The translations under genes were made by a program, and so were the position numbers. Positions 1 to 64,000 of a stretch of DNA of 64,000 nt are shown here, in pieces. This DNA comes from Lingula anatina (taxonomy: Eukaryota; Animalia; Brachiopoda), in assembly GCA_051362555.1 (NCBI GenBank), contig CM120644.1:23148534-23212533 (forward strand), written 5' to 3'. Numbering within the stretch: position 1 is the first letter of the stretch; every line of letters begins with the position of its first letter. The notes below the pieces were generated by a model. That model saw only the letters and a list, made by a program, of their open reading frames with translations, was not told where the DNA came from and ran no database searches.

Positions 1-451
1 GGAGTTGTAAAGAGGTTGTTTTTTGACGCCTATACTTGATCGGAAAGACGTAGTAATAGTGCAACTACAATTTTAAGCTTAGGCATAAAAGGGTAGTAAA
101 CCCGTAGACCCTGACCCTTCCGGTAGAGCTTTACACCGTTGAATAGGCTTGTAAAGAGAATATTCAGACCCATTTCCTGAAGAGTAAAAGAGCTGAAAAT
201 TGACTTTTTGTGCTGTGAATTGGCTGCACGTTTTAGAAAACTATAGCCTGTAGGCATATTTCCCTTTTGAGGTAATTCCAGGACAACCTATTTATAAGGC
301 TGATGTAAATTAATTTGGTTACTGTAAGGGAAAAAGTCAACCAACAATGATAAATCAATTTACTCACTGCGTCAGAAAAGATTAAGTGACTAAAACACGC
401 TTGAACGATCAGCATTTGCTAGTATGTGTCCCTTTATTTACCCCCCCCCCC

Positions 452-486
<35 letters not shown>

Positions 487-795
487 AAAAAGGGGGGGGG
501 GATAATACGATTCTTAGTCTATAGATTCTACAATTCGAATGCGCACATTCATTTTAAGTAGCATACTAATTTCCAGTGTTGTTCCTTTGTAAGTTCCTTA
601 TTTGAACGATGCAATACGTCTTTATTTGCAAATCGTTTCTGTAAGTTTTTGCACGACACTCCTGACTTGCCTCAGGTAAATATATGTACGTTGACTCTTG
701 TAAATAAAGGAAAGACACTTTACTGATAGCAACAAGTAGTAAATCAAATTGTTATATTTGCAATTGGTCTATTTCTAAATATTATGCTTTTTCAG

Positions 796-14603
<13,808 letters not shown>

Positions 14604-15082
14604 AATTCATTGCATTAGTTGTGCTACGTTGTCACTGGCTTTGTAAACGTAAATATATATTTCATTTTGAAAAGGTTTATATCCACCGATAAAATGAAAA
14701 ACACTTGAAATTAATGGCTTGATGGACCATAAACCTGCTTTTTAATTGAAAGAAAACACAGTGATTTGAACACCCAAACTTAATTGCAATTGGATTATGA
14801 TTTTGTATACGTATGTGACATTGCTCAAAACAGATATCACAGTAGGTCCTAATATCAACATTTTATGTTTGTAATTTCTGTACACAGAGTGATTTGCAAT
14901 CGGGTAACAATAAGAATTAGAGACTGAAATGTATGTTTGCCAATGGCTTCAAGAGTAGAAAAGAGTGTGATTGTAGTTGCTTGCTCGGGAAAACACAAAT
15001 TATTGTAGCATTCATTCTAATGCGTTAAACTTTTCAATCTAGATTTCAAAAATTTCGGATAGTATTTTTTTATTTCCTTTGC

Positions 15083-15128
<46 letters not shown>

Positions 15129-15406
15129 TGGCTAGTAATCAATTATGATAGAGTATACCTACAGTCTATACTGCTTTACTTAATGTTTAGAGTGTCTAAT
15201 AAAACTTTGCACAGATTGCTTCAGTGTCCATTACTTTATGTGCATTTTATATAAAATATATTTACTTGCAGTTTCACTGAACTGATCGTATAACTTGTAG
15301 AGTTAAATCGACAGAGAAAACACTGTTTAATCTCTATACACAGATTAGTTTTTTAGGTAAAAAGTAAAAATAAATATATTTCACAGACACAAAAAATAAA
15401 ATAAAA

Positions 15407-15437
<31 letters not shown>

Positions 15438-15590
15438 AGAATGCCCTTTTATAAAGCATTTTATTCAATTTTTACAGAATTACCCCCATCGTAAAGCCTA
15501 GAAAAATATGCAATCAAAGCATATATGTTAAAATCAACGTTGACAAAAATCGATAACCAATAATATAATTACATGAACATCTTATAACTA

Positions 15591-15662
<72 letters not shown>

Positions 15663-15665
<3 letters not shown>

Positions 15666-15896
15666 TGACAGTCAATGAAAACGCATCAGAAAATTTCTTG
15701 TATTTTTTCTCTTTACCGAGAATCGATTCCAACCGTATAACGAGTACAAATGCACTTGTTTGGTCATAAGAGAGTCACCTTGTTTTACTGAATAATGGGT
15801 CTTATTTCACACAAAAACTGTTATTTTCTTAATTTTCCAAAGGGACTTAAAATATTATTTGATAAATAAATGATGCGTTTTCATTGACTGTCAGTG
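15663..15896. mobile_element. Tc1/mariner-type MITE inserted at a (TA)n run
   Basis: TIR ACTGACAGTCAATGAAAACGCATCA ... TGATGCGTTTTCATTGACTGTCAGT. Confidence 0.8.
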
Positions 15897-17117
15897 TGTG
15901 TGTGTGCATGTGCGAGTGTGTGTGTGTGTGTGTGTGTGTGTATCCGTGGTATCGCTATTTTAGGCACCTGTTTATATATCATCCTTCTTTGCAAAGAGGG
16001 AAGCGACCAATATTTACTCTAAATGCCATTTTTTATCAATTATAACACTTAATACTTGCACCAATATACCTGTAGTTGACCTCGTATTAAAACTGGAATC
16101 ATATTCAAAAGCAACAAATGACACAATCCAGCTGATGCGCATAAATCTGACTTCATCACGCCTGGCGTCTAATTTGATATTCTCGCTGTTTTACTGATCA
16201 TGAGTTGTACGTAATCTTGATATGCATTAACGATGATTTCACAACACTTAATTAGTATCGCAACACTAGTTTTTAAATTCATTTCGTTTTTTCAAATGGT
16301 ATATTCATTTTCCAAGTGAACTGGGAACAAGAAAATAAAAATACCCCAACATTGTCACTGTTTCTGCAGCAGCAGATTATTATTTAAAAGTAAATATTTT
16401 TAAGAAAATGGCGCACATTCTTAGTAGCAGTGTTTAGCTCTACATCCATAGTTTAATATAATCCTCACAGCACATGAACGAGGCAAGGAATCTGAATAAA
16501 CATGTAAATAGTAACTTTCACATCTAACACTCCCTACAACAAATTAGACCCTAAAACACGTTGCTGCAATTTCCCTTGAAAAGTACATATATTGAGCAAA
16601 TAACATAAATATTGTGGCAAAAAACTACTTGTAGCATATAAATATCGAATCCCGTTATATTACTGTATTTGACAGCAAGGCACGCAGCATGACAAGTCAT
16701 TAAATACCCATTGCACATGTATTCAATCAACGTTAAACAAATGGTCAATTTGGTTTTCAAGTTAATTAAAAAAATAACAGGAAACCATGACCAGAAATAC
16801 ACTGCAACACCCGTGAAAGACGCCTAGCTTGTTGTAAATAACACGAGCGCCTACTATAATGTTGGACAAGTACTTTGTTAGCGCACACTACTCTCTCTTT
16901 ATTTATATATTTATCTTTAATCAGACATTTGTCGATACCTACAGTCCCTTATCAGTAATGTTGTGGCAATATATGAACGACAACAATTCAAAGAAAAATA
17001 GTAAATAAATAAATTACGTAAATGAAGTAAATTAAACAGCACAAAATAGTTCAACACAAAATTAAACAAACCAAACGGGAATATATATAAAGCAAGCCAT
17101 CCCATGACGTCACACAT

Positions 17118-19454
17118 CTAGTCCAGCTCCTGGAGCTCACCATTTACTATACAGAGGCGGGGCCAGAAGTAAAACCGTTTGGTGAAGGACATGGTTTCCA
17201 TGCTGGACACCTGCTGGTACTGACCTTGACCTTGGGTCTTCATACTGGCAACCCAGCTGTTCACCTGAAATACCACAAAGAGGTGAAATGTGATATAAAA
17301 TACCAGATACACTTTACCACAACAATAGCAGCAATGCAGTGATGAGTTTAATATAACATCAATCTAATATTGGACCAAAAGGTGGAAAAGAATAATCTGA
17401 ACTGCAATGGTACAATAATGATTTCTTGAAATAACAGTAAAACTCAATAATGTCTTCAAAGTATAACGACACTCAATAGTAGAATCAGTTACTACTAACC
17501 ACTATCCAATATTCAGTATCTCTCACTTTATCAAATGACTGAAGAAATTACTATTGGAATGAAACCATAACAGAGTGAATGAAGCCCTTAAACGTGCAAC
17601 GAATTCCCAATAATACAAGTCAGAAAGTCCAACCATTCTGCCTGACCTACCGAAGTAAGAAGCTCCAGAAAGTGTTTACTCCTCGCCTCCTCACTGAACA
17701 CTCTGACAATGGCGTTGATGAACCAGGACCCGTTCTCCTTATTTCTCCAGGACACGTAGTCTGAAATGAAGGGAGGTATAATTGACGAACACGATTGAAT
17801 TGAATGGAGTCAAAGGATATATTATATTGTGCATTGATTCAAAATAAAATAAAAATGCTACAAAAATTAATATCTGTCAAGATGTGGGGGAAACTAACAA
17901 GGCATTAAACAGCAACATAAGCGCCTTAATTCATTTTTTTTATTACGTAAAACATTGTTGAATAAAGTAACATATTATTTGTGTATGAAATCCCCGGCTG
18001 GTACAGTGTGTTTTGTTTTCTATATCTTAGTATTTGCCCACCTGGAGTGGTTGCCGTGGCAACGGCGATGTCACACATGTTAGCACCAAATTTGGACTCG
18101 CTTTCATTGCAACGCGCCCGCGCAGAATCAGACTGGCCGCCATCTTGTCTCATTGTTAGAGGGACGGATTCTCCCGCGACTCTACTGTCTTTCTTTGCTG
18201 GATGAAATACAGTTTTTGGTTTCAAATGTAAAGTCATCCATTTATCACCGAAATGTAATATTTTAACCAAATCGGTCTGTTTTATGCACTATTTTTCTAA
18301 TTTAATGTATATGTTGCTTGACAACAAACTTGTATTCTTAACGTCAATCAACAACTAATTTCGTTCCAAGAAAAACGTTTTACAAATAATTATAACTATA
18401 CTCTGAAAATGCACACACCATAGCTATTTAACGATGCATACAAAGTCAAAATTTTGTCACAAAAACCAACCAAATGCCAGTACATAGTTTCAAGTAGTAT
18501 AACTAAGAGAATTACCAAAAGGCATTGTTTATTTTTACCCGAAAATGATGTTTAAACGGATTTTTCTGCTGGCATTCTAAGCTGTATGTCAATGGGGCAG
18601 GAAAGTAGGTCACGAAAATAGGTTAAATTTACAACCAAAAATGTAAAGAAAGGAGCAGTCTAAAGGTCTTTTATGGCTGATCGAGTGATCAATTCAGTTT
18701 ATCCCTTGGCATGTCGAATTTATTTGAGTCATATAAGAATCTAGTAGAAGTGGTTTACATGTGTTACTGGGAATCCACGCTCCACCGATGCTCGGTTCGT
18801 ATGTACCTTTAATGTTTTTTTACTTACTTCCTTGGCAAGCCTGAATAAAAAACATTTTTGGTTTTCCCGCCAGGGCGGGGCAGCTGTCGGTGGTAAAGTG
18901 CATATACATCATACTGTAGGGCAAGCTGTAGCCATCTGTCCCATATACTGCGTTACTCATACCGTGACTCAGAATGAACACGATGAATGAATCACTAGTC
19001 CAGTGGCTAGGTTGTTTGCTCTCAGTTTCCATCACATCAAAGATTCCCTAAAATTATAACATTCAAAATGTACAGATTATAAATTATGATACACTGACTG
19101 CAAAGGTTTTAATAATACGATATATAACTGTTTTACCAATTCATATATATATATACAAATAAACGAACAAATAAACCCGCACGCACATACATGCACATGA
19201 ACAAACACAGACACGCACACACACACAAACACACTGACAATAAAACGTACGCACACACACACACACACACGTGCGCACCTGCTCACCTGTGCGGTCAGGT
19301 CATTATGCACAATAACGGTATAACTCATCTGTTCCATCAGCTCTACCAGCGCCTTGCAGTCCATTTCTGACCCGTCTCTCTTCTCATGGTGCTGGAAATT
19401 GATGTTGTTGACGATGACAGCGCGTCCACGGGGCAGGCCACAGTTTTGGTAGAC
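17118..19454 (-). CDS. Caspase (peptidase C14A) p20/p10 domain exons, QACQG type
   Basis: Catalytic SHG and QACQG; S1-pocket arginines in KRDGS and SWR. Confidence 0.95.
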
Positions 19455-21260
19455 CTGAAAGTAGAAGGAAAAATATGAGTCTTTCTAACAGTGGTATTTA
19501 CCTATCCGCACCCTTAACAACAATCTCATTTACCTGGAAAACAGTTAAATGCTGAACCATTTAAAGCAATAGGACAGGTACGTAGCGACATGTAGGGACA
19601 GAGACTAAATGCAAAGAGACGGAGGGATGGAGAAAAATCAGAGAGAGACAGAAAGAGAGAGAGAGAGGTTTATACACACATCGTCCTTGTAAGCTTCCTC
19701 CATGAACAGAGCAGGATCGGCAGCTCTCAGACATAGTGACGTCAACGGTAGTTGAGGCACGGCTAAAATCAACATATAAAGTCGAGTTAGTATCCTTGAA
19801 TTGCTCTATTGTTTGACATTACTTTTACAGGTCTCTCGTTTGGCATTTGAACGATGTGCACACTAAAATTCATGGATACGTTAACAGTACGATTTATATT
19901 ATTTTTTGATGAAACAAGTACTCTTTGGATGATAACATGATTGGCTGTTCGATTAATCTTACCTCTAGCCTGGAATTGGTCAATGCGGTCATAGGTCACG
20001 ATGTATTCCGGGTAACACTGGTCCGCCGTGAATAGGAGGAATTCCCGGAATAACTTCCTGGTATCACCTATCACGGAGTCGAAGGTCTCGTGATGGTCAC
20101 GGCAAATCTTCTCCCCACAGACGCACGGCGGTCTCCTTAATGTCTGTTGTTCCTCGCAGTAGTAGGCATTGCCGAGAAGAACGCGGCAAATCAGGATTTG
20201 GAGGTCCTCCGTTCGTCTACTGTCCATCTCGTCTGGAATAAGAATAATTCGATTAAATTTAATTGTGGTAATCCGATGGCATATAAACATATGAATAATT
20301 TAAATTTTAGTTTTTCTGAAAGACTTCTAGAGGAAAAAAAAGGTACATGTGCACATTGTCCATGTCCTAAAAAGAAATTATCACGACAACAGAAATAAGA
20401 CGTGACAATGAGAAAACTAACACGAGCAGTAGTACGCATATTTATACGAAGGCGTACTCCATGCCCACCTAGACGTACCTGCGTACTGATCCGCTTTGGT
20501 GGCGCTCTCTGACAAATAAATTGCTCGACCAAACATTCCTTTGCGAGCAATCCTGAAATCTGGCCCCATAGCACAAATAGATGGTATATTTGCACTCTTT
20601 GTTCCGTGAAACAGGTACTGTTCATTGATGTCCTCATTTAGTGTATCTAATACAGGGGATTCGGTCTCGACAGTCATGGGCTTTTTCATTGTGGGATCCA
20701 CGTAATAATAAGGTTTTAAGCGGCCCTGTGTTTGACGTAAGCGGTGCTGCCGCTTGGTAAGTTTATAACGCTCTAGTAAACCTTCGTTTTTGATGGCCTC
20801 GACTCTCTTTACCACAATAAAGGTGTGCTCAAGGTTTCGCGTGTCTCGCCCACGCCCTGTTTTCTTGCTTTGCCACGTTCCCTGAACCAGCTCCGTGACG
20901 GCGCAGAAAATCTCGGCACTCACGCCCATTGTAAAGCAAGCACTTTGGGATGGATTTGACAGGGATTCGGTGAATTTTTCGTATCTGGATTTCTTGCGTC
21001 TTGAAATGTTTAACTGACTAGATAGCGTATCTGGTAAACCTCCAAGAAGATCATAGCTAGACGTTGAGGCACCGAGGAAATCCTGAGCAGTGTAATCTGT
21101 CGAAAAAAAGACAACAAAAAAGCTATATCTAAGGTTCGGCATTATTCCTTAATTCGAATTGCCTTCGTTAATAAAACTAGTGGTTGTTTATTTTTCATAC
21201 CAAAACAAACAAAAAATAATATAAATAAATAAATAAATAAAATAATAATAATAATAATGA

Positions 21261-21311
<51 letters not shown>

Positions 21312-21818
21312 AACAAAATAATATAGATGATGGAAAAAAAGACAAGAAAGGCAACACTTATTATCAGCATTTAGGTCCATTTAACATTTGTTGTGTTTTA
21401 TTAAACGAGTCTTTAACGTTCGTACCGCCGTTTGCTCTGTGTTCCCTCCCATATCTGCGATCCTGCCTTTCCGTCACTGTAGAAGGACAAAAAGTCACCA
21501 CGTAGCAAAATAATTAAAAAGATGGATACGAAAAAAAGACGATAATTGAATGCACTCCCTGAGGTGATGGAATAAAAAAATACAAAAATTGGTGACTGAC
21601 GAATGAAATTATTATTATAATTGGATAAAACAAATGACAAAAATAGCTATCACGTACTTCATTTATCTAGAAAAATTAATACGTAGGTGATGAAATCAAT
21701 AAGAGGGTGAACAGATGAATCACTTATCATGTATACCTTCATTTTGTATTCCAGTAAACCACCTAAGAGCATTCCCCCAAATGGAATTAGTTTTCGGTCT
21801 TGCCCCTCCGGTCGCCAT
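17118..21818 (-). CDS. PARP-type ADP-ribosyltransferase-caspase fusion protein (10 coding exons, 634 aa)
   Basis: Exons 21818-21737, 21476-21426, 21096-20479, 20232-19963, 19762-19680, 19454-19287, 19047-18828, 18197-18042, 17760-17651, 17264-17118 total 1905 nt. All junctions are GT-AG and phase-compatible, with no internal stop. ART motifs: LFHGT, GMFGRAIYLSE, CRVLLG, FREF, YPEYIVTY. Caspase motifs: PRGRAVIVNN, KRDGSEMD, ILSHG, GKPKMFFIQACQG, ATTPDYVSWR..GSWFI, FTKRFYF. Confidence 0.88.
19963..21096 (-). CDS. PARP catalytic (tankyrase-like ART) domain exons
   Basis: INEQYLFHGT...GPDFRIARKGMFGRAIYLSESATKADQY | ...ILICRVLLG...FDSVIG...LFREFLLFTADQCYPEYIVTY; H-Y-E triad present. Confidence 0.92.
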
Positions 21819-22032
21819 GTCCGGGTAACAGCATACGGTCCTCTAGCACAATCCTGGCATCTAAGAAGAATGCTGTAAGCAGCTTTATGTCCTGTCCTGT
21901 AGGATGGATGACGTATTTAGCTAGCTGGAAAAATATAACCATGAACTTTTTCTGTCCCTGGATATGGTAATGTTGAACATAGTGTACAAACAGTAACAAA
22001 TGTGTTTATTCGAGTAGGATACTCCTTGTCAC

Positions 22033-22033
<1 letters not shown>

Positions 22034-22086
<53 letters not shown>

Positions 22087-23120
22087 TTATTTTAAGTCTA
22101 AAAAACTAGTAGACTTTACATAAAATATCATAAATAATACTACATAAAATATCATAAATAAAATCTAGGTAAAACAGCCATTAGCCCATACAATTAAATG
22201 CAATTAATACAAGATTTATAAAACCAATTAAGAGTTAATCAAAATATTTCCTAAAAAGGTATGTTTTGAGTTCTTTTTTAAAATGTTTGGTAGACTGAAT
22301 TGCTCGGATTTCCAGCGGTAATAGATTCCATTCCTTGGGACCTGCAGCTTTTAAAAGATATATCACCGTAGGTTTTTTATCGCATTTTTACTGGGTTGAG
22401 TAGCAATTGGTCTACAGACCGCAGATTACGCATTGGAACATAGTGACTGACTAATTCATTGATGTAAAATAAAAAGCATCGTGAGTAAAAACTAAAAATT
22501 TGAATAAAATTCTGGCTTGTAGAGGTAGCCAGTGTAAACTTTTTAAAACTGGGGAGATGTGTATACTTGTGGATGTCCGAGTTAATAATCTGGCCGAAAT
22601 ATTTTGAATGCGCTGCAGTCTAGCAATTTGTTTCTTTGGACAACCGTATAAAATGGAGTTGCAGGAATCAAATCGAGATGTAACTAAACAATTTATAACT
22701 GTGGCTGCAGCAGAGTCAGACAACTGATTGCGAATTGCACTTATGTTCCTAATGTTAAAAACCGCTGACCTGCATACACTGGCAATATGTTTGTTCATAC
22801 AAAGTGACCCATCTAAAAATACACCAAAATTTTTTGCATGAGGTGTTGGCTTAATAATGCTTGATCCAATTTTGAGCTGAATTTGTTGTGCTATCATACC
22901 ATTATGTGGCTGACTTATTACCAAAAGTTCAGACTTTCCATCGACAATTTTCAACTTATTACTAATCAGCCACCCGCGAAGATCATCAATTCATTCAGAC
23001 AATATATCAATAGATTCATTTGGATTTTCTAGATTGCAACAAGTAAAAATCTGTGTGTCATCAGCATAAATATGATAGCCAATGTTATGATGTCTTAGTA
23101 TGGCCCAATTGGTAAGGTAT
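22034..23120 (-). mobile_element. L2/CR1-like LINE 3' fragment with (TAA)n tail, related to 60520-62736
   Basis: YHIYADDTQI, LVTSRFDSCNSILYG, LHWLP; similar 3' end TTTATTTTAAGTCTAAAA. Confidence 0.88.
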
Positions 23121-23327
23121 CCATGCAAAAAATACAGACACACACACACACACGCACATGCAAACACATACATGTCTACACGCTCACGCACGCACACACA
23201 CACACAGACACGCACAGTACGCACACACACACCGCTGTAACACAAGGCTTACACTCAAAACACGTCTGCAAAAGATAATATATTAATAAAACAAAAATAC
23301 GTAAAAAAAAAAAAAAAAAACATTTAA

Positions 23328-26300
23328 GAGCGCGTCCATGAGAAAGCCAGACAGATCGGTCAGAAGGCGGCAAGGTGGGGGTCAGCAGATTTTAATAATT
23401 TTTGGTGTGGTAAACCACCAACATGAAAGATATTGTGAGCCACTGTCTTTCTTATTTTGGATCATTAGTTTTAGAGATATGGGGGAAGGTCTTTTATCCG
23501 CAATTTTGCCAAAATATATCATTTTTTAGTTATTAAAAAGATAAGTGGAAGACAGTTTTACTTTTTGGTTTTATATTTACAGAGCTGATGAATATTCATA
23601 AAACGCAGGTCAAGTTCGAAAATCAGCATGATCCGGCCATTATTGTAGAAGTTATGCTGTTTTTTCACTTTTCAGCATATATACAACACTGTAAACACAT
23701 TTCAAGGAAAACCGATAGGCCTGTTGCATGAAACGCACAGGAGTAATCAATCTTACTAAAACGCAGGTCAAGTTCGAAAATCGGCATGATCGGGTCATTA
23801 TTTTAGAAGTTATGCTGTTTTTTCACATTTCCTCAAAATCAATTCTTAGGCATGTTAACAGTCTTATTATTTGACTAATAAGATACATGAAAGTGTTTGT
23901 GTGACATTTCCTGCATCTTTACAACATTGTTAGTTGATTATGTAAAAATGATGGTGAATTTGTTAGCGTGTATTGTGTAATAAAGTGTCAAAAATGGAAA
24001 TAAACTCATATCATTGCATTTTGTCAGCTTCAATCATTCAGTATGTTCAGAATCTCAGAATGGAAGAAATTAGACATTTAACACTGTTTTATTGATATTT
24101 TTCACATCTCATTAATTTTCTTAGTTGATCTATAAAAAGTGCCGTAAAAAATGTTAATTTTGTTTTATGTTAAAAAAGTGTTAAAAATAGAAATAAACCC
24201 ATTTCAACGGTGCTTACATTTTGGCATTTTTAAGGTGTCACTTTGAAGTTCCATGGGCCTAAAAACATTTGTTAGTCATGCTTTCTGTTTGTCCATGATA
24301 CTAATATTTTATTATTAAAAATTGATGGTCATTATGCTGTTAAACATTATGTAATGTTGCATCAAAATTTGAAGAAACCCCTATTTTGGGCACTGCTTCC
24401 ATATTGTCCATTTAAGGAAAACCATGTCACTTACTGTTCTCAAACTTACAGGAAAGAAACATGGGGCCAAAATCGACTTTTTCACACATTGGCATTTTCA
24501 AGGTGTGACTTAGAACCACCACAGGGTTGAAGACCCATGCGAGTCACATTTTCTGAAAATCCATGATACGTATATTTTATTATCAAAAATTGATGGTCAT
24601 TATGCTGTTAAGCATTATGTAATATTGCATCAAAATAGAAGAAAACACAATTTTGGGAGCTGCTGCCATGAGGACCATTATGGGAAAACCATGTTACTTA
24701 TGATTGTCAAACTTTCAAAAAAGAAACACAGGACTAAAATGCAGCCTGAGTTGGAAAAACAGTCTAATTGGTTTCTTTTTCTGGAAGTTTTACATTTTAG
24801 TGAAATATTCATTACTATGGTAATGGCATATTCATTGTGGGACTCAGAGCTCCCTTGGACATGAAACCGCATGGTTATCAAATGTTCTATATGTCTATGC
24901 TACTTATAGTCAATAATTAAAAATTGGTGATCATTATTCTGTATTTTATTATGCAATGTTACATCAAAATTGACAAAAATCTGTTTTTACTGCTACTACA
25001 AACATTATAAAAAGAAAACTGTGTTATTAATTAGTATTTTTAACTTACAAGTATGTTTTAGGATTGGCATGCAGTTCAAATTAAAAAGCCAGCTCATTTG
25101 GGTTATCATTTATTATTGAATTTATGCAATTTTGTGAGAAATTTTCATTTTTCTCATTCTGGCATTTTCAAGGTGTGACTTTGAAGTTCCATTTGCTAGT
25201 CATGTTTTCTGATTGTCCATGATACTAATATTTTATAATTAAAAATTGATGGTCATTATGATGTTAAACATTATGCAATATTGCATCACAATTTGAAGAA
25301 ACCCCTATTTTGGGCACTACTCCCATGATGACCATTTAAGGAAAACCATGTCACTTACTGTTCTCAAACTTACAGGAAAGAAACATGGGGCCAAAATCGA
25401 CTTTTTCACACATTGGCATTTTCAAGGTGTGACTTAGAACCACCACAGGGTTGAAGATCCATGCGAGTCACATTTTCTGAAAATCCATGATACGTATGTA
25501 TATTTTATTATCAAAAATTGATGGTCATTTTGTTGTTAAGCATTATGTAATATTGCATCAAAATAGAAGAAAACACAATTTTGGGAGCTGCTGCCATAAT
25601 GACAGTTATGGGAAAACCATGTTACTTATGATTGTCAAACTTTCAAAAAAGAAACACAGGACTAAAATGCAGCCTGAGTTGAAATAGCAGTCTAATTGGC
25701 TTCTTTTTCTGGAAGTTATACATTTTAGTGAAATATTCATTTTTATCGTGTTGGCATATTCATTGTGGGACTCAGAGCTCCCATGGACATAAAGCCATAT
25801 GGTAACCAAATTTTCTACATGTCCATGCTATTTATAGTCAATAATAAAAAATTGGTGATAATTATTCTGTAATTTATTTTGTAATGATACATCAAAATTG
25901 AAAAAAAAAATGCACTGCTACTACAAACATTTTGAAAAGAAAACTGTGTTACTTATTATTATTATTTTTAACTTACAAGTATGATTTTTAGGATTGGCAT
26001 GCAGTTCAAATTAGAAAGCCAGCTCAATTAGGTTATTATTTATTATTGAACTTATGCAATTTTGTGTAAAATTTTCATTTTTCTCTTTCTGGCACTTTCA
26101 AAGTGTGAACTCTCATGGGCCTGAAGCCTTATGCTTGTTACACTTGTTACACATTTTACTTTCATTGGTAATACCTGTTGAGTATAAATAAAATTTGATA
26201 TTCAATTTGCAGTTAAGCATAATGTACTTTTTCATCAGAATTGACAGTAGCCTATTTTGTGCATTGTTATTTTCAGCTTTTTGTCTGTACATTTGACAGC

Positions 26301-27283
26301 TTTGCTGCCTTGTTTTAAAATTTTTCTCTCTTGCTCCCTGAAAATAAGATACATGCGCATGATGACATTGGATATGCACAGTAATAACTCATTAAATGTG
26401 GGGTGGGGGTGGGGGGTTGAATAACTTGTCACTAATCATTTTAATTTATTCAGAAGTTGTATGGCTCTGTTTGAAAATAATATTATCCGAGCAATCCTGT
26501 ATTACAGATCTCAAAATAAAAAAAAAAAACCTGCAAAAATGGGCCTCTTGATTATTTTGAGGAATTACGGTAACTGTATTTTGGGACAGAATTGATGGAA
26601 GCCATCTTGTATTTATAAAAATTGGATAGATTTGTCCTTATCAAAGCATTGTTTGAATTCCTGGCTGTGAGTCTTTGATTAAATTTGATTATTGGAAGGT
26701 ATTATCTCAAAATGTTCTGATATCTTGATTTCGGTCGTTTGCTTTTCTGGTAAAATTGCTAAAGTTTGAGGCACATTTTCAATATCTTCTGTTGTGTTTA
26801 ACACATTTTTTAAATTTTGTATGATGAGACCTACACATGCTCAGGATCCCTATACAATTTTATGGCTGTCAACCCTGCAAAAAGAGAGATATGAATGCTT
26901 GAACATTGCTTGGTAGAAAAGTAAGTTTGGGGGTGTGGGGTTATAAAAATAGGCGTGGCTCGTTAGTTTGTGGGTTAAACTGAAATTAAGTAACATGTTC
27001 TCAATGGCAAATGGCTGGTTTAAATAAGTAAATTATCAATTTTTTTTTAAATTCATCAATTGTGACATATTTGCTTATGAAGTGGCTTGACCGAAGCTGA
27101 AAATCAAGCCAAAAACGGCCAAAATATTTAATATTATATTGTAATTATATCCAATTATTTCTTTTGGGATTGTTGCCTTCAATGTGAATATCTCCTATGT
27201 GTGCAACTATATTATGAATTTGGTTGAAATCTGTTGACCCCACATCTTGCCACTCTCCGACTTGTCTTATCATGGACACACAC
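23328..27283. mobile_element. ~4-kb non-autonomous DNA transposon with TTAA TSD (Kolobok-like) and internal ~925-bp tandem duplication
   Basis: Left TTAA|GAGCGCGTCCATGA..GGCAAGGTGGGGGTCAGCAGATT; right AATCTGTTGACCCCACATCTTGCC..TCATGGACACACAC|TTAA; internal repeats ~24220-25160 and ~25160-26110; no transposase ORF. Confidence 0.72.
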
Positions 27284-28191
27284 TTAACACTTTAGTTTTA
27301 ACATTTAACACGAGACCACAATGAATAATACTATACATAATAGTATATATTATTATAAGAAAACCAAATAAATCATCACAGCTAATGGCTTGTAAATAAA
27401 CAGAATAAATCCTAAGATGTGCAAAAATTCACTTTCTAAAAACACTGAATTCCTTTGATGTGGACCCTTTATCTTCTGGTACTCATACTGAATGTTGAAC
27501 GTCAAACCTTCTGTCACATGACCCACCAAAAATAACTAGAGTGATCCGTTATCTTTTACAGCATACAGGTATTAACACATCTCACGTTCACCTTGGGTAG
27601 GTCATTACCTGTCACGGTGCCTGGACACTACTACACGTACCGCTATTATTTGCCTGTGTCAACGCACACACACTCACACGCACACACACACACACACACA
27701 CTAGCGCGCGTCAACCCCAATATAAACATAATGGTCTATATTTCGACAACGTTACATTTGGTGGATGCATTCGGGATTTTTTAAAAATTTTATCTACAGT
27801 TCGCTCATCTAAAATGTGTTTATATAAAACACCTGTATACAGGTTTGGTAGCTTATAATACCCCTATGTTTTAATACATTTTACAGTGTATCCTCATCCC
27901 CGTCTTTGTATATCATTGATATTGATATTATCAACCCCTCTCAAGCGTGACGTGGGTTTATGACATTCAAACCAAGGCTGACCCGCCTTGGTTGGCCTTC
28001 ATACATACATAGTGTAATAAATACAGCTCGGGTTGACAGTGAAATATAATAACTTACACCACCTCCATACGCACACGCACGCACACATCTTTCTACTCGA
28101 TTAATTACCCAACTGTATTGATATTTCCTCCAAACGATTTCTTTAATTACCATTTGTGGATAAAGTGTATCAATATTTATAAGGCCAGCAG

Positions 28192-28260
<69 letters not shown>

Positions 28261-28261
<1 letters not shown>

Positions 28262-28358
28262 CCAGCAGACAAACGGCATTGATTCACCGTTGAATCAACG
28301 TTAATTTTGGTGGATCAACGTTGAATCAACGTAGAATCAATGTCGTTTGCCTGCTGGG
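28261..28358. mobile_element. Small palindromic MITE with CCC termini
   Basis: CCCAGCAGACAAACGGCATTGATTC ... GAATCAATGTCGTTTGCCTGCTGGG, with internal CAACGTTG repeats. Confidence 0.7.
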
Positions 28359-28380
28359 AAGATGTATAATCAGAAACCAT

Positions 28381-28527
28381 GGCCCCGTATCTCGAAAGCT
28401 TCGCTATGTTGCGCACGTGCGCAAGCGTCTCGATTCCATTACTCGCCCATACTCGTCCCATATAATACATTGTAGCCTCTATTTGATATAGCGATTCGCA
28501 ATACGTGATGCTTCGAGATACGGGGCC
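28381..28527. mobile_element. PIF/Harbinger-like MITE
   Basis: TIR GGCCCCGTATCTCGAA ... TTCGAGATACGGGGCC, flanked by a 3-bp CAT duplication. Confidence 0.75.
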
Positions 28528-29022
28528 CATGTCATCTAACAGGATGGCAGATATGATATCTCCTTCTCTGAGGTCAGCCAAACAACATATCTGCCAAAAT
28601 CAATATTACTTTACAGTATCTTATACCGAATAAAAAAGCAGGCTATCCTATACTACCACGTCCCAATGTCACCTAGATCTCTCTCTCTCTCTCTCTCTCT
28701 TAAACTGGGGAGGTACAGAAAACTGCACCCTCACCCCCTACCACCCCCATAGCTCGATGTGAAAAAAGGACACAATATATACCTGTCGGTGTTCGATTCC
28801 CTTCCTCTTGTCCTAAATCTTATTTCACATGTGGCCGTGGGACCCACGTATATCTCCACCACACTTGTGACGACAAAGGTCAAATAGCTAGACAGTCTTA
28901 CTCCGTCTCCTCTAACTCTTGACCGTGCACGATATAAACCCAACCAACTATGAATCGTAAATAACAACAACCTGCCTCGATTCACGTGTCTATGTATTTG
29001 ATTGCTGTGATTAAAATAAGGT

Positions 29023-29066
29023 TGAAAATCCCAAGGTGCTACGTAGGCCTACTGTTGGGAAATTCC
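29023..29066 (-). promoter_or_regulatory. Pair of candidate NF-kappaB sites
   Basis: GGGAAATTCC at 29057-29066 (matches GGGRNWYYCC) and GGGATTTTCA on the minus strand at 29023-29032; upstream of the PARP-caspase gene. Confidence 0.35.
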
Positions 29067-29220
29067 ACACTGCTCGAAATGCCGCTATTTTTAACTGAGT
29101 TGTGATTGGATAACAAAAATGTGATGACCTGTCTCAACTGTAGCAACAGCATTTTTCGTGAATGTGTTCTTCCTTTCTTTAATCGTGAGTTGATAGCTCA
29201 ATGTATTCAAGCAAAATATT

Positions 29221-29468
29221 CAGGGGCAGATCCAGGACTATTTGAAAGGGGGGGGGGGTCTGTCCCCAGTGACGTGAGGTTTTTGTATTCCAGAGGGCGA
29301 ACAGTGCCATTTGGCACTGATTAGAACAATGATTCAGCTAGTCAAAATTTTATTTCAAGAGGGGACCATTGGAGTGATTTTTTTTTAAGAAAACGAAGGT
29401 GGGAGCCCCCTGCAACCCCCTCCCAACCCCCACCCCCACCACCACCACCACCACTAAATCCGCCACTG
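29221..29468. mobile_element. hAT-like MITE
   Basis: CAGGGGCAGATCCAG..GGGG ... CCCC..CTAAATCCGCCACTG termini. Confidence 0.6.
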
Positions 29469-29565
29469 ATATTTACTAAGTAGGAGTAACTAGGAATGAG
29501 GCTATGGGTGTAGAGTAGGCCCCTATTATGCCGGCTATTTTTGTTTGTTTTTTGGGGTTAATGTA

Positions 29566-31227
29566 CAGACTTGACATTTAATATGGAATATTTCAGTTTC
29601 GAAGGTATACCTAGGTAAAAATACGTTCTTTTTTCAAAAAACTCCAATCTCATATAAGATTTGTGAATGTAAAAGTGTGCAGTCAGGTGTGTCACTACCA
29701 ATTAACTGACTTTCATGCCTGTAGCGCTGCTGCATTATGTAATGTGCAGTGATTTAATTGGGTAGTGTTCCTTTGGGCTGATCAAAGCTTGGCTTAGGCA
29801 AAGCTTGGTTCTGTCAAAAAAGTATCCATATTTCGGCAACTACTGCATAGAAGAATTTGAAATTTTGCATGCAAGCGGTCAGTTTTGCAGTGCGTAAGAT
29901 GAGTCAAGTAGTGCATTACACATTTGTTAATCTAAGGCAGAATGGCGCGAAAAAGACAGACATAACCAGACAGATCATAGCGCCAAACGGAACGGTCCCC
30001 ACAAATTTATAGAGTAATGCCCAGACTGATGTACCTACACAGAGGTCACCCCCAATGTATCACAATTTTACCTACAGGGTACAGGACCCACTGTCTTTCG
30101 GGATACGCTGCTGCAACTAAACAAAAAACACTTAGTCCGATCAGAACGAGGGGTAAATTGTCACTAAAATGCGTTTTTTAAAGCCCTTAGCGAACACCAA
30201 ACTGGTTTTAGCAGATAAGAACACCAAATGACCTCCGAGGTACCCACTGTATACAGCAAAACATCGTCGTCTGTTTCTCTAATGAATTGGGGACCATAAA
30301 CGATTCTGGGTAGAACAATGAAACTGCGTGGCTTTCCTTATTGAGGTCAGATTTCACCTGTACCGCCCAATTAGTCAAAACAGAGTTTACAGATATCCAG
30401 AAGAGGCCTACGACGAAGCATATGCCGGGTCTAAAGTGACAAGGGTGATTGACAGCGTCAGTATTTGGAGTAGATTCCACATTGGTGCCAAAACACCAAT
30501 GGTAGTCATCGACGAAAACCTGAACCAGATCAAATAAAGGAATAATCTCGGAACCACTTGTCTATCATTTGATAGGGGGCACCTTAGGAACAATTCTAGG
30601 TTGCACGATGAGGTTGCAGGTTCACACAGAGCACTTTTAATAGCAGATAACTTACAGAACCAAGGGAATGAGCAGCTACCCTGGTCATCAAAATCGCCAC
30701 ATTTGAACCACATAGACAATGTTTCGGTAGACCATTACTCACCAATCAACTGCCTACATGTCCTACAACAAAACTGGACCAGATTGGACAATTTTAGACC
30801 GTTGCCTGGAATGCTATTCCAGATTGAACTCTAAAAACCTACCCCCAAGAAATGCCTTGCCGTTTGAGAGCGCTGGCAACAGCCACGAAGAGGCCAGGCG
30901 TTACAACGACCATTACTGTGACTAGCAACTGACATGAGGGTCTTTTGTGGAGCGTATTACCCTTTTACAGACGATAATTTGTAAAATATGGAGATCCAAA
31001 ATGTCTCTTTTAATGGTTGTCGTATGACATAGAGTAGGCAATGTGTTTTTGTTTGCTTCTCTGGCGAATTCCATTAATGAACCGATGTCACAATGACATC
31101 AAAGAGATAATTTAAAGTTATTAAAACACGATTTTAATCCTTATTTTCATTTATCAGTGAGTAAAATAGGAAAAAACTGATAAAAAATTATTTCGAAAAA
31201 AATATTCCATATTAAATGTCAAGTCTG
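29566..31227 (+). mobile_element. Tc1/mariner element with degenerate transposase
   Basis: TA|CAGACTTGACATTTAATATGGAATATT ... AATATTCCATATTAAATGTCAAGTCTG|TA; LPWSSKSPHLNHIDN resembles WPxxSPDLNPIEN; multiple stops. Confidence 0.9.
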
Positions 31228-31927
31228 TAGTTTACATTGTCTTCGTTTTTTTTTTTGTTCTATTTTTCCACCTTCTCTCTTGCGCTGACTACATCCCAGC
31301 TGTAACTTTAAATGTACGACGCGGTTGATGGTATTAGGTGTTGGTTGTACAGCTACAATATCACAAAATCATTGATAAGTATGCTTGCTCCAAGTCTAGT
31401 AGCACGCTGTTTGTTTAAATGCTTGGATTAAGCGAAGCAGGGTATCTGGAATTATTTTGCAGTTATTAGTGTTTACCAATGTCCTGGGAGACAGCTTGTT
31501 CGTCTATTTCAGGTGAACAGAAGTAACCTGCAACGTATCAACACATGAACTCACGTGGAAAAAGTTTAAACATTTCATTTGAGAAGGCCTAACGAATCGA
31601 CTTTGTGGGTCTTGTACATGAAAAACGAATGGATATTCACGATATTTTTCACCTGTCAAATGATTGCCATTTGTGAGGGATAGACAGCATGTAGAAGAAG
31701 GAAGCGGTCTGACCTTCCGCGGGGCAAGGTCCACAAGACCAGTGGCAGATTAGAAAAGCAACTTGGATTTCGTCTCGGCTTTAGCAGTTGAAATATATCT
31801 CTAAATGTCTCTCTTTTTCTCACAATCAACCAACATTTGACTATATCAGTGAAATATTTGACTGTGAAATTCCAAGGGAAATAGTTGCCTTCTAACACAG
31901 GCTTGCACCCTGCAGTTTCAGAAACAC

Positions 31928-32211
31928 CCCGCACGCAAACGAAGTAGATACTTCAGCGCAGTAGACTACTGCAATTCTACTGCAAACATGCTTCAAATCT
32001 GCTTCGACTGGGGAGCTAATTAGCATATTTGAAACATGCTTCTATCATGCTGCAAATCTACTGCATTGATGCTCCTCCTCTGTACGACCCTATGTAATTT
32101 TTGAAGTAGAATTGCAGTAGGCTATGCTGCATTTCTACTGCAAATATGCTCCACACCACTACTGCGTTAATGCTTCTTTGCTACTTCGATACTACTGCAT
32201 TTTCGTGCGGG
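31928..32211 (+). mobile_element. CCCGCACG-terminated MITE (EnSpm/CMC-like), copy 1
   Basis: TIR CCCGCACG..CGTGCGGG, 2-bp AC duplication, internal GCAGTAG/CTACTGC repeats. Confidence 0.8.
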
Positions 32212-32389
32212 ACTGCATACGTGCCTAGCAGACATGACTTGTACTACCCAGCAACCCCCCCCCCCTACACACACACACACACACACATTACAATTCTCCC
32301 ACTGCTACAACAATTTCAGAAAAAAGTGGACATTCGTTTATCAACATACCAGGAACCTTGATCTAATTGTTTTTCAGAGCCAGCGACAT

Positions 32390-32890
32390 ACTAGTAATAA
32401 CGTACCTCTCTAACAGAAAGGCGGTTAATTCGTCCACAAGTTTTTGGGAAGGAATTGAGCACGCTTTGTTGCTCTGTTTGGTACATGTACTTGCTGCATG
32501 TACGGAAGAAATGATTCTCGTACTCTAGTTCTGTTTTACAATGTTTGCAGGTTATTTCTTCCAGAGGGATTCTCATGTGCCTGCCTTTCTCTATTGCCAG
32601 CTCATAGCCACTTATTCTCATTTTGGCAATGTATTTTTTGTGTGTGTGTTTGTGTGTGTGTTAGCTTGTGGCACTAATTTTTGAGTAATTTTCGAGATCG
32701 TGTGAGTTTTTTAGTATTTAATAAGTGAGCAGTTTATTGTATTTTTCCATGCACAAATCTTTTCAAAAGAGACCTTCACTTTTTAGATTTATTTCCTTTT
32801 CTAGCTCAGATGTTTCATTCCAATGTTGCATTCCCCAATTCTGTCTAAATGTCGCCACTGCTTTAGTCCAATGATACCATTTGCACATTT
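32390..32890 (-). mobile_element. LINE 3' fragment of the same family as 40189-41690
   Basis: MRISGYELAIEKGRHMRIPLEE..CKHCKTELE aligns with the C-terminus of the 40189 ORF. Confidence 0.85.
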
Positions 32891-33167
32891 TAAGTGAATT
32901 TGCTCAATTTGTTATTCATCTTATTAATTAGGTTCAGTGATTTAGAATTTCCTGAGCCTACACCTCAGTACCATAAAGTAAAATCGGTTTTACAGTTCTA
33001 TCAAACAGCTTCATTTGTAGTACTGGATATCTACATTTCAGTAGTCACATTTGAATTTGTGGGGTTACAAAGAGACAAGTTCCCTTTATTGCAATACGGA
33101 CTTCTACACATTCAAAGAAATTCTGCAACCAAGTAGAGTAAAGTGATCAAAATAAAGATGTAAATAG

Positions 33168-33450
33168 CCCGCACGAAAATGCAGTAGTATCGAAGTAGCA
33201 AAGAAGCATTAACGCAGTAGTAGTGTGGAGCATATTTTCAGTAGAAATGCAGTATAGCCTACTGCAATTCTACTCCAAAAAGTACATAGGTTTGTACAGA
33301 GAGGAGCATTTATGCAGTAGATTAGCAGCATGATAGAAGCGTGTTTCAAATATGCTAATTAGCTCCTAAATCGAAGCAGATTTGAAGCATGTTTGCAGTA
33401 TGATTGCAGTACTCTACTGCGCTGGAGTATCTACTGCGTTTTCGTGCGGG
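33168..33450 (-). mobile_element. CCCGCACG MITE, copy 2 (inverted relative to copy 1)
   Basis: Reverse complement of 31928-32211 with high similarity. Confidence 0.8.
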
Positions 33451-34002
33451 CTAGGTCTAACCCACGTGCCCCTGTCTACCCCCCTTATAACCCCTACCCC
33501 ACCACCACAACAATAATGTTCATAAACAACAAAGTACTCCAATGTCTACAGCTAATCTCCTCTTTACGCCAGTCCCACAGTTTATTAAAACATTCCTCTT
33601 CTTCTCAACTGGAGACGCATTCAAATTAAAGAAAAATCCTTTAAGCACCACAGGTAAGTAGCATATCCCCTTTTCTCCTTGCTGTCTTTATTTCGTCAAT
33701 GGGTTTTATTTGTCTAATTATGGATTCAATGTTACATTAACTAAGACGTAAAGGAAAGCATTTTGGAGACATACTAAGCTCGATGTGTCAACTTATGTGA
33801 AGTTGATGTGAGGTATGTGGACGTTTTGGCTCATGGTTTATGCATGCAGTTTGTCTTGGCCTATTGTTGGGCGCAATTAACAAGTAGCTCATATAAAACT
33901 CGTTTGCACGGTGAGGAGTTTAATTGGTATATTTACTTAAGTCTGTAAACTGGTCGAAGAAAAAACAGGTATGTGCGACAACTGCTGTTCATGCATGGAT
34001 TT

Positions 34003-34065
<63 letters not shown>

Positions 34066-34189
34066 TGACTTCTTATCAGTTAACTGTGACGTCTAATTTA
34101 GTTTAGCTTTTTTTTATATCTAGGTAGGTTAAATTTCTGCACAAAACAGACGCATTAGTAACAATATTGAGCTATTATATACTACTCTA

Positions 34190-35846
34190 CAGCATTGGTC
34201 AAAAAGGTTGTCCCACCCCCATTTCCATGTACTTTTAATTACAAATGAACACCTCACAGCTGTAATTTGTTAGAAATAATGCTTTTTATTACAGATACCG
34301 TGTCTAACATGATTAATGGTTTAAAAAATACAAAATAGAGGTAAAAATATACATATTTTATACCATTTAGTCAAATTTATAAGAGGTACCCCCTCTAATC
34401 CACTGTTTCACTGTGACTTCTACAGATGTAAAGAAATATCTATAAAATTGAAAAGACGCCATCAAATGTCCCCAAATTCACAGACAATTAGCACTAGGGT
34501 GTGCTCGTTAAAGATCACGTGCCTAACAGCGTGTGCGTCTACCGCGTACTGCAATTATCTCCTGTAGACGGCGCGACAAGCCTTCAACACGGGTAACAAT
34601 TCTGTTTTGTGGAATATTGTCCCATTCTTTTTAAACAAGTTGGGGGAGTTGGTCCACGTTTTTATGGGGTTGGTTCTCCTTTGCATTGCACACTCCAATT
34701 CATGTCACAGTTGATTAGTAAGCTTAATATCAGGGCTCAAAGATGGAGGTTCCATCCTTAGAGCATTGTGTTTCTTCAACAAACACTTGCCAGGCGAGAG
34801 GTGTGAGCAAGTGTGCAGTCATGGTAAAGCCTGGAATTAACCCCAAAGTCAGTTCTTGAAGATGGAATGAGATATCAGCTGAGAATTCTACGTACAGTGA
34901 TCCCACAGGCACCTGAACCTGGCCATCCATCACTGGAAAGAAGTCTATTTTGATGCAGAATTAAGTTATTTCTTGTATCCCATCGATGGTCAAAGAGGGT
35001 CCATAGACATGTTAAAAAATGCCTCTTGGAAGGGTGTGTGTATGATAATATCGCCTGAGGTGTTAGATCAGTCCGCATTTGGAGAACATTCCAAGCCCAT
35101 GGTATTAGTACAGTGTTCCTTTTGGAACAAAACGTAACAGGGGCATTTTAATGTAACATTTTCAACAGAAATCTCACTCCATTTGCAAGAGGTGACCTCA
35201 GGGATGCTACTGGCTTCATTGTGACAACGCACTTGCTCACAGCTCTCGTCTGGCAAACGATTTGTTGCAGAAACACAGGGGTCTGAGGATGGGCCAACAG
35301 TCTTTGGGTCCTGATATTAATCCTACTGAACACCTGTGGCATGAATTGGAATGTGCACTGCAGAGGAGAACCAATTCCCAAATAATCTTGACCAATTCCG
35401 CCACGCTCTTTAGGATGAATGAGACAATATCCCACATAACATAATTGTTACCCGTGTTGAAGGCTTGTCGCGCCGTCTACAGGAGATCATTGCAGTACGC
35501 GGTAGACGCACACGCTGTTAGGCACGTGATCTTTAACGAGGACACCCTAATGCTAATTGTCTGTGAATTTGGGGACATTTGATGGCGTCTTTTCAATTTT
35601 ATAGACATTTCTTTACATCTGTAGAAGTCACAGTGGATTTGAGGGGGTACCTCTTATAAATTTGACTAAATGGTATAAAATATGTATATTTTCACGACTA
35701 TTTTGTATTTTTTAAACCATTAATCATGTTAGACACGGTATCTGTAATAAAAAGCACTATTTCTAACAATTTACAGCTGTGAGGTGATCATTTGTAAATA
35801 AAAGTACATGGAAATTGGGGTAGGACAACCTTTTTGACCAATGCTG
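34190..35846. mobile_element. Tc1-derived foldback element with ~410-bp inverted arms
   Basis: TA|CAGCATTGGTCAAAAAGGTTGTCC ... GGACAACCTTTTTGACCAATGCTG|TA; 34190-34600 mirrors 35443-35846; transposase remnant GPDINPTEHLWHEL. Confidence 0.88.
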
Positions 35847-36031
35847 TATATTATATGATGACTATGTAATGCAGTTAGGCCACAATATAGTGCGTAATAG
35901 TTCAGCTTTGGCAGAATAAGTCATTGATACGTATGGCCCTGGTAGAGAGAAAGAGAAAGTACTTCAAAATTTATTGTCAGATCACACTAGAGTTTGAAGG
36001 CTATGAGATTGCCAATATATTTATAGACCAA

Positions 36032-36988
36032 GGCCCGGTTTCATCAAGACTGGATTGCGCTATCCTGTGGATAAAATTATTGCTGTCCTCTGGATAGCGC
36101 TATTCAGAGGATAGTGCGTTTCATCAACAACGAATAGTGTTATCCAGAGGATAAATCAGCTTACCCAGAAGATAAAGTTGTCCGCTCGAAATAGGTGAGA
36201 TAAATCTGTTATCATGCTGTCAAATCATCAAAAATGACGAACCTGCTTGGTTTGGCAGTGAATCCTTTGAGATTTCGCAGGGGTAGAATGATTAGAGAGA
36301 GAATTTGAGAAGAATTGTGTTTGGTTTTGATGCTCTGAGTGATACTTAATCAATTGATTATATAACATACATTGATTATATAATATATATCAAAGTTGAC
36401 ATCGCACCCGCTACGAAAAGAACCCATGCAATCTCCTTGAGAGACCAATTGTCTTTTATTTTACTAAAACATACCTTTGAAATTGACGTAAAAACTCCAC
36501 ATTGCTTTTGACAGTATCTGCCAAACGTGTCTAGTCAGCCATTTTATTAGAAAGTATCTCACGACCTTGCCCTTCCACTGCAAATTGTAAACATTGCATG
36601 AGGCACAACTAATGCAATGTGGTCTGTTTTGACACTGACACTAAAAAATATCCTGTAGATATTATTTCTATTATTTTAATGAATGTACCATCTTGAAATA
36701 TTGTTTAATTTGGGCAATTTATTTTCCAAATATGGTATAGATAATTTTTCGTTAGCAACTGTCATGGCTTTTACAATGTTTATAGCAACCAATTGCATGA
36801 TGGGAATGTATTTTTTCCAAATATGGTATTGGATAATCTTTTATCCACTGGATTACTATCATGCTGTTTATCCAGCCTTTGTGAAACACAAATTTATACA
36901 GAGGATAACTATCCAGAGGATAAGAGATGTATACCATGGATAGTGTTATCCACTGAAAAGCCTATACGGCCTTGATGAAACCTGACCC
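36032..36988. mobile_element. Non-autonomous PIF/Harbinger-like element
   Basis: TIR GGCCCGGTTTCATCAAG ... CTTGATGAAACCTGACC; subterminal TTATCC-N-GGATAA repeats. Confidence 0.7.
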
Positions 36989-37059
36989 AGATGCCAATAG
37001 ACGGAAAACACATCGACTGGCAAATTGCAAAATAGGCTAAATATATTGGTAACCGATTT

Positions 37060-40000
37060 AATATTTTTTTTATTCACAAAAAGACAAGCAAAATACATAT
37101 GCAAAGACACACACACACACAAGCACACACACATGACATTCACTATACATTAAGTAAACATGAAATTTATGTAGATAGCCAGACTACGTATAATACAATA
37201 TAATACAGGTGATGCTGCACATTACACGATACAAACATTTTACATAGAAGGAAGTAGCGAAAAAGTAACATGACACTGTAAAGTAAATTTAAAAATACAT
37301 TTTGCAAATCTTCCCTCTCCGCTCCACAGATAAAGCACTTTTCTGACACCTCAATACCGATTCTTTTCAAGTATGACCTAACTGGTAAGATTCTAAAAAT
37401 TATTCTATATTGGAAACACTGAAGTTTTGTTTCTCGTGTAACATAAAAACAATTCTCGTAAACATTCTTCCAAGTGATATTTATATTTAGATTTAGGTTC
37501 CATTTCCTTTCGTCTACCAAGTTTTTCACGAGTTTCACTCATGAGAACCTGATAGAAATCTTTACACCCATTTCGACTCTTTATAAGTAGCTGAACCGGC
37601 TGAGGAATATAAGGAAATAAAATTTATTCAAAAATTTCTTCATTGTTCTTTTCTTTTAACCTACATTTTAAACTGTTACGTATTCCAAAATATTTTAGAT
37701 CCCATATTCTATGAAGTCCAAATTTCCTTTCCAGTTCAGCTGTGGTTAAAAATTTCCCTTCGTTGAAAAGATCGCCAATTATTCTTAAACCCTTACTGTA
37801 CCATTCATTATCAAATATTGATACCCCACCCAATTTTACTTTACTATTATACCACAGAGGTTTAAGAGCAATATTGCTATTCATATCTTCTATACCGTAT
37901 GTTACATCTTTCCAGGAGATAATGACATCTCTCCAAAAACTATTTTTGCAATTGCGTAAGAGTATATCTAAATAATCATTTCCATAGTCAAAAATATTCC
38001 AAATAGATTGTAAATCAAAGGTGCTCTGGAGAATAGTGTTATATACGTTATTTTTAAGGTATAGTCTTCTTATACATGTACATTTTAATGCCGTATGAAT
38101 TTACTTAAATCTGTCATTTTAGACCACCATATTCATAATCTTTTACTATTTGACCTCTCCTTACCTTATCAATCTTGCTACCCCAAATGAATTGGAAAAA
38201 AAAGGGAATTTAATTTTTTGATGAATACTGGATCTGGATTTGGAGGAAAAATGAAAAGATGGTTCAGCATTGGAATGATAAGGGTTTTTACGGTAGTATT
38301 TCTATCAATAGGGGTTAGTATTCTTCTATTCCAATGCCGAATCATACCCTCTATCTCGGGATATGTTTCTCAAAGTTTAAAGTGACCATATCGTTTAAAT
38401 TTACCAAGAATTCTATACCTAAGAGATTAAATTGAGTCGAACCCCAATCAAGTTTCCATCTAACGTGGTGAAAAACTTCCCGACTATATTTTCTTGACCC
38501 AATCCACACTGGTTTAGTCTTACTGTTGTTGATATGGAGACCTGAAATTTTTGAGAAATAATCTAGTGTACGGAAAGATTCTGAGAAAGAAGACCTATTA
38601 CCATCTAATATAAGGGTGGTGTCATCAGCATACTGGATTATTTTAAATTCGGTGTCACCAAGTTTTATTCCGCAAATAACTTTGTTATTCTTTATCATGA
38701 TTGCGAGGATCTCGGCACAAAGGAGAAAGATATAGGGAGACAAAGGGTCCCCCTGACGACAGTCCCTCGAAATCTTGAAAGGCTTCGACAAGTAGTCGTT
38801 TTGTGCAATAGAGGCCTTGCTATCGTAATAAGGATATGGAACCACTTTTTTTATCGTTTCCCCAAAATTTTAAAAGTGTAAAACTCTATCAATGAAGCCC
38901 CAATCTACAGAATCAAAGGCCTTTTCAAAATTGATGAGAATGAGTAAAGCAGGAATATTTTGCTTTTCTGCGATATGCATTATATCATAAATCAATCTTG
39001 TATTTTCCCCAATATATCTTCCGGCAATAAACCCGGACTGAGAATTAGAAATAATTTCATCAAGAGAGAGTTTCATTCTTTCCGCTATACAGCCCGAGAT
39101 CATTATGTTAATAACATTTAAAAGGGTTATAGGCCTCCATTTTTTAAAATGAATTTTCTGATTTTATCGGCTTTTGGAATACAGGTTATAATCCCAAGAT
39201 TTTGACTATCCATCATTTTCCCTTTGATGAAAATTTCATTAACTGCTCTAATTAGAAAGTAAATCATTCCAAAAATATGGATTCAAGTGAACAGAAATGT
39301 TTTGTAAGCTTCTCTCCTTCCTCAATCCATCTGCATTTTGATCGGACGAGGACTCCTTTTAGTTTTTCTTGTCTGATATTTTTCAACGCATCCCTCTTAG
39401 CCTCAAGTTCGTCCAAAGTATTTTCATTTGGGTGATTCATTTCCATTAAATTAATTTCACTTTCTAGTTCTAATTCTTGCCTATGCCTTTGTTTTTTCTT
39501 GAAAGAGGAGTGGGGAATTGTCATTCCTTTAATTTCCATTAAAAGCATTTCTAAAAATAAGGAGTCATCAATCGTGAATATATTTGTTCGTTTGGAATTT
39601 CTGGAATTTTTTCTTCAGCGTACACTGGAATTGCATATTGTACTTTTGTTCTCTTAATTATATCCTTCACTTTACTCACATATTCCTCATCTTTCAAGAG
39701 GGAACTGTTAAGTACCCAAGTGCATTTGCCCTTAATAAATATATTAAGCTTTAATTCTAAAATTACGGGTGAATGATCAGATCGGTATGATGCATTAATA
39801 AAAATATTAGAAACTGAATTTTGAAGGTAATCTGCAATTAAAAAGAAATCTAGTCTAGCCTGCCTTCTGGGATTCCTTCTTCTCCACGTGAATCTCGTCA
39901 GGATAGATAATTCTGAAATAGTCAATTATATTTAGGTCATTCATAATTTCAAGTAGTTTTTGCCTAGCTCTAGGGTTATTCACATTTGCATAATGTTCTG

Positions 40001-41870
40001 TGTCTAGATCAGGGTTTAAAGTAAGGTTATAATGTCACCACAGATCAAAAATTTTTCATTATTGAAGTCTATTATTATATCTCGTACCTGTTCATAAGAG
40101 TCTGGAGTATCCCTGTTCGGGCCATAAATGTTGATTAATGTGAATCTATTTTTTTTTTCTATATTTACATCAAGAGCTATAATGTTCTGTGTCTATGTAC
40201 AGCCAAACAAAACTAGGGATATCGGTTGGGGAAGGATACACAGAACCATTTTATTCTAAACTGGGAATTAAGCAAGGCGATAATTTAAGTCCAGTCCTTT
40301 TTAACATTTTCATTGACGATGTAAAAACCGCACTAAACCCAAATGGCGATGAAAAAATGTCCCATATACTGTATGCAGATGACCTGGTGTTGCTCTCAGA
40401 AACAAGTGATGGCTTACAAAAATTATTGTCACGCCTTGAAAAATACTGCAAAAAATGGCAACTCCATGTAAACGTGAAAAAATGCAAAATACTTATATTC
40501 AATAAAGCTGGAAAAACTGAACAGCACATAAAATTTACAATAAATGAAAACATCCTGGAAAATGTTAAAGAATATCCTTATCTAGGCATCACCTTCACTA
40601 ATACAGGTAATCTCAATAAAGCAATGCACAACCTAAAACAAAAAGCATCGAAGGCCATGTTTGCACTAAAAAGCACTATATCCTCCCAAAACATATCTTC
40701 CCCACTATTACAAATGAAGCTATTTGATAGAACCGTAAAACCAATTTTGCTATATGGTAGTGAGGTATGGGGACAAGAAATTCTTAAACAAAAATCACTG
40801 AGCCTAAATAAAATCAATAACATGCCATTCGAGCAAATTCAATTAAAAATGTGCAAATGGGTTTTAGGAGTGAGAAAAACTGCCAGTAATAATGCCTGCA
40901 GAGCAGAATTGGGTAGATACCCAATCCTTACAGATATAATTAAATCTATGCAAAAATATTACATCAGACTTAAAAATCTCCCGAATACAAGAATACTGAA
41001 ACAAACATTTAACGAAGAAAAAATTTTGAAAAAAGATAATTGGACTAAAACAGTGGCGTCATTTAGACAAAATTGGGGAATTCAAAATTGGGATGAAACA
41101 CCAGACATAGAAAAACAAATTAATCTAAAAATTGAAGGACTCTTTTGGGAAGACTTGAGCAAGGAGGACAACAATAAACTGCGTACTTATCGAAAAGTAA
41201 AAAACTCATACGATCTCGAAAATTACTTAAAAATAAAAGCCACAAGCTCAGACAAAAAATACATTGCTAAAATGAGAATCAGTGACCATGAGCTGGCGAT
41301 AGAGAAAGGCAGGCACATGAAAATCCCCCTGGAAGAGAGAATGTGCACAAGCTGTAAAACGGAAATAGAGGACGAAAAACATTTCTTCCTCATTTGTAGT
41401 AAATACCAAAGAGAGCGACAAAATATGCTCAGTTCCCTCCCAAATACAGTGAGACAAAATTATGAATTAGCAGGCAGTGATCAGAAACTATCCATCCTCC
41501 TTAACCCTCGAGACCATAAGTCACTGAAAGCAATATCACATTATATACAGTTAAGAGCACAATGAAGTAGCACTCTCTTTTATGTAAGCATAATATGGTA
41601 GTTTCTGTAGTAGTCTAGACAGCAAACAATGTTAAATTGTAACATTCAAAGCTGAATAAATTATTATTATTATTATTATCATTATTATAAGGTTGCCATC
41701 ATTCGTTTTAAATTCTTTAAGGTACTTGAATTCAAAATTATTATTTATTAAAATTGCAACACCCCGAGAGTTAGTAGAAAAGAAATTAAAATATGCTTTG
41801 TAACCCTATTCTGATATAATCCTTTTTTCTTCATGGCTATCAAAATGGGTATCCTGCAAACATAGTATTT
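37060..41870 (-). mobile_element. Degenerate Tx1/L1-clade LINE ORF2 (APE endonuclease + RT), interrupted by a younger LINE
   Basis: CLQDTH and SRGVAIL (41700-41870), NIYGPN, ARLDFFL..SDHSPV, FEKAFDSV, RQGDPLSP, QYADDT; many frameshifts. Confidence 0.9.
40189..41690 (+). mobile_element. 5'-truncated LINE (RTE-X-like) with an uninterrupted 458-aa RT/C-terminal ORF and (TTA)n tail
   Basis: GIKQGDNLSP, LYADDLVL, ELGRYP, RISDHELAIEKGRH..CTSC..EDEKHFFLIC; AATAAA and TTA repeats at 41655-41690. Confidence 0.9.
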
Positions 41871-42310
41871 AATATTTAACTATAGATTTAATATTTAACT
41901 ATCCGTTTACAAACTGCTCACAATGTGGCTGTATCTAGTGGCTGTTATCGTCATCCTGGCGTCAGTATGGCTGTGGTAGGTACAATATTATATCACTCTC
42001 AAATATTAATGCCGTTTGGATACTTCTTACTTATAAACTGGCATTTTGTAAATATAATCAGTAAACAAGAGAGTGACTTAACGAGAGAACTGAAAATAAT
42101 TATTATAAGTATTATCCCCTCGCTTTGGGGACAAAAGTCGGGGTTCATGTAATCCTGCCTGTCCGTGGGCCCGTGCATTAATAATGCCTGCTATCCCATC
42201 CAGGGACAGATGCAGGATAATTTGAAGGGGGTCCGGAACAACAGGCCTCCGATGCGAAACCGACCATCGCCCCCTTGGTGTTGGGTTCGGGGCCTGCTCA
42301 CGGGCGCTTT

Positions 42311-43030
42311 GCCCTGAGCGTCAGGGCACTATAAAGCCAACTTGCTCACTATTCATACCTTATGGGGTAGCACAATACAGTGCCCCTGGCGAACACCAGT
42401 TAATCTGCAGTAGAATGTCATTTGTCCAAAATGAAACGTAAAGCCTATTTAATTTTGCTTTATTTAATTTTGTTAACTGCATTGAAGATGATATTTGAAA
42501 GATCAATAATATCTTTTCAAAAGAAAAAAATATACTAGATGATTTTTGTTTCTTTCTGCTTATCAAAAAAAAAAAAATTTAAAAAAAAATTGCTACTGAA
42601 GATATAAACACAATACACGTGCTTGCCCTATGCCAAGTTTGACAGCTACACTGTATGTCCGATGCCTCTATAAGGACTGCGCAATGGCTACACCAAAATC
42701 AGTTTTTAAAGCAGAAAAATTCTTGTGTTGTATCACTGACTTTCGATTGCAAGATATTTTTAGTTCAGACTTCAAGCTCCGCGTCACCCACTTTGCTTCT
42801 TTGTCTCGTCTACACGAGATGACGTCAGCGCAAGGCAGAAACGGCAGCTCCAGGCGGGACAGATCTGTGACGTTCGAGACATGTAGCTTCCAAATATGGA
42901 AGCACCCCAGGCAAAGTTTTGCCCAACACACACCCAGTATGTTTTTGGTTGCTAGAGTTAGTATTGCTGACATGGGTTTTATTTGAAATCAAAATCAAGC
43001 TGACAATACTGGAATCTAGAACCTAGGGTA
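42311..43030 (+). repeat. Dispersed ~0.75-kb repeat (possibly Helitron-like), copy A
   Basis: Reverse-complement homology to 55553-56346; terminal hairpin GCCCTGAGCGTCAGGGC; 42335-42418 is repeated again at 43308-43391. Confidence 0.7.
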
Positions 43031-45120
43031 GGGCGCTGATAATTTGTTGGAGTTTTGGAGAGCAAACAGTGCACTTTGGTTCTGTTTAGAACTATGATTT
43101 AGCAAGTCAGAATAAAACGGTTGTTATTGTAGTAAAAGTAAAACATGTGCTTGTCAATAGGGCTTCCCGTTCGTCAAGGCATATACATTGGGATGTTGGG
43201 ATGTCACGCGGATTCTCGCGTTCATTCGAGACCAAAATAACATATGGCGCCATAAGAAAGCAGACGCGTGATGCAATCCTTAGACGTAAGTTGCGAGTTT
43301 TTGCATTAAGCCAACTTGCTCACTATTCATACCTTATGGGGTAGCACAATACAGTGCCCCTGGCGAACACCAGTTAATCTGCAGTAGAATGAAAAACGAA
43401 AAGCCCAGTTGCGCTTCCTTGCAAAGCAACATCGTGAAACACAAAGTTTTCCCGCTGCCTTCACCCAAGTACTTCAAAGGGGCGTGCCAGACATTTAAGC
43501 TGATTACATTGACTGCGCCATAGCGAGGATCCCTCCTAAGATAAATCTATCCTGATGGTACGATAACTTTTATTCTGAACAAAGCCTTATTGTGCGCTTT
43601 GTCCCCAGATGACACACTGTGAATAAGCTACAACAAGCTGTGGCTATAATTATATACAGGATCCTCCATCTTTTTTATCATATATAAGACGTAAGAACAA
43701 TATTCAAATCTGAGGTGGCTCTCTCTAATGGTAAAAACCCAGATAAATTAAGATCCAGAGTTTGTACAAATAAAAATGCATTTTGGATCCCAAATTTTGA
43801 ACAACAAAATGCAGCAAATGGTTCAATGCACTTTAATTTCCATCTAGTCCCAGCCGGTTTGGATGGCATACAGTAAATGGGAACAGATGTATGGAAAAAC
43901 ATATGGGTACGTATTCAAAAGTTTGCCGAGTAATTTGGTGTGCTCCAGGTAGCGTTCAGTTCTTTCTTTGCAGAAAGGACTTACTTTTTAATTCACTAAA
44001 TTATTTAGACATATTACAGAATTTGAGTGTGAACTTAAGCCATTAACTTATTAATTTGATTATAACCAGGCAGTGCATGTCAAGTTCATTTGATGATCTG
44101 CAAAGACACGTGACGTAATTTACATGGATTAATAAAATGCCCAGTGAGGTACATAAAAGATTGCCCGAATGGCAGCTTGTAATTCCACAATAGAAGTGCT
44201 GTCAGCAGGTTATTTTAACAATTAAAATTATTCAGCGAGATGAGACATGGGTATGAATCACTGTCAATCTGAATGCTTAATTTAACAGTGTTGTTTTCAT
44301 TTTAGGATTTACTTCTTCAATTCTCCGAGCATTTTGACTTCAGACGTCGATTTTCTGAGAGAAGTGTTTGTCAAACAGTTCAGTAAATTTTACCAAAGAG
44401 CAGTGAGTAATGGTTTTTACTAATGCCACCCTCCAGAGTTTTTTTTTAATCAATTGCATTACAGTTGTGTTTAAATAAGACACCTGATTCTGCACTGGAA
44501 CTGAGCACATTTGGCTCTTTTTCAGATCCCTGAATTCATAGATACAGAGAACGAAGAAGTGGGGATGCTTTTGGCTAAAGGAAAACGATGGAAGCGATTG
44601 CGATTAGTAAGCAACCCGTCGTTCTCCACCCTAAAAATGAAACAAGTAAGAATGAGAATGATTGTGGAAAGTAAACCGTTTGTTAAGAGAATAAACGTTG
44701 TAAGATAAAATGTTTCTCTCACCAGAGAGCACACAAGCCAGTTGTGTGATTCAATTCCTTTGAGTAATGGTCGAATATCCAAGAGGAAACACCCGAAGAC
44801 ACTACTAGTCTCTTTTAAGAACACTTATTTATTTTACCACCTTTAAAGATGTCACAAGAGAAAGTGAACAACATATACCGCCACTTTGTAAACCCTCTTG
44901 TAGTATCTACTAGTAGCAGGGATTTGCCGGGAACTTTTAGGGCAATGCATACTTTACTTCAATTAACATACTGTGTAAGCAGCATGTGTGGCTGCATATT
45001 ATTGCAGATGGCGCCACTGATCCAGGAATCGGTGAAGAGTTTCATGGAAGCTATGGAAAGGCGTTGTCAGGAGGGAAAGCCGTTTAATATCCATGAGTAA
45101 GTAATGTCGAATTCATGTTT

Positions 45121-45386
45121 TACGTATTGAATAGCCAGTACCCAAAAATTAGATGTCTGCATTAGGATATCATTCAAGACCGTGCGGTATACTTATAGTA
45201 TTTAATCTCGATCTATAATCATACGTAAATCATCTCTCTCTCTCTCTCTCTATTCGTATTGAATAGCCAGTAACCAAAAATTAGATGTCTGCATTAGGAT
45301 ATCATTCAAGACCGTGCGGTATACTTATAGTATTTAATCTCGATCTATAATCATACGTAAATAATCTCTCTCTCTCTCTCTCTCTC
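45121..45386 (+). repeat. ~134-bp tandem duplication ending in (CT)n within a CYP intron
   Basis: CGTATTGAATAGCCAGTA..AAAAATTAGATGTCTGCATTAGG occurs at ~45123 and ~45255. Confidence 0.85.
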
Positions 45387-46869
45387 ATGAAAAGAATAAC
45401 TGAAGAACGACAAAACCTGGTAGTAAATTCATGTAATTTAATATGCCATTTATTTATGTTATGCAATTTAGTGAATTCCAAGGCCTCACCATGGAAGTCA
45501 TCGGCTCGTGTGGTTTTGGTCTCGAGCTGAACTCAGTGCGAGATAAAACGTCACCATTTCTGGCAGCATGTCGTAAATTCTCCGGCACGTCATCACTAGC
45601 GATGATGGCGCCCTTCTTTATTTCCGGTACGCATATGATCACGTCGTGACAAGGTCATCCATCTATTGGCTGGCCTTAAGGTCAGAGTGTCAATTTGATG
45701 CCCTAATAATTTGGGCTTTGAAAACTGTATATAAACCCAAGGATCAATTATCACTGCTACGTTCAATTATCCTTATTTTTTTTACCTGATATGGCCTCCG
45801 GTAGGCACGTTGGGTTACACTGCCCGTCAACCGTGTTCAGCAGAAACAAAATATGTATGTGATCCGTAGCTTATGTTCCTGATTGCAGGGATTTTTCCAT
45901 CGATGACAGGTCTAGCCAAGTTGTGGAACAAATATCTGATGAGAAAGAGGAGGCATGACATAGGCGCACTTGCCAGCGCTGCCATACAGTCCAGATTAAA
46001 TAATCCAAAGGTATAATGAAACTATATTACTGGTAAAAACCTGTCATGGATTGGAATGAATTATGTCTAATAATAATGTGTTCTTAATTCACCAACAAGT
46101 AAGTAAATATAAAAATTTCAAAACGCAAATTAAAGCCCTACGCTTAAACGCCTCTATGAGTTTTGGGTTTTCTTGTAAAATATATATAAAGATCAACGCG
46201 TTAATAATAATAAAATTATTGAATGACATGAGATAGCATATCAGATAAAGTTCAAAAACATGAATGCATGTCATCCCATAAGCGTAAATGCAAAGTAATT
46301 CAGTGACCTATATAAGTTTTGAAAGTGGTTAACAATCACGTGGTGAATTTTCAGTCTCGACGGGTGGATCTCCTACAGTTGATTTTGGACGCCAAAACTG
46401 ACAATCTGGACTCGACTGTACCTCAGGCGATGACGGACAGTGACGTAATATCAACACAAGATGGAGTTGAGGCGGGTCAGCAGAGCGGCACTTCCTCATC
46501 TCAAAGAAGATATTCACAAAAGGTGAAACTCACAGAAAAGGTAAAAGGGCAATCTGGTGTGTGTGGGTGTGTGGGCGCGCGCGTTCGTGTGTGTGTGTGC
46601 ATGTGTGTGTATATGTGTGACTGTGTGACTGTGTGCATCTAAGGAGGAATTCAATGTTTCACGACAATGCATACACCGTAAATGATACTTATTCAAGCGA
46701 ATTCCGCTGTAGCAATATTTGATAGAACCTGCTAATGTGGACGGTTCGAAACCGAATCCGTTTAAGTCTATAAATGGCACTCACGATTAAAACGTTGTTA
46801 ATGTAATAACTGTTTTAATATATAGAATTTTGGTAGGACAACATGAATGGGCGAGCACTGATTGTTAAT

Positions 46870-47728
46870 TGTTAAAAAAAAAAAAAACATAATTTTAATG
46901 TTTCCACCATATGTGCAGTATTTGATACGTACGTTAGTAGTATTTTAAATTATGCATCATAAATATGGGGATTTAATAAGGCAAAGGGTATTTAAAAAAG
47001 TACATACGAATCTTTTGAAAAGAATGTTGTGTGTTAAAGGAAGCACTAGTGATAACTTAGTGTTTTATGAAACGGGGAGATACCCACTTATTTTAGATAG
47101 AAAGCTTTAGCATTATTAAATATTGGTTGAAAATATGTATTAAACAAACAGCTACAAAAATATCCTTAAAATAATTTTGAGTGAAGAAGTTGTATACGGA
47201 ATGAACTTAAATCAATGGGTCTGTGATTTACTTGTTATGAAAACATGTCAGATGTTTGTAAACTTTTTTTGATAAAACAAAGATTGAAATATAATTTTAA
47301 ACAAGTATTGACCCGAGAAATATTCAATGCGAGGAAAGGGTTATTGTATCAACATCTTGTTGATAATTACACAGTGCAATTGTATTTAAATAAGTCAATT
47401 TCCCAGAAAAATTAGGAATGTATCGCAAAATTTAGGCTTTCATCACATAATCTAGCTGTGGAGACTGGAAGTTTCACAGACACAAATAAAAAATTAAGAA
47501 CCTGTAAATTATGTAATTTATACGATGTAGATGATGCATTTCACTTTATCCTTACATGCCCTCACTACAGTACGATTAGGCATGAATACACCAGGACATT
47601 TTATTATACAAAGCCAAGCGTCTTTAAACTAATTAAATTATTATCACTTAACAATGTCTCACACTTAAAGAACTTGAGAAAGTTTTTAAAATATGCATTG
47701 GAGCTAAAATTAGGGTCACTCCGATGAA

Positions 47729-47775
<47 letters not shown>
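46870..47775 (+). mobile_element. Degenerate RTE-X-like LINE 3' fragment in a CYP intron
   Basis: ETGRYP, FRLSSHNLAVETG, CKLC..DDAFHFILTCPHY; (TTA)n tail at 47730-47775. Confidence 0.8.
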
Positions 47776-48454
47776 ATTTGCATCAGAAGTAGTTGTTTTT
47801 GCAGTGACAGTTAAGTCGATGTGACTTTATGTTGTCAATGTATTCCATTCAGATGAGCCGTACGGCTCAAAGGTTTAATAAATTGAATTAATTGTTGACT
47901 TTTATTTCAATCTTTAGGAGATCCGGGCACAGTGTGTAACGTTTTTGTTCGCAGGGTATGAAACCACCAGCACCGCCCTGGCATACGCCGCCTACCACCT
48001 AGCAACGAGTCCAGAGGCACAGAAAACTCTCCAGGCGGAGGTAGACCAATACTGCACTGAAGAGGTAAGTGTCTGCAGGGAAACAACTCTCTTGAAGGGA
48101 AAGAATTATATATTGAAACAGTGTAGGAATATACCTAGTTGAATTCAGATAGTTCTATAGTAAAATAGTTGGATTCAGGCGGCGCCTTTGTACACACTTT
48201 TTAAAGTAAATGGCGGATGTACAAAATCAAGCCCTAAGATCCTATAAAATAATGTAGTGTTTCAAAGTAATTAAACTGCGGTAGGGAGATTAATTTCCAA
48301 GATGAGCCAGTTGTTACTAATAGTTTAAATCACATCGACGCAATTGTATCATGTTGTTGTTGTAATTATATTAATTGGGAATTAGAGATGTTCTGCTTCT
48401 TTTTTGTATAGCTTATTTAATCAGTTTGTCAGTTATGTATCAAATATTATTTTT

Positions 48455-48526
<72 letters not shown>

Positions 48527-48738
48527 ATTCAAATAAATTATATAAATAAATAAAAATAATAGTGAACATAGTATGACAATACACATAGAACAAAAAACAA
48601 TGTAAAGAAGCTTATGCACACATACATACAGCGCACGTGCAGTCATGTTCGCTCGTTTCCTCCTCTGTACGTCAACTGTACAGCAATTATTTTCATAATA
48701 ATAATAATAATAATAATAATAATAGTCAACTGTACATA

Positions 48739-48777
<39 letters not shown>

Positions 48778-51175
48778 CCAATGAAAGTAAGTAGTTGAGA
48801 AGATGTAAAGCAAAGTTTGAAAATCGAAAGCTAAAAGCAAACTGCTCATCAAACTTACACTTTTTTGGATACATGAACTAACTACACGTGGAATAGATGC
48901 ACAATTATTCGACCACTTTACATCATTTTCAAACTAAGCACTTTTTTCAATCAGCTTGAAAAACAATGTATGACATATCGAAACTTTTTTAGGGTCCTCC
49001 ATCGTATGAGACCATAAGTAAGATGCAGTATTTGGACATGTTCTTAAGGGAAGCGCTGCGACTACACCCTATCGCTCCAGAGTAAGTAGCCTCACTAATG
49101 CAAAATAAATCCAATTTTATTCTATATAAAAGTTGCGCATAAGCAGCAGCCATATCTCATTTTGCGCTACAGTACCTAACCGTTAGGGGCCATTCATTTT
49201 TGCCCTCATTCTCACACGTCTTCATAGAGTACACATTTTCCAGACCCTTCGCAAGGTGAAGGTTAAAAAGGTGACCTTCGCCAACACACCCCTAGGTCTG
49301 TGATCATCATTTTATTTTCCCAAAGCACACAGAAGGCATTACCATCAGTGTACGGTTTGTAGACTTGTGAAAATAATGATAAAATGAATAACTCCGTAGT
49401 CAACCATAGGGAGCACGTGCTTTGTCCTGTAATTTTCCCTTACAACAGCCACGCACTAAAAACGAATTCTAAAAAAAAAATGAGATAATTTTTTCGATGA
49501 AATAGGTTTTTTGATACCTCGTGTCGTAATAATTAAAAGTAAGAGTTCCTGAAAAAGTGGTGCGATCATTTTTAAAGGATTGAATCGCATCGGCTGATGC
49601 GTAATGAATTTTAATTCAAATTAAATTTTTAATTCAAATTAAAATTTGTCAAACTACATCTATAAACTAGTATGTTTTCATTAGTGGACCAGGGAGAACT
49701 GCACAGGAATCCAGCACAGTGATGGGTGTTCACATCCCCAAAGGCATGAGTGTTCGCTGTAACATATACAGTATCCACATGGATCCTGAGCACTGGGCAC
49801 CCCCAGACCCCAGCCTCTTCCGTCCTGAACGGTAAGGTGCTGCCATCTATCGATAATCATAGGATTTTGCTATTTATTTGAAGAAAGGTTTTGATTATTT
49901 TTATTTTGACTTGATTTTTTTATTTGTTTATTTTATTTATTTTTAGACAAAGGTGAAACTTAAATTAAATCTCATTTTGGAGTTAACGTTTGAAATGTTT
50001 GAGGTATTAACATTCAAGACTTATCACATTATCTTTTTCGTGTCAGTGACATATTCATCTTCATAATTACTATTGCACAAATTCATTTTTGAGTCAAATT
50101 TAAGCATGCTTGTTTCCGCCCTGTAATTTGAAAGTCTAATGACCTCAGCCAGGCGCATTCATGCTCTGCAATAGTCGTGGGTAAACCAGGTTCACGTGAC
50201 ATGATGTAACACTACGTCATCTTTGTGTTGTTCTTCTATCCAGGTTCACGGCAGAGAGGGTTGCTAAGCGTCACCCCATGGCCTGGCATTGGTATGAGGT
50301 TCGCCCTGATGGAGGCCAAGATGACCTTGGCGTGTCTCGTGAAGAAGTTCAGCGTTGAGACCTGTGCTGAGACGCAGATTCCAGTGGTTCACGTGGCTAG
50401 GGGCACAGTGCAGCCGGAGAAAGGTGTCACCGTGCGTCTTGGAAGGCGGAATGCGGTGGGCAATAAGACTACAAAATAGACATATTAGTTGAACATATTC
50501 ACAAAGTTCCATAGCAAGTGTCACGATTGACGATGTTGTATGACTTATATCTTTCAGAAATAATTAGCTTACATGTTTAAAGTAGAAAAAAATTGAGAAA
50601 TGTGTTCCGTTTAAAATGTTCTATTGTGCGGATGGATGTCGAATTTAGTTGACAAAGAACGGCATTGTATTTGAAAGACATCAAAAAGGATGACTATTAA
50701 CGTGAACAAGTTTTAAAATATGTATATGATTTATTTTAAATTAAAATACATCCCTTAATATTTTATAAATATATGTTTACAGATATATTAAGTCTCTCTG
50801 CATGCTTTTTTTAAAGAACACTAGCTAGGGTGTTATATATTTCAGAATCATCAGTTAGGATTACTATTTCTGTGAACACGTTTTAAGATATGTTTATAAA
50901 TATCTTTATATGTCCCTTAATATCTTATCAATGTATTTTTCAAATGTCACTTTGCATGTTCTTTTAAGAACACTAGCTACACGGTTGGGTGTTTTATAGT
51001 GCAGAGTCATCAGTTATGCTTACTATTTCTGTGAACAAGTTTTAAGATATGTTTTTAAATAACTTTAACTGTTTTTAAATAACTTAAATAACTGCCTGCT
51101 TTTCTTTTCTTTTTTTTTCAAAGGAACACTGGCTAGGGTGTAATATCCCTCGTAATTCCAGCTCTACAGTACGCT

Positions 51176-51267
<92 letters not shown>

Positions 51268-53249
51268 GATGTATGTATACCAATGCAAAGTGATGGATAA
51301 AAAGAATATTGCGTTTTCATTTTATATAAAAATTGATCTATTAATGTGTTGCATTGTTAAATCTGACCACTTTATTGATTTACAAGTTCTGAGAATGGCA
51401 ATAATTTGTCAAACCTTAGCGACAGTTCCTGGAATAAGGTTAATACACAGTAGACCTGGTTTAGTTCCACACACGTTACTGTTATTTCTGTTCTTTCCAT
51501 GTTAAACACACTGTATATATTTATTAATGACTGTTGTTATCAAATGATTTTCACTTTATTCGCACCCTCTGAAGAAATTAAGAACGCACGACCGTTAATA
51601 TAAGCAGAAGGTGTTCAAAAATAATCCTAATATACTGTATACTGTGCACGTTAACAACGGTCCGCTATAAGTCACAGTTTTATTACAGGTTTAAATCCAT
51701 CAGTACAAATAATAAACCACGTGCAACACAAACGTCTTACGGCGCCCTCCACGCGTCGATACTAAAACTGGAAGAATCGTTATTGGCTGAGAGGCACTGT
51801 TGTTTTCAACAAACGTTTACAACTTAATGGCGTCGTCCACTTGCAAAACGACGCTTCGACAACGTCGTCAAAGCTGTTAAAATGGAGACGGTTGCACGGA
51901 TTTGACACTTCCTCGACACTGTAGAAGAGTTAACGGACCGTTTATATAGTGGCATAGCACGGGTATTCACTGCAATCAGGATTAGAGGACCAAAGATGGG
52001 TCTTCTTCTATTATCTTCCCCATTATTTTAACCGTCTGCACCCTCCCACTGTCCCGTCCCTTCACCCTGGATCCCCCAGTAAATATACTGTACCACAAGT
52101 GGCATCATTTGAGCCATCTGGACCCTCAATCTGTGCTTTTATGTTCTGCTTGCTTTCCCAAGTAAATATATCACAAGCGAAAATCATTTTAACCTTCTGG
52201 ACCCTCCTAATGCACTATCCATTCCCCTTTATTATCCCAGTGAATATACCAATAGCGGCATTATTGTTACCCTTTTTAACCATTTGACTGATATGTGAAC
52301 TGTATAAATACACTCTAGCATTTCATCCCAAGTGCTGGACCCATGTTTTTCTTCACATTTATATTATGTTCTTATTGATATTAATTTTTATTTTTGATGG
52401 AGCAATATTTTTTTCTTAGTTACTATAACTCAGCTGTGTCTTTGTGCCCTATTTTTATTCCCTTTAGAGATACCAATGTCGACAAAAACTACTTTTACAC
52501 TCGTTATTAAGAAAAACTCAAATCTGAAGATTGTCTTTCTACCAATTACCTCGTTTAAAATACTGTAACTGTAAACAGAAAATATCCCTTTTACGCATTA
52601 CAAATTTAAATTTACCATGCATTCAAAATTTTCAAATTGTGTCTTACGATTACACCCCCAAATATATATATAATTGACTAAATAATTATGCAAAAAGAAC
52701 ACCAAAATAAATATATATATATTGAACTGAAACATTATCATCTTCCAATCCACAAATTACAATTAAATTAGATAGAGTGGAATTGCATCGTAAGTACCCC
52801 ATCTTCGTGTTCCTATTGACATCCAATTACCGGTTCAATAACAAGAAATTAGAAATACTGTAAACGTCAAAGCCACAAATTACAGACTGCACAGCGACAG
52901 ATATATCTTTACTTCAAGAAACTTCCAATAAGCACTTTGACTATGGTGATCAAAATTTAATGTTGTGAAAAAAAAAAAAAAAAAACACTAAGCCCATTGA
53001 CAAAGTGGACAGTCATTCTTTTTGGAAGCTATGAAAAGGAAACCTTCTAGTCACTCAGACCCAAATGTTAATAGAGTAAAATAACGGAAACTGCAGTTGG
53101 TGCTTCCCATTTTCAGTGCCCATAGTCCGTATTCATATGGAATTCAGTCCTGTTTTTTGACTGTGTATACATTCCTGTATTGTTTGTCCGTATTCAATAT
53201 TTCCCCACCGTCAATGAGTTTCCGTTGTGTGTTATTGTCCCTGTATCTT

Positions 53250-55128
53250 TTATGTTCGTTCAGGTAACAAGAAAGGTCTCCATGGCGGCAGACCAGGTGG
53301 ATCGGGTGGGTTCAAGTCGTCATAGTCGTTGGCCGCGTCCCCATTGTAGTCTCCGCAGATTCCACGTACCCCCAGGGCAGAGGCGCAATGTTTGCCAGTC
53401 ATTTCTATCTCAACCGTGTGCAGGTAGACACTGACAGTCATTGGAACTTCATGGCAACGTATAATGTACCCTCTAGGTGCAAGACTGTCCCCTGTAACAA
53501 GTCCACCAGCATATACGAAAGGTGTTTCAGTAATTTCGCCTGTGCCTCGGTTCTGGAAGGAAAATGCAAACGATGTTGTTGTTTTTTTTTTCTGAATCAC
53601 AGAAACAGTATAAACTACTGCAACATTTCTACAAGATAGGGTGGAACTAGGAAGATAGAAGTGGAATAGGGCTGGGGCTACATCGGACTCGGTTCGGGAA
53701 GGCAAATGCAAAACATTTTTAAAAAAATGCAATATTTATAATGAATAGCAAGCAGTTAATGAACAATATCGATTGCACTGCATTGAAATGAAATCCATAC
53801 GAGAGAGAGAGTGAAGGAGGGAGGGAGTGACAGCAAGGAACGTACTACATGGACTTAATAGGTGGGTTTAAAATGTGTTAACTGAATTGAAAACTAAAAG
53901 AAGGAAAAAGACTCACCCACAACGTCACAGTTGAGCCTAAATCGGCCACGAAGAATTCTTCAGAACACTTCACGTGTACTCGTTTGATGCGTGTTTTTGG
54001 TCCCCCGTTAAAGAGCTCCTGCTCCGTGGCCACCCACCAATAATTACCCGTCCACGACATGACCATGATGCCGAATTTCGTAACGACTGGTAGACTTATA
54101 GTTTGAACAGGAGTGTTATAACTGAAGTGCAGGCCGTCAAACGTCTTGTAGCGAACATCGCCCCGTGCCCAGCAAGTGGCATTCGGAACTAAATGAAAAG
54201 AGGATTCCAATTTTAAGTACATTATGCTGAAGGTATCAATGAATAAATATCTCAGCTTCAAATGCTTGAAATACTTATCTTAAGTTTGGTGTTCTGTTGG
54301 CTAAAGGGTTGTGAGAATAGTGGAAATGAAGCCGGCTTCTAAATTAAAATAAATAAATAAATAAATAAAATAAATAAATAAAATAAAATAAAATAATAAA
54401 AATAATAATAATAATAAAAGAAAAAAAGAAAAAAAAATCAACCGACATTTCAAACCTAACATAGGTTACATTTTCCGTGCTGCGTCCATGTAGCATACGA
54501 AATCGCACTAGTTCTAGGCCTGGATAAAATAAGAAATCCCCGTGTTGTGTGGTTCGTAAAATTAACTTTATTAAAAGTAAAACGTCGACACGAGGCAGAA
54601 TATATATATTTTATGTATATATTATGTTTTAATTACTCCTTAACTGTCGCACTGTCGTTAAGAGAGACAGAAGAATAACTTGATCCTGCAATCTCAAAAC
54701 TTATAGAAACATGTTTTCAATTTTTTGTCATGTTTGATTTTTAAATCCCTGAACAGGATAGAATGTAGGAAACAAATTCAATCATTTATCCATTGAGGAA
54801 ATCACATGTATGCTTAAAAGTAAATTGGCAAATAGAAGTTTTCAAGTTCATTTACTTCATAAAATATGTCTTTGTTTGCCATTATCAAATACGCAGAATA
54901 CTAAAATCAACGAGCTACTTAAAGGTGCGTTGCGTTTCTCTGGTATTAAAACTGTCATTTCTACTTACGTTCATAATAAACTTCAGGTGCCAAAGATTCG
55001 TTGCCTACAAGTGGTGCTATATTAGCTTCAATTTCATCAAATTCCTCGTCGTATACCGCCGCACTGGGCCCAACGCACTGGCAAATCAGCAGTATGGCCA
55101 CGACCAGGGAAATAAAATGTCGATCCAT
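53250..55128 (-). CDS. Small secreted single VWD-domain protein (~244-251 aa)
   Basis: Exons 55128-54969 (signal peptide MDRHFISLVVAILLICQCVGPSAA plus acidic segment), optional 54519-54499, 54188-53917 (ATCWARGDVRYKTFDG), 53552-53250 (GICGDYNGDAANDY, stop); phases are consistent. Confidence 0.82.
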
Positions 55129-55170
55129 GATGTCGGCAAGCAGCTGTGTCAGCAGTCGTCACTGTCAAGC

Positions 55171-55176
55171 TTTATA
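55171..55176 (-). promoter_or_regulatory. Candidate TATA box of the VWD gene
   Basis: TATAAA on the minus strand, 43 nt upstream of the ATG at 55128. Confidence 0.55.
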
Positions 55177-55552
55177 AGTCCTCGTGTTTATCAAATGTTC
55201 ATTACGACGGAACAGAAACTACCAATGAACGTTTTGATGAATATTAATGTTGACGTCATCAGAGTTTAAAAAATTGTTTACACTTGTCCCATGCCTTACT
55301 TTTATTTTCTTCTGTTTGTAGAATTCTGGAAAAGAGTCAAGGTGAAGATTTTAGTTGTTTATCTGAATCCTTATTCATACATGTACCCCCGGAATCTAGG
55401 TCAAAACACCTTTACCCTATTCTCATATGCAAGGATCCCAAACTAAATATATGTCGCATAGGTATGAAAGAGTGAAATAATTTTGGCTAGGTTGAATGCT
55501 TATTTTGTGGATTCTGGGAGAGTAAAATTGTTTGTATATTCACTGCTCATGT

Positions 55553-56346
55553 TACCCTAGGTTCCAGAATTCGGTATTGCCAGCTCGATCTTGATTTCGT
55601 ATATAACGTACAACAATGCTGACTCAATTCAGTATTACTAGCTCGATCTTGATTTCATACATAACGTACAACAATACTGACTCTAGCCACCAGAGGCATA
55701 CTGGGGGCGTATTCGGCAAAATTTTGCCTGGGGCGCTTCCATATTTGGAAGTCACGTGTCTCGTACCTTAAGGCTCCGTCCCGCCTGGAGCTGCCTTACC
55801 CGCCTTGAGCTGACGTCATCTCGTGCAGACGAGACAAAGAAGCATATTGGCTGACGCTAAGTTTGAAGTTTGAACTAAGAATTCCTTGCGATCGAAAATC
55901 AGTGTCAAAACACAAGCATCTTTCTGCTTTAAAAACTGATTTTTGGTGTAGCCCCACAGTCCTTATAGTGGTATCGGACATCCAGTGTAGCTGTCAAACT
56001 TGGCACACGGCAAGCACGTGTATTGTGTTAATATCTCCAGGAGCAAATGTTTTGATTAGCAAAATTATATTATATATTATATATTTTTAAATTCACATCT
56101 TAAATACAGTACATACATTTAATTAAATTAAGTAATTAGATTTTAAATACAGTAAATAAAATTAAATAAAGCAAAATTAAATAAGCTTTACGTTTCATTT
56201 TGAACTAATGAAATTCAACCGCAGATTCACGGCGGAGCAGTTCCTTTATTTGACGGATACTCAAGATTGCAGGGCCAATGTAAAGCTACCACAAGAAAAA
56301 GGGATATGTGATCAAGCTAGCTTTATAGTGCCCTGACACTCAGGGT
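55553..56346 (-). repeat. Dispersed repeat, copy B (inverted relative to 42311-43030)
   Basis: Long reverse-complement matches (e.g. TGACGTCATCTCGTG.AGACGAGACAAAGAAGCA, TTTCTGCTTTAAAAACTGATTTT). Confidence 0.75.
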
Positions 56347-57007
56347 AGCTCTTATTGGAATAAATTATCTCATCTAGTCATATATCTATGTAGAAGGTCC
56401 ACGTGTTTGTAGACTTTACAAATGCCCATTATTACTACACATGTAGTTCTTGTACCTTTTCTAGACACATATCAACTTCTCTTCACAATCAATAACTGTA
56501 AATCAATTATGCCAAATGTTTTTTTTTTAATGTTTTGAAATGTGTTTTATTTAAAAGTGAATAATAAGCCATTATTTTGAAAAAAAAGATTTTATTCCCC
56601 TGCTCTTTCTGCTTTTTTATGTATTTCTTGTATTAACGTACCCCCCCTCCCGCCTGTTACGGCCATCTGTTTTAAACACAGTACAAGTCTAGACTTGTCA
56701 CGTACAATGACAATTATTTTAAAGTTGCTGCACTAAAGATGTTAAATTTGAATTCACTTTTACTTCTAAGGATAGCCTCTCCAGACACTTTCAAAGATGT
56801 ACATGTATTTACAACATTTAAAAAAAGTATGAATATAACTTTTTAAAAATATTTGATGAACTTACATTTTCAATTCTGCATTATACATGTATAAAGATGT
56901 TTGTTTTAATCGACCTTTCCTCTTCTTTTACTGGCCTATTACGCTGTACATTCATATTTACATACATTGTGAAGTCTACTGAAAATAATTGGATTTAATG
57001 CTTAAAA

Positions 57008-57038
<31 letters not shown>

Positions 57039-58180
57039 ACAAATGAATTATTATTATCATTATTATTATTATTACTATTATTATTATTATCATCATTAAG
57101 TCAGAATCACCTGATTTGAACACTTGACTCTTAATCATATCTTTTTCTTTCCGGGTCAATTCTGTATTTGTTGAAGGGATGCACGTTTTGTATTAGCAAC
57201 AAAGATGTGTGTTGAGAGTTTCTAATTTGCCATGGCTCATGTAGCTTTACCCCCTTCCTTCCGTCACTTCGTTACGATACTTAATTAGCAAAATATATTT
57301 TTCCAACGGCCATATGCCAGCTGCCATATCTTTTTCTCGGAATATCTTAATTACTGTAAAGGCGTTGAGGTAAAAAATGATGAAAAAAGCAAAGATGCTG
57401 TATATTTAATGAAGTGATGGAGCAAGAAAGTTTCTATTTGCCAGTATAAGATTAACATAAAACCTCCTATGCCTAAATAATTAAATCACTTTTCCTACGT
57501 CCTATCTAATTCGACATATATGCTACAAGGTACGTGTCAAATGAATCACTGTATATATGGAAAATGAACGTTTAACTTTCATTAAATTCGTTTCAGATAT
57601 TATTTAAAATATAGTTTTAAAAGCAACCTGATGTTTTGGAGCAGAATGAGTCATAAATACGCCATATACATTTATCGTTTCTTTTATCTAGAATGTTATC
57701 ATGATAATTAACTTTCCTTGGCCACTGAATACATTTTATTATGCTGCCAGTCGCTTAGATTATTTTTTTCATAACTATAATAAGGCTATTTCTCAAAGAA
57801 ATCTCACTAAATGTATAATTCTGTCTGTCTTGAAATCGGTTTGGATATTCTTTGTTTAATTCCTCGTTATTAGTTGCCTCTTCCAAAACCTCCTACCATT
57901 TGTTATCAGCATCAGATCCTTTCTTCGGTTTATATATTTTCTTCACCTCGGGTAATAATACCACGAATCTCAGCGACATCACCGATAATACTTTACTATA
58001 TATATTCTTTTCGAGCATGTAATTTTTCATATAATTTGCCTTCATTAACGTCCACCTTATCTTACTTGTTTTACCTCCTGTACACGTCTCATTCTCCAAC
58101 ATCATCATCAATGTCATATTTATCCTTGGCACACTGACAGTGCTTTTTTCCCAAACTAATCTAATGACCGGCACATATGC

Positions 58181-58185
<5 letters not shown>

Positions 58186-58272
<87 letters not shown>
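58186..58272. repeat. (AAT)n-(ATT)n inverted microsatellite
   Basis: AAT run switching directly to an ATT run. Confidence 0.9.
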
Positions 58273-58274
<2 letters not shown>

Positions 58275-58953
58275 TCTAAACCACATTACACTACCGTCTC
58301 AGTGCTGTTTACAAGCAAAATTATCAGAATTACAAGTAATTTTATAAATAAAAAATGTTGAGCTGAAGAAAACAATTAAAATGATTAATGCTGGTTATAA
58401 TAGTAATCGTCTAAATAATAAAAGTTTCTCTGATACAATGAAAAAATATAAAATTTCAAGTTTTAAATTCCAATCTGAGTACTGTACAAATAAGAGTGTT
58501 TCCAAGTCTTCAACACTATCTACAGTAAAGTCCGAATGTGTGAGAGTACTGCATTCCATAAAACGGGTGCTGCGATTGAAAATGCCCTGTGGCCGGAGGT
58601 TTTAGTTATTTTATTTTTGTTATCATTCCTGGTGAAGCAAAGAGAGGAGGTGGATCTAGTGGACCTGGTGAGATTGGCTGAACTTGGATGTAGCACAGAG
58701 TTAAAATGTGATGGGCATTCACATCTGGTGAATTTAAAACAAACAGCAGTGATTTAAAAACAATTCTCTGTCGTACGTAGTTCGAATAAAATAGGTAAAG
58801 TGTATCTTAAATAGATGAAATGTATCTACCTTAAATTGATATTCTATTTTAGTATGATATTTTAATTCCACCATCCATCATCTGACTCTTCGTGGTATTT
58901 TGCCACACTAAATATTTGGTTTTTGGTTATGTTACACACACACACACACACAT

Positions 58954-58985
<32 letters not shown>

Positions 58986-59364
58986 TCGATCTGATGCGTT
59001 TATCAAAATCTCACATAAACAAAGTGCTATGAAGCGAGCATGCAATGCAACTTCTTTCTGTTCATGCATATGCATGGTGTATTCTACTCTTGGTTCTCAA
59101 ACACATCGTTAACCCATTGATTCAGCGCCATTTGTATCAAATTCCAAATTCCTAATCAGCTCACCTATCAAGAAGGACCTATTTATATGCATGTAGATTA
59201 CATCAAATCTACTATGCTTCCATCATCCTTCTTCCAATCCCCCCCCCCTTTTTATTTCAACTATTTAACAAATTAAAAATCATTCATTTTTTAACCCTAA
59301 ATCACACTCTGTGGCAAAATACAACATTTGAAATACAATTACTAAATTGCTCTATGACATGTGT

Positions 59365-59407
<43 letters not shown>

Positions 59408-60519
59408 TAAAGTCACCTTTAAAAGATGAATGAAAACAAAAAAAAAACGAATTAAGTAAATAAGTCAGAATGGGATGGAATAAAAAAAATACATAACGAT
59501 TACACAGCGTATGTTATGTGAAAATAAGAGCTTATACTAACTTGAAACGGAATAAAGAACGCTGTTCATGACAGTGAGTGAGTAGCCCCCCCCCCCCCAC
59601 ATGCACACAATCACTAACGAATGTCACTGTCTTGAAAATAGAGGCAGAGAACGCCATAAATATTGTAGTAGTATAAGCATCCTAAAGGTAGTAACGCAGC
59701 AAAACTTTTGTGTTCTTTAAAAAATATGATAATATATTGTAGCAAATTTAATACAATTTTAAATAATTGAAATGCATTTATTTCTAACATTCAGTTTTTT
59801 TTTGGTAGCCTCTCAAAGTTTTAAACCTCAAGGACACGTTTGGGGAACGCGTTTGAACGAGTCATGATGGACATTTACAGGTGTAGGACCAGTTCAGAGC
59901 TTCTTGTAAACAGTTTAGAACAAAGGGACCGAACTTGATTTGAGGACCGGAAGAGAGGCTTAACAAGTGTATCTAAAGGACAGTTAAAAGATTGTAATGT
60001 AGTCCCACAAGCATGTATTCCTTACATTGTCTGTCCTGAAGGCGACGTGTCTTCTAGTCTTGATGGATTCCGTGTCATTTTGTGAGCAAATTCCATGTTG
60101 CTCAGACTTTTTTTTTACCATAGGAGATCCGCCTTTCAAGCTGGGTCTCTCTCACCAGTGAGTGATTGGGTATAACATGAGAAACATGCATGATAAAGTC
60201 TCACGGTACGGTGAGGCAATGCTCATAACCCTACTGAACAGAGATTTAGCTAATTTAATAACAGTAGCACTAGTCTTTAGAATTTCTAAAAAAAAAAAAA
60301 AAGATTTGATGTACGAGATTTGGAAGAAACAGCCATGAATCTTGTAACAAATTTGTTTTGCAGCGTGTCCAATTCTTTCAGGTGTTTCTGAGACGTCCAA
60401 ATCGCGTCAGGGTATGGAGGTCCGGATAGCACGCGCCATTTAACAGAACTATAAATATGGAATGCTTTTGTTAAAGGGATAATAACTCTTTATATGAGAT
60501 CTATATTTCACAATAAATA

Positions 60520-62736
60520 ATAATATATAATAATAATATATTTATTTCAAGTCTAAAATCCATAAAATGTTCAATAGACTGTACAACATAAAATACAAAG
60601 AAGTTTATAGATAAAAAATGGTTAAGATATATTTTATATAAATAAGAGCTAAACTAACTTAATTGTAATAAACAGTAATTAAAAGTAAAAAATCCAAGGT
60701 TTCTTTAAAATTATAAAATTTAAGATTCATGAAATATGAATAAAATATGAGTTTTTAATTCCTTTTTAAAAGATTCTTGTGATTCTATTTGTCTAATAAA
60801 AATTGGCAACTTATTCCACTCTACTGGTGCAGCTACACAAAATGATATGTCACCATATGATTTTAACCTTGATTTTGGAACTTTCAGTAAAAGTTTGTCA
60901 CCAGACCTCAGGGATCTTTGAGGGCTATAATGTTTGACTAAATCAGTTATATATGGTGGAGCTAGATTATAAAAGCAGCATGTGTAAAAACTAAAACCTT
61001 AAATAAAATTCTGGCCCTAACTGGTAACCAGTGCAGATGCTTTAAAATTGGAGTGATATGGCAATCCCTAGGCTGTAGCATTAAAAGCCGTGCTGATATA
61101 TTCTGGATGCGTTGTAATTTTTTATCTTATCATCTGGACATCCATATAATATAGAATTGCAATAGTCTAGCCTGGAAGTTACCAATGAGTGTATAACAGT
61201 AGCAGCAGCAGATTGATTCAGATGTTTCCTTATGGTACCAATATTCCGAATGTTGAATAAACAAGACCTTGTGATGTTGGAGATCTGTTTGTCCATTGAA
61301 AGTGTAGAATCAAAGTATACTCCTAAATTTTTTACATGGGGGGAGGAAAATGCCATACTAGCTCCAATTTTAAGTTGCAAGTTATGAGCAAGGCCCTTGT
61401 TGTGGGGTTGAGTAATGACTAAAAATTCTGTTTTTCCATCATTTATCTTCAATTTGTTTGAAATTAGCCAACCTCTGAGGTCTGATATGCAATCAACAAT
61501 TGTGTTCACAGACAATGCTGGATCATGGATGTTACAAGATGTGTACAACTGGGTATCATCGGCATAAAAGTGGTAACCTATCTTATGATAACGCAGAATT
61601 GCTCCAAGGGGTAAGGTGTAAACACAAAACTTAAGCGGGCCAAGCACGCTCCCCTGAGGAACACCAAATAAAAGCTGTGAGAGTTCAGAAAGCACACCAT
61701 TTATATTAACTTGATGCATTCTCCCAACAAGATAGGATCGTAAAAGATCTAAGGCCTTATCTCTAACCCCTACACTCTGCTCTAGAAATGTCAATAAAAT
61801 ATTATGGTCTACTGTGTCAAACGCAGCAGACAAATCTAACAGTACCAATAACATAGCAGAATGTTTGTCAACACCACTTAACAAATCATTTTTAATTCTC
61901 AAAAGTGCAGATTCTGTGCTATGATTGAATTTGTAGGCTGACTGCATTTCCTCAACAAGATTGTTTGCTTCTAAATGCTTAAATAGTCTAACTGCTATAA
62001 CCCTTTCTACTACCTTAGATAAAAATGACAAATTGGAAACAGGACGATAGTTTACCAAAAGATCCGTGTCAAGGTTGTCCTTTTTGAGTAGTGGGCGAAT
62101 TATTGCAGATTTAAACTTTTTTGGAAAAACACCCACAGTGAAACATTTGTTGATAATTTCCACAATCAAAGTTATTACAGCCGGAAGAATCTGAACCAAT
62201 AATGATGATGGGATCGGGTCTAACATGCATGATGTCTTTTTGGAACTGTTTATTATCTTTGTTACTTCACAAGTGGTTGTTGGTTCAAATATAGTGATGA
62301 GTGACTGCGGTTCTTGTAAAAGTTCTGACAAAGGTGGATGCGATGGTGTAGTCACAGTCTTTCCTAATTCAGAAAGTTCAGCGTTGATATTACTGACTTT
62401 AGACACGAAAAAGTCACTCATGTTATTTGCAAGATCTTTCACTGAATCTGTTTTGGGGTACTTAGAGCAATTAGTTTTTCCCAGAATAGTGTTGACAGTT
62501 CTAAATAAAGCCTTGGTATCACCATCACATTCTTGTATCATGTTAGAATAATACGTTTCTTTAGCTTGACAGATTAATTTGTTTACATGACAACATGCTT
62601 CTTTATAGATCTGATGATGAACAGTTAATTTATTACCTCGCCACTTCCTCTCCGCTTTCCTTCTGTCTCTCTTTGCCTCCAGAATGTGATCATTCATCCA
62701 AGGTTGCAGATCTTTCTTAACAAACATTGGTAACAA
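60520..62736 (-). mobile_element. L2/CR1-like LINE, 5'-truncated, RT largely intact
   Basis: NYRPVSNLSFLSKVVE, LLDLSAAFDTVDH, GVPQGSVLGP, FYADDTQLY; one frameshift near 61115; TAA-rich tail at ~60515-60545. Confidence 0.93.
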
Positions 62737-63020
62737 CCCGCACAAAAATGCAGTAGTATCGAAGTAGCAAAGAAGCATTAACGCAGTAGTGGTGTGGAGC
62801 ATATTTGCAGTAGAAATGCAGTATAGCCTACTGCAATTCTACTCAAAAAATTACATAGGGTTGTACAGAGGAGGAGCATTAATGCAGTAGATTAGCAGCA
62901 TGATAGAAGCATGTTTCAAATATGCTAATTAGCTCCCAAATCGAAGCAGATTTGAAGCATGTTTGCAGTATGATTGCAGTAGTCTACTGCGCTGGAGCAT
63001 CTACTTCGTTTTCGTGCGGG
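62737..63020 (-). mobile_element. CCCGCACG MITE, copy 3
   Basis: Same family as 31928 and 33168; 2-bp AA duplication. Confidence 0.82.
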
Positions 63021-63034
63021 AACTTATACAAATA

Positions 63035-64000
63035 CAGACTTGACATTTAATATGGAATATTTTTTTCAAAATCATTTTTCATCAGTTTTTTCCTATTTTG
63101 CAGACTGATAAATGAAAATAAGGATTAAAATCGTGTTTTAATAACTTTTAATTATCTCTTTGATGTCATTGTGACATCAGTTCATTAATGGAATTCGCCA
63201 GAGAAGCAAACAAAAACACATTGCCTATTCTATGTCATACGACAACCATTAAAAGGGATATTTTGGACCTCCATATTTTCCAAATTATTGTCTGTAAAGG
63301 AGTTAAACGCTCCACAAAGGACCCTCATGTCAGTGTCTAGTCACAGTAACGGTCGCTGTTACGCCTGACTTCTTCTGGCTGCTACCAGCGCTCTCAAGTG
63401 GCACGGCATTCCTTGGGATAGGTTTTTAAAGTTCAATCTGGAATAACATTCCAGGCATCGGTCAAAATCTGCCCAATTTGGTCCAGTTTTGTTGTAGGAC
63501 ATGTAAGCCATTGATTCGGAGAGTAATGGCCTACCCACATATTGTCTATGTGGCTCAAATATGGCGATTTTGATGACCAAGGTAGCTGCTTATTCCCTTG
63601 GTTCTGTAAGTAAACTGCTATTAAAAGTGCTCTGTGTGAACTGGCAATCTCACCGTGCAACCTAAAATTGTTCCTAAGTTGTCCCCTATCAAATGAAAGC
63701 AAAGTGTTTCCCAGACTATTTCTTTATTTCATCTGGTTCAGGTTTTCGTCGATGACTACCATTGGTGTTTTGGCACCAATGTGGTATCCACTCCAAATAC
63801 AGACGCTGTTAATGACCTTAGTCACTTTAGAAGCGGCACACGCTTCGTCAATGGCCTCTTCTGGATGTCTGTAAACTCTGTTTTGACTAGTTGAGCGGTG
63901 CAGGTGAAATCTGACCTCAATAAAGAAAGCCATGAGATTTCAGTGTTCGACCCAGAAACAGTCAAGGTACCCAATTCAATAGAGAAACATACAACGATGT
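63035..64000 (-). mobile_element. Second copy of the Tc1/mariner family at 29566, running off the window
   Basis: TA|CAGACTTGACATTTAATATGGAATATT TIR; transposase remnant LPWSSKSPYLSHIDN. Confidence 0.9.

Follow-up and report, generated by a model that had tools for sequence, protein, structure and literature searches.

The window analysed here is a 64,000-nucleotide stretch of Lingula anatina DNA (contig CM120644.1). Its minus strand codes for a PARP-type ADP-ribosyltransferase (ART) domain and, downstream, for a caspase. Are these one gene, where do its two halves come from, and how might an NAD+-using domain control a caspase?

Gene structure and transcript support

The sequence-only reading proposed that ten canonical exons splice into one 634-aa open reading frame. 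Our rebuilt model bears this out: the exons of the minus-strand gene total 1905 nt (634 aa plus the stop), and all nine introns are bounded by GT..AG. Except at 2 of 634 residues, the translation is that of RefSeq entry XP_013395828.1 (P0012). A tblastn search for tandem copies in the window gives a single locus. The features are as follows.

21737..21818, minus strand: exon 1, start ATG, aa 1-27; N-terminal region of low confidence
21426..21476, minus strand: exon 2, aa 28-44
20479..21096, minus strand: exon 3, aa 45-250; a disordered stretch followed by the first half of the ART domain, whose fold begins near aa 96
20608-20606 (H208) and 20518-20516 (Y238), minus strand: ART residues of exon 3, together with K245 and Y249
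19963..20232, minus strand: exon 4, aa 251-340; second half of the ART domain with the Cys287/289/294-His cluster
20044-20042, minus strand: ART catalytic E314, in exon 4
19981-19979, minus strand: DRID335, candidate caspase cut site, in exon 4
19680..19762, minus strand: exon 5 (83 nt), aa 341-368; flexible linker, pLDDT <50 for aa 342-367
19287..19454, minus strand: exon 6, aa 369-424; start of the caspase large subunit, S1 Arg394 at 19379-19377
18828..19047, minus strand: exon 7, aa 425-497; catalytic His452 at 18966-18964 and Cys495 at 18837-18835 (QACQG)
18042..18197, minus strand: exon 8, aa 498-549; intersubunit linker
18144-18142 (D516) and 18129-18127 (D521), minus strand: candidate maturation sites of exon 8
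17651..17760, minus strand: exon 9, aa 550-586; small subunit, VSWR, S1 Arg555 at 17746-17744
17118..17264, minus strand: exon 10, aa 587-634, followed by the stop; the C-terminal tail is as in Lingula Roc-COR caspases
16898..16921, minus strand: candidate polyadenylation hexamers, ATTAAA at 16921 and AATAAA at 16903

RNA reads back all nine introns, seven as joints and two as loose ends only. The junction between the PARP exon and the linker exon (19963/19762) is confirmed by 33, 32, and 25 reads in runs X1, X2, and X3, respectively. At the following junction, from linker to caspase (19680/19454), the support is partial: no joint is listed, and 8 reads of X2 carry a matching loose end. This end, at 19454, is 14 nt long and matches 19680-19693 exactly, with no other exact match in the window. 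Joint calling left out the repeat 19636-19681 and two joints at repeats. Elsewhere, exons 1 and 2 are joined (21476/21737) by 4 reads in X3, with a diverged exon end in 14 and 18 reads of X2 and X3; exons 2 and 3 (21094/21428) by 29 and 39 reads; exons 3 and 4 (20232/20479) by 48-69 reads per P1 run; exons 7 and 8 (18197/18828) by 48 and 66; exons 8 and 9 (17760/18042) by 53 and 52; and exons 9 and 10 (17262/17649) by 17 and 18. Exon 5 is covered by 36-50 reads at position 19712, and the loose ends of exon 6 match its neighbouring exons.

This support is counted junction by junction, no one displayed read running from the PARP exon into the caspase exon, and most reads are 90-99% alike to the locus, matching sibling copies. 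We considered the reading of two separate neighbouring genes. It is disfavoured because of the junction reads, the lack of any poly(A) hexamer between the PARP and caspase exons (19455-19962), and the empty intron bins, such as 19526-19641 with a depth of 0 in 4 of 4 runs. The PARP–caspase gene is thus confirmed as one spliced, transcribed fusion, strongly expressed in 3 of 7 RNA runs. Depth is higher over caspase exon 6 (135 and 98) than over PARP exon 4 (66-84); 3' bias, reads from sibling copies, or a shorter transcript of low abundance may account for this.

The motifs HGT, GRAIY, FREF, SHG, QACQG, RDGS, and SWR are all found in the translation, and the residues to which they belong are intact: H208-Y238-E314 in the ART domain, and H452/C495 with the two S1 arginines R394/R555 in the caspase. 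Pfam assigns residues 130-330 to PF00644 (E 7e-16; 58.8 bits against a cut-off of 26.7) and residues 377-618 to PF00656 (E 8e-56).

The ART domain

Among solved structures, the ART core is closest to tankyrase, both by PDB sequence and by fold; the model superposes on TNKS2 with a Z of 21.3 and an rmsd of 2.3 over 190 aligned residues. The triad H208, Y238, and E314 aligns with the FHG, GIY, and LAEY motifs of tankyrase-2, and both it and the NAD-site residues are intact. The residues ahead of the domain (aa 1-95) have a pLDDT below 50.

The description of this half as PARP/tankyrase-type nevertheless holds for the core only. Tankyrases (PARP clade 4) are defined by ankyrin repeats and a SAM domain ahead of the ART domain (PMC2964712), and a zinc-binding motif has been described in their ART domain (bioRxiv 2022.04.24.489311). 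A Pfam scan finds neither ankyrin repeats nor SAM in the fusion protein; the zinc-binding insert is absent from P0012, and the Cys/His insert of TNKS2 aligns with a gap in the family profile. The fusion has instead another Cys3-His cluster, after an RRPP motif. Its nearest ART relatives are RRM/KH/Macro proteins with the architecture of PARP14, in which the ART domain is C-terminal. Because ankyrin, SAM, and zinc insert are missing and the nearest relatives are RRM/KH/Macro PARPs, membership in the tankyrases is ruled out; what TNKS1/2 share with the fusion is the best PDB match, the H-Y-E triad, and a predicted head-to-head surface.

The likeness to PARP14/15 (clade 3C) lies in these relatives, whose C-terminal ART follows RRM, KH, and Macro domains, and in the dimer surface of PARP15, which is homologous to that predicted for the fusion. 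PARP14/15 differ in having Leu at the position of the catalytic Glu, whereas the fusion keeps E314 and has lost the RRM, KH, and Macro domains that its relatives have (none by Pfam scan). The catalytic Glu is kept in 60 of 61 ART relatives. PARP3 also keeps it, and is listed as a mono-ART. The residue after the conserved Lys, Ser in tankyrase, is Ala246 in the fusion and likewise Ala in 46 of the 61 relatives. No Pfam match to the PARP1-type regulatory helical domain is obtained at E up to 0.1.

The sequences of the relatives stop at the position that matches aa 334, and the ART tree does not separate out the parent. The parent family, combining PARP14-like architecture, a tankyrase-like H-Y-E core, and the Cys cluster, is widespread in molluscs; we found no enzymatic study of it in the literature searched.

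The caspase domain

The dyad H452 (SHG) and C495 (QACQG) is present, and R394, Q493, and R555 align with the S1 pocket of CED-3 and caspase-7, as would suit a P1 Asp. The model superposes on the caspase chain 4jj7_A (VIA; Z 32.2, rmsd 2.3, 220 residues aligned), and the Foldseek matches listed are caspases only. By sequence, the top PDB match is CED-3 (E 6.5e-42), with the groove VSWR-N-GSW common to both. D501, D516, and D521 lie within the low-confidence intersubunit stretch 500-536.

In a tree of 30 rows, the sister of the fusion caspase is the group of Lingula Roc-COR caspases (support 98/94). A wider clade (91/85) also takes in a Bcl-2-Roc-COR caspase from Owenia and a caspase-RIG-I helicase from Lingula, and the clade with the fusion is sister to XP_013405490 (Casp.Y3 in PMC11463336) and XP_013416922 (92/92), so that among these 30 rows the catalytic domain falls with the CARD caspase-Y proteins of Lingula. 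This tree leaves out 23 of 53 rows, including the long-branch P0185 and P0214, and the alignment (A4) was picked after 15 trial subsets; in a quick tree of all 53 rows, P0185 falls inside the fusion group. AU tests reject neither a CARD sister (p 0.128) nor a grouping of the Roc-COR caspases that leaves the fusion outside (p 0.126).

The nearest caspase domains, at 38-46% identity, are those of the Roc-COR caspases XP_013401300, XP_013412607, and XP_013407220 (Lingula) and CAH1786849 (Owenia). XP_013401300 and XP_013412607 also have their C-terminal tail in common with the fusion. As in the fusion, their N-terminal module is not a death fold, but it is a GTPase unit and not an NAD+-using ART; Roc-COR has been described as a dimerising unit (PMC4104024). 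The closest two, P0129 and P0146, have SACQS where the fusion has QACQG. The same clade is grafted onto an immune protein in the Lingula caspase-RIG-I-like helicase XP_013415815 (CASc-RLRs, PMC8998645), which differs from the fusion in that the caspase is N-terminal and its partner an RNA sensor. In CED-3 and the CARD initiators caspase-2/9 the catalytic domain is alike; in the fusion, the Pfam scan finds no CARD. Adaptor-based activation (CED-4, Apaf-1, CRADD) therefore cannot apply.

The proposal that the ART domain took the place of a death-fold prodomain can accordingly be kept at one remove, as the nearest caspases carry Roc-COR, with the CARD sister retained at p 0.128. Because the caspase groups with Roc-COR caspases and near the caspase–RIG-I fusion, it is likely, from the phylogeny, that the module whose place ART took was a GTPase dimeriser and not a CARD.

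Copies and published status

The fusion family comprises five near-identical loci on five contigs, with copies 91-97% identical. The H-Y-E triad is kept at 5 of 5 loci and the caspase dyad at 4 of 5, the P0015 copy being annotated as stopping ahead of the dyad. These five loci are the PARP+caspase proteins among 259 proteins examined (including the best 150 of 9486 matches of one search), and no such fusion in that set comes from outside Lingula anatina. A search with the caspase half among proteins longer than 1110 aa gave one match, a Roc-COR caspase, and no further fusion.

The architecture, of which the sequence-only reading knew no characterised example, is already known. A 2024 survey (PMC11463336; bioRxiv 10.1101/2023.12.11.571055) places XP_013395828.1, the same accession, in its caspase-Y clade as a PARP-prodomain caspase. 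The mention, as far as the accessible part of the survey goes, is a single in-silico sentence, with PARP 'instead of the CARD', and that part offers neither transcript evidence nor an analysis of catalysis, states no copy number, and proposes no mechanism. The 'alpha-helical' PARP part that it names has no Pfam support in our scan of the fusion protein. Its supplement lacks XP_013407220, XP_013401300, XP_013412607, and XP_013415815, all close relatives here. To this entry we add the ART relatives, the Roc-COR grouping of the caspase, and the predicted ART homodimer. No functional study of a PARP–caspase protein was found in the literature searched.

A predicted ART homodimer

Structure prediction suggests that the ART domain homodimerises through the activating surface of tankyrase and PARP15. 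The predicted pair reaches an ipSAE of 0.68, against 0.00 for the best of three controls, and at least 96% of contacts agree between runs, with pLDDT of at least 84. Among solved microbial structures, 21 of 30 homodimers passed the ipSAE mark and 0 of 23 monomers did so; among eukaryotic ones, 17 of 29 homodimers and 0 of 30 monomers passed. The surface comprises aa 150-161, 213-227, 283-284, 295-300, and 318-321, with the two-fold at L157, and corresponds to the head interface of tankyrase (H1011, E1046/R1047, H1117-P1120, and R1143/E1145). That interface switches catalysis on in tankyrase, and the homologous PARP15 dimer is needed for activity.

The score may, on the other hand, be a memory of the solved tankyrase and PARP15 dimers: of the eukaryotic benchmark pairs without an older solved relative, 1 of 7 passed. 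D224 and R/K226 are each kept in 59 of 61 ART relatives, while most predicted interface positions vary. Among the Lingula copies, 5 of 25 interface positions differ, including the two-fold residue 157, compared with 19 of 216 elsewhere, a difference that is not significant (p 0.085). In addition, the tankyrase head contact requires SAM polymerisation, and the ART domains of PARP14 and PARP10 are non-dimeric in vitro (PMC12572374).

Proposed mechanism and alternatives

The reading that we tentatively prefer is that ART pairing joins two caspases and so activates the transferase as well as the protease as part of an immune death response. The gene would have arisen when the exons for the C-terminal catalytic part of a Lingula RRM/KH/Macro-PARP were joined to a Roc-COR-type caspase, at a phase-1 intron a few codons beyond the natural end of the ART domain; this origin is supported by the sequence comparisons but not settled. 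A head-to-head ART dimer would hold together two linker-tethered caspase domains, which could then cleave themselves at D516/D521, optionally releasing the ART domain at D335. The caspase specificity would be DxxD-leaning and CED-3-like, and the immune trigger might be a rise in expression, occupancy by NAD+ or a ligand, or clustering. Two further points stand against pairing as the switch: a constitutive ART dimer would need a brake, and forced caspase-9 dimers, in the accessible part of PMC1088972, have a small fraction of apoptosome activity.

If ART pairing is the switch, a caspase would need no death-fold adaptor for its activation, which would pass through the surface used to turn on tankyrase and PARP15, and NAD+ chemistry would be tied to apoptosis or pyroptosis within one protein. 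Brachiopods have no APAF-1 or caspase-2 according to PMC11463336, and pairing would help explain how cell death starts there. The 634-aa fusion is small enough for in vitro work. More speculatively, and with a good deal of doubt, Lingula may use one caspase clade as a death module that plugs into several immune proteins: Roc-COR GTPases, a RIG-I helicase, and a PARP. The PARP version would then be a death switch complete in itself and tied to NAD+, the tankyrase-type ART head dimer replacing the adaptor platform so that pairing and ADP-ribosylation directly control the caspase in one polypeptide.

Several other readings compete with ART pairing. The sequence-only reading had raised a gated caspase, a released effector, and a decoy, and the dimer prediction leans towards a fourth and related mechanism, with ART as the dimeriser. 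It is unlikely, though worth weighing, that the protein is a caspase-released effector, in which an upstream caspase cuts the intersubunit linker, as in executioner caspases, and the activated caspase frees the ART domain at DRID335 for NAD+ use or target modification. D335 completes one of two DxxD motifs in the protein, sits at the ART/linker boundary, and is found in 5 of 5 copies, and the VSWR-N-GSW groove is that of CED-3; but the P1' residue of DRID335 is Gln, whereas caspases prefer small residues there, Pfam assigns no regulatory domain whose loss would activate the ART domain, and the full-length model shows no confident ART–caspase packing (pTM 0.43). Less likely again is a decoy or tripwire, with the ART domain mimicking its antiviral PARP14-like parent so that interference by a pathogen protein, whether through binding, cleavage, or reversal, triggers the caspase. 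The PARP14-like architecture of the ART relatives fits, PARP14 being antiviral and fast-evolving (PMC13224862), as does the occurrence of the same caspase clade on a RIG-I helicase (PMC8998645), and variable sites in three copies are more frequent in the ART domain (16/235) than in the caspase (7/266; Fisher p 0.03). Yet the nonsynonymous/synonymous counts, 12/8 for ART and 5/9 for caspase among at least 52 read-derived codon differences, do not differ clearly (p 0.30), the parts lost (macro, KH, and RRM) are themselves plausible pathogen targets, and a pure decoy need not retain H-Y-E.

An NAD+-gated brake, improbable in our estimate, would have the ART domain ADP-ribosylate the caspase or linker of the same protein, which would hold the caspase inactive as long as NAD+ is abundant, with NAD+ depletion in infection releasing death. 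It would provide the brake that ART pairing needs and make use of the intact triad and NAD site; by analogy, auto-modification weakens tankyrase polymers in the accessible part of PMC9712121. The Ser that follows the conserved Lys in tankyrase is, however, Ala246 here, as it is Ala in most (46/61) relatives. Least probable of all is a young, tolerated chimera, whose halves are independent or of which one half matters, the copies being partly assembly haplotypes and decay. The confinement of the fusion to one species in the set examined, the 91-97% identity of the copies with P0015 ending ahead of the dyad, and strong expression in 3 of 7 runs would all suit it. Against it, the halves are 47% and 38% identical to their parents, on stem branches of 0.74 and 0.83 changes per column, and frame and catalytic residues persist. 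The codon differences listed (at least 52, read-derived) include no stops and none at catalytic residues, and five loci exceed two haplotypes, assuming that the assembly represents one diploid animal.

Gene model and identity

The fusion gene comprises ten minus-strand exons from 21818 to 17118, which sum to 1905 nt and encode 634 residues plus a stop codon. GT..AG borders are found in all nine introns, in agreement with the sequence-only reading of a single spliced gene with one 634-aa reading frame. Both PF00644 (PARP) and PF00656 (caspase) exceed the curated Pfam cut-offs, per exon and in the whole protein. Retention of intron 4 brings a stop after 57 codons and retention of intron 5 after 13 codons; therefore, the PARP–caspase fusion requires splicing. 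In alignments, the ART residues H208, Y238, and E314 line up with tankyrase-2, and the caspase residues H452, C495, R394, Q493, and R555 with CED-3 and caspase-7, confirming that the catalytic residues are intact in both halves.

The protein corresponds to Lingula anatina XP_013395828.1, from which it differs at 2 of 634 residues. Its 90% cluster contains five loci on five contigs, with products of 634, 611, 534, 454, and 268 aa, the last annotated with an end ahead of the caspase dyad. The sequence-only reading knew of no characterized protein of this architecture. However, lophotrochozoan apoptosis genes were surveyed in 2024 (PMC11463336 and its preprint), and this accession appears there as a caspase-Y whose prodomain is PARP, one of four unusual prodomains; the architecture was therefore already known. 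The entry, in the sections of the survey that treat it, is an in silico note with no mechanism. No functional study of the fusion was found in the literature searched, which did not include PMID 29278680. The fusion is real, spliced, and multi-copy, and among the proteins examined it is seen in Lingula only; this analysis adds RNA evidence at the junctions, the parent lineage of each half, and a dimer model that can be tested.

Origin of the ART half

Self matches aside, the ART domain best matches XP_013397857.1, an RRM-Macro-KH-PARP protein of Lingula (47% identity over 231 aa); mollusc proteins with the same domain build rank next. Of 64 PARP-only relatives, 58 have the match ending no more than two residues from the C-terminus. 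The fusion reads six codons beyond this end into a phase-1 donor, an arrangement that fits an origin by exon shuffling. The ART tree places the fusion beyond the main clade that contains the molluscs (98/95) and gives no firm branching order between it and the two Lingula paralogues. Among 61 ART relatives, H and Y are kept in all, E in 60, and three cysteines in 60, 59, and 60. The fusion ART likewise keeps the glutamate, whereas it is mostly lost in clade-3 PARPs (PMC2964712, PMC13224862).

Tankyrases are the closest proteins in the PDB, both by sequence (E 1.9e-26, followed by PARP12, PARP15, and PARP14) and by fold (Z 21.3 and 20.9; PARP10 19.9, PARP15 19.4). Nevertheless, the ankyrin repeats, the SAM domain, and the tankyrase zinc insert are all absent from the fusion, which is therefore not a tankyrase; the earlier label "PARP/tankyrase-type" stands for likeness and falls for identity.

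P0123, P0144, and about 60 mollusc-rich relatives from the protein searches combine an RRM/KH/Macro PARP14-like build with a tankyrase-like H-Y-E core, and are lophotrochozoan. A conserved Cys3(-His) cluster past the RRPP motif of this family is possibly a zinc site, and the family is possibly poly-ADP-ribosylating. P0122, an unnamed ENA protein of 1154 aa, carries five PARP domains in tandem.

Origin of the caspase half

Self matches aside, the caspase domain comes closest to the Roc-COR caspases of Lingula and to a Bcl-2-Roc-COR caspase from Owenia. A 30-row tree places the fusion as sister to XP_013401300 and XP_013412607 (98/94), with which it shares a C-terminal tail. The enclosing clade (91/85) adds two further Lingula COR caspases, the Owenia protein, and a Lingula caspase-RIG-I helicase, and its sister group consists of Lingula CARD caspase-Y proteins (92/92). 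The ART domain had been proposed to replace a death-fold prodomain. Replacement of such a fold likely holds only at one remove: the nearest relatives suggest that the ART likely took the place of a Roc-COR unit, described as dimerizing (PMC4104024). The AU test rejects neither a CARD-sister tree (p 0.128) nor a tree in which the Roc-COR caspases are monophyletic and the fusion lies outside them (p 0.126).

Caspases grafted onto Lingula RIG-I-like receptors were already reported (PMC8998645), and the caspase-RIG-I helicase of this clade (P0139/P0263/P0264) is published as CASc-RLR. The expanded Roc-COR caspase set comprises P0124, P0129, P0146, P0020, and P0262 from Lingula and P0131 from Owenia, the latter with an additional Bcl-2 domain. 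P0129 and P0146 have SACQS where QACQG is expected, with the usual motif context lost. Three Lingula Roc-COR caspase accessions are missing from the supplement of PMC11463336.

Transcript evidence

RNA reads from seven of nine Lingula runs were mapped over the gene. In X1, X2, and X3, poly(A) runs of one study, every exon mapped is covered, with reads on the strand expected for the gene; reads are nearly absent from X4 and X5 and amount to traces in X7 and X9. Seven introns appear as listed read joints. The PARP-to-linker joint 19963/19762 is spanned by 33, 32, and 25 reads in X1, X2, and X3, whereas the remaining four runs have no read across it. The linker-to-caspase junction 19680/19454 is unlisted; the mapping skipped the repeat 19636–19681 and dropped two joints at repeats. 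Eight X2 reads stop at 19454 with a 14-nt loose end identical to 19680–19693, its sole exact match in the window; loose ends likewise back the exon 6/7 junction, with 2 mismatches in 16 letters. Depth is zero in four of four runs at intron bins 19062–19177, 19526–19641, 20338–20453, 21150–21381, and 21498–21729. Exon 6 is covered somewhat more deeply than exon 4. Continuity across exons 4, 5, and 6 is pieced together from per-junction reads.

Most reads are 90–99% alike to the window (X2 identity bands of 28, 285, 574, and 98 of 985 reads), and 17 of 18 nonsynonymous differences in ART, linker, and caspase, among the 52 codons listed, agree in residue with a sibling copy, mostly P0013/P0014; a minority of reads match the window letters at some positions. 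Expression is thus shown for the fusion family, and for the window locus only weakly.

At the end of exon 1 (21737–21775), reads of the expressed copy carry 33 letters versus 36, in frame. Exons 1 and 2 are expressed, yet the RefSeq models P0013 and P0014 begin further downstream and may be 5'-truncated.

Predicted structure and possible mechanism

An AlphaFold2 model from a 25-row alignment shows two folded domains (mean pLDDT 64.9, pTM 0.43), with low confidence for residues 1–95, the linker 342–367, and the intersubunit loop 500–536. An ART homodimer is predicted, with a three-run median of 0.68 against 0.00 for the best-scoring of three controls; contacts agree to at least 96%, and pLDDT is at least 84. 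In calibration, this test let 21 of 30 true dimers but none of 23 monomers pass for microbes, and 17 of 29 but none of 30 for eukaryotes; of eukaryotic pairs lacking a solved relative, only one of seven passed. The predicted surface, mapped through the PDB-search alignment, coincides with the head interface of tankyrase: helix 2 (L157 at H1011), the D-loop base, and the beta6–beta7 and beta8–beta9 loops. This interface promotes catalysis in tankyrase (PMC9712121), and the homologous PARP15 dimer is needed for activity (PMC12572374). Since the surface is a known one, the pass may reflect solved structures already known to the predictor, and the prediction indicates likeness, not binding.

In our tentative model, to which we give somewhat less than even chances as a whole, ART pairing would set two caspase domains side by side, these would cut themselves at D516 or D521 in the intersubunit linker, and caspase and ART activities would both increase; a later cut at D335, at the ART/linker boundary, may free the ART domain. 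Activation of initiator caspases by induced proximity is established, and forced dimers can be far weaker than platform-activated ones (PMC1088972). From its parents and clade-mates, we infer an immune context for the fusion.

Were the fusion primarily a device for releasing an ART effector, D335 would move to the centre, a reading we regard as unlikely. Service as an integrated decoy seems slightly less likely, and an NAD+-gated brake on the caspase is more doubtful than either. Least probable, in our judgment, is a young, loosely functional chimera. The pairing model is preferred among these.

Neighborhood of the gene

The window contains the following further features.

2472–14231, plus strand: pieces of a convergent neighbor gene, with Cys-rich EGF-like exons by eye
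9926–10666, plus strand: VWA exon (Pfam, E 9e-48)
13755–14231, plus strand: ZP-C exon (Pfam)
~6945–8105: degenerate tandem repeat
22451–22990: LINE-like fragment by eye, ~600 bp upstream of the fusion start codon, with no Pfam match
38351–41565 and 61081–62838: LINE-type reverse transcriptase remnants (RVT_1 matches at 38354–38869, 40183–41562, and 61084–62838)
53250–54279, minus strand: exons that weakly match VWD (E 0.003, under the curated cut-off)

By eye, an exon at 46316–46642 (plus strand) resembles part of a cytochrome P450; it has no Pfam match at E 0.01. Repeats at 18450–18812, within intron 7, and at 23540–26315, upstream of the gene, are heavily transcribed on both strands with many loose ends, and are likely multi-copy elements carried in other transcripts.
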